Assembly (NCBI GenBank): GCA_030688685.1
Contig: JAUYJF010000038.1
Location: 1-47,188 of the forward strand
Source of the DNA: Candidatus Yanofskybacteria bacterium
GTDB taxonomy: Bacteria > Patescibacteriota > Minisyncoccia > Minisyncoccales > UBA10102
Length of the DNA stretch: 47,188 nucleotides
Reading direction: 5' to 3'
The position numbers and the translations under genes were made by a program. Below, one piece after another: positions 1-47,188 of this stretch; position 1 is the stretch's first letter, and the number at the start of each line of letters is the position of its first letter. Under the pieces are notes generated by a model. The model was not told the origin of the DNA, ran no database searches, and was given only the letters and a program-made list of their open reading frames with translations.

Positions 1-25
1 TTCTGTATTACACTAGGAATGCACT

Positions 26-1072
26 ATGAAAATCCTTGGCATTGAAACCTCGTGCGATGACACGGGAGCAGCCCTCTTGGAAGGAGGCAGAAATACGGCC
101 CAAATCCTTTCAAATGTGGTTGCTTCTCAGATTGAAATACACCAAAAATACGGCGGAGTGTATCCCACCTTGGCAAAACGCGAACACCAAAAGAACCTCC
201 CCCTGGTGTTTACGCAAGCCCTGGGAGAATCCAAGCCTGATGCCATTGCCATAACCTACGGCCCCGGTCTTTCCCCGTGTCTATGGCAGGGAATTACCTT
301 TGCCCAGGAAAAGGCACAAGAACTCAATATCCCGCTCATACCGGTTAATCATATGGAGGGGCACTTGCTCGCTGCTCTCCTGTTTTCAGGAAAGGACCAA
401 GAGTTTGAAACCGACATCTCTCATGAGCTTCTTCCGGCGCTCGGACTCTTGGTATCCGGGGGCCACACAGAACTCATTCTCGTTGAGAAACTTGGAGCGT
501 ATAAGATAATTGGCGAAACAAGGGACGACGCGGCAGGAGAAGCGTTTGATAAAACAGCTCGCATTCTCGGGCTTCCGTATCCTGGAGGGCCGGAGATAGC
601 AGCAAAAGCAAAAGAATCTAAACAGAATACGTTTGATATCCGGCTTCCCCGGCCCATGCTTCATACCAAGGATTTTGATTTCAGCTTTTCAGGGCTCAAA
701 ACCGCAGTACTGTACGACTATAATTCCAGAACGCCAGAGGAACGAGAATCAGCTTCCTATATACAAGAAATGGCAAAAGAGATTCAGGAAGCGATTTTAG
801 ATGTTCTCATGAAGAAAACATTCGCCGCAGCCGATGAGTACGCTATAAAGACGCTCACTATTGGAGGAGGTGTCTCCGCGAACGATGAGCTTCGAGCACG
901 ATTCCTGAAGGAAGCAGAAAACAGAGGGATCATCCTGCGCGTTCCCCCAAAGCATCTCAGTACGGATAATGGAGCGATGATAGCTCTTGCGGGATATATA
1001 AAATGGCTTCGCGGAGAATATCTCTCCTCGGATGCGCGTATTGAAGCTGAACCAAACCTCAGGTTAGAATGA
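26..1072 (+). CDS. tsaD: tRNA N6-adenosine threonylcarbamoyltransferase (TsaD/Kae1 family)
   Basis: 348-aa ORF. N-terminus MKILGIETSCDDTGAAL and the HMEGH and GGVSAN motifs are typical of TsaD. Confidence 0.9.
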   Translation: MKILGIETSCDDTGAALLEGGRNTAQILSNVVASQIEIHQKYGGVYPTLAKREHQKNLPLVFTQALGESKPDAIAITYGPGLSPCLWQGITFAQEKAQELNIPLIPVNHMEGHLLAALLFSGKDQEFETDISHELLPALGLLVSGGHTELILVEKLGAYKIIGETRDDAAGEAFDKTARILGLPYPGGPEIAAKAKESKQNTFDIRLPRPMLHTKDFDFSFSGLKTAVLYDYNSRTPEERESASYIQEMAKEIQEAILDVLMKKTFAAADEYAIKTLTIGGGVSANDELRARFLKEAENRGIILRVPPKHLSTDNGAMIALAGYIKWLRGEYLSSDARIEAEPNLRLE

Positions 1073-1081
1073 AGAATCCTC

Positions 1082-3265
1082 ATGGAACTGCCAAAACACT
1101 ATAATCCGGAAGAATCAGAAGAGAAATATTACAAACTCTGGGAGAAGAGCGGGTTTTTTAATCCTGACGTATGCAAGGAAAAGGGAGCTGCAGACCCCTC
1201 AAAGGAAGTTTTTTCTCTTGTGCTTCCCCCTCCCAACGTGACCGGAACCCTCCATATGGGACACGCTGCCATGCTTGCGATTGAAGACATTATCGTACGA
1301 TACGCGCGCATGCAGGGGCGGCCGACCCTTTGGATCCCGGGAACAGATCACGCGGCTATCGCCACGCAGTCAAAAGTGGAACGACAGCTCTACGAACAAG
1401 AGCAGAAAACCAGGCACGACCTCGGACGGGAAGAGTTCCTGAAACGGGTGCGAGAATTCGCCCAAGGCAGTCATGACACCATTATTCATCAGATCAAGAA
1501 AATGGGCGCATCCCTGGACTGGAGCCGCCAAGCATATACGTTAGATGAACAGCGGAGTTCCGCGACCTACGCGGCATTCAAGCGTATGTATGAACTTGGA
1601 CTTATCTACCGGGGAAACCGCATCGTGAATTGGTGTCCAAGATGTTCTTCCACGCTTGCAGATGACGAGGTGGAATACAAAGAAACGAACGCTGTTCTGT
1701 ACACATTCCGATACGCGAAAGATGTTCCCATTGCCATTTCCACAACACGGCCTGAAACAAAGTTTGGGGACACGGCTCTCGCGGTTCATCCGGAAGACAA
1801 ACGGTACCGGGAATATAGTGGGAAGGTCTATACCATAAACCTGGGAGCAGGAGACCAGGAGATCCGAGTAATCGCGGATGAATCAGTAGATTCCGAATTT
1901 GGCACGGGAGCTTTGGGAGTTACCCCGGCCCACAGCCAGATTGATGCTGAGATTGCCCAGCGCCACAATCTCCCTTCTCTCCAGGTTATTAATGAAAAGG
2001 GGGAAATGACAGAACGCACCGGCCCGTACGCGGGACTCCCCGTGAAAGAAGCGCGGAAGAGGTTTGTGGCGTGGCTGAAGGAGCAAGGGCTTCTTGAGCG
2101 CGAACAGCAGATTCCCCAGAACATCAGCGTGTGCTACCGATGCGGCACTCCCATTGAGCCCCTTCCTTCGCTTCAATGGTTTATTGCCGTAAACAAAGAA
2201 TTCGTATTGAAACATTCTCAGATTACGGGTATCGCTTCCGGTTCTCAAACAACCCTAAAGGAACTTATGAGAAAAGTGGTGGCACAGAAACAGATCACCA
2301 TTCTTCCTGAACAGTTTGAAAAGACCTACTTCCATTGGATAGATAATCTTCGCGACTGGTGCATCTCTCGCCAGATTTGGTTCGGGCATCAGATTCCCGT
2401 TTGGTATAAAAATGGGGAAATCTTTGTCGGAGAAAAAGCTCCGAGTCCAGAATGGCGGCGGGATCCGGATACCCTGGACACGTGGTTCTCTTCCGGCTTA
2501 TGGACGTTTTCCACGCTCGGCTGGCCAAAAGATACCGACGACCTCAAAACGTATCATCCCACTACCCTCCTTGAGACAGGGTATGATATTCTCTTTTTCT
2601 GGGTTGCCCGCATGATCTTACTGTCCGGATGCCTCCTGGGAGATATTCCGTTCAAAACGGTATACCTGCATGGTTTGGTGCGGGATGAGAAGGGAAAGAA
2701 GATGTCCAAATCTCTTGGAAACGTCATTGACCCTCTGGACATGATCTCAAAATACGGCGCTGACGCCACCCGCCTCTCCCTTATTGTGGGGGTGGCCCCG
2801 GGATCAGACAGCAAGCTCTCAGAAAACAAGGTGAGAGGATACAAATACTTCACCAACAAACTATGGAATATCTCCCGCTTTGTGCTTATGCAAACTGAGG
2901 ACTATGATCCCAAAGCTACCCCGCAACTTTCTCGGGAGGACGAAAAGATTCTCCAGGAGTTTCGTGCCATGGCGCAAGAAGTAACCAGACACATTGAAGG
3001 GTATCGCTTTTATCTTGCCGCTGATTCTCTGTATCAATATCTCTGGCATACCTTTGCCGACAAGGTGCTGGAGGACTCAAAGCCCCTCCTGAAGGACTCG
3101 GCCACAAGAGCCGCGCGGCAGTACGTACTTGTAAGCATTCTCGCTGATTCTGTGAAACTCCTCCACCCCTTTACTCCGTTTGTTACAGAAGCAATCTACC
3201 AAAACCTCCCCCTCGCAGAGAAGAAAGAAACCATCATGATCGAGCCCTGGCCCGTCAGCATATGA
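1082..3265 (+). CDS. valS: valine--tRNA ligase (short form, 727 aa)
   Basis: Class I aaRS motifs PPPNVTGTLHMGHA and KMSKS, plus a ValRS-like editing/CP1 region. The ORF ends soon after the anticodon-binding domain, so a long C-terminal coiled coil appears absent. Confidence 0.9.
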   Translation: MELPKHYNPEESEEKYYKLWEKSGFFNPDVCKEKGAADPSKEVFSLVLPPPNVTGTLHMGHAAMLAIEDIIVRYARMQGRPTLWIPGTDHAAIATQSKVERQLYEQEQKTRHDLGREEFLKRVREFAQGSHDTIIHQIKKMGASLDWSRQAYTLDEQRSSATYAAFKRMYELGLIYRGNRIVNWCPRCSSTLADDEVEYKETNAVLYTFRYAKDVPIAISTTRPETKFGDTALAVHPEDKRYREYSGKVYTINLGAGDQEIRVIADESVDSEFGTGALGVTPAHSQIDAEIAQRHNLPSLQVINEKGEMTERTGPYAGLPVKEARKRFVAWLKEQGLLEREQQIPQNISVCYRCGTPIEPLPSLQWFIAVNKEFVLKHSQITGIASGSQTTLKELMRKVVAQKQITILPEQFEKTYFHWIDNLRDWCISRQIWFGHQIPVWYKNGEIFVGEKAPSPEWRRDPDTLDTWFSSGLWTFSTLGWPKDTDDLKTYHPTTLLETGYDILFFWVARMILLSGCLLGDIPFKTVYLHGLVRDEKGKKMSKSLGNVIDPLDMISKYGADATRLSLIVGVAPGSDSKLSENKVRGYKYFTNKLWNISRFVLMQTEDYDPKATPQLSREDEKILQEFRAMAQEVTRHIEGYRFYLAADSLYQYLWHTFADKVLEDSKPLLKDSATRAARQYVLVSILADSVKLLHPFTPFVTEAIYQNLPLAEKKETIMIEPWPVSI

Positions 3266-3963
3266 ACTTCCTGCTTTTCCTCTTCTTTGGGATAGCTCCC
3301 AGTATTATCTGGCTGCTGTTTTACCTCAGAGAAGACGTTCATCCAGAACCCAAGTGGATGATCCGCAAGGTGTTCCTCTGGGGAATGCTCGCGACCATTC
3401 CCGTCATTTTTATTGAGATGGGTTTGCGAGGCGCGATTCACTCCGTGCTTCCTTCTCCCTACGCCTTCTACGTCTACATGTTCTTGGGAGTCGCCCTGAT
3501 AGAAGAGCTGGCCAAGTACGCGGTAGTGCGCTTGCGCGTATATAAAACCTCCGCCATTGATGAGCCGCCCGATGTTATGATCTACATGATTGTCGCGGGG
3601 CTTGGTTTTGCCGCGTTAGAAAACGTGCTCATGCTCTTTGGGTTAGGTCCCCTTGCCGCTCTTTCTGATATTCTCCTTATTACTCTTCTGCGATTCGCGG
3701 GAGCAACATTTCTTCATGCTCTTGTGTCAGGACTCTTTGGATACTTTATTGCCATCTCCTGGTATAATAAAAAATACAAGGCGCTGGTAAGTATAACCGG
3801 CTTGGTCATTGCTGTTTTCTTGCACGGTTTGTTTAACTTCTCTATAATGGAAGTACAAGGTCTCGCGAAAGTAGGTATTCCCGTAATTATTTTATTTACG
3901 CTTGCGGTTTCTGTAGTGCTGGGATTCTGGCATCTCAGAAAACTGAAAAGCGTACAACGCTAA
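3262..3963 (+). CDS. PrsW-family intramembrane protease (putative)
   Basis: 233-aa polytopic membrane protein with EELAKY, FLHALVSG and HGLFN motifs resembling PrsW proteases. Its start overlaps the valS stop by 4 nt. Confidence 0.65.
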   Translation: MNFLLFLFFGIAPSIIWLLFYLREDVHPEPKWMIRKVFLWGMLATIPVIFIEMGLRGAIHSVLPSPYAFYVYMFLGVALIEELAKYAVVRLRVYKTSAIDEPPDVMIYMIVAGLGFAALENVLMLFGLGPLAALSDILLITLLRFAGATFLHALVSGLFGYFIAISWYNKKYKALVSITGLVIAVFLHGLFNFSIMEVQGLAKVGIPVIILFTLAVSVVLGFWHLRKLKSVQR

Positions 3964-3967
3964 AGCT

Positions 3968-4504
3968 ATGTCATTTTTTCAAAAGATACGAGGAGGTGTG
4001 GGAATTGATGAGGAGTTGGAAACTCCTGTCGATGAGGCGGAAGAATCCACTGTTCTAAAACACGAAAGGCCAACAAAGGAAGCAAAGAAAATTCTCGTCA
4101 AGAAACGAGTGGAGAAAAACGAGACTGAAGTCCCCGCAGCAACAGAAGAAAAGGAAACGGACAATTGGTTTGAACCGGAAGGGGAACTTGCCGTGGACGT
4201 GTACCAGACGGGAAACGAAATCGTTATCCAGTCCACCATTGCCGGACTGAAAGCTGACAACCTGGACATCTCCATTGAAAACGACATTGTGACCATTCTG
4301 GGAGAACGGCAAAACTCTCTTGAACACGAAGAAAAAGATTATTTCATTCAGGAATGCTACTGGGGAGCTTTTTCCCGGCAGATTATTCTCCCAGAGGAAG
4401 TGGACGCGCAAAACGCGGAGGCGTCAATCAAGGATGGGGTTCTCATTATCCGTCTCCCAAAGTTTGAGCGCGTAAAAGTAAAGAAAATACGAATAAAGGG
4501 ATAA
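3968..4504 (+). CDS. Hsp20/alpha-crystallin family small heat-shock protein
   Basis: C-terminal alpha-crystallin domain (AVDVYQT..IVIQSTIAGL..GAFSRQIILPEEVD..ASIKDGVLIIRLPK) preceded by an acidic low-complexity N-terminus. Confidence 0.85.
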   Translation: MSFFQKIRGGVGIDEELETPVDEAEESTVLKHERPTKEAKKILVKKRVEKNETEVPAATEEKETDNWFEPEGELAVDVYQTGNEIVIQSTIAGLKADNLDISIENDIVTILGERQNSLEHEEKDYFIQECYWGAFSRQIILPEEVDAQNAEASIKDGVLIIRLPKFERVKVKKIRIKG

Positions 4505-4519
4505 AGTAGTAAGTGAACG

Positions 4520-4551
4520 AAAGCCGGGCATCTCTGTCCGGCTTTTCTTTT
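4520..4551 (+). terminator. rho-independent terminator after the hsp20-like gene
   Basis: Stem aagccgg (4521-4527) pairs with ccggctt (4537-4543) and is followed by a T-run (ttttctttt). Confidence 0.6.
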
Positions 4552-4579
4552 GCCTAAACCTGGTTTAGTTTTCCACAGG

Positions 4580-4661
4580 TGCGCCTGGCAGGAGTTGAAC
4601 CTGCACGGGTTGCCCCACTGGCTCCTAAGGCCAGCGCGTCTGCCAGTTCCGCCACAGGCGC
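4580..4661 (-). tRNA. tRNA-Leu(UAG)
   Basis: Manual cloverleaf: acceptor GCGCCTG/CAGGCGC, anticodon loop CTTAGGA, long variable arm, T-loop TTCAACT. No encoded CCA. Confidence 0.85.
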
Positions 4662-4723
4662 CCACTTTCGCGATTAGATTTTATCAAAAAACAGGGAAGA
4701 AATAAAGGGAGTGCCCCGGATAC

Positions 4724-4751
4724 AAAACAACCCTTTGCTCAGGGTTGTTTT
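4724..4751 (-). terminator. hairpin terminator downstream of the small pilin-like gene (bidirectional shape)
   Basis: aaaacaaccct (4724-4734) pairs with agggttgtttt (4741-4751). T-runs are present on both strands. Confidence 0.5.
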
Positions 4752-4767
4752 GCTACTGTTACTTCTC

Positions 4768-5145
4768 TTAATTTATACCAAGGATAGCTTTTAGAAGCGG
4801 CTCTACGCCTCGCGAGAGAAGCGCAATCGCAATACCTACTACTGCCCACATGAGCTTGCCTCGCGCTTCAGCTGCCTTTTCGGGGCCTTGGAGAAATTGG
4901 AACGCAGCGAGGACAATCATGATCACAGAAACAATCAGAAAGATCGCGAAAACAAAATTCAAAGCTGTCCCAACAAGTCCCACAATGTAGTTTAGATTGA
5001 AGTCAGTTGGAGGAGATGGCGGTGCTGTTGGGCCCGTTGGTATATTCTGCCCAAGCGCAACGACTGGAACAGCAACCATGGCAAGACCAAAAATGAACAC
5101 GAAGCTTAATGCAGCAATTTTTTTCATACGTGTTGTGTGTTTCAT
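4768..5145 (-). CDS. small secreted VirB2/TrbC-like (T4SS-pilin-like) membrane protein
   Basis: Signal peptide MKKIAALSFVFIFGLAMVAVPVVALG, Pro-rich linker, then two TM helices separated by the loop FLQGPEKAAEARGKL. I trimmed the track ORF (to 5223) to the ATG at 5145; an alternative ATG is at 5127. Upstream codons overlap the preceding gene. Confidence 0.6.
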   Translation of the reverse strand: MKHTTRMKKIAALSFVFIFGLAMVAVPVVALGQNIPTGPTAPPSPPTDFNLNYIVGLVGTALNFVFAIFLIVSVIMIVLAAFQFLQGPEKAAEARGKLMWAVVGIAIALLSRGVEPLLKAILGIN

Positions 5146-5155
5146 AAACGACCTT

Positions 5156-6502
5156 TTATGTTCCAAGAATATTCTGGAGTAGGGCAACAAGCCCTCCTGA
5201 CAATAGTATAATCGTAAATCCAATAACCGTCCACAAGAGAATGTTTTTTGCTTGCTTAATCTTATCAGGATTGCCGCCCCCCGTCACAAATAAGAAGCCC
5301 GCGAGTACCACCATGAGAGGAACGAGAGCTGAGGCAATCATGAAAATAAACCCGAGGATGTTATCAATGAGATCGGTAAAGCTGTCTGCCTGGAGCGGAT
5401 TGCAAATTTTGATTCCGCCCCCTTCCGGCTGTGGGCAATCAAAGAATCCTCCTGTGCCAGTAGTAGGAGCAGATGAGGAAGATGCACGCACTGTTGTATA
5501 ATTAGAATCAGATACGCCTCCGCGAGTTCCACTAACCGTAACCGTATAACCTCCTGCCGTAGGATAATTGCATGTACGAGCAAATGTGTGCTCTGTGCCT
5601 CCAACAACGTTTTCTGTGGCATCAAATGTCCCCGATCCCTGGCATCTCAATTTCAACTCGACAGTTCCACTCCCTCCTGAATATTCAGCAGTAATGCGGA
5701 CATTATTGAGAGGCGCAGCCCCTTCGGTTGGGTTTACTGCAACGCTCGAAATCCTAAAAGGACTCTCACTTTCTCTTACGCCAGACCCATCTCCAGTTAC
5801 ATTTACAGCAATAGGATTTCCTGCATTATTCCCAAAAGTAATGACAGCGTCCGTAGGGCCTGCTCTTTGAGGGCTAAACTTAATCGTAATGTTTTGTTGT
5901 GACCCAGGGCCTAGGGAATAGTTGCATTGTCCACTACACCCAAATGCTGGGTCAGAAGACGAAACATTTCCAAACAACGATGGCCCTCCGCTCGCAGTGT
6001 TCTGAACTGTAAACACAAGGTTCTTCCACCCGCCAACGGCTACCGTTTCTGGAGGTTCCGTAAATTTGACGGCGGGAGGAGACGCGGGAGTTACATATAG
6101 ACGCGGCGTCGGAGGAGGAGCTGCTACCACCGTAAAGCTTCTTATCGGACGTGTATCAGCAAAATGACCCGGACCAGCCTGAGCTATAGCGTAATATTCA
6201 ATAGTGGTTCCTTCGGGCCAAGGTCCTCTTGTAACACACGGGAGTTCACTTTGACTGAGCGAACAAGATGTTTCATCACTAAATCTCTCCCCCGATCCAG
6301 GGGGTTTGATGTAAATAACTAAACTTGTAAGATTTGGATTAGTGTGTGAGGCACTCGTAAAAAAATCAACTGTTTGCTCGCTGTTCGGAGAGATTGGACT
6401 ATGAAAAACAGAGACATTTGGTTCATGCGCGTAAGTTGCAAGGGGAACAAAAAATAAAACAGCAAAAAAGCTAAAAAATAGAAAGGTTGCTTTGGACTGC
6501 AT
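5156..6502 (-). CDS. large secreted surface protein with C-terminal VirB2/TrbC-like two-TM module
   Basis: The track ORF starts at a TTG (6520). The ATG at 6502 gives a classical signal peptide (MQSKATFLFFSFFAVLFFVPLATYA). The ectodomain is Thr/Ser/Gly/Pro-rich and beta-sandwich-like with paired Cys. The C-terminus LAGFLFVTGGGNPDKIKQAKNILLWTVIGFTIILL matches the module of 4768-5145 and 46659-47081. Confidence 0.7.
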   Translation of the reverse strand: MQSKATFLFFSFFAVLFFVPLATYAHEPNVSVFHSPISPNSEQTVDFFTSASHTNPNLTSLVIYIKPPGSGERFSDETSCSLSQSELPCVTRGPWPEGTTIEYYAIAQAGPGHFADTRPIRSFTVVAAPPPTPRLYVTPASPPAVKFTEPPETVAVGGWKNLVFTVQNTASGGPSLFGNVSSSDPAFGCSGQCNYSLGPGSQQNITIKFSPQRAGPTDAVITFGNNAGNPIAVNVTGDGSGVRESESPFRISSVAVNPTEGAAPLNNVRITAEYSGGSGTVELKLRCQGSGTFDATENVVGGTEHTFARTCNYPTAGGYTVTVSGTRGGVSDSNYTTVRASSSSAPTTGTGGFFDCPQPEGGGIKICNPLQADSFTDLIDNILGFIFMIASALVPLMVVLAGFLFVTGGGNPDKIKQAKNILLWTVIGFTIILLSGGLVALLQNILGT

Positions 6503-6508
6503 TAGGGT

Positions 6509-6536
6509 ATTATAGCGCAATGAAGAAATCAGGCAA
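6509..6536 (-). promoter_or_regulatory. sigma70-like promoter, apparently giving a leaderless mRNA
   Basis: On the minus strand: TTGCCT (6531-6536), 16-nt spacer, TATAAT (6509-6514). Only 6 nt separate the -10 box from the ATG at 6502. Confidence 0.5.
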
Positions 6537-6541
6537 TCACT

Positions 6542-9007
6542 TTATACACAAGCCGCGGAAATTACCTTGTCTTTTTCATCCAGGCGCATAATGCGCACCC
6601 CCTGGGTGGAACGTCCAAGTGTGGACACGGATTTGAGTTCCGTGCGAATAACCGTGCCTTTGCGGGATATCACAATCAGTTCCTCCTCTTCACCGGACAG
6701 CACCTTGCCGTACACAATATCTCCCGTCTTTGGCGTTACGTTCATTGCCTTAATGCCAGACCCCCCTCTTCCCTGCAAGCGATACTCCTTGAGTTCCGTC
6801 TTTTTCCCGTACCCGTTCTCAGTCAGCACGAGCACGAGAGGATTCTGCTCGTTTGAAGAAGAAACCACGTCAATGGAAACCACCTCGTCTCCCTTCTTGA
6901 GGCGAAGGCCGTGCACACCCGCAGCCCCTCTTCCCATGGCCCTGACTTCTGACTCCTTAAAACGTACAGACTGCCCCTTTTTCGTAAGGAGAACAACCTC
7001 ATCTTCTCCTGTTGTTTTTCGCACTCCCCTGAGTTCGTCTCCCTTTTTCAGGGTTAGAGCAATGAGCCCCGATCTCCTGACATTCTTGAACTCGTCCAGA
7101 GGAGTTTTCTTAATGATCCCATCCTTGGTCACCATAATCAGGTGTTTTACGCCAGCGTCCTCTTCCTTCTTTCCCAGAGCCATCATGGAGAGCACCTTAT
7201 CGGTGGCTGCCATTTCAAAGAAATTCAAGAGCCCGCGCCCTTTGCCCACGCGGCTTCCTTCCGGGATTTCATACATGGGAGTTCGGAATACTTTCCCAGA
7301 ATCGGTGAACATCATGAGGTAATCATGAGTTTGGCCAAACAGAAAATGCTCCACGATATCGTCTGCCGTTGTCTTCATGCCCATGAGCCCCCGTCCCCCG
7401 CGCTTCTGGAGCCGGTACATGTCGGGATTCACGCGCTTAATGTATCCTCCCTGCGTTAGCATGATCACCGTGTCTTCCTGGGGGATGAGGTCTTCTTCCG
7501 CGATTTCTCCCACCCCTTGCACTTGTACTTTGGTTTTCCGTTCGTCCCCAAACGCCTCCTTTGCGGCAAGCAGTTCTTTTTTGACAACCTCATCTATTTT
7601 CTTAGGGGAAGCTAAGATCGCGGAAAGCTCCTTGATTTTTGCCCGGATCTCTTTCAGTTCATCTTCAATCTTTGTCCGCTCCAGCTTGGAGAGCTGGGCC
7701 AGACGCATATCTAAAATGGCATTCGTTTGCATTTCCGTAAGACGGAAACGGGCCATGAGCTTTTTCTGGGCTTCTGGCCTGTCCTGTGACCCCCGGATAA
7801 TCTTAATTACCTCGTCAATATTGGTGAGACACTTCTGGAGCCCTTCCAGGATATGCTCCCGTTCCTTTGCCCGATCCAGATCATACTGCGTGCGGCGCAC
7901 AATTACAACTCTTCGGTGCGCCAAAAAATACACAAGCACTTCCGCCAACGAAAGGACACGGGGTTGAATGCCGTCCACCAGGGCAATCATGTTCAGGTGA
8001 TAGGTTTTCTGGAGATCTGAGAATTTATAGAGACGGTTCAAGATCTTCTGCGGATACGCTTCCTTGTGGAGATCAAACACGATTCGCAATCCGTCCTTAT
8101 CTGATTCGTCCCGAATGTCGCGAATGCCCTCTATTTTCTTTTCCTGCACCAGATTGGCAAACTGCTCCACCAGGGAAGATTTGTTTACCTGATAAGGAAT
8201 CTGCGTAATGATGATCTGCGTGCGCTTGGGAGTTTCTTCCACGTCTGCCTTTCCGCGCATCACAATAGGCCCTCTGCCCTGAGAGTATGCTTCAATGATT
8301 TCTCTCCTGTTGTATATGGTGCCGGCTGTAGGAAAGTCCGGCCCCTTGATGAACTGAAAGAGATCTTCTGTTGTGGTCTTCGGGTTCTCAATAAGATACG
8401 TCAAAGCGTCCACAATCTCTGAAAGATTATGGGGAGGAATATTGGTTGCCATTCCCACGGCGATCCCCAAGCTTCCGTTTAAGAGGAGCTGAGGAAGGGG
8501 GGCGGGGAGAACCGAGGGCTCCTTTCTTGTACCATCGTAGTTTTCAATAAAATCAACGGTGTTCTTCCCAATGTCGCGGAGCATTTCTTCTCCCACGCGA
8601 GAGAGGCGGGCTTCCGTGTAGCGCATAGCAGCGGCAGAGTCCCCATCTATAGAACCCATATTTCCGTGCCCTTCCACGAGCATGTACCGCATGATCCAGC
8701 TCTGGGCCATGCGAACCATAGCCTCATACACGGCGCTGTCCCCGTGCGGATGGTATCGCCCGAGCGTGGATCCAACCACGGTAGCGGATTTCCTGAACTT
8801 TGCGGCATGCGTTAAGCCGTCCTCGTACATGGCGTAGAGAATTCTCCTCTGGACCGGCTTTAATCCGTCCCGCACGTCAGGGAGCGCGCGGGCAACAATA
8901 ACAGACATGGCATAGTCCAAATAGGAGGTCCCCATTTCCTCCACAATTTCCCTGGATTCAACGGAACCCAGAGCGAACTTCTGCTGATCTGGATCTTTTT
9001 CTGCCAT
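6542..9007 (-). CDS. gyrA: DNA gyrase subunit A
   Basis: 821 aa with [12 protein letters not shown], the active-site Tyr region [11 protein letters not shown], and C-terminal beta-pinwheel repeats. Confidence 0.95.
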
Positions 9008-9011
9008 ATGT

Positions 9012-9635
9012 CTAGGAGGGCTTGAGAACGATAAGCTTCATCTCCTCTTCTCCTTCAACGTCCTTTTGTTTCAGAATAACCTTTTGCTGCGGCTCTCCTT
9101 CCTTTACTCCCATGGTTTTGAGGAATTGCTCAACCGTGCCCAGTTTTTCCTTAAGCCCTGGGATCGCGTATCGCATGGGGATCACCACGGCAGGTTCCAG
9201 CTGACTTACCATACGGGCTGCCTCCTGCGCGTCAATCGTGTCTCCCCCTCCCACGGGAATAAACAGTACGTGAACTGTTCCTATTTTCTCAATTTGCCCT
9301 GACGTAAGCTCCTGCTGTTGGATTGCCCCCAAGTGGCATACTTTCATCCCTTCAGCTTCCATCGTGTAGATGACATTTCCGTTTGTTTCCCCGATACCCT
9401 GAATAAATATGTCTTTCACCTCGTATTCGCCGGGGGTAGAAAATAGAATGGGCGTTCCTTTTACTCCTTTTGTCTCAGGTTTTCCGTGAGTAACCAAAAG
9501 AATATCCGCCTCTTGCGGCGAAAGCTTTATGCCAGTTGACTCTCCAAAGGGATCAATGAGAATTTTTACCTGCTCCTGTTTTCCCCGGGATAAGGAAAGC
9601 GAAATACATGTTTGTCCCTTCCATAGAATCTGCAT
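9012..9635 (-). CDS. MBL-fold metallo-hydrolase-like protein (degenerate metal motif)
   Basis: Beta-lactamase-fold-like pattern ([26 protein letters not shown]). I trimmed the start to the ATG at 9635 (MQILWKGQ) because the upstream extension runs into the divergent rpsA promoter. The stop lies 4 nt before the gyrA start. Confidence 0.55.
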
Positions 9636-9687
9636 ATTGAACAAGTGTATCACACGCGCGTGAGAAAATCCATGGGCTTCTGGGCCT

Positions 9688-9716
9688 TTGACACCCGAGG
9701 AAGTTCTGTGTATATT
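9688..9716 (+). promoter_or_regulatory. sigma70-like promoter of the S1 gene
   Basis: TTGACA (9688-9693), 17-nt spacer, TATATT (9711-9716). The -10 box ends 2 nt before the ATG at 9719 and 8 nt before the ATG at 9725, so the second ATG may be the real, near-leaderless start. Confidence 0.6.
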
Positions 9717-9718
9717 GG

Positions 9719-10921
9719 ATGGGTATGACAAACAAAACAGCGCCAGTCAAGACGCCTTTCGTCAGGAAGGTGGAGATCCTCAAACCCTTCAAGGTGGGAG
9801 ACATCGTGGAAGGAGTTGTTGTCGGGATTGGGAGATCAGCGGCATATCTTGATCTTGGTCCCCGCGGAACAGGAATCATCTATGGAAGAGAGTTCATGGA
9901 AGAAAAGGAGCAGCTCAAGGGAATCAAGATGGGAGACGCCATCACAGCCAAAATCGTGGATCTGGAAAATGAGGACGGATATATTGAGCTTTCGCTTCGG
10001 GAAGCGGGAAAACAGATCACCTGGGAAAAACTCAAGGAACAGCGCGAAAAGGAAGAGACCTTCCGCGTGAAGATAACCGGAGCCAATAAAGGAGGGCTGC
10101 TCGCGGAGTTGTACGGAATTCAGGCCTTTCTGCCGGTTTCCCAACTTCACTCAGATCACTACCCAAAGGTAGAGGGAGGAGACCCTTCCCGAATTCTTGA
10201 AGAGCTTCAGAAGTTCATCGGAGAAGACTTTGAAGTCCAAGTATGCGACATTGACGCGGCCGAGAATAAAATCATCCTTTCAGAGCGCGCGAAAGAGCGG
10301 GGACGCATCAAAGAGGTGCTGGAAAAGTATAAAGTGGCGGATGTGGTGGAAGGAACCATCACGGGCATTGTGGATTTTGGGGCGTTCATCGCCTTTCCCG
10401 CGGACGCCCCAGAAACCGACCAGATTGAAGGACTCATTCATATTTCTGAAATTGACTGGCAAATCATTGAAAACCCGGCCCAGTTCCTGAAGGTTGGGGA
10501 AAAAGTGCAGGCGCAGATCATTGATATCTCAAATGACCGCGTTTCCCTTTCCCTGAAGGCAATGAAAGGAGACCCCTGGAAGGGAATTGAAGAAAAGTAC
10601 CAAAAGCTTGACGTGGTTCAAGGAAAAGTCACCAAAATCAATCCGTTTGGAGCGTTTGTGGAAATTGAACCAAAAATACAAGGATTAGCCCATATATCCG
10701 AATTTGGAACCAGAAAGAATATGGAGGATGTCATAGAGCCCCAGAAGACATACGCGTTTCAGATTCTGGAACTGAACGCGCCCGAGCACCGCATGACACT
10801 CAAGCTTGTTGATCAAACAGCCTCCCCTTCCCTCCAAGAAGCCGCCCCTTCCACCAAAAAACCAGGGAAACGTTCACTGCCCCAAGAAGAAGCGCAAGGA
10901 GAAACCCCGGAGGAAAAGTAA
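9719..10921 (+). CDS. rpsA: 30S ribosomal protein S1-like protein (four S1 domains)
   Basis: Repeated S1/OB motifs (GDIVEGVVVG, VVEGTITGIVDFGAFI, VQGKVTKINPFGAFVEI). The C-terminal tail is low-complexity. The start may be 9725. Confidence 0.8.
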   Translation: MGMTNKTAPVKTPFVRKVEILKPFKVGDIVEGVVVGIGRSAAYLDLGPRGTGIIYGREFMEEKEQLKGIKMGDAITAKIVDLENEDGYIELSLREAGKQITWEKLKEQREKEETFRVKITGANKGGLLAELYGIQAFLPVSQLHSDHYPKVEGGDPSRILEELQKFIGEDFEVQVCDIDAAENKIILSERAKERGRIKEVLEKYKVADVVEGTITGIVDFGAFIAFPADAPETDQIEGLIHISEIDWQIIENPAQFLKVGEKVQAQIIDISNDRVSLSLKAMKGDPWKGIEEKYQKLDVVQGKVTKINPFGAFVEIEPKIQGLAHISEFGTRKNMEDVIEPQKTYAFQILELNAPEHRMTLKLVDQTASPSLQEAAPSTKKPGKRSLPQEEAQGETPEEK

Positions 10922-11543
10922 GGAAACCGAGGTTTCCTATCCGCTTTTCGTCTTGAGTAAAGTCTTCAAGAGAAAGCGCGCTCTTTTCCGCGTACTCTTG
11001 CCCAATAATACTATTCTCTGCCTTTGGAGTTCCTCCAATAGGCGTACTCGCGCCCCAATTCTGCGGGTCATTTGCTGAGCGCTCAGGAAATCTCCGTTCC
11101 ATGGAACGCTTCTCTTCGTTATTTCCGGCAAACCAGCCGTCGTCCCGCGCGTCCAATTCCTCAACAACAACTCCTGTGGCGTCACGCAGGAGCACGCGCT
11201 GACCCGCGTTGTGGAGTTTTGCGCCCAGGTTCTGATAATTGACCGTGACTCCTGGAATCTTTTCTGACGCTCCCACCAAGGCATACCCCTTTGGAAAGAT
11301 AGTGCCCGAAAGAGCGATATGGAAATCCAGTTCTGCGCGATACAGCTCAATGCTCCACCCCTGAAGGGAAATGGGCGAATCTGAGCTATTATACAGCTCA
11401 ATCCATTCGTAACGCCATTCCTGTGCTGGATCCACCCCGGGCGCTGGACCCCCCATCCAGGCAATTTCGTTGACAAGAACCTGAGCTGAGGCACTCCAAG
11501 AAAACGCGAGCAACAGAATATTCAAGAGGATTCCTTTTCCCAT
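10800..11543 (-). CDS. lamin tail domain (LTD) surface protein with C-terminal TM anchor
   Basis: Signal peptide, then an LTD signature (LVNEIAWMG...EWIELYNSS...L.GWS), then a C-terminal hydrophobic helix plus basic tail. Confidence 0.7.
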   Translation of the reverse strand: MGKGILLNILLLAFSWSASAQVLVNEIAWMGGPAPGVDPAQEWRYEWIELYNSSDSPISLQGWSIELYRAELDFHIALSGTIFPKGYALVGASEKIPGVTVNYQNLGAKLHNAGQRVLLRDATGVVVEELDARDDGWFAGNNEEKRSMERRFPERSANDPQNWGASTPIGGTPKAENSIIGQEYAEKSALSLEDFTQDEKRIGNLGFLTFPPGFLLALLLGAVNVSLVFWWKGRLLGGKGRLFDQQA

Positions 11544-11610
11544 TCCTCCAGATTACAAAAAATAGAATTACAAAGAAAGAAAGAGGCATACAACAAGTCT
11601 TCATCATCAC

Positions 11611-11639
11611 TGGAAAAAGGTAGAGTTTTCTGCTATATT
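11611..11639 (+). promoter_or_regulatory. candidate ftsH promoter (leaderless geometry)
   Basis: TGGAAA (11611-11616), 17-nt spacer, TATATT (11634-11639). 6 nt separate the -10 box from the ATG at 11646. Confidence 0.4.
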
Positions 11640-11645
11640 GATCCT

Positions 11646-13532
11646 ATGAAATCTCCCCGACTGCTTCAAAGTTTTTCAAAGAATTTTCTCATCGTTGTGC
11701 TTGTTTTGCTGACAATCTCAGCCCTGTTCGCGCTTTTTGCGGAACCCTTTCAGGAAACGGAAGAGATTACCATCACCCAGCTCGCCGAGAACATCCAGCA
11801 GGGGACGGTTCAGCGGATCCTCGTGTCTGGAAACGACCTCTCTGTAACCTATACGGACGGAAGAGAAGCTCAGGCAGTGAAGGAGTCTGAGCTTGGCCTC
11901 TCGCAAACCCTCCTCAACTATGGAGTGCAGCAGGATCAGTTGAGAGGCGTGGAAGTTCTCCAAGAAAAACCCTCGGGATTTTCTCAATGGATAGGACCCC
12001 TCTCGTTTCTCCTTTTCCCCCTTCTCCTGTTTATATTCTTTTTCTGGATGATATTCCGCCAGGCAAAGGGAGGAATTAATCAGGCCTTTGACTTTACCAG
12101 AGCCCGGGCCCGTCTCTTTGGAGGCGAGGGACAAAAAAAGGTGACGTTCGGGGATGTGGCAGGGCTCAAGGAGGCGAAGGAGGAAGTCCAGGAAGTCGTG
12201 GATTTCTTAAAGAATCCTGAGAAATACCTCAAGATGGGAGCAAAAATCCCCAGAGGAGTTCTCTTGGTAGGAGCTCCCGGCACAGGAAAAACGTTACTTG
12301 CAAGGGCGGTTGCGAACGAAGCAGGAGTCGCCTTTTTCTCCGCGTCCGGCTCTGAATTCATTGAGATGTTCGTAGGTGTGGGTTCGAGCAGAGTCCGGGA
12401 TTTGTTCCAGACCGCAAAGAAAGCCGGCCGCAGCATCATTTTTATTGATGAGCTGGATGCCATAGGGCGCATACGCGGAAGCAGCCATATCTCAGGAGGC
12501 GGACACGACGAACGAGAGCAAACGCTCAACCAGATCCTTACGGAAATGGACGGATTTGAGAGAACTGACACGCAGATTGTGATGGCAGCTACAAATCGAC
12601 CTGATGTCCTGGATCCCGCGCTCCTGCGCCCCGGACGGTTTGACCGAAGGATCATTCTTGATCTCCCCGACGTGAATGACCGGGAACAAATCCTCACGAT
12701 TCATGGAAGAGGCAAGCCCTTGGGACCTGATGTTTCCATCCGGGAAATCGCGGAGCGCACCCCCGGGTTTTCGGGCGCTGACTTGGAAAGCTTAATGAAT
12801 GAAGCGGCTATTCTTGCCGCGAGGCGCAATAAGACGCGGGTTGAGCAGAGCGAACTCCTTGAGTCCATTGATAAAGTGCTCCTGGGGCCGGAACGGAAAA
12901 GCCATATCCTTTCTCAGGATGAAAAGCGGGTAACTGCTTTCCATGAGGCGGGGCACGCATTGGTTTCCGCGTCTTTGAAGCACACAGATCCCGTGCGCAA
13001 GGTTTCCATTATCTCCAGAGGAAGAGCGGGAGGGTATACGCTCAACCTGCCTACCGAAGAAAAGCATCTGAAAACGCGTTCTGAGTTCGTTGATGAAATG
13101 GCAGTGCTCCTGGGAGGATACGCGGCAGAACATCTCGTGTTTCATGAAGTCACCACGGGAGCAAGCAATGACCTGGAAAAAGCGTCGGAGATAGCACGGC
13201 GCCTTGTGAAAGAATTCGGCATGTCAGAGAAACTCGGCCCTGTTACCTATGGAGAGCGGGACGGGTCGCCCTTCCTGGGAGGGGGATTTGGAGAAACCAA
13301 AAACTATTCTGACGCGGTTGCCGCAACCATAGACAAGGAGGTGGCAACTCTTCTGGAGAACGCGAGAAAGACCGCGGAAAAGGTTATCCGCCAAAAGCGA
13401 ATCACTCTTGAAAAAATAGCTCAGGTATTAATACAGAAGGAAACCATTGAGCGGGAGGAATTTGAGAAGTTGGTTGGGACAAAAAAGCAAGGAAAGAGGG
13501 CTGTTGGAAAAAAAGCTCCAGCTCCTGTATAA
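11646..13532 (+). CDS. ftsH: ATP-dependent zinc metalloprotease FtsH
   Basis: Two N-terminal TM helices, Walker [12 protein letters not shown] second region of homology, and the HEAGH zinc site. Confidence 0.95.
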
Positions 13533-13546
13533 TACTGTCCGAGGGG

Positions 13547-13620
13547 GGGCGCGTAGCTCAGCTGGTTAGAGCATCCGGCTTATATCCGGACGGTCCCTGG
13601 TTCGAATCCAGGCGCGCCCA
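13547..13620 (+). tRNA. tRNA-Ile(UAU)
   Basis: Acceptor GGGCGCG/CGCGCCC, anticodon stem TCCGG/CCGGA, loop CTTATAT (anticodon TAT), T-loop TTCGAAT. No encoded CCA. Confidence 0.8.
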
Positions 13621-13626
13621 CTTGAT

Positions 13627-13703
13627 GGGCGGTTAGCTCAGTTGGTTAGAGCGCAGCATTGACATTGCTGAGGTGACAGGTTCGAATCCTGTACCGCCCA
13701 CCA
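13627..13703 (+). tRNA. tRNA-Val(GAC)
   Basis: Acceptor GGGCGGT/ACCGCCC, anticodon loop TTGACAT, T-loop TTCGAAT. CCA is encoded. Confidence 0.9.
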
Positions 13704-13705
13704 GT

Positions 13706-14410
13706 ATGGACTTGAATATTCTCCACGAAAATGCTACTCTTCTGGTTGTAGACAAGCCAGCAGGCATTCCCGTCTGGCAAGAAGAACCTTACCAAGGAAC
13801 CACGCTTGCGCAAGAATTGGCACAGCTGCGCCCGGAACTCCAGGATTTGAATCGGCATGGAATTGTGCACAGGCTCGACAAGGATACTTCAGGAGTGCTT
13901 CTGGTGGCAAAAACCCCAGATGCCTTGGAGTACTTTCAGAGGCAATTCAAGGAACACTCGGTCCAGAAGACCTACCAGTGTTTGGTGACAGGGTCACCCG
14001 GCAAGGACGCCGGGGAAATCCGCACCTTCATTGGGAGGGCTCCGAGCGATCGAAGGAAGCAGAAAGCATTTCCCCAAGAAGGTCCGGGAAGAAGGGAAGC
14101 AATTACAGAATTCCGGGTCTTGGAACGATTTCCCGGATTCGCGCTCCTGAAGGTAGTGCCCAAAACAGGCAGAAAGCATCAGATCCGGGCGCATATGACT
14201 TATCTTGGTCATCCCCTCGCGGGAGATAAACTGTATTCGTTTAAGAATCAACAGGTCCCTGAGGGCTTAGGACGACACTTTCTCCACGCGTATTCCCTTG
14301 AAGTTCAAATGGAGGATGGGAGCAGAGAAGAGTTCATCTCCCCTCTCCCAGAAGACTTACAATCAGTCTTAGAAATATTACAAAAGAAATCCCATGGAAA
14401 CAGCAACTGA
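13706..14410 (+). CDS. RluA-family pseudouridine synthase (no S4 domain)
   Basis: Catalytic motif [16 protein letters not shown] moved the start to the ATG at 13706 because the track ORF (13673) overlaps tRNA-Val. Confidence 0.85.
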
Positions 14411-14750
14411 AACAATTACCAAAGCGCAGCTGAAGCAAGATCTTCCGGATATAAAACCGGGGGACACTATTCGCGTACACCAAAAAGTAAAAGAGGGCGC
14501 GAAAGAGCGCATCCAAGTATTTGAGGGTACTGTTCTCGCGCAGAAACACGGGAGAGGACTGAACGCGACCATGACCGTGCGTAAGATAAGCATGGGGGTT
14601 GGGGTTGAGCGCATCTTCCCCATCCATTCCCCCTCAATTACAAAGATTGAAGTAATGAAGCGCAGTAAGGTGCGAAGGGCGAAGCTCTACTATCTAAGAG
14701 ACGCAAAGGGAGCGCGTGCTCGCTTGAAAGCAGTGGACACAAAGAAATAG
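14394..14750 (+). CDS. rplS: 50S ribosomal protein L19
   Basis: 118 aa with [29 protein letters not shown], typical of L19. Confidence 0.9.
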
Positions 14751-14760
14751 GGATACGCTT

Positions 14761-14844
14761 GCGGACGTGGTGAAATTGGCAAACACGCTACCTTGAGGGG
14801 GTAGTGGGCGCAAGCCCTTGGAGGTTCAAGTCCTCTCGTCCGCA
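14761..14844 (+). tRNA. tRNA-Leu(GAG)
   Basis: Acceptor GCGGACG/CGTCCGC, anticodon loop TTGAGGG, long variable arm, T-loop TTCAAGT. Confidence 0.85.
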
Positions 14845-14852
14845 CAGATAGA

Positions 14853-14878
14853 AACCGCTCTTTGCGAGCGGCTTTTGC
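14853..14878 (+). terminator. terminator-like hairpin after tRNA-Leu
   Basis: ccgctc/gagcgg stem followed by cttttgctt. Confidence 0.45.
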
Positions 14879-14907
14879 TTGAAAAACTCAATCATATACG
14901 GTATGAT
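14879..14907 (+). promoter_or_regulatory. sigma70-like promoter of the Val-like/Phe/Gly tRNA cluster
   Basis: TTGAAA (14879-14884), 17-nt spacer, TATGAT (14902-14907), about 12 nt before the first tRNA. Confidence 0.55.
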
Positions 14908-14918
14908 AGGTTCGTTAC

Positions 14919-14992
14919 GGGCGGTTAGCTGAGCTGGCTAGAGCGAGTCGTTTACAGCGAGTAGGCAGGGGTTTCGAGTCACTCACCGCCCA
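14919..14992 (+). tRNA. tRNA-Val(UAC)-like gene with aberrant T-arm (possibly a pseudo- or non-canonical tRNA)
   Basis: Acceptor GGGCGGT/ACCGCCC is identical to tRNA-Val(GAC). Anticodon loop is TTTACAG. The anticodon stem has a G-G mismatch. The T-stem GGGGT/CACTC loses the 52-62 and 53-61 pairs. Confidence 0.5.
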
Positions 14993-15033
14993 CAGAATTG
15001 AAAGAAAGAAGAGGTTCACTACAATAGACGTAT

Positions 15034-15105
15034 GCCGCGGTAGCTCAGTGGTGGAGCGCATCCCTGAAGAGGATGGCGTCGGGTGTTCGATTCACCCCCG
15101 CGGCA
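15034..15105 (+). tRNA. tRNA-Phe(GAA)
   Basis: Acceptor GCCGCGG/CCGCGGC, anticodon stem CATCC/GGATG, loop CTGAAGA, T-loop TTCGATT. Confidence 0.9.
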
Positions 15106-15165
15106 CCCTTCGTTCGTTTGCGAATATTGCGGGCCTGCCCGCCGTAGCTCGCATAGCGAGCGTAG

Positions 15166-15239
15166 GCGGGTGTAGCATAGTGGTAATGCATCTGGTTGCC
15201 AATCAGAGTATGTGGGTTCGATTCCCATCACCCGCTCCA
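15166..15239 (+). tRNA. tRNA-Gly(GCC)
   Basis: Acceptor GCGGGTG/CACCCGC, anticodon loop TTGCCAA, T-loop TTCGATT. CCA is encoded. Confidence 0.9.
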
Positions 15240-15264
15240 AGCGCAGCAGCGCGAATGTACCAAC

Positions 15265-15293
15265 GCAAGACCGCCCCAAGAGGGCGGTTTTGC
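15265..15293. terminator. bidirectional hairpin terminator
   Basis: gcaagaccgccc pairs with gggcggttttgc. It sits between the convergent tRNA cluster and the minus-strand membrane-protein gene. Confidence 0.55.
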
Positions 15294-15294
15294 G

Positions 15295-15837
15295 TTATGC
15301 CTTAGCAGGACTCACCCGGTACGCGCGCTGGCGTAAGAGGTACGCGGCGTATTCGTACGCCCCAAAGAACAAACCTACATAGAGAGCGTCTCCGACAAGG
15401 GTATTCCGAAAGAATGGTATTGCCATGGTGTAGGAAGCCACAAGACCCTCAAGGGTGGCAGGATACAGGGGAGAGAACGCCCATGTGGCAAAGTTTGTAG
15501 TAAGGTAGAACAGCGTAGACCCTGTTAGCGTTGCTAATATGATGGTTCCCGGTGCTTTTCGTTTGCTTATCAAAAAGCCGATACCAGCTATGCCAACAAA
15601 ACTCGCGTACACAGATCCCATAACCTGCCACTCGTATGTTCCAAAAAAGATGTCTGAAAGCAGCATAAGAGGAATGGGAGCGAGCAAAAACCACTTTGAA
15701 AGACGCGAGGCATATACGCCAGCAAACAGAGCAAACGCTCCCACTGGAGCAACATTCGGAATATCTATGAGGAGTCGTCCCGCGATACTTAGGAGAAATA
15801 ACGCTCCAAAAAAGAAGAGGAGAAATTTACTATTCAT
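15295..15837 (-). CDS. small polytopic membrane protein, candidate vitamin (cobalamin) uptake component
   Basis: 180 aa with ~6 TM helices and the size and shape of an ECF S-component or BtuM-like protein. It is the last gene of the B12-dependent nrd operon, and its start overlaps the adenosyltransferase stop by 8 nt. The function is inferred from context only. Confidence 0.45.
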   Translation of the reverse strand: MNSKFLLFFFGALFLLSIAGRLLIDIPNVAPVGAFALFAGVYASRLSKWFLLAPIPLMLLSDIFFGTYEWQVMGSVYASFVGIAGIGFLISKRKAPGTIILATLTGSTLFYLTTNFATWAFSPLYPATLEGLVASYTMAIPFFRNTLVGDALYVGLFFGAYEYAAYLLRQRAYRVSPAKA

Positions 15838-16369
15838 ATTTTGGTTTTGATTCTTTTACTTCTTCACTGAATACCTGAAGCCGAGCTAAAGCAAAGAAAT
15901 AACTGGAAAGACGGTTCAAATACGTGAGAATTTCCTGGGGCAGCGGATTCTCCTTGTGGAGGCGAAATACGGCGCGCTCCACGCGGCGGGACACGGCGCG
16001 CAGAATATCAAGCTGGGCGGATACCGGGTCAGCTCCCGGGATGACAAAGCCTCGTTCTGGCTGCAGCTTTGCTTCAATCTCTTCAATTGCCTGTTCTAGT
16101 TCCCGTATTTTGGATTCTGCAAGTTCCGGTCCAGGATACTCTGGGGCAAGCAAATGCCCCACCCGGGCTTGAATGATAAACAGCGTCTCCTGAACATTCT
16201 TCAGCTGACGCCCCAACTCTGTTCCCTTGTAGCTCCTTACCCATCCAATGAAGCTATTGAGTTCGTCCAGCTCACCAAGCGCCTCAAGAACAGGGGAATC
16301 CTTCGGGTATTTCTTTGCGCCAATATGGGATTCCCCCTGATCTCCTTTCCCGGTGTAGAAGAACCCCAT
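15830..16369 (-). CDS. PduO-type ATP:cob(I)alamin adenosyltransferase
   Basis: N-terminus MGFFYTGKGDQGES and a helical-bundle body typical of the PduO/MMAB family. I trimmed the start to the ATG at 16369; the track extension to 16504 lies inside the RNR gene. Confidence 0.8.
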   Translation of the reverse strand: MGFFYTGKGDQGESHIGAKKYPKDSPVLEALGELDELNSFIGWVRSYKGTELGRQLKNVQETLFIIQARVGHLLAPEYPGPELAESKIRELEQAIEEIEAKLQPERGFVIPGADPVSAQLDILRAVSRRVERAVFRLHKENPLPQEILTYLNRLSSYFFALARLQVFSEEVKESKPKYE

Positions 16370-16370
16370 A

Positions 16371-19300
16371 TTAGCTGCAGCGGCTGAATCCGCAGCCATG
16401 GCAACTAATGCATCCTTCTTGCATGGTAAGAACATTCCCGCATTCAGGGCATCCGGGCATAAAGCCAAAGTCTGCCATGGATTTCTTGCTCCCTTCTTTC
16501 GCAAACGCGAGAACTTCTTGGTTTTCCGGGCGTTTCAGTACGTCCTCCACCTCCCGCACAGACCCGATGTGCTCTTTGAGTACCTTTCCGATAGCATCGG
16601 GGAGAGAGAGCACCGTTCCCTTATTCGTAAAGATGGGCATAGGGCCGCGGATTCCTTCAATGCTGTCAATGACCTCCTTCACTTCAACACCAGCTCGCAG
16701 CGAAAGAGAGATAAGGCGCGTAATGGCTTCCGTTTGTTCCTGGAAGAACCCTCCCGATTTTCCAATAGTCGCGAACACCTCAAAGGGCTCTCCGCGCTCG
16801 TCATTATTGATTGTGATGAACAAGCTCCCATACCCGGTTTTCATCTTGTAGGTCTGCCCCGTCATTACGTCCGGGCGCGGACGCACGAAAGGCTTGTTGA
16901 AATCTCCTCCTGAAGAATTGGCATTGCTGTTCTCGTCCTCCTTTCTTTTATTGGGAAGTTCCGTGGGAGCAACGATATTGTCTCCTTTCCCAACATTCAG
17001 AATTTGGATCATTCTGCTTCCGTCCCGGTATACCGTTGCCGCCTTGCATCCGAGCTTCCAGGCGGACACAAATGCGTCCGCTACGTCTTCCCTCGTGGCC
17101 TCGTTCTTAAAGTTAATGGTTTTTGAAATGGAGTTGTCCACATTCCTTTGAAAAGCGGCCTGCATCTCCATGTGGGAGCTCCCCGCAATGTCCATGGCAA
17201 CCACAAACACGTTTTTTAGTTCCTGTGGAAGCCCTTCAATATCTTGAATGGATCCCTTGTCAATAACTTCATCCAAAATACGGCTTTTTTCCTCCTCGCC
17301 CAGATGCAGTGCTTCCAGGGCTTTCTGGAAAAAGCGGTTAAAGTATCGGTACTGAAAACCGTCTTTATCTTGCTTTACATATGCCAGAGCAAAATTCGGT
17401 TCAATGCCAGAGGACGTGTCAAACATCATGGCAATGGAACCTGTAGGGGCAACGGTTGTAAGGGCGGCATTGCGCATCTTGATGTTCTGCTTTGCGAAAA
17501 CACTCTTCTCGTGATTCGGGAATGCTCCCTTTTCCACAGCTAACTCCTGGGACATCTTGTGGGCCTCTTCATTAATGAACCCCATAACCTTCTCTGCCAT
17601 AGCAAACCCTTCCTTGGAGTTATATGGAATCCTCAGCTGATAGAGCATATCCGCGAACCCCATGATCCCCAGGCCGATGCGCCGGTTTTTCAGCGCCAGC
17701 TCCGTAACCTGCTCCACGGGAAAATCAAACTTATCAATGACGTTGTCCATGAGCCGCACGGCGGTTTTCGTGGAAAAACGCAGGCGCTCCCAATTCACAT
17801 TTCCATCCTTTACAAACTCGGCAAGATTGATGGAACCAAGGTTGCAATTGTCATACGGGTGAAGAAACTGTTCACCGCAAGGATTAGAAACAGCGATAGA
17901 ACCTAACCCCGGAAGAGGGTTGGTCTTGTTCACGGTATCAATAAACGCGATGCCGGGCTCCCCGTTTGTCCAAGCGCCCTCCACAAGCTTATCAAACAAC
18001 TCCTGCACGGTGATATCTATCTCTTCCGCGTCATACACCGCTCCATTTGGATGACGGAGAACCTTGTGAGGTTTCATCTTATTCCCCTTAAAGGTGCTAT
18101 ACCAGAGCTGGGCTGGATCTTCTTGGAGCTGCTTCATGAACTCATCGGTCACGGTAACAGAGATATTGAAGTTCCGGATTTCCCCTTCATTCTTTTTGCA
18201 GTCAATGAAGTCCAGGATATCCGGGTGGTCAACGCGCATCATGGCCATATTTGCTCCGTGCCTACTGTTACTTGTGTACAAGCCGGCGTTAATCATGTGA
18301 ATATCTTCCACTTCAAAATCATAGACCTCTTGTTTGCCTGCTTGCTCAATGCTCTTCATTTTGACAGGCAAAAAGCCGGTCCAGTCAATCTTTTGCTGAA
18401 CAACTGCTTCTGCCTGCCGCAAAAGCGCCTGCGCCTGAATCTGAGAGAGGATAGAATGACTAATCGTACTGCGCACCCCGTCGTGCAGCCGCTTAATATC
18501 CAGCCACGAATAACCGAGATCGCGCACAGGATGGAACGGGAAAATCCAGCCAAAATCCTTTGTCTCTTCCTTTTTCTGGATTTTCCAGGAGTGAAAAGAA
18601 AGCTTTTCGTAGAATCGGTGGGTAGAATCTTTTCCTATGACCCCCACACGGTACACAATTCTCCAGTTTGCCCTCCTCTGCTCTTGCTTGATTTTCGCTC
18701 CAATGCTATTGGCAATGAGCATGAGCTGGAGCTGCTGAGCAAACGTTTTGCTGGATGTATTTAAACGATAGTTCTTTCCGTTGTCGCCATCACCATCAAA
18801 GAACCCCGCGATAAATGCCATCTGCACTGAGCTGGGAGATCGAAAGATTTTCTCTGGTACTTCTATTTCATAAGCATACTGCTTGAGAAGATTATTCTTC
18901 TGGAAAAATCGTTTAAGCATCTGGGAACTCACATGGAACTTTCGACACCCATCATAATGTTTCTCAAGAAAAGGCGTAATGCCAAACAAGTTCGCTACTA
19001 AACTCCGGAAGCCCTTTTCTTCGGAATCCGCATCATGTATCGCTATCCGTATTCCTTGGGAATCGTTGTTTCCATCCGAATAATACAGTCCAAGAAAGTA
19101 CGCCAACTTTTCGTCCAGTACTTCTGGCTGACGAATTACGCGAGCCCTTGATGAGCTGATTTCCACTTGTTCCAGTTCTTGAAACCCGCGGTTCGCATCA
19201 GCATTATCTCCGAGCTTCATAAGCAGCACATCTTCTGCTGTGAGGTCTTTCACCTGTTTGAGCGCGATTGCTCCATTCTGAATAACCGCCACCTTGTGAT

Positions 19301-19997
19301 TCGGTGTAAGCTCTACTTCAAAACCGGAATCAAGCGTGAGTTTGAGGGTATCCCGCACGCCATTGAAAAACACCTCCGTCACCTTCTTCCATCCCTTCTC
19401 GGTGAATGTTTCGTCGCCTTTCTGAACCTCCTCAATTGGAAGAAGGCCTCTCTTTGTGACAATGCGCGTGCCCTTTGCAAAGCACTGCTGTTTAATGGTT
19501 CCAAAAGCGGTATCATACACCCTCAAAAAAGACACGGGGCCTGAAGCAACCCCTTGGCTTTTCTTGGTGGGAGACATGGCAGGACGCATCTCAGACAAGT
19601 CAAAACCAAGCCCCGAGCCTGCTTGCTGGAGAAGCGCGGCGTCCCGGAGGGTTCCAAAGATGCTGTCCATGGAATCATGAATGGGAAGCACTATGCAGTT
19701 TGCCACCAAAGACGTTTCAGCCCCCGCGTTCCTCATGGTCCGACCCGCTGGCGTGTACTCCTTGCGCGCCATAATCTCATAGAAATCCTGCGCTATCTTC
19801 CTCACCCCTTCCTTATCTTTTCCGTATTTCTCTTCTACTTTGGCCAAAGCATATGCCACCCGCGCGAACATATCAGCTGGCGCTTCCTGATTCCCTTTTT
19901 CATCTACAATCAGATAGCGTTTCTTCATCATCTTTAAGGCATTCTCGGAAAAGCGGGCAGACACGGCTTCTTTCTGCTGGGAGGTGAGGGTAAGCAT
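16371..19997 (-). CDS. nrdJ: adenosylcobalamin-dependent (class II) ribonucleotide reductase, intein-containing precursor
   Basis: 1208 aa. Extein motifs include SNPCGEQ, TVAPTGS and a C-terminal CPECG...CISCHGCG tail. The conserved KQ-GGRRRGANM region is interrupted after residue 171 by a 406-aa intein. Confidence 0.9.
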   Translation of the reverse strand: MLTLTSQQKEAVSARFSENALKMMKKRYLIVDEKGNQEAPADMFARVAYALAKVEEKYGKDKEGVRKIAQDFYEIMARKEYTPAGRTMRNAGAETSLVANCIVLPIHDSMDSIFGTLRDAALLQQAGSGLGFDLSEMRPAMSPTKKSQGVASGPVSFLRVYDTAFGTIKQQCFAKGTRIVTKRGLLPIEEVQKGDETFTEKGWKKVTEVFFNGVRDTLKLTLDSGFEVELTPNHKVAVIQNGAIALKQVKDLTAEDVLLMKLGDNADANRGFQELEQVEISSSRARVIRQPEVLDEKLAYFLGLYYSDGNNDSQGIRIAIHDADSEEKGFRSLVANLFGITPFLEKHYDGCRKFHVSSQMLKRFFQKNNLLKQYAYEIEVPEKIFRSPSSVQMAFIAGFFDGDGDNGKNYRLNTSSKTFAQQLQLMLIANSIGAKIKQEQRRANWRIVYRVGVIGKDSTHRFYEKLSFHSWKIQKKEETKDFGWIFPFHPVRDLGYSWLDIKRLHDGVRSTISHSILSQIQAQALLRQAEAVVQQKIDWTGFLPVKMKSIEQAGKQEVYDFEVEDIHMINAGLYTSNSRHGANMAMMRVDHPDILDFIDCKKNEGEIRNFNISVTVTDEFMKQLQEDPAQLWYSTFKGNKMKPHKVLRHPNGAVYDAEEIDITVQELFDKLVEGAWTNGEPGIAFIDTVNKTNPLPGLGSIAVSNPCGEQFLHPYDNCNLGSINLAEFVKDGNVNWERLRFSTKTAVRLMDNVIDKFDFPVEQVTELALKNRRIGLGIMGFADMLYQLRIPYNSKEGFAMAEKVMGFINEEAHKMSQELAVEKGAFPNHEKSVFAKQNIKMRNAALTTVAPTGSIAMMFDTSSGIEPNFALAYVKQDKDGFQYRYFNRFFQKALEALHLGEEEKSRILDEVIDKGSIQDIEGLPQELKNVFVVAMDIAGSSHMEMQAAFQRNVDNSISKTINFKNEATREDVADAFVSAWKLGCKAATVYRDGSRMIQILNVGKGDNIVAPTELPNKRKEDENSNANSSGGDFNKPFVRPRPDVMTGQTYKMKTGYGSLFITINNDERGEPFEVFATIGKSGGFFQEQTEAITRLISLSLRAGVEVKEVIDSIEGIRGPMPIFTNKGTVLSLPDAIGKVLKEHIGSVREVEDVLKRPENQEVLAFAKEGSKKSMADFGFMPGCPECGNVLTMQEGCISCHGCGFSRCS
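18267..19484 (-). mobile_element. intein with LAGLIDADG homing-endonuclease domain (residues 172-577 of NrdJ)
   Basis: Block A is CFAKGTRIVT and block B is LTPNHKV. The two LAGLIDADG motifs are LAYFLGLYYSDGN and AFIAGFFDGDGD. The C-terminal block is VYDFEVEDIHMINAGLYTSN followed by Ser +1. The ligated exteins read IKQQ-SRHGANMAMMRVDHPDI. Confidence 0.85.
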
Positions 19998-20061
19998 AAG
20001 CGTGAGACGTTTGGGTTAATGTAAGATGGGGGACCTTAGGGGTTAGTACTATGACGAGGAA

Positions 20062-20514
20062 TCACACGGTTTCTTCCAGTTTTTGAATTTCCTTCTCAAA
20101 TGCCTTGGTGCTTCGGAAATTCCGATAGACAGACGCAAATCTGAGGTAGGCAACCTTGTCAAAAGCACGGAGATGAAAGAGAACGAATTTCCCAATCTGG
20201 TCTGAAGGAATGGTGTCGCGAGCCAGATTAAAGATATCGTTCTCAATATTCGCCACAATCTTCTGGAATTGCTGCTCGGTAAAGGGTCTTTTTTCAAGGG
20301 CTTTTCGCAATCCCAGCTCAAGCTTATGGCGAAGATATGGCTCTTTTGACCCGTTTCTCTTTACGATGGTCAGGCCGAGCAATTCTACCCGCTCGTACGT
20401 CGTAAAACGCTTCTCGCAATCAAGGCAAAGACGCCTTCTCTTGATCGCTTTTCCGTGTTCCGCGCTCCTGGAATTTGTAACCTTCGTAGCGTGTTGACAA
20501 ACCGGGCATCTCAT
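20062..20514 (-). CDS. nrdR: transcriptional repressor NrdR
   Basis: 150 aa with an N-terminal zinc ribbon (CPVC...CLDC) followed by an ATP-cone. Confidence 0.9.
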   Translation of the reverse strand: MRCPVCQHATKVTNSRSAEHGKAIKRRRLCLDCEKRFTTYERVELLGLTIVKRNGSKEPYLRHKLELGLRKALEKRPFTEQQFQKIVANIENDIFNLARDTIPSDQIGKFVLFHLRAFDKVAYLRFASVYRNFRSTKAFEKEIQKLEETV

Positions 20515-20532
20515 GTCTTAGGAGTTTTTCGT

Positions 20533-20550
20533 CAATATATAGTATATTTG
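20533..20550 (-). promoter_or_regulatory. AT-rich palindrome, possible NrdR box in the nrdR leader
   Basis: caatatatagtatatttg is an imperfect palindrome resembling the AT-rich core of the published NrdR-box consensus. Only one box was seen. Confidence 0.3.
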
Positions 20551-20589
20551 AATGAGATAACCCTACAACTAACTTCTGGCGTATCTCAA

Positions 20590-20617
20590 ATTTTATCACG
20601 GGGAGAACCCCTGTCAA
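20590..20617 (-). promoter_or_regulatory. sigma70-like promoter of the nrdR-nrdJ operon
   Basis: On the minus strand: TTGACA (20612-20617), 16-nt spacer, TAAAAT (20590-20595). Confidence 0.55.
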
Positions 20618-20676
20618 ACCCGTCCTGTGGATAACTAGGAGGAGTACATACCATCCCTTGATTATCCTCCTCGCCC

Positions 20677-20704
20677 TTGACTTTTCTGGGGTTTCGTGTA
20701 TACT
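20677..20704 (+). promoter_or_regulatory. sigma70-like promoter of the 3D-domain gene
   Basis: TTGACT (20677-20682), 16-nt spacer, TATACT (20699-20704). Confidence 0.5.
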
Positions 20705-20734
20705 GAAAGTATCCTCAGATATGGGGATATTTTT

Positions 20735-21226
20735 ATGAAACACACAAACCTGCAAGCAGCCGTACTGGGAGTAAGCGCCCTGTTTATGGGCACTTTCCCC
20801 TTTGTTGGTTCTCCGGCCGCTCCCCAGGACCCTCTTCTCTCTGAAGAGGACCCTCCGAGTACCGAGGACCGTAGCATTGCGGTGCAGAACGGCTCTTTTA
20901 TTGCCTCTGCTCCCCACTACGGTCCATCCTCAGTAGCCCGTACTGTCAATGTGTTCGTGACCGCGTACAACTCCTTGCCTGAGCAAACGAACGGAGATCC
21001 CTTTATTACGGCCTCCGGGGAGCGGACGCGCCATGGAATTGTCGCGGCAAACTTTCTCCCTCTTGGGACCAAGATCCGACTTCCCGCAATCTATGGAGAA
21101 CGCGTCTTTATCGTAACAGACAGGATGCACCCGAGAATGCAGGGATACGTGGATATTTGGTTTGAAGACTATTCTGAAGCAATTCAGTTTGGCAAACAAA
21201 GAACATATATTGAGGTACTCCGATAG
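20735..21226 (+). CDS. secreted 3D-domain (MltA/RlpA-like fold) cell-wall protein
   Basis: Signal peptide from the ATG at 20735 (MKHTNLQAAVLGVSALFMG). The C-terminus carries the 3D-domain pattern VFVTAYNS...TASGERTRHGIVAANFLPLGTKIRLP...VTDRM. Confidence 0.7.
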   Translation: MKHTNLQAAVLGVSALFMGTFPFVGSPAAPQDPLLSEEDPPSTEDRSIAVQNGSFIASAPHYGPSSVARTVNVFVTAYNSLPEQTNGDPFITASGERTRHGIVAANFLPLGTKIRLPAIYGERVFIVTDRMHPRMQGYVDIWFEDYSEAIQFGKQRTYIEVLR

Positions 21227-21238
21227 GACACGTCCTAC

Positions 21239-21267
21239 CAAAACACCCCTTTTCGGGGGTGTTTTGC
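21239..21267 (+). terminator. rho-independent terminator
   Basis: aaaacacccc ttttc ggggtgtttt followed by gcttt. Confidence 0.6.
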
Positions 21268-21272
21268 TTTAG

Positions 21273-21354
21273 GTGCCCGGGGTGGGATTCGAACCCACAA
21301 CCATTGCTGGCAGGGATTTTAAGTCCCCCGTGTAAACCAGTTCCACCACCCGGG
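21273..21354 (-). tRNA. tRNA-Leu(UAA)
   Basis: Acceptor GCCCGGG/CCCGGGC, anticodon loop CTTAAAA, long variable arm, T-loop TTCGAAT. Confidence 0.85.
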
Positions 21355-21389
21355 CATCCCGCCTGCGCTAAAGCTATGGCGAGGCGAGG

Positions 21390-21460
21390 GAGGCGCCAGG
21401 CAGAATCGAACTGCCGTACGAGGTTTTGCAGACCTCTGCCTGACCACTCGGCCATGGCGC
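21390..21460 (-). tRNA. tRNA-Cys(GCA)
   Basis: Acceptor GGCGCCA/TGGCGCC, anticodon loop CTGCAAA, discriminator U73, T-loop TTCGATT. Confidence 0.85.
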
Positions 21461-21476
21461 CATACCTCTTTGTATA

Positions 21477-22979
21477 TTATACCTCCCTCTGCTTTTCAAT
21501 AGAGAGTACCAGAATATCTTTCTCCTGGGGAACCTGCGAGCATTGGAACTCCATGCCGAATTCTTCGCCTTCTGGCACAAAGGACACATTTTCCTTGTTG
21601 TGCTGGATATTCAAGATCTGCCCCTCTCCAATGGTTTCCTCACCCCTCACAAGCTGAACCTTCATGTTCTTTCGGATTTCTCCAGAATGTACCTTTCCCC
21701 CAAGAATGTGCTTTGTTTTGCCTGTTTTAAAAACCGCGAGAATACGAGCCCGCCCTTTTTCCTCTTGCACAAGTTCTTTGCGCGCTTCTTGTTTTAAGAG
21801 CTCTGAAACATGGTCCGCCGCTTCGTAAATAATGGAGAAAGTCGCCACGCTGACTTTTGAGCGTTCTGCCAATTCGCGCGCCCGACTGGTCTCCTTTACT
21901 CTGAAACCCAAGATGAGGGCTTTTGCGCTCTGGGCAAAGGACACGTCATCCTCTCCGATTTCCCCTACTGCTGCTCTTACCACAGCTGTTGTCCCGTATT
22001 CTGCTGGAAGCTTTGCCACCACCTGCTCTAGGGCTTCCAGAGACCCTGTAGTGTCTGCTTTAAGGAGGAGGCGTATTGTCCGGCCCTCATCTTCTGGGAC
22101 GCTGCCTTGCTCCTTTGGTACTGGCTTCTGTTTCTTTGCTTGAAGAAAGGATACCGCCTCTTCTTTGGAATCAAAGGAGCGGAATTCCTCTCCCACAAAA
22201 GGAGCCTTTTCAAACCCAACAATGGATACGGGTTTTGCGGGTCCTGCTTCTTTGAGGGCAGTACCCTGGAAGTCCTCCATGAGCCGCACCTTTCCTATGA
22301 CCGACTCTGTGGCCACAAAGGATCCGGGCCTCAGAGTGCCCCGGCGCACCAGGAGCGTGGTTGAGGGCCCGCGCTTGGGGTCCAAAGAGGACTCTATGAC
22401 TGTTCCTACGGCATGCCCCGCGGGATCCCCTTGGAGCTCTTGCATGTCAGCCAGCAGAAGAGCAAGCTCAAGGAGCTCTGGAATCCCCTGCTTGGTAAGA
22501 GCCGAGGTTGCCGCAAACGGAACATCCCCTCCATACCCCTCGACCAGAACACCAACTTGCGAAAGCTCTTGCTTGAGACGTTCAGGATTAGCTTCCGGCT
22601 TATCTATCTTGTTTGCAACTACAATGAAGGGGATATCCGCTTTTTGGATTTGCTGAATCGCTTCCTTTGTCTGGGGCTTCACCCCCTCGTCCGCGGCAAC
22701 GACCAAAAGCGCTATATCTGCAACCTTCGCTCCCCGGGAACGCATGGCAGAAAATGCTTCGTGACCCGGAGTATCCAAAAATGTGATGGGTCTTCCCTGA
22801 TATTCTGCTTCATACGCTCCAATCTGCTGAGTGATCCCCCCGGATTCCTTAGATGTAATCTGAAAATCCTGCCTGATTGCTTCCAGGAGAGAAGATTTCC
22901 CGTGATCCACGTGCCCAAGGACCACCACGATAGGAGGCCGTATCTCGGACTTCAATTGTTTTGCGTGTGAAGATGGCAT
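21477..22979 (-). CDS. infB: translation initiation factor IF-2 (short, 500 aa)
   Basis: GTPase motifs [14 protein letters not shown] and NKID. The ORF begins essentially at the G domain, so the long N-terminal region is absent. Confidence 0.9.
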
Positions 22980-23000
22980 AGGGGCTTTCCCTCATAGTCT

Positions 23001-23396
23001 TTATTTCTTTTTTGCTTTTTTCTCTTCTTCCCCTGCTTCTCGCAATACCTCCTGCTCCTCGCGGGATAAGGTATATTCTGAAACGCCTCCCTTGACAGGC
23101 TTTGCGTACACGCGATTCGCGTCTCTGCCATAATGAGACGTCAGCACAACCCCTGTTTGCTCCCCATCAAGAAAAGCGACGGAAAAGCTCTGATTCCCTC
23201 CGATTTCCCGAAATGGATTATACCTCTGAACGTTCACCTGGATGACCGCCTTCTTCATGGATTTCTTGAATTCGTCCAGCTCCCCGGAAAGCTCTTCAAT
23301 CTTCGCTTCAAGCTGCCTGATTTTCTTTTCAGCTTCTTTGAGATCAGAAATTGATGTGTTCTTTTTTGAGAAAAGATTCATTGCGAATTGATTCAA
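23001..23396 (-). CDS. DUF4446-like protein (coiled coil plus conserved C-terminal domain)
   Basis: 131 aa. An N-terminal coiled coil is followed by VQRYNPFREIGGNQSFSVAFLD..GVVLTSHYGR, which resembles DUF4446 proteins. Confidence 0.55.
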   Translation of the reverse strand: MNQFAMNLFSKKNTSISDLKEAEKKIRQLEAKIEELSGELDEFKKSMKKAVIQVNVQRYNPFREIGGNQSFSVAFLDGEQTGVVLTSHYGRDANRVYAKPVKGGVSEYTLSREEQEVLREAGEEEKKAKKK

Positions 23397-23412
23397 TTAC
23401 TCCTCACCCTGC

Positions 23413-23496
23413 GGAGGAGGTGGGACTCGAACCCACAAGGGATTGCTCCCGCCGGTTTTCGAAACCGGTCCCTTGCCAATTAGGGGTACCCCTCCC
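23413..23496 (-). tRNA. tRNA-Ser(CGA)
   Basis: Acceptor GGAGGGG/CTCCTCC, anticodon loop TTCGAAA, long variable arm, discriminator G. Confidence 0.85.
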
Positions 23497-23550
23497 AGTC
23501 GCATGTATTGTACCCCTTTCTCCCTTCCCTGTCTATGGTATAGTAACTGA

Positions 23551-24033
23551 ATGAAAAACTACATATGGGGGGTTTTGCGGTTAGCGTTGGGCTGGATCTT
23601 TCTCTGGGCATTTTTGGATAAGGTCTTCGGCTTGGGGTTCGCCACGCAAGCAGGAAAGGGTTGGATTGACGGGGGATCGCCCACCTCTGGTTTTCTCGCA
23701 TTTGGCACAAAAGGCCCTTTTGCTGAATTCTTTCAAGGACTGGCGGGGGTTCCTTTGGTAGATTGGCTCTTTATGCTCGGGCTTTTGTTCGTTGGCGCTT
23801 CCCTTCTTTTGGGCATTTTCGTGCGCCTTGCAAGCCTCACGGGCATCACTATGCTTCTCTTTATATACACCGCGAGCGCCATCCTCCCAGAGCACAATCC
23901 TTTCCTGGACGACCATATCATCTACGCCATTATCCTGGCGGGTCTCATGACAACTCCTTCCGGACGATACCTCGGCCTCGGGGGTCTGTGGGAAAAACTT
24001 CCTCTCGTCAGGAATATGCGGATTCTCCGCTAA
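23551..24033 (+). CDS. DoxX-family membrane protein
   Basis: 160 aa with 4 TM helices and the N-terminal LRLALGWIFLWAFLDK pattern. Confidence 0.7.
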   Translation: MKNYIWGVLRLALGWIFLWAFLDKVFGLGFATQAGKGWIDGGSPTSGFLAFGTKGPFAEFFQGLAGVPLVDWLFMLGLLFVGASLLLGIFVRLASLTGITMLLFIYTASAILPEHNPFLDDHIIYAIILAGLMTTPSGRYLGLGGLWEKLPLVRNMRILR

Positions 24034-24929
24034 CGGCTCTCCCGTAAGAGGTCAGAGAGCGCCTCTTTCAATTCAGGAAAAACAAAAGAATAGCCTGCCG
24101 CTTGTATCTTTTGCGAAGAGACTTTTTGGCTTGCGAGAGAAACATCCGCGAATTCCCCAAGGGCAAAGCGCATAACCCATGCGGGAATGCGCAGGAAGTG
24201 CGGGCGCCAGATCGCTCTCGCGAGAGCGGAGGAAAACTCCTTCTGGCGCACTTGGCGGGGAGCTGCGGCGTTATAAGCCCCTTTCAGAGACCTGTTTTCA
24301 AGAGCAAAGACATAGATGCCGATAATATCCTGAAGATGGATCCAAGGGAACCACTGTTTTCCGTTGCCCCAGGATCCCCCAAGCCCAAACCGGTAGAGCG
24401 AAAGAAGCTGGGCAAGCAGTCCCGCGGAAGCAAGCACAGACGCGGTTCGGACGCGCACGACCCGAATTCCTGCGCCTTGAGCGCCTTCCGCCTCCCGTTC
24501 CCACTCCACGCAAACTCCGGAAAGGAAATCAGAACCGGGAGAACTTTCCTCAAGAAGCTCCTCTTCCCCCCGATCACCATAAAAACCGACCGCGGAGGCA
24601 GAAACCAAAACCTCCGGCTTTCTGGGAAGCTTGCGCAAGGCAGCCACGAGATTGGAGGTTCCTTTGCTTCTGCTTTCCTTGATCTGCTTTTTGAGTTCAG
24701 GGTTCCATCTCCCAAATATGTTCTTTCCCGCGAGATGAACCACAGCGTCAACGCCCGCGAATACCTCCGCGGAAGGTTCTCTATCCGCAAGGTTTCCTTG
24801 GAAGAATTCTGCGTCCGCAAGAGAACTGGGGCGCATATCTAAAATGCGCACCGTATACCCCCGCCTGAGAAGCTCTTTCGTGAGGTGTGTGCCAATAAAC
24901 CCGGATCCGCCGGTAATGAGGACGCGCAT
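24030..24929 (-). CDS. NAD-dependent epimerase/dehydratase-family protein (YfcH/TIGR01777-like)
   Basis: Rossmann motif ITGGSGFIGTHL and a C-terminal DUF1731-like end. Confidence 0.75.
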   Translation of the reverse strand: MRVLITGGSGFIGTHLTKELLRRGYTVRILDMRPSSLADAEFFQGNLADREPSAEVFAGVDAVVHLAGKNIFGRWNPELKKQIKESRSKGTSNLVAALRKLPRKPEVLVSASAVGFYGDRGEEELLEESSPGSDFLSGVCVEWEREAEGAQGAGIRVVRVRTASVLASAGLLAQLLSLYRFGLGGSWGNGKQWFPWIHLQDIIGIYVFALENRSLKGAYNAAAPRQVRQKEFSSALARAIWRPHFLRIPAWVMRFALGEFADVSLASQKVSSQKIQAAGYSFVFPELKEALSDLLRESR

Positions 24930-24980
24930 GATTATAGTATACCCGACCGCTCTCTGATTCTAAATTCTGAAAGTTCCTGT

Positions 24981-25056
24981 TGGTGGACCGTACCGGGCTC
25001 GAACCGGTGACCTCCTCGATGCCATCGAGGCGCGCTACCAACTGCGCCAACGGCCC
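24981..25056 (-). tRNA. tRNA-Ala(GGC)
   Basis: Acceptor GGGCCGT/ACGGTCC with G3:U70, anticodon loop ATGGCAT. CCA is encoded. Confidence 0.9.
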
Positions 25057-25068
25057 TTTTTGTACCGG

Positions 25069-25140
25069 TGCCCCCGGCAGGAATTGAACCTACATCGACT
25101 CGTTAGGAGTGAGCCGTTCTATCCGTTGAACTACGGGGGC
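25069..25140 (-). tRNA. tRNA-Arg(CCU)
   Basis: Acceptor GCCCCCG/CGGGGGC, anticodon loop CTCCTAA (A31-C39 mismatch), T-loop TTCAATT. Confidence 0.8.
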
Positions 25141-25207
25141 CGAACAGTGGTTTTTTACCATATCCTAAACCATTTCACAACAGAAAGAAGCTTGTGGGAA
25201 ATGGGGG

Positions 25208-25235
25208 TTGACAAGTGTTCCTTGCTCCATATAAT
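25208..25235 (+). promoter_or_regulatory. strong sigma70-like promoter in front of structured RNA copy 1
   Basis: TTGACA (25208-25213), 16-nt spacer, TATAAT (25230-25235). The predicted start near 25242 lies ~9 nt before the closing helix. Confidence 0.6.
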
Positions 25236-25250
25236 AGGGTCTGTATCGCA

Positions 25251-25552
25251 GCACCCGCACTTACCATATTACATCAGTTTGAGAAGCGCGCTACCGAGAC
25301 AAACGCAAGGCGCGACGACAAAACCTGTACCCATAGGTACGTTGAGGAGGAGTCTCGCTTTGCGAGATCTCGCGCAGCGAGACAACGAAGCGGTTGGCCG
25401 GTAGCATGCTTCCCCGGAGGGACGCCGCGTTTTTGGCCATCTTCTTTGTTGCTCGTCTCTCGTGTGCCGTATGGCACACTTCGCTCCTCGCGCCGCGAAT
25501 CTGTCTCAAAATATACGGCGTTCAAACGATGAAATATGGTAAGTGCGGGTGC
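25251..25552 (+). ncRNA. unclassified structured RNA element, copy 1 (~302 nt)
   Basis: No credible ORF. A 20-bp perfect closing helix (25251-25270 with 25533-25552) is extended by 25272-25282 with 25522-25531. An inner helix pairs 25283-25296 with 25399-25412. Hairpins lie at 25327-25340, 25352-25383 and 25462-25479. Ordered sequence blocks are shared with the inverted copy at 25782-26040, and the helices differ by compensatory changes. I saw no RNase P, tmRNA, SRP or 6S signatures. Confidence 0.6.
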
Positions 25553-25585
25553 CCAAAGGTCGATACAAACTATATCTTATTTATT

Positions 25586-25717
25586 ATGGTATACGAAGAA
25601 GATTTGGAAGTTTCTTTGTTTGAAAGCGACGGAGAAGACGAGCTCGGTGGGGACGACGCGGAAGAGCTCGTAGAGGAAACGGATGACGACGAGGACGAAG
25701 AGGATGAGGAGCTGTAA
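25586..25717 (+). CDS. hypothetical hyper-acidic micro-protein (43 aa)
   Basis: ATG at 25586, TAA at 25715. The product is MVYEEDLEVSLFESDGEDELGGDDAEELVEETDDDEDEEDEEL, with 25 of 43 residues D/E and no basic residue. It lies between the RNA copies and directly upstream of a strong terminator. There is no SD, as for most genes here. Coding status is unproven. Confidence 0.35.
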   Translation: MVYEEDLEVSLFESDGEDELGGDDAEELVEETDDDEDEEDEEL

Positions 25718-25739
25718 ATCTGTCTTGAAAAGATATCTA

Positions 25740-25774
25740 CCCGCAGGGGCATTCGTGCCCTTGTGGGTTTCTTT
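25740..25774 (+). terminator. rho-independent terminator with UUCG tetraloop
   Basis: A 12-bp stem cccgcaggggca/tgcccttgtggg with loop ttcg is followed by tttcttt. Two G-U wobbles on the plus-strand RNA would be C-A mismatches on the minus strand, so it is plus-strand biased. Confidence 0.7.
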
Positions 25775-25781
25775 AAGGAGC

Positions 25782-26040
25782 GGAGGATCCCGAGCAAAAT
25801 CAATTGAGCGGAGCGAATACAAGGCAGATTCAAGGAGTGAGGAGCGATGTGTGCCGTATGGCACATGAGCGACGAACAACGCGGAAGCTGTTCTGTATGC
25901 GCCCGCCCCGCGGGGAAGCTCCCAGAGTGGCTGATTTCTTCGTTACTTCTCCTCAATGTAGTATATACTACCCTTTGTCGTCGCGCCTTGAAATCATCTC
26001 ATCTGGGAGCTTCTCAATCTGATTTGTGCTCGGATCCTCC
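25782..26040 (-). ncRNA. unclassified structured RNA element, copy 2 (~259 nt, inverted paralog of copy 1)
   Basis: The closing helix pairs 26013-26040 with 25782-25808 (~26 bp with bulges). An inner 12-bp helix pairs 26002-26013 with 25915-25926. Hairpins lie at 25958-25971 and 25850-25865. The block order matches copy 1 when read on the minus strand. It begins 11 nt after the 3' end of tRNA-His, so co-transcription with the two tRNAs is plausible. Confidence 0.55.
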
Positions 26041-26051
26041 TCTCCTAGGTG

Positions 26052-26125
26052 GGTGAGCGACGGGATTCGAACCCGCGATCTTCGCTGCCACAGAGCGACG
26101 CTTTAGCCGCTAAGCTACGCCCACC
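26052..26125 (-). tRNA. tRNA-His(GUG) with encoded G-1
   Basis: G-1 plus acceptor GTGGGCG/CGCTCAC, discriminator C73, anticodon loop CTGTGGC. Confidence 0.9.
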
Positions 26126-26140
26126 ATATATACTCTCTTG

Positions 26141-26212
26141 TGCTCCCACTAGGAGTCGAACCTAGATCCCAGGCTTAGAAGGCCCGTGCTCTATCCATTG
26201 AGCTATGAGAGC
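26141..26212 (-). tRNA. tRNA-Arg(UCU)
   Basis: Acceptor GCTCTCA/TGGGAGC, anticodon loop CTTCTAA, T-loop TTCGACT. Confidence 0.85.
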
Positions 26213-26228
26213 TCCGCATCCCGCAAAT

Positions 26229-26257
26229 ATTATATAATGAAGTCTCACTTTGGTCAA
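26229..26257 (-). promoter_or_regulatory. sigma70-like promoter for tRNA-Arg, tRNA-His and possibly RNA copy 2
   Basis: On the minus strand: TTGACC (26252-26257), 17-nt spacer, TATAAT (26229-26234). Confidence 0.5.
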
Positions 26258-26562
26258 TTGCCTTCAGATTCCAGCATCATCCGGAAAAGATCCCGGGAGC
26301 TTCTTGCTTCGGTTTGCTGAAACGTCCTTTCGCGTTCTTGCTGAATCTCCAGGATTGTTTGAAGCCGCTCTTCTTGGAACCGCATCCCAGAGGCCTCTGA
26401 AAGCGCGGGGGTTCTGGAAGAGAATCCATACACAAGAAACAACAGGACAGAGATCAGGAGGCCGAGCGTCGTGAGAATCAGGAAAAAACCAAGCGAGTGA
26501 TACCCTGCCTGGCGCACGAGTTTTTGCGCGTATTCTTTGATTGTTTCTTTTTTAATAGTCAT
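26254..26562 (-). CDS. small single-pass membrane protein, last gene of the pilus operon
   Basis: 102 aa with one TM helix (LGFFLILTTLGLLISVLLFLVYGF). Its start overlaps the PilO-like stop by 4 nt. No recognisable domain. Confidence 0.45.
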   Translation of the reverse strand: MTIKKETIKEYAQKLVRQAGYHSLGFFLILTTLGLLISVLLFLVYGFSSRTPALSEASGMRFQEERLQTILEIQQERERTFQQTEARSSRDLFRMMLESEGN

Positions 26563-27083
26563 CGTGTAAATGCCTTTACGGTAAGAGAAAACGACAATAC
26601 TCCCGTACTCTCTTTCTGAATACGCGCATCTCTGACCTCAATGAGGTAGGGAGCATTTTCAAGCAATCTGAGCATTGTTGTGAGTTGAACATATGATCCG
26701 CGCCCGGAAACAAGAAATGCCGCGGAGGGCCAGAGATCTTCCTGCTGCTGACCCGTGCCAGGAGCTATAGAGAGGGACATACCTGCCTGTTCTCCCGCGT
26801 TCTCTAAAAACTCAATAAATTCAATGGGAACGACAGAATGAATAAATAAGCGCTCCAGATCCGCCACATCCTTTCCATGCCTTGCCTTGAATCGCTGGAA
26901 TTCTCGGGCATCATTTTCTTCTTGCGCGGCTTTCTGAAGCTGCGTCTGGATATTTTCAAGCTCAGCTGATCCTTTCACAATCCCCCGCACAAGCGGAAAA
27001 ACACCAAAGAGAATCAGGAGAACGGAAGCCCCGAACACAAGCAGTACTGTCCCGAATCGTGTTTTTTGCTTTGCCTGTTTCAT
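26559..27083 (-). CDS. pilO: PilO-like pilus assembly protein
   Basis: 174 aa with an N-terminal TM helix, a coiled coil and a C-terminal domain. It follows PilM/PilN with 4-nt overlaps. Confidence 0.55.
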   Translation of the reverse strand: MKQAKQKTRFGTVLLVFGASVLLILFGVFPLVRGIVKGSAELENIQTQLQKAAQEENDAREFQRFKARHGKDVADLERLFIHSVVPIEFIEFLENAGEQAGMSLSIAPGTGQQQEDLWPSAAFLVSGRGSYVQLTTMLRLLENAPYLIEVRDARIQKESTGVLSFSLTVKAFTR

Positions 27084-27646
27084 AATGCAAATGCTTCAAT
27101 ATCCATGCTCGCGGAAAAGAGAACGTCCGTTCGCGCGACATAGCTTGAGAGGGGAAAAGCAACGCTGCTAAAAAACATGTCTTCTTCAAGATTCTGCTTA
27201 AACCCAAGCATCGCGTCTCGCGTAGAAGCGAATCCCGACAGTTCAATGCGAGCTTTTACTTTTTTCTTCACGCCTCGCTCAGTTACGGTAGTCGGGGGAG
27301 AGTAGACAAGAGCGCGAAGTTCCACATCTCCGGGAAGAGCTTGCTCAAGATGCTCAACAAGAAGCAGCAACCGCGGCGTGGCAGTATAGAATCTTTGGAG
27401 AGAGATGAGCGTTCCATCTATTGCCCGCATCTCCTGCGTGTCTTGCGCCGTCTGATCCTTCTGGAGAGAAGAGAGAAGGAGATTCTGGGCCTGCACTTTC
27501 CCGGTAATGGAAATGAGAACAGCCGCAAGAAGAAGCAGGGAGGCAAGGAGAGCCGCAGCACAGGCAATTCCTCCCGCGATCAGCAGACGAAAGAAATGTT
27601 CCTCAACGATTTGCTGTTTCCTTTCTGGGGGCAGAAGGTTAATCAT
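27080..27646 (-). CDS. pilN: PilN-like pilus assembly protein
   Basis: Starts MINLLPPERKQ (typical PilN N-terminus) followed by a TM helix. I trimmed it to the ATG at 27646, which overlaps the pilM stop by 8 nt. Confidence 0.65.
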   Translation of the reverse strand: MINLLPPERKQQIVEEHFFRLLIAGGIACAAALLASLLLLAAVLISITGKVQAQNLLLSSLQKDQTAQDTQEMRAIDGTLISLQRFYTATPRLLLLVEHLEQALPGDVELRALVYSPPTTVTERGVKKKVKARIELSGFASTRDAMLGFKQNLEEDMFFSSVAFPLSSYVARTDVLFSASMDIEAFAL

Positions 27647-28790
27647 AGGAAGGAGGCTGGATTCCGCGAAGCGCCAGACCAAGGGCAGTGGCATATCTTA
27701 GAGAATCCTCAAAATGGAGGGTGGGGATAACCTGCGCGCGATCCGGTAAAATATTCACCCATGGATTCGCAAGCTCAACTTGGACCCCCAAGGCGCTCGC
27801 GAGCCATGCGGGAAGACCTTTCAGATTCGCCGCCCCTCCGCACAGCATGACTCTCTGAACTCGGCTCTGCTCTTTCACAAGATGCTGATGCTGAGCGTGT
27901 GACGCGTAATATTCCATATACTTGCGCATGTGTTCTGCGAGATCGGAAAGAACCGGGACAAGAGCTTCAAATACATTGCGCCCTTCTTTGTCTTCGGGGA
28001 AAGCGAGTCCGTACGCGCGCTTCTTCTCTTCCGCTTCTTCCAAAGATATTCCCATGTACTTTGCGACAGCTTCCGTAAGACCAAACGAAGAAGCTTGCAA
28101 AGAAGTGGTAAAGCGCAGACTGTGCCCCGCAAAGACACTCAAGGACGTGCGCGTTGCCCCAAGATCTGCGACCAGGAGCGGCACAGGAGAGGTGTTGTTT
28201 TGAATGACGGCGCGGAGAACCGCGAGCGACTCTATCTCAAGAGCGATAGGAATCAATCCGACCTGGTCAAGAACCGCCACGTACGAATCCACCGTGCTCT
28301 TGGGAAGCGCCGCTAAAAGAATATCCAGGTGGTCAAGATGATTCTTCAGAGGAGAAACAATTTCATGGTCAAGATACACCGTTTCCAAAGGATAGGGTAC
28401 GTAGTTTTCCGCTTCAAAGGTCAGGGCCTCCCGCACTTGGCGCCTTTCCATGCGCGGAAGCTGGATCACCTGAAGAAACGCCTTCTCTTCCGGAAGAGAC
28501 GCAACCACATACGGAGTGCCCAAGGGCTCCCCCTGGACGCTCTGGCACGCGGAAATAATGGTACTGGCAAGCTGATCTTTATTCTGGACTTCCCCGTTCT
28601 TCACCAGCTCCTCTCCAACAGCATACTCTCCAAAAGAAGTGAGTGCTTTTGTTCCTTCTCGCTGAGAAAGCTTCGCAATTTTTAAGGTGAAATCCGAAAC
28701 ATCCAACCCAAACGCGTCCTGGTAAAGTTTTGAAAAACCCATGAACATTGATTGATTGTACCGCGTTTCGCGCACCGAACGCAATCTCAT
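27639..28790 (-). CDS. pilM: type IV pilus assembly protein PilM (actin-like ATPase fold)
   Basis: Motifs LLVADLGATRTSLSV and MLCGGAANLKGL. It is adjacent to PilN/PilO. The start may instead be an internal Met 14-16 codons downstream. Confidence 0.8.
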   Translation of the reverse strand: MRLRSVRETRYNQSMFMGFSKLYQDAFGLDVSDFTLKIAKLSQREGTKALTSFGEYAVGEELVKNGEVQNKDQLASTIISACQSVQGEPLGTPYVVASLPEEKAFLQVIQLPRMERRQVREALTFEAENYVPYPLETVYLDHEIVSPLKNHLDHLDILLAALPKSTVDSYVAVLDQVGLIPIALEIESLAVLRAVIQNNTSPVPLLVADLGATRTSLSVFAGHSLRFTTSLQASSFGLTEAVAKYMGISLEEAEEKKRAYGLAFPEDKEGRNVFEALVPVLSDLAEHMRKYMEYYASHAQHQHLVKEQSRVQRVMLCGGAANLKGLPAWLASALGVQVELANPWVNILPDRAQVIPTLHFEDSLRYATALGLALRGIQPPSYD

Positions 28791-30019
28791 TCCACTTCTC
28801 TCCAGCTTACAACCGTCCAGCCGGCAGCGGGACCTGAAGTAAACACCGCGTCTTCCAATCCAATTTCGTACGTAAGCTCAGCGTTATTTTTCACATGAAT
28901 GCCATATCCGGTTATTGATCTCATCTCGGTATTGTTTTGTATCTCAACCCATCCGGTGTTTGAATAGAGAATATCCGCGCGCGCGGAGTTCTTCATAATC
29001 ATGGCGGGATTCGCAGAAGAAGCGCTCACATACATCAGGTAACTGCCGGGCGCCCCGGATCCGGAAGAAACAGAACTGTTTTGCAATGTAAGAAGAGCAT
29101 CCCCCACAATGACGCCGCTCATGGTGCCGTATGAGGAATCAAGACGTACCCGCGCAGAATTGCTTATTGTGATTTCTCCGGTAACCCACAGGGTTCCCGC
29201 CACCACCAGCGTTGCCGTGTTTTGAATAATAAGGTCTCCTTCTATCTTCACGGGCCCCAGAATATGAGTACCGGTGCTCCTGCTGTAGCTCCCGATGGTG
29301 CCTCCAGCGGCCGCGTCTTCTTTCCACGTCTCAATCTCAGAATCTAGTATGGGAAGCGACACAGGTTCTACCGGAAGCCCTTCGGTCGTTAGAGAGCCGG
29401 AGGTGCATGCCAGTACCGTATTCGCGTGCAGAGTTCCTGCAACCTCCGCATTTTCGCAGACATCGGCGCGAGCGTTTCCGCCGACAACACCCCCGGAAAG
29501 TTTCTTTCCGATGCCCGCGATAAGGATGGTGTCTGTAACTTGAGCGCTTCCTATAAGCTGAGCGTCCCCGTTTGAGAATACGTTCCCCACTACCTTGCTT
29601 TGGTTGTCCATGCGCAAGCCCCCTCCCCCGACTTGCGCGCCGTAGAAAAATCCCGGAGTTACCGTGGAGAGCTCATACACTATTTCTATCTTGCGAACGC
29701 GGTCCGCGAATATTCCTTCCGCCGTAATGACGCGCGCGCCCGCGGCAATATCTGAAATGAGTACCTCCACTTCTCCTTCGCCAAAGGAAAACGCATAGGG
29801 GCTTGACCAGCTCATGCCCTTTTCAAGACGCAGGAGCGCGTCTTCAATTCCCGCTTCTGCCGCGTAGAAGGCGAGAAGTGACTGTTCCGTGTTCCGGGCA
29901 ATACGCGCCTCTCCCACAAAAAGAAGCGTACCGGTCGCCGTAATACCGGCAAGAATGCCCATCACGATTGTTGCAACAGAAATCGCGGCAAATCCGCGCT
30001 CATGAACGCTACTCTTCAT
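28787..30019 (-). CDS. PilX-like large minor pilin / pilus-tip candidate with beta-helix-like repeats
   Basis: N-terminal hydrophobic pilin-like helix (ERGFAAISVATIVMGILAGITATG) with a PilX-like start (ARNTEQSLLAFYAAEAGIEDAL). The central Gly/Asn/Val-rich repeats suggest a beta-helix. Confidence 0.55.
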   Translation of the reverse strand: MKSSVHERGFAAISVATIVMGILAGITATGTLLFVGEARIARNTEQSLLAFYAAEAGIEDALLRLEKGMSWSSPYAFSFGEGEVEVLISDIAAGARVITAEGIFADRVRKIEIVYELSTVTPGFFYGAQVGGGGLRMDNQSKVVGNVFSNGDAQLIGSAQVTDTILIAGIGKKLSGGVVGGNARADVCENAEVAGTLHANTVLACTSGSLTTEGLPVEPVSLPILDSEIETWKEDAAAGGTIGSYSRSTGTHILGPVKIEGDLIIQNTATLVVAGTLWVTGEITISNSARVRLDSSYGTMSGVIVGDALLTLQNSSVSSGSGAPGSYLMYVSASSANPAMIMKNSARADILYSNTGWVEIQNNTEMRSITGYGIHVKNNAELTYEIGLEDAVFTSGPAAGWTVVSWREVE

Positions 30020-30524
30020 GCGATCGCACGGAAACCGTGGTTGTTATGGATACGGATGCCTGAAATTCAGGGCGCTCGCTCGCAGTCTCGCGTCTTGCTT
30101 CCAGCTCAATGCGTACTGATCCTGAATCAATCTGCGAAAACACGAGGCGCGTAATTTCCAGAGCCGCGGGGCTCAAGGCAATGGGAATCTCTCCCTCCTT
30201 CTTCAGGCAAAGGCGGCTCTCACAGAGAAAGAAATCAATATAGGAGGTTTGATCCCCCGCAAGCGCGTATTTTGAAGTTTCCAGAGAAAGCTGGCCCGGG
30301 TGCTCAGCGTACACCGATGTCGGGGTGTAGATGCTTTTTGCCTCACGAATTTCCCGCCCCATGCGCTCAAGAACACGCTCAGAAGAAATGCGGGTTTCCC
30401 GCATCGCCTCAGCTTTCATGTGAACCCTCACGGTCCAGAGAAGAAACGATCCAATCGCAAAAAGCACAAGCACGAGGATCGTAGCATAGACGAGAAATTC
30501 CAGTATCGTGAATCCTTTCTGCAT
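30009..30524 (-). CDS. prepilin-type N-terminal cleavage/methylation domain protein (minor pilin)
   Basis: The MQKG|FTILEFLV class III signal peptide is followed by a hydrophobic helix. Confidence 0.7.
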   Translation of the reverse strand: MQKGFTILEFLVYATILVLVLFAIGSFLLWTVRVHMKAEAMRETRISSERVLERMGREIREAKSIYTPTSVYAEHPGQLSLETSKYALAGDQTSYIDFFLCESRLCLKKEGEIPIALSPAALEITRLVFSQIDSGSVRIELEARRETASERPEFQASVSITTTVSVRSHEE

Positions 30525-30525
30525 G

Positions 30526-31062
30526 CTATTGGCGCCAATTGGCGAATAAAGAGGCGACCTCTACTTCGTATGTCGCGCCCCGCGAATCCCAAAAAACCCG
30601 TACGCGCGCCTTCTTGGTTTCTTCATCAACTGCTCCTCCCTCCTCTACGATGTTTCCTCCCCCGTCTCTCCGCACCTGTTCAAAAATGATCTCTCGCGTG
30701 TATTCATCTATGGACTCTGTCCCTTGTACCAGCTCCCAGCGAGCCGGAGATCCGGACTCCAAAAGCATGAAAGAAACACCGGTATTTTTTGTTCCAATCC
30801 CGTCTTCGTTCCAATCGGTTGCGTCGCGGAATGAACGGACCGCCTCCAGGCCTTCCTGCGCGAGAGCGAGCGCTTTTCCCCTCTGTTCCTGGGTTTTTGC
30901 CTGCTGAAGAATAAATATTGTTCCTCCAAGAACAGAGACAAAAACCACGGTGGCAATAGCGGTGGCCACGAGAATTTCCACGACAGTCACGCCCCGACTA
31001 TTGCCAGAAGGGCTCTGAGACAAAGGCAGAACCCCCTCGTGTTGTTTCTCCGTCTTCATCAT
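30526..31062 (-). CDS. prepilin-type minor pilin (PilV-like)
   Basis: ...NSRG|VTVVEILVATAIATVVF prepilin motif after a 24-aa leader. It overlaps the upstream gene by 65 nt if the annotated ATG is used. Confidence 0.6.
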   Translation of the reverse strand: MMKTEKQHEGVLPLSQSPSGNSRGVTVVEILVATAIATVVFVSVLGGTIFILQQAKTQEQRGKALALAQEGLEAVRSFRDATDWNEDGIGTKNTGVSFMLLESGSPARWELVQGTESIDEYTREIIFEQVRRDGGGNIVEEGGAVDEETKKARVRVFWDSRGATYEVEVASLFANWRQ

Positions 31063-31858
31063 AAAAAATGAGGTCTGATGCTTCTCCCTGAAAAGCGATT
31101 CTCAGGGACGCTGTATTAAACCTGCGGTCGCGCTGAATGGAGAATTCAGTGTCAGGATCATTCAGCCGATGAGTTATGAGCACGACCTTTTGGGCTTCTC
31201 CTCCAACTTGCACGGTACCCTTCCAAGAAAGCTGTCCGGCCGCGAGAAACGCAGAAAAAGGAATGAGAACGACCGTCTCCTCGCCAGATCCCTCCGCGAA
31301 CACCAGCTCAAGCGATTCTGTGGATGTATCAATAATCCTGCTGTAGGAAATATGCACATGGCGGGAATCTCGCGCGCGCTCCTCACCAGAAACAGGAGAT
31401 CCTTCAAGGACGCTCAGGGTTCCCGCCTCCCCGATGTACACGCTTCTTGTGTGGTCAGCCGCCTGCACACGGATAAATCCTGTCTGTTCTGGAATTCCGT
31501 CAATTCTCCGAAATACCACTTCGTCTTCGGTCCCCAGGGAGATTTCCGTAAACATAGTTCCCCGGGGAAGCTCAAAAACAGCATCCTCATTCAGATCCCG
31601 CGTCTCATAGCTCTCCCCCTGAAATAAGGTATAGCGAAGGGCTTCAGAATCAAAAAACACTCCGTACTGGCTCGCGCTTTCAGAAGCAAGAGATTTGCTC
31701 TGCGCTTGGCGAAGAACACTGAGCATCTCTTGAGAAGCGCGTTCGGCACTGTATGTTTTCTGGAATTCACTAAATGCTCCCGCTCCAATAATAAAGAGGA
31801 TGCCTGCGAGCCCCAAGACCACGAGAAGCTCAATGAGGGTAAACCCTTTTGTCCTCAT
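30998..31858 (-). CDS. prepilin-type protein, GspH/FimT-like
   Basis: MRTKG|FTLIELLVVLGLAGILF. I trimmed the start to the ATG at 31858, which lies 4 nt after the pilC stop. Confidence 0.7.
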   Translation of the reverse strand: MRTKGFTLIELLVVLGLAGILFIIGAGAFSEFQKTYSAERASQEMLSVLRQAQSKSLASESASQYGVFFDSEALRYTLFQGESYETRDLNEDAVFELPRGTMFTEISLGTEDEVVFRRIDGIPEQTGFIRVQAADHTRSVYIGEAGTLSVLEGSPVSGEERARDSRHVHISYSRIIDTSTESLELVFAEGSGEETVVLIPFSAFLAAGQLSWKGTVQVGGEAQKVVLITHRLNDPDTEFSIQRDRRFNTASLRIAFQGEASDLIFYDEDGETTRGGSAFVSEPFWQ

Positions 31859-31862
31859 GCCA

Positions 31863-33077
31863 TTAGATGGAACCAAGCATGCCATACATGGGCTGAATCA
31901 TGGAGATCGCGAAAAACCCGACAACTCCTCCGATAATAAGCATGAGAAGGGGTTCAATAACGGTGGCGATATTCTTGGTTGCGTTCGCGACTTCTTCCTC
32001 AAAAAAATCCGCGAGCTTGGCAAGAACTTCCGCGGTCTGCCCGGTTTCTTCTCCTACCTGAACCATCTGCAGCACATTGATGGGATACAAGTCCTCATAG
32101 GGCTGCAGTGCCTCTGAAAGTTTCGCTCCCTTGCGCACTTCTTCCGCGGCGGCAGTTAAAGAATGCCGGAAGCTGGCGCTGCGCACAACCGATGAAGTAA
32201 TGGAGAGAGCGCGCAAAAGAGGAACACCGGCGGCAATCAGAGAACTGAGCGTTCTAATGATGATAGCGGCGTTTGTTTTGTGAAAGAGTTCTGAAAGAAA
32301 AGGCAGCCGAAGGAAGAAAGCGTCAAGAAGCTTCCCTCCCGCGCTTGTTTTTGCTCCCCACCGCAGGGCTATGATTCCCGCGACTCCTATACCGACCGCA
32401 ATATACCAGAATTGTTTCAGGAACTCACCCACTGCTATAATAATTCTCGTCGTGAGCGGGAGAGGCACTCCGAGGTCGCCAAATGTCTTCGCGAGCTCAG
32501 GAACTACGACCACCAGCATGGTAATGCCAACCGCGGACATCGCAGTGAGCACAACAGCAGGATAGAGAAGTGCCCCCTGAATCCTGGATTTCAGCTCGTG
32601 CTCGCGTTCCAGCTGAAGAGCGAGGTGCATAAGAACATCCTCAAGGGTTCCCGATTCTTCTCCCACCTGAACCATACTTTGGAAAAGATCGGGGAAAATA
32701 TTCGCGTGATGTCCCATGGCTTGCGCGAGAGTTTCACCGCGCACGATTTGCTCGCGCATCTCATTCAGCCCCTTTTTGAGCTGGCCGTTTCCGGTTTGGT
32801 CCGCGAGAATTGAGAGAGCTTTCGGTAATCCCACTCCCGCTGAGATCAGTACCTTGAGATTCCGCACAAGAAACAGCTTATCCTTTACCGACACTCCTCC
32901 AATACTGATCTGTAATTTCTGAAGGAGGGGAGAGGCTTTCTTTTCTTCGTCAGCGGACGTAAGCACGAGCCCTTCGGATCGCAAAGAAGCGGCGAGCACC
33001 CGCTTACTTTTTGCCGTCTTGCTTCCAGAAAATGACTTGCCTGATTGTGAGATAGCGGTGTAGAGATAGGTGGGCAT
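31863..33077 (-). CDS. pilC: type IV pilus platform protein PilC (GspF family)
   Basis: 404 aa with two GspF repeats and 3-4 TM helices. Confidence 0.85.
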   Translation of the reverse strand: MPTYLYTAISQSGKSFSGSKTAKSKRVLAASLRSEGLVLTSADEEKKASPLLQKLQISIGGVSVKDKLFLVRNLKVLISAGVGLPKALSILADQTGNGQLKKGLNEMREQIVRGETLAQAMGHHANIFPDLFQSMVQVGEESGTLEDVLMHLALQLEREHELKSRIQGALLYPAVVLTAMSAVGITMLVVVVPELAKTFGDLGVPLPLTTRIIIAVGEFLKQFWYIAVGIGVAGIIALRWGAKTSAGGKLLDAFFLRLPFLSELFHKTNAAIIIRTLSSLIAAGVPLLRALSITSSVVRSASFRHSLTAAAEEVRKGAKLSEALQPYEDLYPINVLQMVQVGEETGQTAEVLAKLADFFEEEVANATKNIATVIEPLLMLIIGGVVGFFAISMIQPMYGMLGSI

Positions 33078-33079
33078 AC

Positions 33080-34831
33080 CTATTCTGTAATAACGCGAAG
33101 CACTTCTTCTATGGAAGTAAGGCCGCGGGCCGCCTTGAGAAAGCCGTCTTCAACCATGCTCACCATGCCTTCTGTCTGCGCCTGCTTTCTGAGATTGTCC
33201 ACTGAGGATTCCTCCTCAATGATTCGCTTGATGGATTCGGTCAGCGGAAACACCTCGTAAATCCCGACTCTTCCTTTGTAGCCGTCAGGATTCTCCTTGG
33301 TTTCCTTGGGTCGCCAGAACGTGGCTTCGTGGATCCCTTTTCCTGCTTTTAAAATTCCTTCCGCGATCAGAAGTTTTTCAACCCGATCAAAATCACACAG
33401 CTCTGAGAATCGTTCCAAATCGCTCTTGGTCAGCTTGTATTCTTCCTTCTCGTCGCATAACTTGCGCACCAGCCGCTGGGCAATCACTAAGCTCAGGGTG
33501 GAAGAAATAAGGAACGGTTCCACCTGCATATCAATAAGCCTGGGGATCGCTCCGGGAGCGTCATTAGTATGAAGCGTGGAAAGAACCAGATGGCCGGTGA
33601 GGGCGGCGTTCACGGCAAGAGAAGCTGTTTCCTGATCGCGAATTTCCCCTACCATAATAATGTCCGGATCCTGCCGAAGGAGGGACCTCAGCCCGTTCGC
33701 GAAGGTCAGGCCAACCTTGGACCGAACCTGCGTCTGGTTCACGCGGGGCATGCGATATTCAATCGGATCTTCCACGGTGGAGATATTCACCGCGGGACTA
33801 TTGAGAACCTCCATCATAGAATACAACGTTGTTGTTTTTCCGGATCCTGTGGGTCCGGTAACCAGAATCATGCCGACAGGACGGCGCAATGCCTGTTCTG
33901 CGCGCTCTAAAGCAGAGCCTGATAAACCAAGTTCCGCCAGCGTAAAAGCCTGGGCTGATTCGGAAAGAAGGCGCATGACAATTTTCTCCCCGTCAAAAAC
34001 CGGGAGAATGGACACGCGCATGGAATATTTATATCCCTCTGTTTCCACCTTAAACCGGCCGTCTTGGGGAAGGCGGTGCTCGTCAAGCTTGAGATCAGAA
34101 AGCACCTTGATGCGCGCGACAATCCCGGAAGCCGCCTGCTTGGGAAGCACCATGGCATCGCGCAGCACCCCGTCAATCCGGTAGCGCACGATAACCTCCT
34201 TTTCGGTCGGCTCAATGTGGATATCCGAAGCGCGCTGGAGAATCGCGTGTTTGATAAGCGTGTCAACGATCCTGATGACCGGGAGTTCTTCTGCCGCTTT
34301 TTTCAGGTCCTCCTGCTCGCTCTTTGCCTCCCGCGAATCCTGAACCGTTGTAATGCCCTCTCCTTCCTGCTTAATGATATCCCCGAACTCTGCTTCCAAG
34401 CTTTGCGAGTATTGCTGAAGGGCGTTCTTGATGGACTGGGGCGTCGTGAGGCGAGCTCTCACCTTGAGATCCGACTTCTTCTTAATAAAGTCAATCGTTA
34501 CGAGATCCTGGGGATCAAGCATGGCGACTTCCAGCTCCTTTCCTTTTTTACGGAACGCCACAATATTATGGGATTTCGCAATGGGTTCTGGAATAATCCT
34601 GAGCACCTCAGGATCAATTTGCTCCTCTTCCAGATTTACGAACGGAACCCCTAAAATGTATGCTTCTGTTTTGATAAGCTCCTCTTCTGGGATGAGCTCT
34701 TCCGCGAGCAGAATATCCCTCAGTTTCTTTCCGCCTTTCTTTGCCTCTTTTTCGGCGTCCTCAAGAGCGCCCGCTCCAATGAGCTTGGCATCAAGCAAAA
34801 ATGCTTTCAGCTGCTGGTCTTCAACTTTCAT
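33080..34831 (-). CDS. pilB: type IV pilus assembly ATPase PilB (GspE family)
   Basis: 583 aa with an N-terminal GSPII_E_N-like domain, Walker A GPTGSGKTTT, and Asp/His boxes. Confidence 0.9.
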   Translation of the reverse strand: MKVEDQQLKAFLLDAKLIGAGALEDAEKEAKKGGKKLRDILLAEELIPEEELIKTEAYILGVPFVNLEEEQIDPEVLRIIPEPIAKSHNIVAFRKKGKELEVAMLDPQDLVTIDFIKKKSDLKVRARLTTPQSIKNALQQYSQSLEAEFGDIIKQEGEGITTVQDSREAKSEQEDLKKAAEELPVIRIVDTLIKHAILQRASDIHIEPTEKEVIVRYRIDGVLRDAMVLPKQAASGIVARIKVLSDLKLDEHRLPQDGRFKVETEGYKYSMRVSILPVFDGEKIVMRLLSESAQAFTLAELGLSGSALERAEQALRRPVGMILVTGPTGSGKTTTLYSMMEVLNSPAVNISTVEDPIEYRMPRVNQTQVRSKVGLTFANGLRSLLRQDPDIIMVGEIRDQETASLAVNAALTGHLVLSTLHTNDAPGAIPRLIDMQVEPFLISSTLSLVIAQRLVRKLCDEKEEYKLTKSDLERFSELCDFDRVEKLLIAEGILKAGKGIHEATFWRPKETKENPDGYKGRVGIYEVFPLTESIKRIIEEESSVDNLRKQAQTEGMVSMVEDGFLKAARGLTSIEEVLRVITE

Positions 34832-35202
34832 GCCGCTTCTCCTAATGACTGCTTCACTTTCTGGACGACCTCCTCCAGATTATAGTTCGCTTTCACCAGA
34901 TAGGTGGTAGCGCCTAATTCCAGCGCTTTTTGGATGTCCTCAATCTTTTCCAGATTGGTAAGCAAAATAACGGGAATATGCGCGGTTTCCTTGTCTGCCT
35001 TGAGCTGCTTGAGCACATCAAAACCATGCATGCGGGGAAGCACCAGGTCCAGAAGAATGAGATCGGGTTTCTTTTCTTTTGCTGTTCGTAATCCGATTTC
35101 ACCGTCAAGCGCGGGAACAAACTCGTATCCCTCTTGCGCGAGAATATCCCCCAGCATTTTTTGCAGTGCTCCTTCGTCCTCAATTGATAGAATAGTTTTC
35201 AT
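34828..35202 (-). CDS. single-domain response regulator (CheY-like receiver)
   Basis: 124 aa with the phospho-acceptor region DLILLDLVLPRMHG and conserved T/K positions. It overlaps both the HK and pilB by 4 nt. Confidence 0.85.
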   Translation of the reverse strand: MKTILSIEDEGALQKMLGDILAQEGYEFVPALDGEIGLRTAKEKKPDLILLDLVLPRMHGFDVLKQLKADKETAHIPVILLTNLEKIEDIQKALELGATTYLVKANYNLEEVVQKVKQSLGEAA

Positions 35203-36170
35203 GATAAAGGAATAATAAACCAGAATTTCGACCCTTTGTTCTCCTTTGAAGAAAATTGGATTTTCCCTCCAGCTTTCTCCAGAATGGATTTCACAATATA
35301 CAGCCCGAGCCCCGTTCCCTGGGTCTCGTGGCGAAGAGCATTTGAGCTGCGGAAAAATCTCTGGAAAATATATTTGTGATCCCGCTGGGGGATTCCCACC
35401 CCATTGTCTTCAATTTCAAACTGCAAAAACGCTCCTCTGCGGAAATAGCGGATCGCAACGCGCTTCTTGGCTTTTGTCGCGCCTGTTTCCCCGTCCTTCC
35501 AAGCGTAGCGGATCGCGTTATCCAGAAGATTGGAGAGCACCTGCCTGATCTTTCCGGGATCGCTTGTGATGCTGGGGAGTTCCTCTCCCTCAAGCGCGAT
35601 TTCAATATTGGAGGAGGTGAGAATCGGCTTGAACTCTGCCACAACGCTCTCCACGAGAGCTGGAAAAGAAAATTGCTCCGCCTGGAAGGGAAGATCATTT
35701 TGCTCAATCCGGGAAACAGACAAAAGGTCATTTACGAGATTATGCATGCGGGCGGAGTTGTCTTTTAAGATGGTAAAGTAGCTCTGCTGATTCGGGTTGA
35801 CCTGTCCCAAGCGTCCAGAGAGAAGAAACTCTAAGGCCCATTTTAAATTGGAAATGGGGGCGCGCAGCTGATGGGATACGATGCTTACAAACTCGGATTT
35901 CATGCGAGAGGCCTCAGCAAGCCGCTCAAAAGACTTTGTCACAAGGTACGAGAGGACAAGGAGCCCCGCGGTCACAAAGATGATGATCAAGCTTACCATA
36001 TACGGATCCTCTATGAAGCGCGTGCCCACTCCATATAACAGGAGCATGGATATGATGATCAAAAACCCCATGACAACAAACAGGAACTGCGGACACTGCC
36101 AAAGAGATATCCTGTATTTCGTGCAATCCGCGAAAGGATTTAAGCGTTCAAAGAATTCCTTTGAAGTCAT
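35199..36170 (-). CDS. sensor histidine kinase
   Basis: Two N-terminal TM helices, H-box SHQLRAPISNL, N-box LLDNAIRY, and G-boxes DNGVGI and GTGLGLYIV. Confidence 0.85.
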   Translation of the reverse strand: MTSKEFFERLNPFADCTKYRISLWQCPQFLFVVMGFLIIISMLLLYGVGTRFIEDPYMVSLIIIFVTAGLLVLSYLVTKSFERLAEASRMKSEFVSIVSHQLRAPISNLKWALEFLLSGRLGQVNPNQQSYFTILKDNSARMHNLVNDLLSVSRIEQNDLPFQAEQFSFPALVESVVAEFKPILTSSNIEIALEGEELPSITSDPGKIRQVLSNLLDNAIRYAWKDGETGATKAKKRVAIRYFRRGAFLQFEIEDNGVGIPQRDHKYIFQRFFRSSNALRHETQGTGLGLYIVKSILEKAGGKIQFSSKENKGSKFWFIIPLS

Positions 36171-36176
36171 TACAAA

Positions 36177-36206
36177 ATACTACCATACATTGACCCACTG
36201 CTCCAA
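36177..36206 (-). promoter_or_regulatory. candidate promoter of the HK-RR-pilus operon (leaderless geometry)
   Basis: On the minus strand: TTGGAG (36201-36206), 18-nt spacer, TAGTAT (36177-36182). 6 nt separate the -10 box from the ATG at 36170. Confidence 0.35.
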
Positions 36207-36218
36207 ATGTGATAAAAA
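36190..36218 (+). promoter_or_regulatory. sigma70-like promoter of the tRNA-Pro/tRNA-Gly pair
   Basis: TTGACC (36190-36195), 17-nt spacer, TAAAAA (36213-36218). Confidence 0.45.
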
Positions 36219-36229
36219 AAATGCGTCCT

Positions 36230-36300
36230 CGGGGTATCGTATAATGGTAGTACGCTTGCTTTGGGAGCATGTAGCCTAGGTTCGATTCCTAGTACCCCGA
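36230..36300 (+). tRNA. tRNA-Pro(UGG)
   Basis: Acceptor CGGGGTA/TACCCCG, anticodon loop TTTGGGA (G37), one U-U mismatch in the anticodon stem, T-loop TTCGATT. Confidence 0.8.
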
Positions 36301-36330
36301 CAAACGTACACCATACTAAATGAACGGTGC

Positions 36331-36404
36331 GCGGGTGTAGCATAGTGGTAATGCACCAGGTTTCCAACCTGGCTATGTGGGTCCGATTCCCATCACCCGC
36401 TCCA
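36331..36404 (+). tRNA. tRNA-Gly(UCC)
   Basis: Acceptor and D-arm are identical to tRNA-Gly(GCC) at 15166. Anticodon loop is TTTCCAA. T-loop reads TCCGATT (C at position 55). CCA is encoded. Confidence 0.85.
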
Positions 36405-36408
36405 ACAG

Positions 36409-36440
36409 AAAACCACCCCTGATAGGGTGGTTTTCTTTTT
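36409..36440. terminator. bidirectional hairpin terminator (tRNA pair and rny)
   Basis: aaaaccaccc ctgata gggtggtttt followed by cttttt. It abuts the rny stop codon. Confidence 0.6.
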
Positions 36441-37968
36441 ACCTGGCGTATTCCACAAACCTGTTTTCTCGAATAAGCGTTACTTTGATTTCTCCCGGAT
36501 AGCGAAGCTCCTCTTGAATGCGGGATGCTACATCACGCGCAAGTTGGTGAGCTTCCAGGTCTGAGACCTCAGATGGGTGCACAAAGATGCGGATTTCCCG
36601 TCCCGCCTGGATGGCATACACTTTCTCCACTCCTCCAAAGGAAGCTGCCAACTGCTCAAGTTCTCCAATGCGCTTTAAGTAGTTCTCCAGTGTGTCTTTG
36701 CGAGCTCCGGGACGAGAAGCTGAGATCGCGTCAGCCGTCTGCACAAGAACAGCCTCAATGGATTCGTAGGGATAATCCTCGTGGTGGGACTTCATGGCGC
36801 TAATGACCGCCTTTTCCATTCCAAACTTCTCCAGCACGCGCATGCCGATCTCCACGTGAGAGCCCTCTATCTGATGATCCAGTGCTTTCCCAATGTCATG
36901 GAAAAGACCCGCTTTTTTGCTGAGCTGCGCGTCCGCTCCTATTTCTGCCGCAAGAGCCGCGGCAAGATGGGCAACTTCAATGGAATGCAGGAGAACATTT
37001 TGTCCATAGCTGGTGCGGAATTTCAGGCGCCCGAGGAGAAACACGAGTTTGGGATCAATACCGACGATCCCCACCTCATAGATGGCAGTTTCCCCGGCTT
37101 CTTTCATTTGTTGCTCAATCTCTCCCTGCACTTTCGCTACTTCCTCTTCCACGCGGGCGGGATGAATGCGCCCGTCCTGGATAAGCCGCTCCAGAGCGGT
37201 TTTCGCGATATGCCGCCTCACTGCGTCAAATCCTGAGATTACCACGGTTTCCGGGGCCTCATCCACAATGATTTCCACTCCGGCTGCGCGCTCTAAGGCG
37301 CGAATGTTTCTTCCTTCTTTTCCAATAATCTTTCCCTTCATTTCTTCTGAAGGAAGGATAACCGTGGATGTGGTGATTTCCTGCGTTTGAGGCACCGCGA
37401 TCTTTTGAATGGCGTAGGAGACAATCTCTCTCGCGCGCGCGTCAAACCGGTCTTTGCCTTCTGCCTCCAGCTGGCGGATTCTTCCTAAGATATCTTTCTC
37501 GTGCTGGGCTTCCACACGCCCGAAGAGTTCGCTTTTTGCCTCCTCTTGGGAGAGCTTGGCGACAGCTTCCAGTCGGCGCACAATGTCCGCCCGCTCTTGC
37601 TCCAGTTTTTCTTTCGTATCCTTCAGGAGCGTCTCTTTTGCCTGAATCTCGTTCTGCTGAGATTCAAAATCAGAGAGTTTTTGCTCAAACAAACTCTCCC
37701 GCTTTAAGAGAAGCTGTTCTGTTTTGAGGATTTCTTTTCGACGTTCATCCTCTTCCTGCTTTGCCTCACTGAGAATATGTTTTCCTTCCTGCCTTGCTTT
37801 CTCAAGAATCGCTTGGCTTTCTTCCTCAACCTGTGCAATGCGCTTTTTTAACTTTTGTTCAACCGATCCGGCTCGCTTTCGCGCGATTGACTGCCGGGCG
37901 TAGTACCCAAGAAGAGAGCCCAAAACCAATGCTCCAAGGCCCGTTCCTATAAGGAGAAGAGCATCCAT
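36439..37968 (-). CDS. rny: ribonuclease Y
   Basis: N-terminal TM helix, coiled coil, KH domain (GKIIGKEGRNIRALE), and HD domain (HSIEVAHL...GLFHDIGK). Confidence 0.9.
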   Translation of the reverse strand: MDALLLIGTGLGALVLGSLLGYYARQSIARKRAGSVEQKLKKRIAQVEEESQAILEKARQEGKHILSEAKQEEDERRKEILKTEQLLLKRESLFEQKLSDFESQQNEIQAKETLLKDTKEKLEQERADIVRRLEAVAKLSQEEAKSELFGRVEAQHEKDILGRIRQLEAEGKDRFDARAREIVSYAIQKIAVPQTQEITTSTVILPSEEMKGKIIGKEGRNIRALERAAGVEIIVDEAPETVVISGFDAVRRHIAKTALERLIQDGRIHPARVEEEVAKVQGEIEQQMKEAGETAIYEVGIVGIDPKLVFLLGRLKFRTSYGQNVLLHSIEVAHLAAALAAEIGADAQLSKKAGLFHDIGKALDHQIEGSHVEIGMRVLEKFGMEKAVISAMKSHHEDYPYESIEAVLVQTADAISASRPGARKDTLENYLKRIGELEQLAASFGGVEKVYAIQAGREIRIFVHPSEVSDLEAHQLARDVASRIQEELRYPGEIKVTLIRENRFVEYAR

Positions 37969-38062
37969 GGGAATTCAGAAAATATTGGCGCTTATGTTGT
38001 TTATTCATGCCTATGACCAATTTTCTGATTTCAGAGTACCAGAAAGAGCAAGAGAAGTCAAA

Positions 38063-38088
38063 CCCCGCTCCAGGGGGCCAGAGCGGGG
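38063..38088 (-). terminator. terminator-like hairpin after clpP
   Basis: 8-bp stem ccccgctc/gagcgggg. The minus-strand RNA has only a short U-run. Confidence 0.35.
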
Positions 38089-38106
38089 AGAAATCACACC
38101 TTGACG

Positions 38107-38688
38107 CTACTTTCTTTGGATAACCTCGTCAATCAGTCCATACTCTTTCGCGCCCGCGGGATCCAAATAAAAATCCCGATCAGTGTCTTTTTCTATTTTC
38201 TCAAAGGGTTGACCCGTGTGCTCAGCCAAGATTTTGTTCAATTGTTCGCGAATCTTTATGATCTGCTTTGCGGTAATTTCAATATGGGCTGCCTCTCCAG
38301 TCACGCCTCCCGCAACCTGATGAAGCATCATCTGGGCGTTGGGAAGAGCGAATCGTTTTCCGTGAGCTCCGGTTGCCAGAAGCACCGCTCCCATGGAAGC
38401 TGCCATTCCCACGCACACGGTGGAAACAGGGCATCTGATGTACTGCATGGTGTCATAGATGGCAAGGCCGGCTGTTACTGATCCTCCGGGAGAGTTTATG
38501 TAAAATTGGATGGGCTTGGTGGAGTCCTTCTGGGCGAGAAACAGCATCTGGGCGATGATGGAGTTTGCGACCACATCATTAATGGGAGAGCCGAGAAAAA
38601 TAATCCGATCGCGCAAAAGACGGGAGTAAATATCATACGCCCTCTCCCCATACTGACTTTTTTCAATTACTGTTGGAATAAGATTCAT
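38107..38688 (-). CDS. clpP: ATP-dependent Clp protease proteolytic subunit
   Basis: 193 aa with the catalytic Ser context [10 protein letters not shown], plus His and Asp regions. Confidence 0.95.
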
Positions 38689-38766
38689 CCTATGAAAAGT
38701 TACTCATGGTTATTTTTTCTTGTTCCCGGTGAAACGTTGCCCTGTATTTGGGGCCTCTCATGGGAT

Positions 38767-39786
38767 TCATTTCTTTGCGGATTCTTCCAGTAACGCGAGT
38801 GCTTTTTCGTTCTCAAGCGCGCCTTTAGTATACAAGACAAGCTGCTTTTGGTCAAACGCCTGTTCTGCTTCTTTTGGACTTCCAAACTGCGCAAGAACCC
38901 TCTGCGTGCCCGCCTGGATTTCTTCATCTGTGACTTGAATATTCTCCTGCTTGACGATCTCCCGAAGAATCAGGGAGTTTTTCACGCGCTTCTCAGCTTC
39001 CTTGGCAAATTCTAAAAGAAGCTGGTCCTCTGTCTTTCCCACTTTTTCCAAATACTCTTGGAATTCCATGCCGGCCTGCTCCTTCACTCCTTTTTTAATG
39101 TTCTCCACCATGGAGCTCTGTTCTCGTTCTATGAGCACGTCAGGGATATCTCCTTTTGTTTTTTCTGCCACTTTCTCAAGAATTTCTTGGCGATGACGCT
39201 GGGTCTCCCGATATTCTTTTTCCGAGAGGAGCCCTTCCCGCACAGACGAGCGTACCTGATCCATGGATTCAAAGGCTCCCAGGGATTTGGCGAATTCATC
39301 GTTAAGTTCCGGCAGTTCCTTTCCCTGCTCCTGCCTGCTTTTCTGAAGCCATTCCAGCGTCTGCTGTACTTCCTGTTCCTCGAGGGCAACCTCTTTTCGC
39401 TGAACATGAGAGGCAAGGGCGCGCCAATCCGGAAGAACCATGGCGGGGATAAGCGCAACCTCAAGCTGGAACTCAAAAGGATTGCCGGGAGCCAATTTCT
39501 TGACGGAAAGCTCCGGGTCTCCGATCACGTCCAATGCTTCTTTTTCCACAACCTCAAGATACGCGTCTTGCACCGCAAGCCGAGCCGCTTCCATAAGAAT
39601 GGTTTCTTCCCCGACCTGGCGGCGCACAATGTCAGGGGGCACTTGACCCGGACGGAATCCTTCCACCTGCAGCTGCTTTCCCAGCATTTCTTCCGCCTTT
39701 ACCCGGTATCCTTCCCAATGGTCAGCTGGGAGAGCGCAGGTTATCTGAACACGGGATTTTTCTTTTTTTGCAACTGAATACTCCAT
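38767..39786 (-). CDS. tig: trigger factor (short, apparently lacking the PPIase domain)
   Basis: Ribosome-docking signature GFRPGQVP in the N-domain and a helical C-domain. At only 339 aa there is no FKBP-like segment between them. Confidence 0.8.
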   Translation of the reverse strand: MEYSVAKKEKSRVQITCALPADHWEGYRVKAEEMLGKQLQVEGFRPGQVPPDIVRRQVGEETILMEAARLAVQDAYLEVVEKEALDVIGDPELSVKKLAPGNPFEFQLEVALIPAMVLPDWRALASHVQRKEVALEEQEVQQTLEWLQKSRQEQGKELPELNDEFAKSLGAFESMDQVRSSVREGLLSEKEYRETQRHRQEILEKVAEKTKGDIPDVLIEREQSSMVENIKKGVKEQAGMEFQEYLEKVGKTEDQLLLEFAKEAEKRVKNSLILREIVKQENIQVTDEEIQAGTQRVLAQFGSPKEAEQAFDQKQLVLYTKGALENEKALALLEESAKK

Positions 39787-39794
39787 AAGAACTC

Positions 39795-40997
39795 TTAGAT
39801 GTTAGCTGGTTTTTCTTTTTCTGCTTCCTCCTGAGCATCGTCCTGAGATTCCGCGGGCATATCCACCTGCGTGCCTTCCGGAGTTCTGACGTCAATCTTC
39901 CATCCGGTCAGCTTTGCGGCAAGCCGCACATTCTGCCCTTCTTTTCCAATCGCGAGAGAGAGTTGGTCTTCTGGAACAATGGCAAGCGCGCGGTTTTTCG
40001 GGTACGTTTCCACCTGAAGAACTTTTGCGGGAGAAAGAGCGTTCGCGATAAAGGTTTCCGTGTCCTCCGCCCATTCAATAATGTCTATCTTCTCTCCTCC
40101 CAATTCATTGATGACCGCGGAAACCCGGGTACCGCGCTGGCCCACCATAGCTCCCACCGGGTCAACCTGGGGCTCTGTGGAGGCGACAGCAACCTTGGTT
40201 CGCGCTCCAGGCTCCCGGGCAATGGCTTTAATCACAACAGTCTCTGCCGCAATTTCAGGAACCTCAAGGGCAAAAAGCCGAGAAATGAACTTCGGATACG
40301 CGCGGGAAAGAATGATGGACGGTCCTTTTGGGGTATCTTCCACCTGCGACACATAAAAGCGGAGGCGCTGGCCCGGGCGATAAAACTCCCCGGGTACGTG
40401 CTCTTCTCGCGGGAACACCCCAAGCACCTTTCCGAGATCCACAAAGATCGCCCGCCCCTCCACGCGCTGAATGACTCCTGAAATCAGGCCGCCTTCCTTT
40501 GACTTGAATTCTTTGAGCGTTGATTCGCGCTCCGCCTCTCTGATCTTCTGTAAAATGACTTGCTTGGCGGTTTGGGCGGCAATCCGGCCATAGTTCATAT
40601 TCCGTTCTAACGGAATCTGGACGATGTCTCCTGGCTGAGCATCCGGCTTCAGCTTCTTTGCCTCTTCTTCAAAAAGATGGCGTTCAGGGTTGAATCGCAC
40701 CTTTTTTTCCGCGGAAATCTCCTCATCCTCTGAAGGAAGACGTTCCTGCTCTTTCAGTTCTTCAAGCTCCTGTTCAGAATAGATCATGGTGTCATCCACA
40801 ACCGTTTTCTCTTGCCAGAAATCCGCGTTCCCTGTCTGGGAATTGAATTTTGCCTTAATAAGCTGGCCTCGCTTTCCATAATCCTTTTTGTAGGCTGCAG
40901 CCAGCGCCTGTTCAATTGCTTCCAGTACTCGTTCTGCTGACAGTCCTTTTTCTTCTGAAATCTGAGAGAGAAGAAGCGGTAAATTTTTGAGATCCAT
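39795..40997 (-). CDS. nusA: transcription termination/antitermination factor NusA
   Basis: N-terminal domain, S1 domain, and two KH domains (VGQRGTRV and GKEGQNVRLA). The tail is acidic. Confidence 0.9.
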   Translation of the reverse strand: MDLKNLPLLLSQISEEKGLSAERVLEAIEQALAAAYKKDYGKRGQLIKAKFNSQTGNADFWQEKTVVDDTMIYSEQELEELKEQERLPSEDEEISAEKKVRFNPERHLFEEEAKKLKPDAQPGDIVQIPLERNMNYGRIAAQTAKQVILQKIREAERESTLKEFKSKEGGLISGVIQRVEGRAIFVDLGKVLGVFPREEHVPGEFYRPGQRLRFYVSQVEDTPKGPSIILSRAYPKFISRLFALEVPEIAAETVVIKAIAREPGARTKVAVASTEPQVDPVGAMVGQRGTRVSAVINELGGEKIDIIEWAEDTETFIANALSPAKVLQVETYPKNRALAIVPEDQLSLAIGKEGQNVRLAAKLTGWKIDVRTPEGTQVDMPAESQDDAQEEAEKEKPANI

Positions 40998-41205
40998 AGG
41001 TATACTAACTTAGTTAATTAAGAAATTGTTTCTGCTATTAAGAAACAATGCCCGGTTGGAACGGACATTTGACATTTTTAGCGTATCAAAGGAGAAGAAG
41101 TTTGTCAAGAAATGGTGGGATATCCTAAACTTTGCGCCAAACCATTTTGGGGGAAACTGACCGCCCCGCCCTCGCTTCTAATATTGCGGCGAAAAAATCC
41201 GGCGG

Positions 41206-41796
41206 CTATAATATTGATTCTACCTCGGATCTCATCCGATTAAAAATCTTGGCGTGTCCTTTAGTGTTCGGATGAAGTCCATCAATAAGGTCGTCGTTTC
41301 CAACTACGCTATCCATAGAAATGAATTTCAGCTTGTTGCTCTCGCAAAACTTCTCAATAGCATTGTCTAGCCGTTTAATGTTTTCGTTGAAATAGGACTT
41401 GTCGGGTTTCCATGGACAAGGAGTAGTTTTTGATTCGTCTACTGCGGTCAAGCCAACAAAAACAATTTTTTCAGTAAAATTATTGGCAAGAGAAAGAAGT
41501 TTTGCAAGATTTTGCTGAAATTCATCAAGCGAAACGCGCAAGCCGTTTGTGGAATGGATAAATTGAGCGTCATTGATTCCAATGGCGAAAATTATCAAAT
41601 TTGGTTCGCGCGCTTTCGCTTCAACTTCAATCCTGCTAAGCAAGTCGGCTATGGTATTGCCGGAAACCCCAAGATTATAAACATCAATATCTTTATCCTG
41701 TGCTTCAAAATAATTTCGCAAGCGAGTAGCCCAGCCGCCTTGCTCTGGATCGTATGCTCCCCAAGCTATACTGTCCCCGAAAATTAGAATGTTCAT
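41206..41796 (-). CDS. SGNH/GDSL-family hydrolase
   Basis: Block I FGDSIAWG, block III GINDA, block V DGLHPN. It lies in an AT-rich region. Confidence 0.8.
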   Translation of the reverse strand: MNILIFGDSIAWGAYDPEQGGWATRLRNYFEAQDKDIDVYNLGVSGNTIADLLSRIEVEAKAREPNLIIFAIGINDAQFIHSTNGLRVSLDEFQQNLAKLLSLANNFTEKIVFVGLTAVDESKTTPCPWKPDKSYFNENIKRLDNAIEKFCESNKLKFISMDSVVGNDDLIDGLHPNTKGHAKIFNRMRSEVESIL

Positions 41797-41821
41797 AGAT
41801 TATTTCCCTTCGGCTCAAATT

Positions 41822-42298
41822 TCATATAACTTCTCCTTGCTGAGATTGTAAGAAGTCGTCCCATCCGCTAACACACTTAGCTGCTACCTCCATCACATCG
41901 ACGGGTATTCCAAATTTCCAAACGTCGATACCGAATCTCGGCTCTTTATGCATAAAGTGATCGAAGTAACGTGAGATAGGAGTTGAAATACCAAAACCAT
42001 GATCCACAAAATCATTTTGTGGTTTATATCGATCAATTTTTTGATGCTTTTGCTTATTTGCTAAATCACGACAAAGAGAAAGCCAGGCGCTACGTTCAAT
42101 AAAATTATCGATTGCAATCTGTCTAAATCCGCTTTTTATAAGCCAATCACGCATGTGATAGCATTGAATAAAGAAAGAAGTAAATGAGTCTAAAGCTGTC
42201 TCAAAATTCTCATCGGTAGCAACCGAAAATCGTTCGATGTCTTTTCTTAAGCGCTTTACTCGACTGAATTGTTCTTGGCACGGTAATTTATATTTCAT
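41822..42298 (-). CDS. hypothetical protein (orphan, 158 aa)
   Basis: Intact ORF sitting 25 nt from each neighbour in the same operon. It looks helical, I recognise no family, and it contains CRDLANKQKH (R-x7-H). Confidence 0.55.
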   Translation of the reverse strand: MKYKLPCQEQFSRVKRLRKDIERFSVATDENFETALDSFTSFFIQCYHMRDWLIKSGFRQIAIDNFIERSAWLSLCRDLANKQKHQKIDRYKPQNDFVDHGFGISTPISRYFDHFMHKEPRFGIDVWKFGIPVDVMEVAAKCVSGWDDFLQSQQGEVI

Positions 42299-42323
42299 GG
42301 CGATTTCCTTTGGTATAAATGTT

Positions 42324-43484
42324 TTATCTCTTAAAGAGGTCTAGATATTCGTGCAGGACAAAAATCCGGTTACGGGAAAAGCCGGTTATTTCCTTGAGGA
42401 TACCGACACGCTCCATCTCGCCAACAAGAGTATTGGTCGCTGTGTTTGAAGCGTTAAGATATTTGGAAGCATCGGAAACCTTAAATGCCGGCATGGAAAA
42501 TGATTGCAATAAAAGTTTATGAGCCAGTTTTGCCCGGCGGCCAAGCTCCATAATTTGTTTCTCATAGCTGGCGCGCAGATCAATAATCTTCTCAAATGTA
42601 TCCTTACCTTTCTTAGCTGTCTCAATGACTGCTGAGAGGAAAAAGACCACCCATTGATCCAAGTCGTTCCGTTCGCGCACAAACGTAAGCGCGTCATAAT
42701 ACGCCCCTTTGTTCCTTTCAAAGAAGTCAGAAAGGTAGAGTGTTGGTTTTCGTAGAATTCCGAGCTCAATAAGATGAAGCCCAATAAGCATACGACCAAT
42801 TCTTCCGTTACCATCATTAAAGGGATGGATTGTCTCAAACTGATAATGCGAAATGGCCATCTTAATCAGATGCGGCATATTCAATCCTTTGTTGTGCCAA
42901 AAAAACTCAAGGTCTTTTAAGGCCTCTCCCATATCTTCGGGATGAGGTGGAATGAAGGCGGCCGTCTGAATGCTTGTGCCGCCAATCCAATTTTGCGCGG
43001 TGCGAACTTCTCCTGGCTGTTTGTGTTCGCCACGAACACCAGACAACAAAATTTTATGAGCTTCTTGGAGGAGTCGCATCGAGATTGGAAGTTCGCTAAG
43101 CTGAGCAATGCTTGTATTCATTGCTTTGATATAGTTTTGCACCTCAGTCCAATCGTCTCTTTTTTCTGGGGAGATTTCTTCTTCCGGTAGGACTGCTTCA
43201 TCCATACCGGTGCGAGTGCCTTCAATGCGACTTGATTTGACCGCTTCATTGCGCACGTGCATTTGAATGAAAAAATCCACGTCTGGAACAAGGATGGAGT
43301 AAGCATTCAATTCACCAACAAGCCTGATGGCTTCTTCTAAGAGGACAGGGATTCTTTTGTCTTGCCATTCGTATGGACGATTAACCGGGGATGGCAAAAA
43401 ACTCTGGTATTCGTAGTCTTTGCCCCAGAAATGCCTCTTATAGGCGCCTGCTATAAATTGATTTTGCTGTGGTTTATTTATCAT
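42324..43484 (-). CDS. Fic/DOC-family protein (Fic_N + Fido + C-terminal winged-helix type)
   Basis: Active-site motif [12 protein letters not shown]. An N-terminal inhibitory-helix-like motif SSRIEG fits (S/T)xxxE(G/N). The C-terminus is wHTH-like. A canonical GGAG lies 7 nt upstream of the ATG. Confidence 0.85.
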
Positions 43485-43522
43485 AGTTTTACTCCTTCAT
43501 CTAAGTTGAACTATGTATTCCC

Positions 43523-43551
43523 ATATTACCAGATATCTATAAAAAGCGCAA
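43523..43551 (-). promoter_or_regulatory. candidate promoter of the Fic operon
   Basis: On the minus strand: TTGCGC (43546-43551), 17-nt spacer, TAATAT (43523-43528). The ~38-nt leader carries a GGAG SD. Confidence 0.45.
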
Positions 43552-43674
43552 TAAGGAGATGTATATTACGACTTGACACAAAAAGACGCTACAATTGAGC
43601 CTCAGGACTAAGAATGCAAAAACCAGCAAATCAAGCGCTTGCCATGCTTTTCAGCAATGAGACGCAGAGGAATT

Positions 43675-43748
43675 TGGTGGACCCGGCGAGAATCGAACTC
43701 GCGACCCAGCAATGCGAATGCTGTGTAATGCCACTTTACTACGGGCCC
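43675..43748 (-). tRNA. tRNA-Ala(CGC)
   Basis: Acceptor GGGCCCG/CGGGTCC with G3:U70, anticodon loop TTCGCAT. CCA is encoded. Confidence 0.9.
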
Positions 43749-43755
43749 GTTTGTT

Positions 43756-44181
43756 TCAAAACTTCATCTTATCCCCAATGCGTATTCCGTTCCTTTCCGT
43801 CCATCCCGCGTTCACTTCCAGAACATACAAAACAGGAACAGAAGGGATAAGCCTGCCAGGATAGGAATCCGGAGAAACATTCAAAGTAATCTCCACAACC
43901 CTTTTCTCCTTGTCTATCCAGAGAATATCGAGAGGAAAACGCATATCCTTCATCCAAAAACTATGCTTTCCCTCATCCTCAAAAACAAAGAGCATTCCCT
44001 CCTCTTGAGAAAGAGAAGGCCGGGACGAGAGACCCCTGGTCCTTTCTTCCTGGGTATCTGCAATTACTGCGCGCAAAGACGCTTCTCCTACTGAAATATT
44101 CACGGAGGAATCGTCTTGGACAAGGACATGCGCCGATCCCAGAATAAATGCCACCATTACTCCTGTTAAAAGGATTCTCAC
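43756..44181 (-). CDS. DUF192-domain protein
   Basis: Signal/TM N-terminus, then GMLFVFEDEGKHSFWMKDMRFPLDILWID, typical of DUF192. Confidence 0.7.
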   Translation of the reverse strand: MRILLTGVMVAFILGSAHVLVQDDSSVNISVGEASLRAVIADTQEERTRGLSSRPSLSQEEGMLFVFEDEGKHSFWMKDMRFPLDILWIDKEKRVVEITLNVSPDSYPGRLIPSVPVLYVLEVNAGWTERNGIRIGDKMKF

Positions 44182-44187
44182 TTGAGA

Positions 44188-44889
44188 TTACTGTTGCTGC
44201 AGCACTTCGTCAATAACTTGAGAAAATACGGCAAAGGGCTGGGCTCCGGAAATCGTTCTTCCGCCAATGAGAAACCCCGGAGTTCCGGTAATGCCAAAAC
44301 TTCCAGCTTCCGCCCGATCCGCGTCAAGAGCCGCTTGATACCGGCTTCTATTTTGTTCAAGAAGCATGCTGATTCTCTCTGCATCCAGTCCAACCTCTCC
44401 TGCGAGAGCGATAATATCCTGTTCTGACTGCCACTTGCCTTGCTGATCAAACATCGCTATTTGCCAGTCAAGGTATTGGCTGGGAGCTGCCTCCCAAACC
44501 GCTTTTCCAACAATACCCGCTGCCTGAGAAAGAGGGCTCAGAAATTGGAGGTCTTTAAATACCACCTTAAGTTCTCCTGAGTTCACATACTCCTGGATAA
44601 TAAGAGGGAGCGTCTCCTGCTCAAATTTCTTGCAGTAGGAGCACTGAAAATCCAGCCAATAGGCAAGAGTAAGGGGAGCAGTAGGGCTTCCTATGAACGG
44701 CCTGCCTTCTGTCTTTGCCTCTCCAAGATCCCCTCTTGGCTGAGCGCTCTCAGGGCTCCCGGCCACTGACGCCGTCTGGGTCCTTGGGGGTGCTCCAATT
44801 GCATAGAAAATAGCTCCCGCAATAATAAGGCCCGCGGTGAGGATGGCTCCCGGTACCAGAAACTGGTTCTGCCCCTGTGTGTTTTCCAT
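44188..44889 (-). CDS. DsbA-like thioredoxin-fold oxidoreductase, membrane anchored
   Basis: N-terminal TM helix, CSYC (CxxC) active site, and a DsbA-like helical insertion. Confidence 0.75.
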   Translation of the reverse strand: MENTQGQNQFLVPGAILTAGLIIAGAIFYAIGAPPRTQTASVAGSPESAQPRGDLGEAKTEGRPFIGSPTAPLTLAYWLDFQCSYCKKFEQETLPLIIQEYVNSGELKVVFKDLQFLSPLSQAAGIVGKAVWEAAPSQYLDWQIAMFDQQGKWQSEQDIIALAGEVGLDAERISMLLEQNRSRYQAALDADRAEAGSFGITGTPGFLIGGRTISGAQPFAVFSQVIDEVLQQQ

Positions 44890-44945
44890 GTTTTGTTCTG
44901 TACCAGTTTCCTGGAATTTTTTACAATGATTCCTTGTTATAGAGG

Positions 44946-45016
44946 TCAGGGCGGGGTGAATCGAACACCCGCTACAGTCGCCCGAGGACTGCGTACTGCC
45001 ACTATACTACGCCCTG
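44946..45016 (-). tRNA. tRNA-Pro(CGG)
   Basis: Acceptor CAGGGCG/CGCCCTG, anticodon loop CTCGGGC, T-loop TTCGATT. Confidence 0.85.
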
Positions 45017-45022
45017 ATTGTT

Positions 45023-46522
45023 TTACTGGACAAAATACTTCTTCTTCAGTTCTTCGTCAACGCGATCTTGCGTAAGCTGAGCTGATTGTTTCGCTTTTGC
45101 CGCCATATCTTCTAACTCTTGCTCTGAAAGCTTCGCAAGCTCAAAAACTCGCTTTTCAAGATACTCCTTGGTATTGAGCGCAGGATCGTCAAGAACATCT
45201 TCCAGGAGAATTGCCAGGATTGCTCCTATCTTGGGCCCCGGGCCAATCTTGAGCGTTTCCATAATAGTGTCCCCGTTTATCTTGAGCATCTTTGGGCTGA
45301 TAGGATCCTGTCGCACTTTATCTACCATAGCTTTCAAGTAACGCAGGCGGTAGGGCTGCGCTTTGGGAACCCCAGACCCAATCCGATCCGCCTCGCGAAG
45401 CTGAAATAGCTCATCAATATGCTCTGTCCCTACCCTGGCAAGCAGCCGGCGCACCCCTTTCAAAGTTACCGTCTCAGGATCATACACGAACATGTGCTCC
45501 CGCACCAGCAAGGAAACGGTCTCCACAACTTCCTTGGGAAATTTCAGGCGCTCTAAGATCTTCTTTGTCATTTTTGCCCCCACCACCTGGTGTCCGTAAA
45601 ATGTTGAATCAGGCCCCTCTCCCTGCTTTACGCGCGGCTTGGCGACATCATGAAGCAGGGAAGCTAAGCGCACAATGAGATCTTGCTTCTGACGCGCCGC
45701 ATATTGAAGAGATCGGACATTATGCTCCCATACTGTATAAATATGGTGCTTGTTCTGTCCTACCCCATAGCCTTCTTCAAGTTCCGGGAGGAAATGGGAA
45801 AGGAGACCAAGCTGGCGCAGTTCCTCAAGCGCCTCCATGGGAGCATCCGACATGAGAATCTTGATGAACTCATCCCGAATGCGTTCCTGAGAAATCTCTC
45901 GGATAAGCGCGCTGTGTTTTTCTATAGCCTTTCTTGTGGCAGGCTCTATGGTAAATCCCAGGGTCGCAAAGAAGCGTACTGCCCGCATCATGCGGAGCGC
46001 GTCTTCCTGAAAACGCTGGTCAGGATCTCCCACCGCACGAATGGTTTTTGCCTCAATATCCCTCTGCCCTGCAAAAGGATCCAAAACTTCAACTTCCTTG
46101 TCTTTGGCATGGAGGGCAATGGCGTTCATGGTGAAATCACGCCTTGCCAAATCCTCTTCAATGGTTTTTGCGTATTCAATCTGTTCAGGATGCCTCCGAT
46201 CCCCGTATGCAATATCCGCCCTGAAAGTTGTAATCTCAATCTCTTTGAGAGTCGGGTCTTCGCTTTCCGTATGGACAGTCACCGTAAAGAACTTATTCTC
46301 ATAAAAACTTGCGGGAAAAATCTGCTGAATTTCCTCTGGTTTAGCTGAGGTCGCAATATCCCAATCCTTGGGCTTTTTCCCCAAGAAGAGATCCCGCACG
46401 CACCCTCCCACAACGTACGCCTGGTATCCCTTGGCCCAGAGAACTGAGACGGTGTCTTGGACTTCCGTGGGGATATCGTATTTCATCTCTCGTATTCTAG
46501 CGTAAATGCTTGATTCTTTCAA
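45023..46522 (-). CDS. cca: CCA-adding tRNA nucleotidyltransferase with HD domain
   Basis: Head-domain motif GGCVRDLFLGKKPKDWDIAT, RADI..GDRRHP, and a downstream HD motif LLHDVAKP. Confidence 0.85.
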   Translation of the reverse strand: MKESSIYARIREMKYDIPTEVQDTVSVLWAKGYQAYVVGGCVRDLFLGKKPKDWDIATSAKPEEIQQIFPASFYENKFFTVTVHTESEDPTLKEIEITTFRADIAYGDRRHPEQIEYAKTIEEDLARRDFTMNAIALHAKDKEVEVLDPFAGQRDIEAKTIRAVGDPDQRFQEDALRMMRAVRFFATLGFTIEPATRKAIEKHSALIREISQERIRDEFIKILMSDAPMEALEELRQLGLLSHFLPELEEGYGVGQNKHHIYTVWEHNVRSLQYAARQKQDLIVRLASLLHDVAKPRVKQGEGPDSTFYGHQVVGAKMTKKILERLKFPKEVVETVSLLVREHMFVYDPETVTLKGVRRLLARVGTEHIDELFQLREADRIGSGVPKAQPYRLRYLKAMVDKVRQDPISPKMLKINGDTIMETLKIGPGPKIGAILAILLEDVLDDPALNTKEYLEKRVFELAKLSEQELEDMAAKAKQSAQLTQDRVDEELKKKYFVQ

Positions 46523-46538
46523 TAAATTTCAGTATAAT
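46510..46538 (+). promoter_or_regulatory. sigma70-like promoter of tRNA-Arg(UCG)
   Basis: TTGATT (46510-46515), 17-nt spacer, TATAAT (46533-46538), 8 nt before the tRNA. Confidence 0.55.
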
Positions 46539-46546
46539 CTGGGTGC

Positions 46547-46618
46547 GCCCCTGTGGTGAAACGGATATCACGGCAGTCTTCGGAACTGCTATTGAGGGTT
46601 CGAATCCTTCCGGGGGCA
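46547..46618 (+). tRNA. tRNA-Arg(UCG)
   Basis: Acceptor GCCCCTG/CGGGGGC, anticodon loop CTTCGGA, T-loop TTCGAAT. Confidence 0.85.
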
Positions 46619-46623
46619 CACCG

Positions 46624-46652
46624 TTGCACAATTTTGGGTTTTCTCATAGAAT
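46624..46652 (+). promoter_or_regulatory. sigma70-like promoter giving a leaderless mRNA for the pilin-like gene
   Basis: TTGCAC (46624-46629), 17-nt spacer, TAGAAT (46647-46652). 6 nt separate the -10 box from the ATG at 46659. Confidence 0.55.
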
Positions 46653-46658
46653 AGGGAA

Positions 46659-47081
46659 ATGAAGAAGCGTGTGTTCTTCTTTTTGCTTGGGTGCGCAGTC
46701 TTTGGTATTCCAGCAGTTGCCTTTGCTCAGCAAGGTTTAGTTCCGTGCGGAGGCCAGGGAAACCCATGCGAACTCATGGACATTTTTCGGCTCTTGAACA
46801 ATATCATCCGCTTCTTTCTGATCCCGGATCCCAACCTTAATGGCCGCTTTGCGATTGTTCCCCTCCTTGCCACCCTCTTTACCGTCATAGGAGGAGCTCA
46901 CCTGCTTTTAGGAGGAAACAACCCAGGACTTCTCCAGCGGGGAAATGAAATCTTGAAGGCAACAGTGATTGGCCTAGTCATTATCTATGGCGCCTGGCTC
47001 TTTATTGGAGCTCTTATGACGGGCCTGGGAGTTGCGGAATGGACCGGCTTGAGAACCTGGTTTGAAATCATACCAAAGTAG
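46659..47081 (+). CDS. secreted VirB2/TrbC-like (T4SS-pilin-like) membrane protein
   Basis: Signal peptide MKKRVFFFLLGCAVFGIPAVAFA, a Cys pair (CGGQGNPC), and two TM helices flanking LLLGGNNPGLLQRGNEILK. The module matches the one at 4768-5145 and in the C-terminus of 5156-6502. Confidence 0.65.
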   Translation: MKKRVFFFLLGCAVFGIPAVAFAQQGLVPCGGQGNPCELMDIFRLLNNIIRFFLIPDPNLNGRFAIVPLLATLFTVIGGAHLLLGGNNPGLLQRGNEILKATVIGLVIIYGAWLFIGALMTGLGVAEWTGLRTWFEIIPK

Positions 47082-47103
47082 ACGCCAAATTAACGCTGAA
47101 AAC

Positions 47104-47188
47104 ATGGGTGCATCTAAGAACACTCTCAAGAAAAAGGCCAGCACACTCAGAAAAAAGGGGCTAAGCTATAACGAAATCCGCACGAAAG
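47104..47188 (+). CDS. 5' fragment of an ORF truncated by the window end
   Basis: ATG at 47104. It reads MGASKNTLKKKASTLRKKGLSYNEIRTK, basic and possibly the start of an HTH domain. It is too short to assign. Confidence 0.3.
   Translation, partial: MGASKNTLKKKASTLRKKGLSYNEIRTK

Follow-up and report, generated by a model that had tools for sequence, protein, structure and literature searches.

Two probable insertions of a MITE-like foldback element from a widespread family beside tRNA genes of Candidatus Yanofskybacteria

REPINs consist of two inverted copies of a short hairpin module, which together form a larger hairpin-forming unit. They are non-coding, intergenic, and multi-copy, are mobilised by RAYT transposases, have species-specific sequences, and go with a single RAYT gene; to our knowledge, they make no target duplication. 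Among the rRNA intervening sequences, we know of none that shares sequence with the element core described below. Correia-containing transcripts are cut by RNase III at the paired inverted repeats (review PMC10969869), and 3-bp TWA/TNA target duplications are a hallmark of the PIF/Harbinger-IS5 (PHIS) superfamily (PMC4482050). Intervening sequences of 23S rRNA form extended stem-loops at helix tips (e.g., helix 25) and are regarded as selfish and horizontally spread, and the rRNA of CPR bacteria contains many short inserts that are neither introns nor ORF-bearing (PMC11270868; PMC4990558). MITE-like elements in Patescibacteria are little described.

The window analysed here, a stretch of 47,188 nucleotides from Candidatus Yanofskybacteria, contains two non-coding elements of ~270–300 nt in opposite orientation, referred to as W1 and W2 (Table 1). 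We put at roughly 0.75 the probability that each is an independent insertion of a MITE-like foldback element, from a large cross-phylum family, and is only passively transcribed. The pair had been correctly sighted in the initial annotation, all coordinates and strings of which were checked on the sequence; its limits for copy 1 stand, but copy 2 is 5 nt longer on each side. As for its interpretation as a new functional RNA class, the best reading is that it was only partly right: the element is real, widespread, and not in Rfam, but it is a selfish repeat.

Table 1. Coordinates of W1, W2, their parts, and neighbouring features in the window
Feature	Position	Strand	Description
Sigma-70-type promoter TTGACA-16-TATAAT	25208-25235	+	12/12 matches; context, outside the element
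GCA left of W1	25248-25250	+	Right flank CCA 25553-25555; empty site in L140 is a single GCA
W1 (earlier copy 1)	25251-25552	+	Complete long-form element; aligned with W2 and 10 copies from metagenomes
W1 outer helix, 5' arm	25251-25282	+	Terminal-inverted-repeat equivalent; partner 25522-25552
W1 5' module, purine-rich	25283-25412	+	Arms 25283-25296 with 25399-25412; hairpin 25327-25340
W1 5' module boxes	25306-25322; 25342-25352	+	CAAGGCGCGACGACAAA; UUGAGGAGGAG
W1 private palindrome	25352-25383	+	32 nt, near-perfect, GTCTCGCTTTGCGAGATCTCGCGCAGCGAGAC
W1 3' module	25423-25520	+	Pyrimidine-rich in + strand; arms 25423-25444 with 25497-25520; hairpin 25462-25479
W1 3' module boxes	25448-25461; 25481-25497	+	GUUGCUCGUCUCUC; UCGCUCCUCGCGCCGCG
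W1 outer helix, 3' arm	25522-25552	+	Read from sequence, fold, and family alignment
Acidic ORF	25586-25717	+	43 aa; context: host gene with W1 in its 5' UTR
G+C-rich hairpin terminator	25739-25768		13 pairs, then TTTCTTT on + strand
W2 (earlier copy 2)	25777-26045	-	Complete long-form element between tRNA-His and the bidirectional terminator
W2 3' module	25809-25905	-	Box GUUGUUCGUCGCUC (25880-25867), hairpin 25866-25848, box UCGCUCCUCACUCCUUG (25847-25831)
W2 5' module	25915-26013	-	Arms 26013-26002 with 25926-25915; hairpin 25971-25958
W2 5' module boxes	25989-25974; 25957-25950	-	AAGGCGCGACGACAAA; UUGAGGAG
tRNAs of the tRNA-Arg(TCT)-tRNA-His operon	26140-26212 and 26051-26124	-	
Promoter of the tRNA-Arg(TCT)-tRNA-His operon	26229-26257	-	11/12 matches; context

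Each element is a long outer inverted repeat that encloses two inverted, diverged copies of one ~100-nt module. When the 5' module is aligned with the reverse complement of the 3' module, the local score is 26–75 in 11 of 12 copies and 20 in the remaining one (L125), compared with a mean of ~15 and a maximum of 28 for shuffles. The two conserved boxes of each module face each other, and the purine-rich strand forms G-C rungs separated by three tandem G·A/A·G pairs; this anatomy, i.e., the inverted module pair and the hairpin of the purine-rich strand, is what is new here. RNAalifold finds the rungs 71-146, 72-115, 75-112, and 78-109, with compensatory changes in L125, and folding of the purine-rich core gives a regular helix with many G·A pairs. 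In the 3' module the two boxes pair in register, and W2, like 11 other copies, has a covarying T...A pair between box position 5 and the first base after CUCCUC.

The helices reported earlier were recovered as described. In W1, 25251-25270 pairs with 25533-25552 without a mismatch (20 bp), and this closing helix is prolonged by catc/gatg (25272-25275 with 25528-25531) and gtttga/tcaaac (25277-25282 with 25522-25527). In the second helix, W1 has one G·U and one C·A beside 12 Watson-Crick pairs, and W2 has 12 perfect pairs of different sequence. The shared block AAGGCGCGACGACAAA occurs exactly twice, at 25307-25322 (+) and 25974-25989 (-), as does the 27-nt block TGTGCCNTANGGCACACNTCGCTCCTC, for which 100 shuffles gave 0 matches. 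The elements can be aligned end to end with a mean column identity of 75% in the pairwise alignment, and the ordered blocks are indeed shared, with helices kept by different sequences. The 32-nt palindrome, by comparison, is found only in W1 and is absent from the 11 other full-length homologs.

Both elements fold strongly, W1 at −152.3 kcal/mol (z = −9.7) and W2 at −113.8 kcal/mol (z = −7.0), and no shuffle equals either value. In the family alignment of the long forms, 90.7% of the positions in 72 pairs are paired versus 69.1% in shuffles, and 57 of these pairs change on both sides, a number reached by 0 of 500 shuffles. Sliding the 3' partners by 1–3 columns as a control leaves 30–44% paired. 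The outer helix alone has 26 of 30 pairs altered on both sides. Boxes that lie outside the search pattern are nearly invariant in the 12 copies, and the stems vary with compensation. The compensatory changes originally proposed for a conserved, strongly hairpin-forming element are borne out by both the pairwise and the family alignment. Complementarity of GAGGAG and CUCCUC is present in all 12 full-length copies, among which its covariation is not above shuffles. Likewise, complementarity between the two modules, on which a putative long-range pairing would rest, amounts to 86.5% and is not above shuffles; it is a consequence of the inverted duplication.

The further claim that selection acts on RNA structure, i.e., on one strand, does not follow from these changes. 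Helix changes comprise 183 two-sided versus few one-sided cases and nearly all lead from one Watson-Crick pair to another, and mismatches in long-form helices are about equally often G·U (28) and A·C (25), with no RNA-strand bias. The corresponding counts for short-form helices are 112 and 183.

The stretch is non-coding, as had been noted, with no frame open across homologs. The reported absence of known RNA families agrees with the Rfam check, in which the window has no hit at gathering score. With the threshold relaxed to an E of 10, 25140-26060 yields a single match, a chance microRNA hit (E = 1.3, at the W1 palindrome), and there is no match at E up to 1 on the short forms and nothing at the elements in 44 homologous loci. 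RNase P, tmRNA, SRP, 6S, riboswitches, group I/II introns, GOLLD, ROOL, and HEARO have no covariance-model match; the suggested likeness to GOLLD/ROOL thus found no counterpart in the Rfam searches. The 5'-block pattern (GGCGCGACGAC(AAA)...TTGAGGAG) returned only chance hits from viral contigs and GTDB genomes; other family copies have GACGACGAAG where the window copies have GACGACAAA. A literature search for the literal box sequences found no paper. Exact look-ups of the window proteins flanking the elements gave no match, and the epimerase has no relative above 57% identity. The boxes were also considered as start codon and Shine-Dalgarno sequence of a lost transposase gene, as NTGAGCGACGAGCAAC often starts with ATG, GTG, or TTG; this reading was given up, since variants with CTG or without any start codon are also seen and the length of the hairpin is not divisible by 3. 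Resemblances to the kink-turn, hammerhead, attC, and AAV Rep-binding site do not seem to hold in polarity or consensus.

The same locus without W1 and W2 is present in two contigs of related Patescibacteria, L140 (Ca. Wildermuthbacteria) and L145, and nhmmer on L140-L145 reports no copy of the element. The order common to all three sequences is pilMNO, tRNA-Arg, tRNA-His, terminator, small acidic ORF, tRNA-Arg, tRNA-Ala, tRNA-Ser, DUF4446, and IF-2. Once 25251-25552 is removed, the window is colinear with L140, and with W2 removed its minus strand is colinear with L140 through tRNA-Arg, tRNA-His, and the terminator. W1 and W2 are insertions relative to these orthologous loci. GCA and CCA around W1 might be a 3-bp target duplication with one mismatch, and CTA (26048-26046) and TTA (25776-25774) around W2 are likewise imperfect; agreement of this kind has a probability of ~0.16 by chance in either case. 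Local paralogy by inverted duplication lacks support on two counts: the orthologous locus is empty, and each copy is as close or closer to foreign copies. Inside the outer helix, identity in the family alignment is 63% between W1 and W2 and up to 69–71% between each of them and metagenomic copies. That neither is closer to the other than to copies elsewhere speaks for an independent origin of W1 and W2.

Both promoters named in the initial annotation exist, but the one with 12/12 matches is not copy 1's own. GGGGTTGACAA...TATAATAGGG also precedes the orthologous ORF in the element-free L140, and the promoter belongs to the acidic ORF because it is conserved with that ORF in relatives lacking the element. 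L140 (56 aa) and L145 each have an ortholog of this ORF at the corresponding position and in like orientation, and the 43-aa product has no Pfam hit. No sense promoter was found beside the other full-length homologs, so the view of W1 and W2 as RNA genes with their own expression signals is not upheld. The + strand transcript of the ORF stops at the terminator, which on the - strand comes right after W2; an equivalent one follows tRNA-His in L140 (8832-8870) and L145. Adjacency to tRNAs, taken earlier as meaningful, is incidental, with 19 tRNAs in 47 kb and no tRNA next to other full-length copies. Both window copies are very probably transcribed, and a secondary role at the RNA level is therefore possible.

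A search with the conserved core of the 3' module (25423-25520 in W1) retrieved at least 120 metagenome loci in hosts of 35–73% GC, versus ~10 expected by chance according to our own estimate. These loci adjoin unrelated genes: among the matches listed, 118 different Pfam families occur with none enriched, and the elements lie in either direction at random with respect to flanking genes (left gene 26+/23-, right gene 19+/18-). The elements are 155–302 bp long and without coding capacity, and their outer helix corresponds to terminal inverted repeats of 20–30 bp in every copy. One set of samples has near-identical copies at ~17 different sites, all of one subfamily. Identical TNA trinucleotides (3 bp; TAA, TTA, and TGA were seen) flank 8 of the 9 complete copies of subfamily 1, a short one, and subfamily 2 has TA at its flanks. 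A Terrarubrum plasmid carries a related element with TTA on both sides, and the core is present once in viral contigs. The outer termini vary widely between subfamilies, the internal boxes are nearly invariant, and an internal core of ~45 nt is conserved across hosts of 35–73% GC.

As for a transposase, Pfam on 132 neighbours yields none among the 25 families listed, and none with matching ends was found among flanking genes, fetched loci (no unpaired ends), or plasmids. BLAST against plasmids with the elements and their ends gives one distant relative and no parent element, and ORF clustering around 120 cores gives only spurious ORFs overlapping the element.

Close homologs also occur in four different helices of 16S/23S rRNA genes. 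The 23S insertions lie between E. coli positions 262-406, 540-616, and 839-975, and the 16S insertion between positions 432 and 505. These rRNA-borne homologs (L022, L080, L099, and L132) are at helix tips and show no target duplication; the window copies are outside rRNA. One more homolog is located 30 nt upstream of a 16S gene, in a leader preceded by an 11/12 promoter. With respect to the rRNA, all five rRNA-associated copies are oriented alike.

Four other explanations were weighed against this evidence. That W1 and W2 are paralogous genes of a new class of structured ncRNA acting in trans, with the unpaired boxes as active or binding sites, would account for near-invariant boxes beside compensated stems in 12 copies, for the strong folds with their regular G·A-rich helix, and for the fact that both copies have a strong promoter before them and a terminator after them. 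We nevertheless consider it unlikely: the promoter is another gene's, other homologs have none of their own, G·U is not in excess over A·C, synteny is missing, and orientation is random, while orthologous loci lack the elements, homologs are inserted in rRNA genes, and relatives have target-site duplications. The rRNA-borne copies and the 16S leader behind its promoter speak for processing modules resembling intervening sequences, in which long perfect helices are kept to direct RNase III cleavage of tRNA/rRNA precursors and serve the host as spacers. W2 begins ~5 nt past tRNA-His, 23S helix 25 is a known site of RNase III-cut intervening sequences, and short uncharacterised rRNA inserts are common in CPR (PMC11270868). 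However, most of the family resides in ordinary intergenic DNA beside protein-coding genes, the same tRNA operon is processed in relatives that lack the element, and W1 lies on the strand opposite the tRNAs, in an mRNA leader, which makes this reading quite improbable.

The place of W1, which occupies the 5' UTR from promoter to ORF, suggests that it regulates the small acidic ORF in cis, as a riboswitch-like leader or a translational operator, with W2 as its decayed duplicate. Such a role is still harder to maintain, as in L140 and L145 the leader of the orthologous ORF is short and lacks W1, no other full-length copy has an acidic ORF downstream, and the family's flanking genes are unrelated. 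The initial annotation had itself named, as the outcome opposed to its claim, a pair forming merely the terminal inverted repeat of a mobile element present in many copies. A multi-copy mobile family was found, which agrees with this in spirit because each copy is a complete mobile element of that family; the two are not, however, the terminal repeats of one element. For a composite element carrying the acidic ORF one can point to the inverted copies around a 224-bp segment with ORF and terminator, but it is barely credible: ORF, promoter, and terminator are native in element-free relatives, so that the empty-site comparison already contradicts it, the outer ends of W1 and W2 are unrelated, each is self-contained with its own outer helix, and they belong to different sublineages.

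We thus return to the foldback reading. Relatives of W1 and W2 make 3-bp TNA target duplications and have inserted into rRNA helices as well as at unrelated intergenic sites. Movement would rely on a DDE transposase supplied in trans, and an IS5/PIF-Harbinger-like enzyme is suggested because of the 3-bp TNA duplications. The conserved core in its hairpin form may be needed for mobilisation, or else for toleration. In this genome the window copies would be mere passengers: W1 would be transcribed with the small acidic ORF, as part of its 5' UTR, and W2 presumably at the 3' end of the tRNA-Arg/tRNA-His operon, as a trailer. The long, perfect outer helix would make either transcript a natural target for RNase III.

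Several observations run against the MITE reading. Variable ends with near-invariant internal boxes are the reverse of the usual transposase-bound inverted repeats. The flanking repeats of the window copies are imperfect, the rRNA-borne copies have none, and no transposase was found; the single orientation of the rRNA-associated copies also belongs here. Strong covariation of the internal helices, moreover, requires either selection on a single-stranded fold or some mechanism that homogenises the arms. An internal core better conserved than the ends, in hosts of 35–73% GC, points to recognition that reads the folded hairpin and not the duplex ends. Tentatively, then, the core could be a functional single-stranded module (ssDNA or RNA) read by a mobilisation or host factor, in a new cross-phylum foldback superfamily that would explain part of the 16S/23S inserts of Patescibacteria. 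The core hairpin with its two boxes, the register of which is established by covariation, would on that account not be a relic, and the inverted-dimer form would show the module on both strands.

For annotation, caution is advisable, as a palindromic mobile element can also produce conserved loops with compensatory stems; what tells an RNA gene from such an element is the symmetry of G·U and A·C mismatches together with a comparison with empty sites. Some of the unexplained short inserts in CPR rRNA can be searched for with a concrete sequence model, that of this family. For the host, W1 means that the 5' UTR of the conserved small acidic-protein gene is ~345 nt long and very stably structured instead of an estimated 70 nt long; expression of the gene may be affected.

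In comparison with known systems, GOLLD, ROOL, raiA, and HEARO are similar in size range, rich secondary structure, and occasional tRNA proximity, but the present family differs in having no Rfam match, no conserved gene context, and mobile-element behaviour. Correia/NEMIS (Neisseria), ERIC, and RUP are, like this family, small, non-coding, intergenic, and multi-copy, with terminal inverted repeats, short target duplications decaying with age, which here are seen in relatives of W1 and W2, and transcripts that form stable stem-loops. They are, however, confined to a genus or family and defined by conserved ends, whereas here the ends are variable and an internal core of ~45 nt is conserved; they also differ from this family in that it has an inverted-dimer form, occurs in rRNA genes, and has no known parent insertion sequence. 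Tourist-type MITEs of the PHIS superfamily resemble subfamily 1 in their TAA, TTA, and TGA duplications, in contrast to the window flanks (GCA/CCA, CTA/TTA), to TA in subfamily 2, and to the lack of a transposase in our searches. REPINs have the same plan of inverted modules in a hairpin, but not the TNA duplications or a core conserved across phyla. Unlike rRNA intervening sequences, W1 and W2 lie outside rRNA; as for the 'uncharacterised insertion sequences' of CPR rRNA, L080, L022, L132, and L099 carry this very element at such places.

According to an end-to-end alignment, the two window copies, W1 (read on the plus strand) and W2 (read on the minus strand), have a mean column identity of 75% and carry the same blocks in the same order, as the initial annotation described. 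Two of these blocks, one of 16 nt (AAGGCGCGACGACAAA) and one of 27 nt (TGTGCC-N4-GGCACAC-N-TCGCTCCTC), are each present exactly two times in the 47-kb window, and the 27-nt one is absent from shuffles. The predicted folds of W1 and W2 are much more stable than those of dinucleotide shuffles (z = −9.7 and −7.0, respectively). The stretch is indeed non-coding, with no conserved reading frame, and the elements match nothing in Rfam, whether the entire window is scanned at gathering scores or the region alone at E up to 10. The helices proposed earlier stand but for two details: W1 has one G·U and one C·A in its second helix, and the outer helix of W2 is 5 nt longer on each side. A 32-nt near-perfect palindrome (GTCTCGCTTTGCGAGATCTCGCGCAGCGAGAC) is private to W1 and absent in the 11 other full-length copies.

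The flanking proteins of the window have no close relatives: the best relative of the epimerase reaches 57% identity at most, and that of IF-2 59%, with the best named matches in Patescibacteria (e.g., Wildermuthbacteria and Paceibacterota). Among viral contigs and one genome per GTDB species, the 5′-block pattern gives chance matches only. The 3′-block pattern (GTTGNTCGTCNCTC, 12–30 nt, TCGCTCCTC) is found at at least 120 metagenome loci vs approximately 10 expected by chance by our own estimate. Since these loci were picked by the exact pattern, conservation within it is circular and only positions outside count; near-invariant bases there include the CGCC-T-N-G that follows CTCCTC and, four bases before the first box, a C. 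An nhmmer search with the two-copy profile yields a dozen full-length relatives (L132, L134, L118, L076, L063, L036, L099, L022, L087, L080, L029, and L125), and the 3′ half alone is matched in many more loci. The host DNA of the family spans 35% to 73% GC, and full-length "window-type" copies lie on contigs of 35–52% GC.

In an alignment of 12 full-length copies, six helices are supported by RNAalifold and pair counts. The 72 helical pairs are 90.7% paired vs 69.1% in shuffles, and sliding the 3′ partners by 1–3 columns as a control gives 30–44%. Two-sided changes occur in 57 pairs, with the observed values reached by none of 500 shuffles, which bears out the earlier claim that the helices are kept by differing sequences. 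The further claim of selection on RNA structure is not supported for one strand, since the pattern is unlike that of an RNA read from one strand. In long (two-module) forms G·U and A·C are equally common (28 and 25, respectively), and in short (one-module) forms A·C exceeds G·U (183 vs 112). Helix changes are nearly all Watson-Crick to Watson-Crick, with 183 two-sided cells vs few one-sided. Such a pattern is expected of complementarity required on both strands, or of homogenised arms.

The 5′ half (arms, box CAAGGCGCGACGACGAAG, hairpin, box GAGGAGGAGCAAC) corresponds, in diverged form, to the reverse complement of the 3′ half (arms, box GUUGCUCGUCGCUC, hairpin, box UCGCUCCUCGCGCC); the long form thus consists of two inverted copies of one module (an inverted dimer). 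When the 5′ half is locally aligned with the reverse-complemented 3′ half, the score is 26–75 in 11 of the 12 copies and 20 in L125 (shuffles: mean ~15, maximum 28). Short forms of ~155–165 bp hold a single module within the outer repeat. Across the hairpin, the two boxes of a module pair in register; among 106 distinct cores, box position 5 and the base right after CUCCUC are C-G in 89, T-A in 11, and G-C in 1, and the 5′ module of L125 has compensatory changes at two rungs. In this register, the purine-rich strand is modelled with three tandem G·A/A·G pairs between G-C rungs. Its core, predicted as RNA, averages −14.2 kcal/mol vs −8.3 for the complement and is the more stable of the two in 93 of 97 cores. 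Given the inverted dimer and this predicted fold, each strand of the long form would present one purine-rich module. The outer-helix 3′ arm of four Patescibacteria-type copies (L063, L076, L125, and L036) resembles a tRNA T-arm (CTGGTTCGAATCC; compare window 25777–25800), a likeness that may have arisen by chance, as a relic of the target, or as mimicry.

Two contigs found via IF-2 homologs, L140 (Ca. Wildermuthbacteria, GCA_016186115.1) and L145, have the same gene order as the window: type IV pilus genes, PilM, PilN, two small ORFs, tRNA-Arg(TCT), tRNA-His, a hairpin terminator, a small acidic ORF on the opposite strand, tRNA-Arg(CCT), tRNA-Ala(GGC), tRNA-Ser(CGA), DUF4446, and IF-2. Neither contains the element (nhmmer, E up to 1). 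With W1 removed, the window is colinear with L140 through GGGGTTGACAA...TATAATAGGG..GTAT..GCA|AAGGTCGA; the empty site has a single GCA, and W1 has GCA on the left and CCA on the right. Without W2, the colinearity of the minus strand with L140 extends across tRNA-Arg, tRNA-His, and the terminator; the flanks of W2 read CTA and TTA. W1 lies in the 5′ UTR of the acidic ORF, whereas tRNA-His and the terminator enclose W2. The acidic ORF of L140 comes with a TTGACA-16-TATAAT promoter of its own, so the 12/12 promoter formerly assigned to copy 1 belongs to this ORF. The ORF is probably a real small protein gene. Its position and orientation between tRNA-His and tRNA-Arg(CCT) are kept in three distant Patescibacteria contigs, with a consensus promoter in the window and L140, a hairpin terminator after the ORF in all three, and no Pfam match.

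As for the location between two tRNA clusters, it is not distinctive, the 47 kb containing 19 tRNA genes in several small clusters. The pair also does not behave as local paralogs: W1 and W2 share 63% identity in the family alignment, W1 being closest to rRNA-type copies (L118, 69%) and W2 to L076 and L134 (70–71%), so independent insertions fit better than local duplication. The tRNA-Ala(GGC) to tRNA-Ser(CGA) gap, which in the window holds DoxX-like and epimerase genes, is 10–47 nt in L140 and L145; this stretch is therefore a second indel in the tRNA-rich locus.

Features of the window, its relatives, and other members of the family
Feature	Sequence	Position (strand)	Remark
W1	window	25251-25552 (+)	long form
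W2	window	25777-26045 (-)	long form
Palindrome	window	25352-25383	within W1
DoxX-like, TIGR01777 epimerase genes	window	23551-24929	
tRNA promoter	window	26257-26229	
Acidic ORF	window	25586-25717 (+)	43-56 aa, very acidic (all three)
Acidic ORF	L140	8879-9049 (-)	
Acidic ORF	L145	~8985-9140 (-)	
Window-type copy	L132		23S gene, between E. coli positions 262-406
Window-type copy	L080		23S gene, between E. coli positions 540-616, helix-25 region
Window-type copy	L022		23S gene, between E. coli positions 839-975
Window-type copy	L099		16S gene, between 432 and 505, tip of helix 17
Window-type copy	L118		30 nt upstream of 16S gene, behind 11/12 promoter
rRNA genes	L022	154-4428 (-)	
Group I intron	L022	749-924	in 23S gene
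rRNA genes	L080	1-2486 (-)	
Distant relative	L146 (NZ_CP091854.1)	2945-3222	~270 bp, unannotated
Two short-form copies	L075	24-283	
suhB/mmgR sRNA (Rfam)	L060	1492-1564	
suhB/mmgR sRNA (Rfam)	L119	356-428	

The nearest long ORFs beside the loci belong to 118 different Pfam families, none with more than 2 proteins (among the best 25 of the 118), and orientation relative to flanking genes is random. No tRNA adjoins the other full-length copies, and no sense promoter is found at them. One short subfamily has near-identical copies at ~17 different sites; in 8 of 9 complete copies the left three bases equal the right three, always T-N-A (TAA, TTA, TGA). Being direct, not inverted, repeats, these flanks are target-site duplications. 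A second subfamily is flanked by TA or transition variants of TA. The distant relative L146, on a Terrarubrum flagellatum plasmid, lies between PTS glucitol IIB and IIC genes and has 17-bp inverted ends (GAGCCTGTTTGGGAATT) with TTA on both sides; its 5′ module is like that of soil long forms (E = 4e-8), and its 3′ module is different. Two short-form copies of L075 abut head to tail with one TAA common to both. At L046, a ~30-bp mini-insert (TAAGCGTCC...GACGCTAA) that looks like the bare ends of the other subfamily directly follows the core's 3′ box. An Rfam suhB/mmgR sRNA stands ~20 nt upstream of the core in L060 and L119, which are near-identical at this locus; the proximity is likely a coincidence.

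Regarding the rRNA-borne copies, the rRNA genes of L022, L080, L132, and L099 contain several inserts, as is typical of CPR rRNA genes, and the hosts are putatively CPR. The 23S gene of L022 is ~1,350 nt longer than the model. A survey of CPR rRNA genes describes many short inserts, neither introns nor ORF-bearing, that are still uncharacterised (PMC11270868).

W1 and W2 are insertions, and transposition of their relatives into unrelated sites leaves 3-bp duplications. We regard both as passenger insertions of a mobile element, with a probability of roughly 0.75. A DDE transposase would be provided in trans; the PIF/Harbinger–IS5 superfamily is typified by 3-bp TWA/TNA/ANT duplications (PMC4482050). 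The folded core would be required, and it is conceivable, albeit doubtful, that the hairpin of the core functions as a single-stranded recognition module and defines an undescribed superfamily. Transcription would be passive, from the ORF promoter for W1 and from the tRNA promoter for W2, and the outer helix of the transcripts would then be cleaved by RNase III, as happens with Correia elements (PMC10969869). Counting against the mobile-element reading are the lack of a parent element among fetched loci, flanking genes, or plasmids, ends more variable than the core, window copies with no clean duplications, and the one orientation common to all five rRNA-associated copies.

A trans-acting structured RNA family would explain the invariant boxes but is improbable, being contradicted by the borrowed promoter, the lacking synteny, the insertions in rRNA genes, the empty sites, and the missing strand bias. 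Relatives manage without the element, which makes a processing spacer serving the host very unlikely and a cis-regulatory leader of the acidic ORF slightly more so. Least credible is that the pair forms the ends of one composite element, the segment between W1 and W2 being native to the locus.

In comparison with known systems, the element works like the hairpin-forming bacterial MITEs (Correia, ERIC), its dimer form is similar to REPINs, and the rRNA-borne copies of the family are similar to rRNA intervening sequences. Like MITEs, the element is small, has inverted ends, occurs in many copies, and is polymorphic in its sites; target duplications are seen in relatives only, and the fetched loci, flanking genes, and plasmids hold no parent element. 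What is unusual is the deep conservation of an internal core across hosts, the inverted-dimer architecture, which is predicted to put a purine-rich G·A-paired hairpin on both strands, and the presence of the family in rRNA genes of putative Patescibacteria.

Follow-up and report, generated by a model that had tools for sequence, protein, structure and literature searches.

Prothymosin-alpha is a eukaryotic polyanionic, disordered protein of about 110 aa, and proteins of this type probably work through their charge, with basic proteins that bind nucleic acids as their targets. The RNA polymerase delta subunit of Firmicutes (RpoE) has an acidic C-terminal tail; in this tail, as in sigma-70 region 1.1, a D/E tract mimics nucleic acid and competes on the polymerase. 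Ocr, ArdA, Ugi and p56 are small acidic DNA mimics, folded with ordered charge arrays and phage- or plasmid-borne. Pup and UBact are small protein modifiers of about 60 aa, also acidic and disordered.

The DNA analyzed here (termed the window) is a 47,188-nt stretch of contig JAUYJF010000038.1 from a Candidatus Yanofskybacteria bacterium. It carries a short, strongly acidic open reading frame. This predicted gene is a member of an unannotated protein family that occurs across a single order of Parcubacteria-type (CPR) bacteria, the order being one of ultra-small groundwater bacteria. The predicted family is undescribed until now; a literature search of limited coverage found nothing relevant on a described acidic family in these bacteria. 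CPR/Patescibacteria genomes are tiny and rich in unannotated genes, and here a gene for an acidic protein of 27–69 residues has been retained across an order. Once recognized, such a family offers a concrete starting point for work on the handling of nucleic-acid-binding proteins in these organisms.

The family resembles prothymosin-alpha in being very rich in D/E and nearly without basic residues, and in having no predicted fold. However, it is bacterial, its members are only 27–69 aa long, they have a conserved N-terminal hydrophobic motif, and there is no sequence relation. In RpoE delta and sigma-70 region 1.1 the acidic segments are tails of folded proteins, whereas in this family the acidic stretch makes up almost the entire protein. 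No counterpart of the folded HARE-HTH N-terminal domain of delta was found, and Pfam searches gave no domain in any of 39 family members, apart from four single chance-level matches (best E = 0.063). Like Ocr, ArdA, Ugi and p56 the members are small and acidic, but their genes are chromosomal and syntenic, and the proteins are predicted not to fold. Unlike those of Pup and UBact, the C-termini differ among the 39 members; one alone, from contig C20 of the present assembly, ends in GGE. The Pup ligase/deamidase (PafA/Dop, PF03136) gave no matches in this genome (G000, completeness 100), while a Corynebacterium control was matched.

The acidic gene unit

The predicted elements of the unit are as follows.

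25208..25235, plus strand: sigma-70-type promoter, TTGACA-16-TATAAT (12/12), with GGGG before it (promoter scan)
25555..25563, plus strand: leader box AAAGGTCGA, which ends 22 nt before the ATG (conserved in acidic-ORF leaders of relatives)
25586..25717, plus strand: acidic micro-protein gene, 43 codons and TAA (direct reading, recomputation, synteny, codon signature)
25739..25774, plus strand: intrinsic terminator, 13-bp stem with UUCG loop (25739-25768), then a T-rich tail (terminator scan, folding)

The open reading frame is 132 nt long, with ATG at 25586-25588 and TAA at 25715-25717, and its 43-aa product is MVYEEDLEVSLFESDGEDELGGDDAEELVEETDDDEDEEDEEL. There are 15 E and 10 D residues (25 in total), and K, R and H are absent. 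Both direct reading and recomputation give these values; the 43 codons, the 25 D/E and the lack of basic residues had been noted in a preliminary description of this DNA. The predicted mass of the product is about 4.9 kDa.

The terminator stem has 13 pairs (8 of them G-C) and a TTCG loop at 25739-25768, and is followed by TTCTTT. Folding of 25715-25790 gives -31.7 kcal/mol (z = -3.99), and none of 200 shuffled sequences folds equally well. The preliminary description had placed a 12-bp UUCG terminator at 25740-25774; in essence, the two agree. It had also proposed that two G-U pairs make the terminator specific to the plus strand; by eye, the two G-T pairs on this strand do become A-C mismatches on the minus strand. 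The spacing holds as well: 33 nt separate the closing helix of the upstream RNA element (copy 1, see below) from the ATG, and 21–22 nt separate the stop codon from the terminator hairpin. In relatives a run of at least four T is found within 90 nt after the stop codon in 35 of 39 members of the family.

The promoter lies in a region with an excess of promoter-like sites (5 in 24900-26400, versus 1.2 ± 1.4 in shuffled sequences). The word GGGGTTGACAAG at the promoter is also present at the C20 locus and in several relatives. The layout suggested earlier, a promoter followed by about 300 nt of structured RNA, the ORF and the terminator, is present in the sequence as a predicted transcript. In the proposed unit, a near-consensus sigma-70 promoter would be followed by the (A)AAGGTC(G) leader box, an A/T-rich stretch without a Shine-Dalgarno (SD) sequence, the ATG with its ORF and an intrinsic terminator, and the acidic gene would be independently transcribed. 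This identity and architecture are probably correct, molecular function being left aside in that estimate; transcription, the start codon and translation of the ORF are all predictions from sequence.

Public DNA contigs covering 25094-25363 and 25357-25854 have no differences from the assembly, the ORF included. Thus the assembly is sound across the repeat, the ORF and the terminator. A variant of the locus that lacks the repeat was not seen among the public contigs aligned to 25094-25854. In a look-up of public RNA runs, none was listed as containing 25150-26050.

Synteny and spread in related genomes

The acidic gene is flanked by tRNA genes, which were used as anchors for the comparison of related loci.

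24981-25056: tRNA-Ala(ggc), part of the upstream anchor (ARAGORN, Rfam)
25067..25140, minus strand: tRNA-Arg(cct), upstream syntenic anchor (ARAGORN, Rfam)
26051..26212, minus strand: tRNA-His(gtg) and tRNA-Arg(tct), downstream syntenic anchor (ARAGORN, Rfam, synteny)
26257-26229, minus strand: promoter-like site of tRNA-His/tRNA-Arg(tct) (promoter scan)

Thirty family loci were fetched around tRNA-His/tRNA-Arg(tct). In all ten that have both tRNA-Arg(cct) and tRNA-His, the interval contains a short acidic ORF, encoded on the other strand from the tRNAs. In two further family loci the acidic ORF is nearby or is cut off by the edge of the locus.

A second locus is present in the same assembly. 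Contig C20 is collinear with the window: it has the three tRNAs, followed by a match to 28102-28510. Its acidic ORF is 55 aa long; the promoter word and the leader box of the window recur in front of it, but the repeat does not. A comparison by eye of the two loci shows a 300-nt insertion in the window.

Altogether, short acidic ORFs were found in 49 genomes, 48 of them within the order (source names on two of the matches are Candidatus Wildermuthbacteria and Parcubacteria group). In relatives the unit displays the promoter and the (A)AAGGTC leader box, usually with a T-run downstream as well. A pattern composed of the promoter and AAAGGTC is found in 205 of 301 genomes of the order, versus 5 of 301 for a reversed control. 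Acidic micro-ORFs lie behind 10 of the first 30 pattern loci listed, and behind 20 of 20 further loci, although the latter were chosen by the look of the promoter and do not give a blind rate. In a class-wide sample of pattern loci, an acidic micro-ORF was found in 8 of 12 from the same order and in 1 of 18 from other orders. Other chromosomal contexts of the acidic ORF are yebC-ruvC-[ORF]-tyrS and mreC. The members are proposed to be homologous on the grounds of their synteny, their common promoter and leader, the N-terminal motif and their composition.

The leader box

The 16S rRNA 3′ end of the organism lacks CCTCC (the CCUCC tail), and thus an SD sequence is not needed for the acidic ORF. 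According to passages in PMC9297842, the anti-SD has been lost in about half of the Parcubacteria, and the start of translation without it and the strong conservation of helix 26 are raised there as questions. The box, (A)AAGGUCG(A), is exactly complementary to U(A/G)UCGACC, the 8-nt loop of helix 26 in 16S rRNA. The loop has the same sequence throughout the 16S stretches listed for the class, with one exception.

The same arrangement of promoter and box is found before groES, a KhpA-type KH gene and a type IV pilin gene, and in this genome before HU. It is conceivable, but doubtful, that the box is a new translation signal which replaces SD/anti-SD pairing in Parcubacteria that lack uL1 and the anti-SD, with the acidic product among the few very highly expressed proteins, as an abundant polyanion that buffers or chaperones basic nucleic-acid-binding proteins. 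The box bears on how Parcubacteria without an anti-SD start translation and on why 16S helix 26 is conserved. A literature search of limited coverage on a substitute for the SD in these bacteria found nothing relevant.

Three other readings of the leader were rejected. The AAAGGTC box is not an SD sequence, as it lies 23–139 nt from the ATG, and the groES starts are known. AAGGTC is not a general upstream signal in this genome: it is found upstream of 14 of 741 genes, versus 11 for its complement. A degenerate CIRCE was also considered for the leader; a likeness of 6–7 out of 9 positions was noted by eye in two genomes, and none in this family.

Coding signature

Within the ORF, G is present at the first codon position in 32 of 43 codons and A at the second in 26 of 43, while the third position is evenly mixed. 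Codon analyses were made on 39 clean family members. The D/E frame is open in all 39; stop codons interrupt frame +1 in 37 members and frame +2 in every one of the 39. When four independent close pairs are summed, differences at the three codon positions number 29, 23 and 70 (chi-square 32.2, p = 1e-7). Many of the third-position changes are swaps between D and E, and because of this the skew points to constraint on keeping acidic codons rather than to classical purifying selection. The L093/L094 pair, for example, shows 13 synonymous and 11 non-synonymous codon changes. The ORFs of the compared close pairs are intact despite indels. Among three genomes of a single genus, 1–4 codons are different between the ORFs; the changes are all non-synonymous and too few to interpret.

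A six-frame scan of the entire assembly (694,250 bases) yielded four stop-to-stop segments with at least 18 D/E per 43-residue window. The two highest (25 and 24) are the window ORF and the syntenic ORF on C20.

The ORF at 25586-25717 is very probably a genuine protein-coding gene. The preliminary description had stated that stops or frameshifts in close relatives, or conservation at the nucleotide level alone, would speak against the ORF, and had proposed a codon-level check. What was found favors coding: one open frame, a 3-base periodicity and a third-position excess, much of it D/E swaps, with frames kept in relatives beyond conservation of nucleotides alone. That the ORF is a GA-rich tract, transcribed or not, which is open in one frame by accident would fit the lack of an SD sequence and the lack of homologs of the peptide in standard searches, but it is very improbable given the single open frame in 39 of 39 members, the periodicity with surplus third-position substitutions, a position and an ATG context with N-terminal motif that are kept across 49 genomes, and the presence of just two such ORFs in the six frames of the whole genome.

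Protein features and database searches

The proteins of the family are 27–69 residues long, with D+E of 40%–67% and basic residues almost absent. The N-terminal region has a motif with hydrophobic positions, approximately M-[IV]-[YI]-[DE]-K-[LF]-x-x-P-[LF]-x-x-Q, which is followed by the D/E tail. About 12–15 non-acidic residues precede the tail, and the acidic run begins after 10–15 residues. AlphaFold2, run with 39 sequences, gives no secondary structure and no fold (mean pLDDT 63.8, pTM 0.17), and the proteins are probably unfolded or disordered.

Searches of NCBIfam and of PDB sequences gave no match to the acidic protein. PHROGs and PADLOC each matched 0 of 39 members, and the ESM Atlas yielded unnamed clusters alone, at 0.79 or lower. 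When the 43-aa peptide was searched by word index against 5.8 billion proteins, it found itself only. An 11-member profile gave 6 matches in the same 5.8 billion proteins and 4 matches in an exhaustive HMMER search of 1.84 billion representatives; compared by length, all of these equal input members. A six-frame search with the peptide in 35 other genomes of the family found none. A 39-member profile gave one weak match in 301 genomes of the class and missed the ORF of this genome itself; thus the profile search is blind to such a composition. Even the window and C20 peptides are not significantly similar by BLASTP (E = 4.8).

It is the D/E composition that causes standard sequence searches to fail, and the near absence of K and R means that tryptic proteomics cannot see these proteins. 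The family therefore escapes both standard methods.

Possible functions

The acidic gene likely encodes a protein that ranks among the more abundant in these cells, in view of its order-wide retention, its near-consensus promoter and a leader signal shared with groES, HU, pilin and khpA. The one pointer to high expression as such is the company of the promoter-plus-box arrangement. The product is pictured as a polyanion that is intrinsically disordered and abundant: the N-terminal motif would attach it to a partner, and the acidic tail would act on basic proteins that bind DNA or RNA, either by mimicking nucleic acid or by competing with it (an “electrostatic chaperone” or nucleic-acid mimic). 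A docking polyanion that acts on basic nucleic-acid-binding proteins is proposed here as a tentative molecular function, and DNA mimicry by the protein is a hypothesis.

A real protein may also act as a bulk polyanion with no specific basic partners, e.g. as a buffer for cations or polyamines or as a “Hero protein”-type solubility shield. The tail sequence evolves freely while composition is kept (27–69 aa, D+E 40%–67%), no fold is predicted, and the gene is in the company of likely highly expressed genes, including groES; all of this would suit such a role. The conserved N-terminal motif, however, suggests a specific contact, and a purely bulk role is considered rather unlikely.

It may be the act of translation, not the product, that matters. 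Three reports (10.1101/2021.02.02.429294, PMC9718836, PMC11162784) describe that consecutive acidic residues with occasional prolines destabilize translating ribosomes, and the D/E micro-ORF would then be a sensor comparable to Mg2+-sensing leader peptides. Such leader peptides are likewise short D/E-rich ORFs with some prolines, and in the family the ORFs are short with an acidic run that starts 10–15 residues in. The acidic ORF differs in that a terminator, not a downstream gene, follows its stop codon. The genes after the terminator in the window are on the opposite strand, so there is no regulated gene downstream in the same unit, and the T-run is found in most members. In addition, the protein sequence of the N-terminal motif is conserved, which would be superfluous in a pure sensor. 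A role as translation sensor is thus improbable.

A DNA-mimic anti-restriction or anti-defense factor of mobile-element origin, to which extreme acidity and small size might point, is highly unlikely in view of the conserved chromosomal synteny (the tRNA cluster, and yebC-ruvC-[ORF]-tyrS or mreC in other genomes), the lack of PHROGs and PADLOC matches in the 39 members and the lack of a predicted folded charge array.

The repeat element in the leader

The leader of the acidic gene contains a structured repeat, and a second copy lies beyond the terminator.

25251..25552, no strand assigned: RNA copy 1, a 302-nt hairpin-bounded structured repeat member in the 5′ UTR (repeat alignment, folding)
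25352..25383, no strand assigned: 32-nt palindrome nested in copy 1 (repeat alignment)
25776..26046, minus strand: RNA copy 2, the same repeat inverted, directly downstream of tRNA-His on that strand (repeat alignment)

Copy 1 folds with -166.2 kcal/mol (z = -9.7). Its closing helix is formed by 25251-25275 and 25528-25552 (25 nt, 96% complementary). The helix covaries between repeat copies, and thus its structure appears to be under selection.

In this genome 12 contigs have matches to the repeat, many of which lie at the ends of contigs. One copy is inside the 23S rRNA gene in opposite orientation and another is antisense between rplK and dcd. The nested palindrome is missing from five of six other aligned copies and is found elsewhere in the copy on contig C21; it is found alone in two relatives (G025 and G001). 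Repeat-like DNA was detected in 6 of 41 relatives searched, this genome included, and in two of the six it consists of the 32-nt palindrome only. The repeat is absent from 9 of 11 other family loci of the acidic gene; of the remaining two, G003 has a short hairpin only and G008 has a long leader that does not enter this count. (Absence was read in the sequence; alignment or BLAST against the repeat was done for C20 and G003 only.) The -10 box and the leader box are 9–53 nt apart in ten other full family loci, versus 319 nt here; in order-level pattern members the gap is 33 nt or less by construction of the pattern.

The preliminary description had suggested that copy 1 is a dedicated cis-acting leader of the riboswitch or attenuator type, or else that the peptide is a specific partner of the copy 1 RNA. 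The position of copy 1 between promoter and ORF, its very stable fold and the covariation of the closing helix are in line with a dedicated leader. So is the G003 hairpin, which is related to the closing helix of the repeat and occupies the same leader position, and in this genome the leader box follows within a few bases of three of seven repeat copies. Neither suggestion is upheld. The repeat is dispersed, and the 23S rRNA and rplK-dcd copies are part of this dispersal; most family loci do not have it, and none of eight copies in G003, G018 and G033 lies directly before a leader box. Rfam at gathering thresholds over the window shows no match to copy 1; when the limit is relaxed to E = 10 for 25130-26060, the sole match is a microRNA at chance level on the nested palindrome. 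As to a specific partnership, the peptide family is found in 49 genomes, far beyond the few relatives with repeat-like DNA. A dedicated leader or a specific RNA partner therefore has little probability.

It is highly likely, judged from these comparisons, that copy 1 is a repeat inserted in the leader and not a dedicated regulator. Its insertion between the promoter and the leader box would give an mRNA with about 300 nt of additional, very stable leader structure. Thus a striking “structured leader” can turn out to be a repeat insertion. Targeting of the leader box by the repeat was considered and rejected, as the box follows 3 of 7 copies in this genome and 0 of 8 in the others; some link between repeat and box may exist, as the G003 hairpin and the three copies before the box suggest.

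Copy 2 is not part of the acidic gene. An antisense ORF of 128 aa, rich in serine, is present at 25570-25956 and extends into copy 2, a copy that is absent from relatives.

The acidic open reading frame and its predicted transcription unit

The window comes from contig C18 of a 694,250-base assembly (48 contigs, completeness 100, contamination 0.83) derived from groundwater metagenome data. The preliminary description reported a 43-residue acidic open reading frame in it, and this was found to be exact when the sequence was read and recomputed: the frame runs from ATG at 25586 to TAA at 25715-25717 and contains 15 glutamates, 10 aspartates and no lysine, arginine or histidine. The unit is flanked by tRNA-Ala/tRNA-Arg(cct) and tRNA-His/tRNA-Arg(tct), all on the opposite strand. 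The features of the region are as follows.

Features of the acidic ORF region (window positions)
25208-25235, + strand: sigma-70 promoter, 12/12 match
25251-25552: RNA copy 1, between promoter and ORF, closing helix of 25 bp
25352-25383: 32-nt palindrome GTCTCGC...GCGAGAC, nested in copy 1
25555-25563, + strand: leader box, before the acidic ORF
25739-25774, + strand: terminator (13-bp hairpin, UUCG loop, T-rich tail), downstream of the acidic ORF
25776-26046, - strand: RNA copy 2, after tRNA-His

A content of at least 18 D/E residues per 43-residue window occurs in just four stop-to-stop segments in the six frames of the whole assembly. The top two (25 and 24 residues) are the window ORF and one on contig C20. 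The window (1-47188) carries 19 tRNA genes in 47 kb, in several clusters and on both strands.

Evidence for coding

A set of 39 clean members (27-69 aa, median 49) was used. D+E make up 40%-67% of their residues and K+R+H a median of 3.6%. The preliminary description had suggested frame maintenance and codon-level conservation in relatives as a check on coding, and both are found. The D/E frame alone is open in all 39; stops interrupt frame +1 in 37 members and frame +2 in every one. Differences at codon positions 1/2/3 in four independent close pairs number 29/23/70 (chi-square 32.2, p=1e-7), and the best close pair displays 13 synonymous and 11 non-synonymous codon changes. Many of the position 3 changes exchange D and E, thus it is acidity that is conserved, together with an N-terminal motif, M-[IV]-[YI]-[DE]-K-[LF]-x-x-P-[LF]-x-x-Q in most members and MVYEEDLEVSLFES in the window ORF. 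Codons of the window ORF have G at position 1 in 32/43 and A at position 2 in 26/43, with position 3 evenly mixed. In 35 of the 39 members the stop is followed by a T-run at most 90 nt away. As judged from these sequences, the window ORF is very probably a real coding gene, belonging to a family of acidic micro-proteins that spans the order and is so far undescribed.

Distribution and synteny

The 36 family genomes supplied 30 loci around tRNA-His/tRNA-Arg(tct). In all ten that also hold tRNA-Arg(cct), a short acidic ORF is enclosed by the tRNAs and runs on the strand opposite to them; in two more the ORF adjoins tRNA-Arg(cct) or is truncated at the edge of the locus. The other 18 loci, which do not include tRNA-Arg(cct), show no acidic ORF. 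All the acidic-ORF loci display a near-consensus promoter, 9-53 nt to a box (A)AAGGTC(G/A), then an A/T-rich stretch without a Shine-Dalgarno (SD) sequence, and ATG.

Wider samples were searched with the pattern TTGACA, 15-19 nt, TAWAAT, 3-33 nt, AAAGGTC, with the reversed pattern as control. It matches 205/301 genomes of the order (control 5/301). The first 30 loci returned precede acidic micro-ORFs (10), groES (10), type IV pilins (3), a KhpA-type KH gene (2) and others (5). At groES the box forms the CIRCE operator spacer, and one of these ten loci (L078) showed no ORF. Twenty further matches, hand-picked by promoter appearance so that the rate is not blind, are all followed by acidic ORFs, initially called at 26-69 residues, of which one is partly masked. 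In the class-wide sample the pattern occurs in 12/13 other genomes of the order and 43/287 of other orders (control 2/301), with an acidic ORF behind it at 8/12 same-order and 1/18 other-order loci. Altogether the acidic ORF was seen in 49 genomes; the source names of two related proteins place the genome among Parcubacteria (Candidatus Wildermuthbacteria). Elsewhere in the order its neighbors are yebC-ruvC upstream with convergent tyrS (5/9 loci) or mreC (3/9), so that the tRNA context is particular to the family.

The order tRNA-Arg(cct), acidic ORF, tRNA-His, tRNA-Arg(tct) recurs on contig C20, which is collinear with the window and continues with a 410-nt stretch matching 28102-28510 (64% identity). 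The shared gene order (C20:1-3800, locus L052) shows 64%-84% identity. The two loci have a promoter word, GGGGTTGACAAG, and a leader word, AAAGGTCGA, in common, and C20 also has a terminator. The repeat described below as RNA copy 1 is absent from the C20 acidic-ORF locus. C20 is a diverged copy of the window locus, either from a co-binned relative or by an old segmental duplication. A convergent gene of ~500 nt lies between acidic ORF and tRNA-His on C20 and, by eye, in four other genomes (G017, G005, G041, G003). It is missing from the window, where copy 2 occupies its place.

Translation start and the leader box

The 16S gene of the assembly ends in GGGGAACCTTCGCTTGTAATTTTTC, the CCTCC anti-SD is absent, and ribosomal protein uL1 (PF00687) was not found in the assembly. 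According to PMC9297842, about half of Parcubacteria have no anti-SD, for the most part those without uL1; the present genome agrees with that subgroup as described there. Because of these three points, the missing SD is no objection to coding. The 16S gene (C46:3888-6313, - strand, locus L056) has an insertion of roughly 720 nt. Downstream of rplK on contig C44 come a repeat copy and dcd, in place of rplA.

Among the pattern loci (L058-L138) the leader box precedes acidic ORFs, groES, the KhpA-type KH gene, type IV pilins and DUF2188, and in the present assembly also HU. The 8-nt loop of 16S helix 26, UGUCGACC in this genome and with the conserved sequence UCGACC, is complementary to the box as RNA, (A)AAGGUCG(A). 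Among the 16S stretches listed for 115 genomes of the class, every loop but one has the sequence U(A/G)UCGACC. PMC9297842 notes an unexplained conservation of helix 26 in Parcubacteria and its location next to the expected position of the SD helix. Matches of 5-6 bp to one 16S loop or another are not unusual by chance (rough estimate 0.04-0.15), box and loop are both invariant and so offer no variation in which pairing could covary, and the box hexamer shows no overall enrichment in gene upstream regions of the assembly. Pairing between box and helix 26 is put forward as a lead only.

The predicted acidic product

None of the family and structure libraries searched, phage and defence sets included, places the protein, and AlphaFold2 with 39 sequences gives no structure (pLDDT 63.8, pTM 0.17). 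Its composition and the genes sharing its promoter and leader tentatively suggest, as the most economical reading, an abundant, disordered polyanion. The N-terminal motif would dock on a partner, and the acidic tail would compete with nucleic acid on basic proteins. The main alternative, a bulk cation buffer or solubiliser, draws on the same composition and company and is rather unlikely. A Pup-like modifier was rejected (C-terminus not conserved among 39 members, no ligase found in the assembly), as was a mobile origin (conserved synteny, no phage or defence matches). The ORF is not a leader peptide, since there is no downstream gene. The function of the acidic protein can be tested.

RNA copy 1 as a dispersed repeat

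Folding of the leader (25242-25620) gives -166.2 kcal/mol (z -9.7). In the assembly, 12 contigs carry DNA matching copy 1, with seven of these matches at contig ends; the repeat breaks the assembly at several such ends. It is ~270-300 nt long and matches no Rfam family. Seven copies align over about 270 nt with conserved core blocks, and the closing helix changes in sequence while pairing is kept. The repeat is therefore a structured element and not a simple inverted-repeat transposon remnant. One copy stands before the HU gene; others are listed here.

Further repeat copies in the assembly
C46:376-612, opposite to rRNA: inside the 23S rRNA gene (C46:1-1353, 1353 nt for 1049 model positions)
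C46:1418-1676, opposite to rRNA: just upstream of the 23S 5′ end
C44:12504-12748, antisense: between rplK and dcd
C21:46643-46950: copy on C21

The earlier suggestion that copy 1 is a dedicated riboswitch- or attenuator-like leader is not supported, as the places and orientations of the repeat fit no single regulatory role. The distance from the -10 box to the leader box is 319 nt in the window and 9-53 nt in other family loci. Since 302 of the 319 nt are repeat, copy 1 is probably an insertion in the 5′ UTR of the acidic ORF. Its long closing helix would bring the transcript 5′ end next to the leader box. Intervening sequences of rRNA are removable by RNase III, and by analogy copy 1 could be removed from the transcript in this way.

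The repeat is represented in the acidic-ORF leader of genome G003 (L139, G003:C23:13300-14400, reverse strand about 700-770) by no more than a short hairpin, related to the closing helix and located between promoter and AAAAAGGTCGA box. A leader box follows 3/7 repeat copies in the present assembly and 0/8 in three other genomes. In view of the G003 hairpin and the three box-followed copies, a looser link between repeat and box may exist.

The C21 copy carries the 32-nt palindrome at another position, and in two other genomes (G025 and G001) the palindrome is found by itself. It is a further insertion within copy 1 and has the look of an independent small mobile hairpin.
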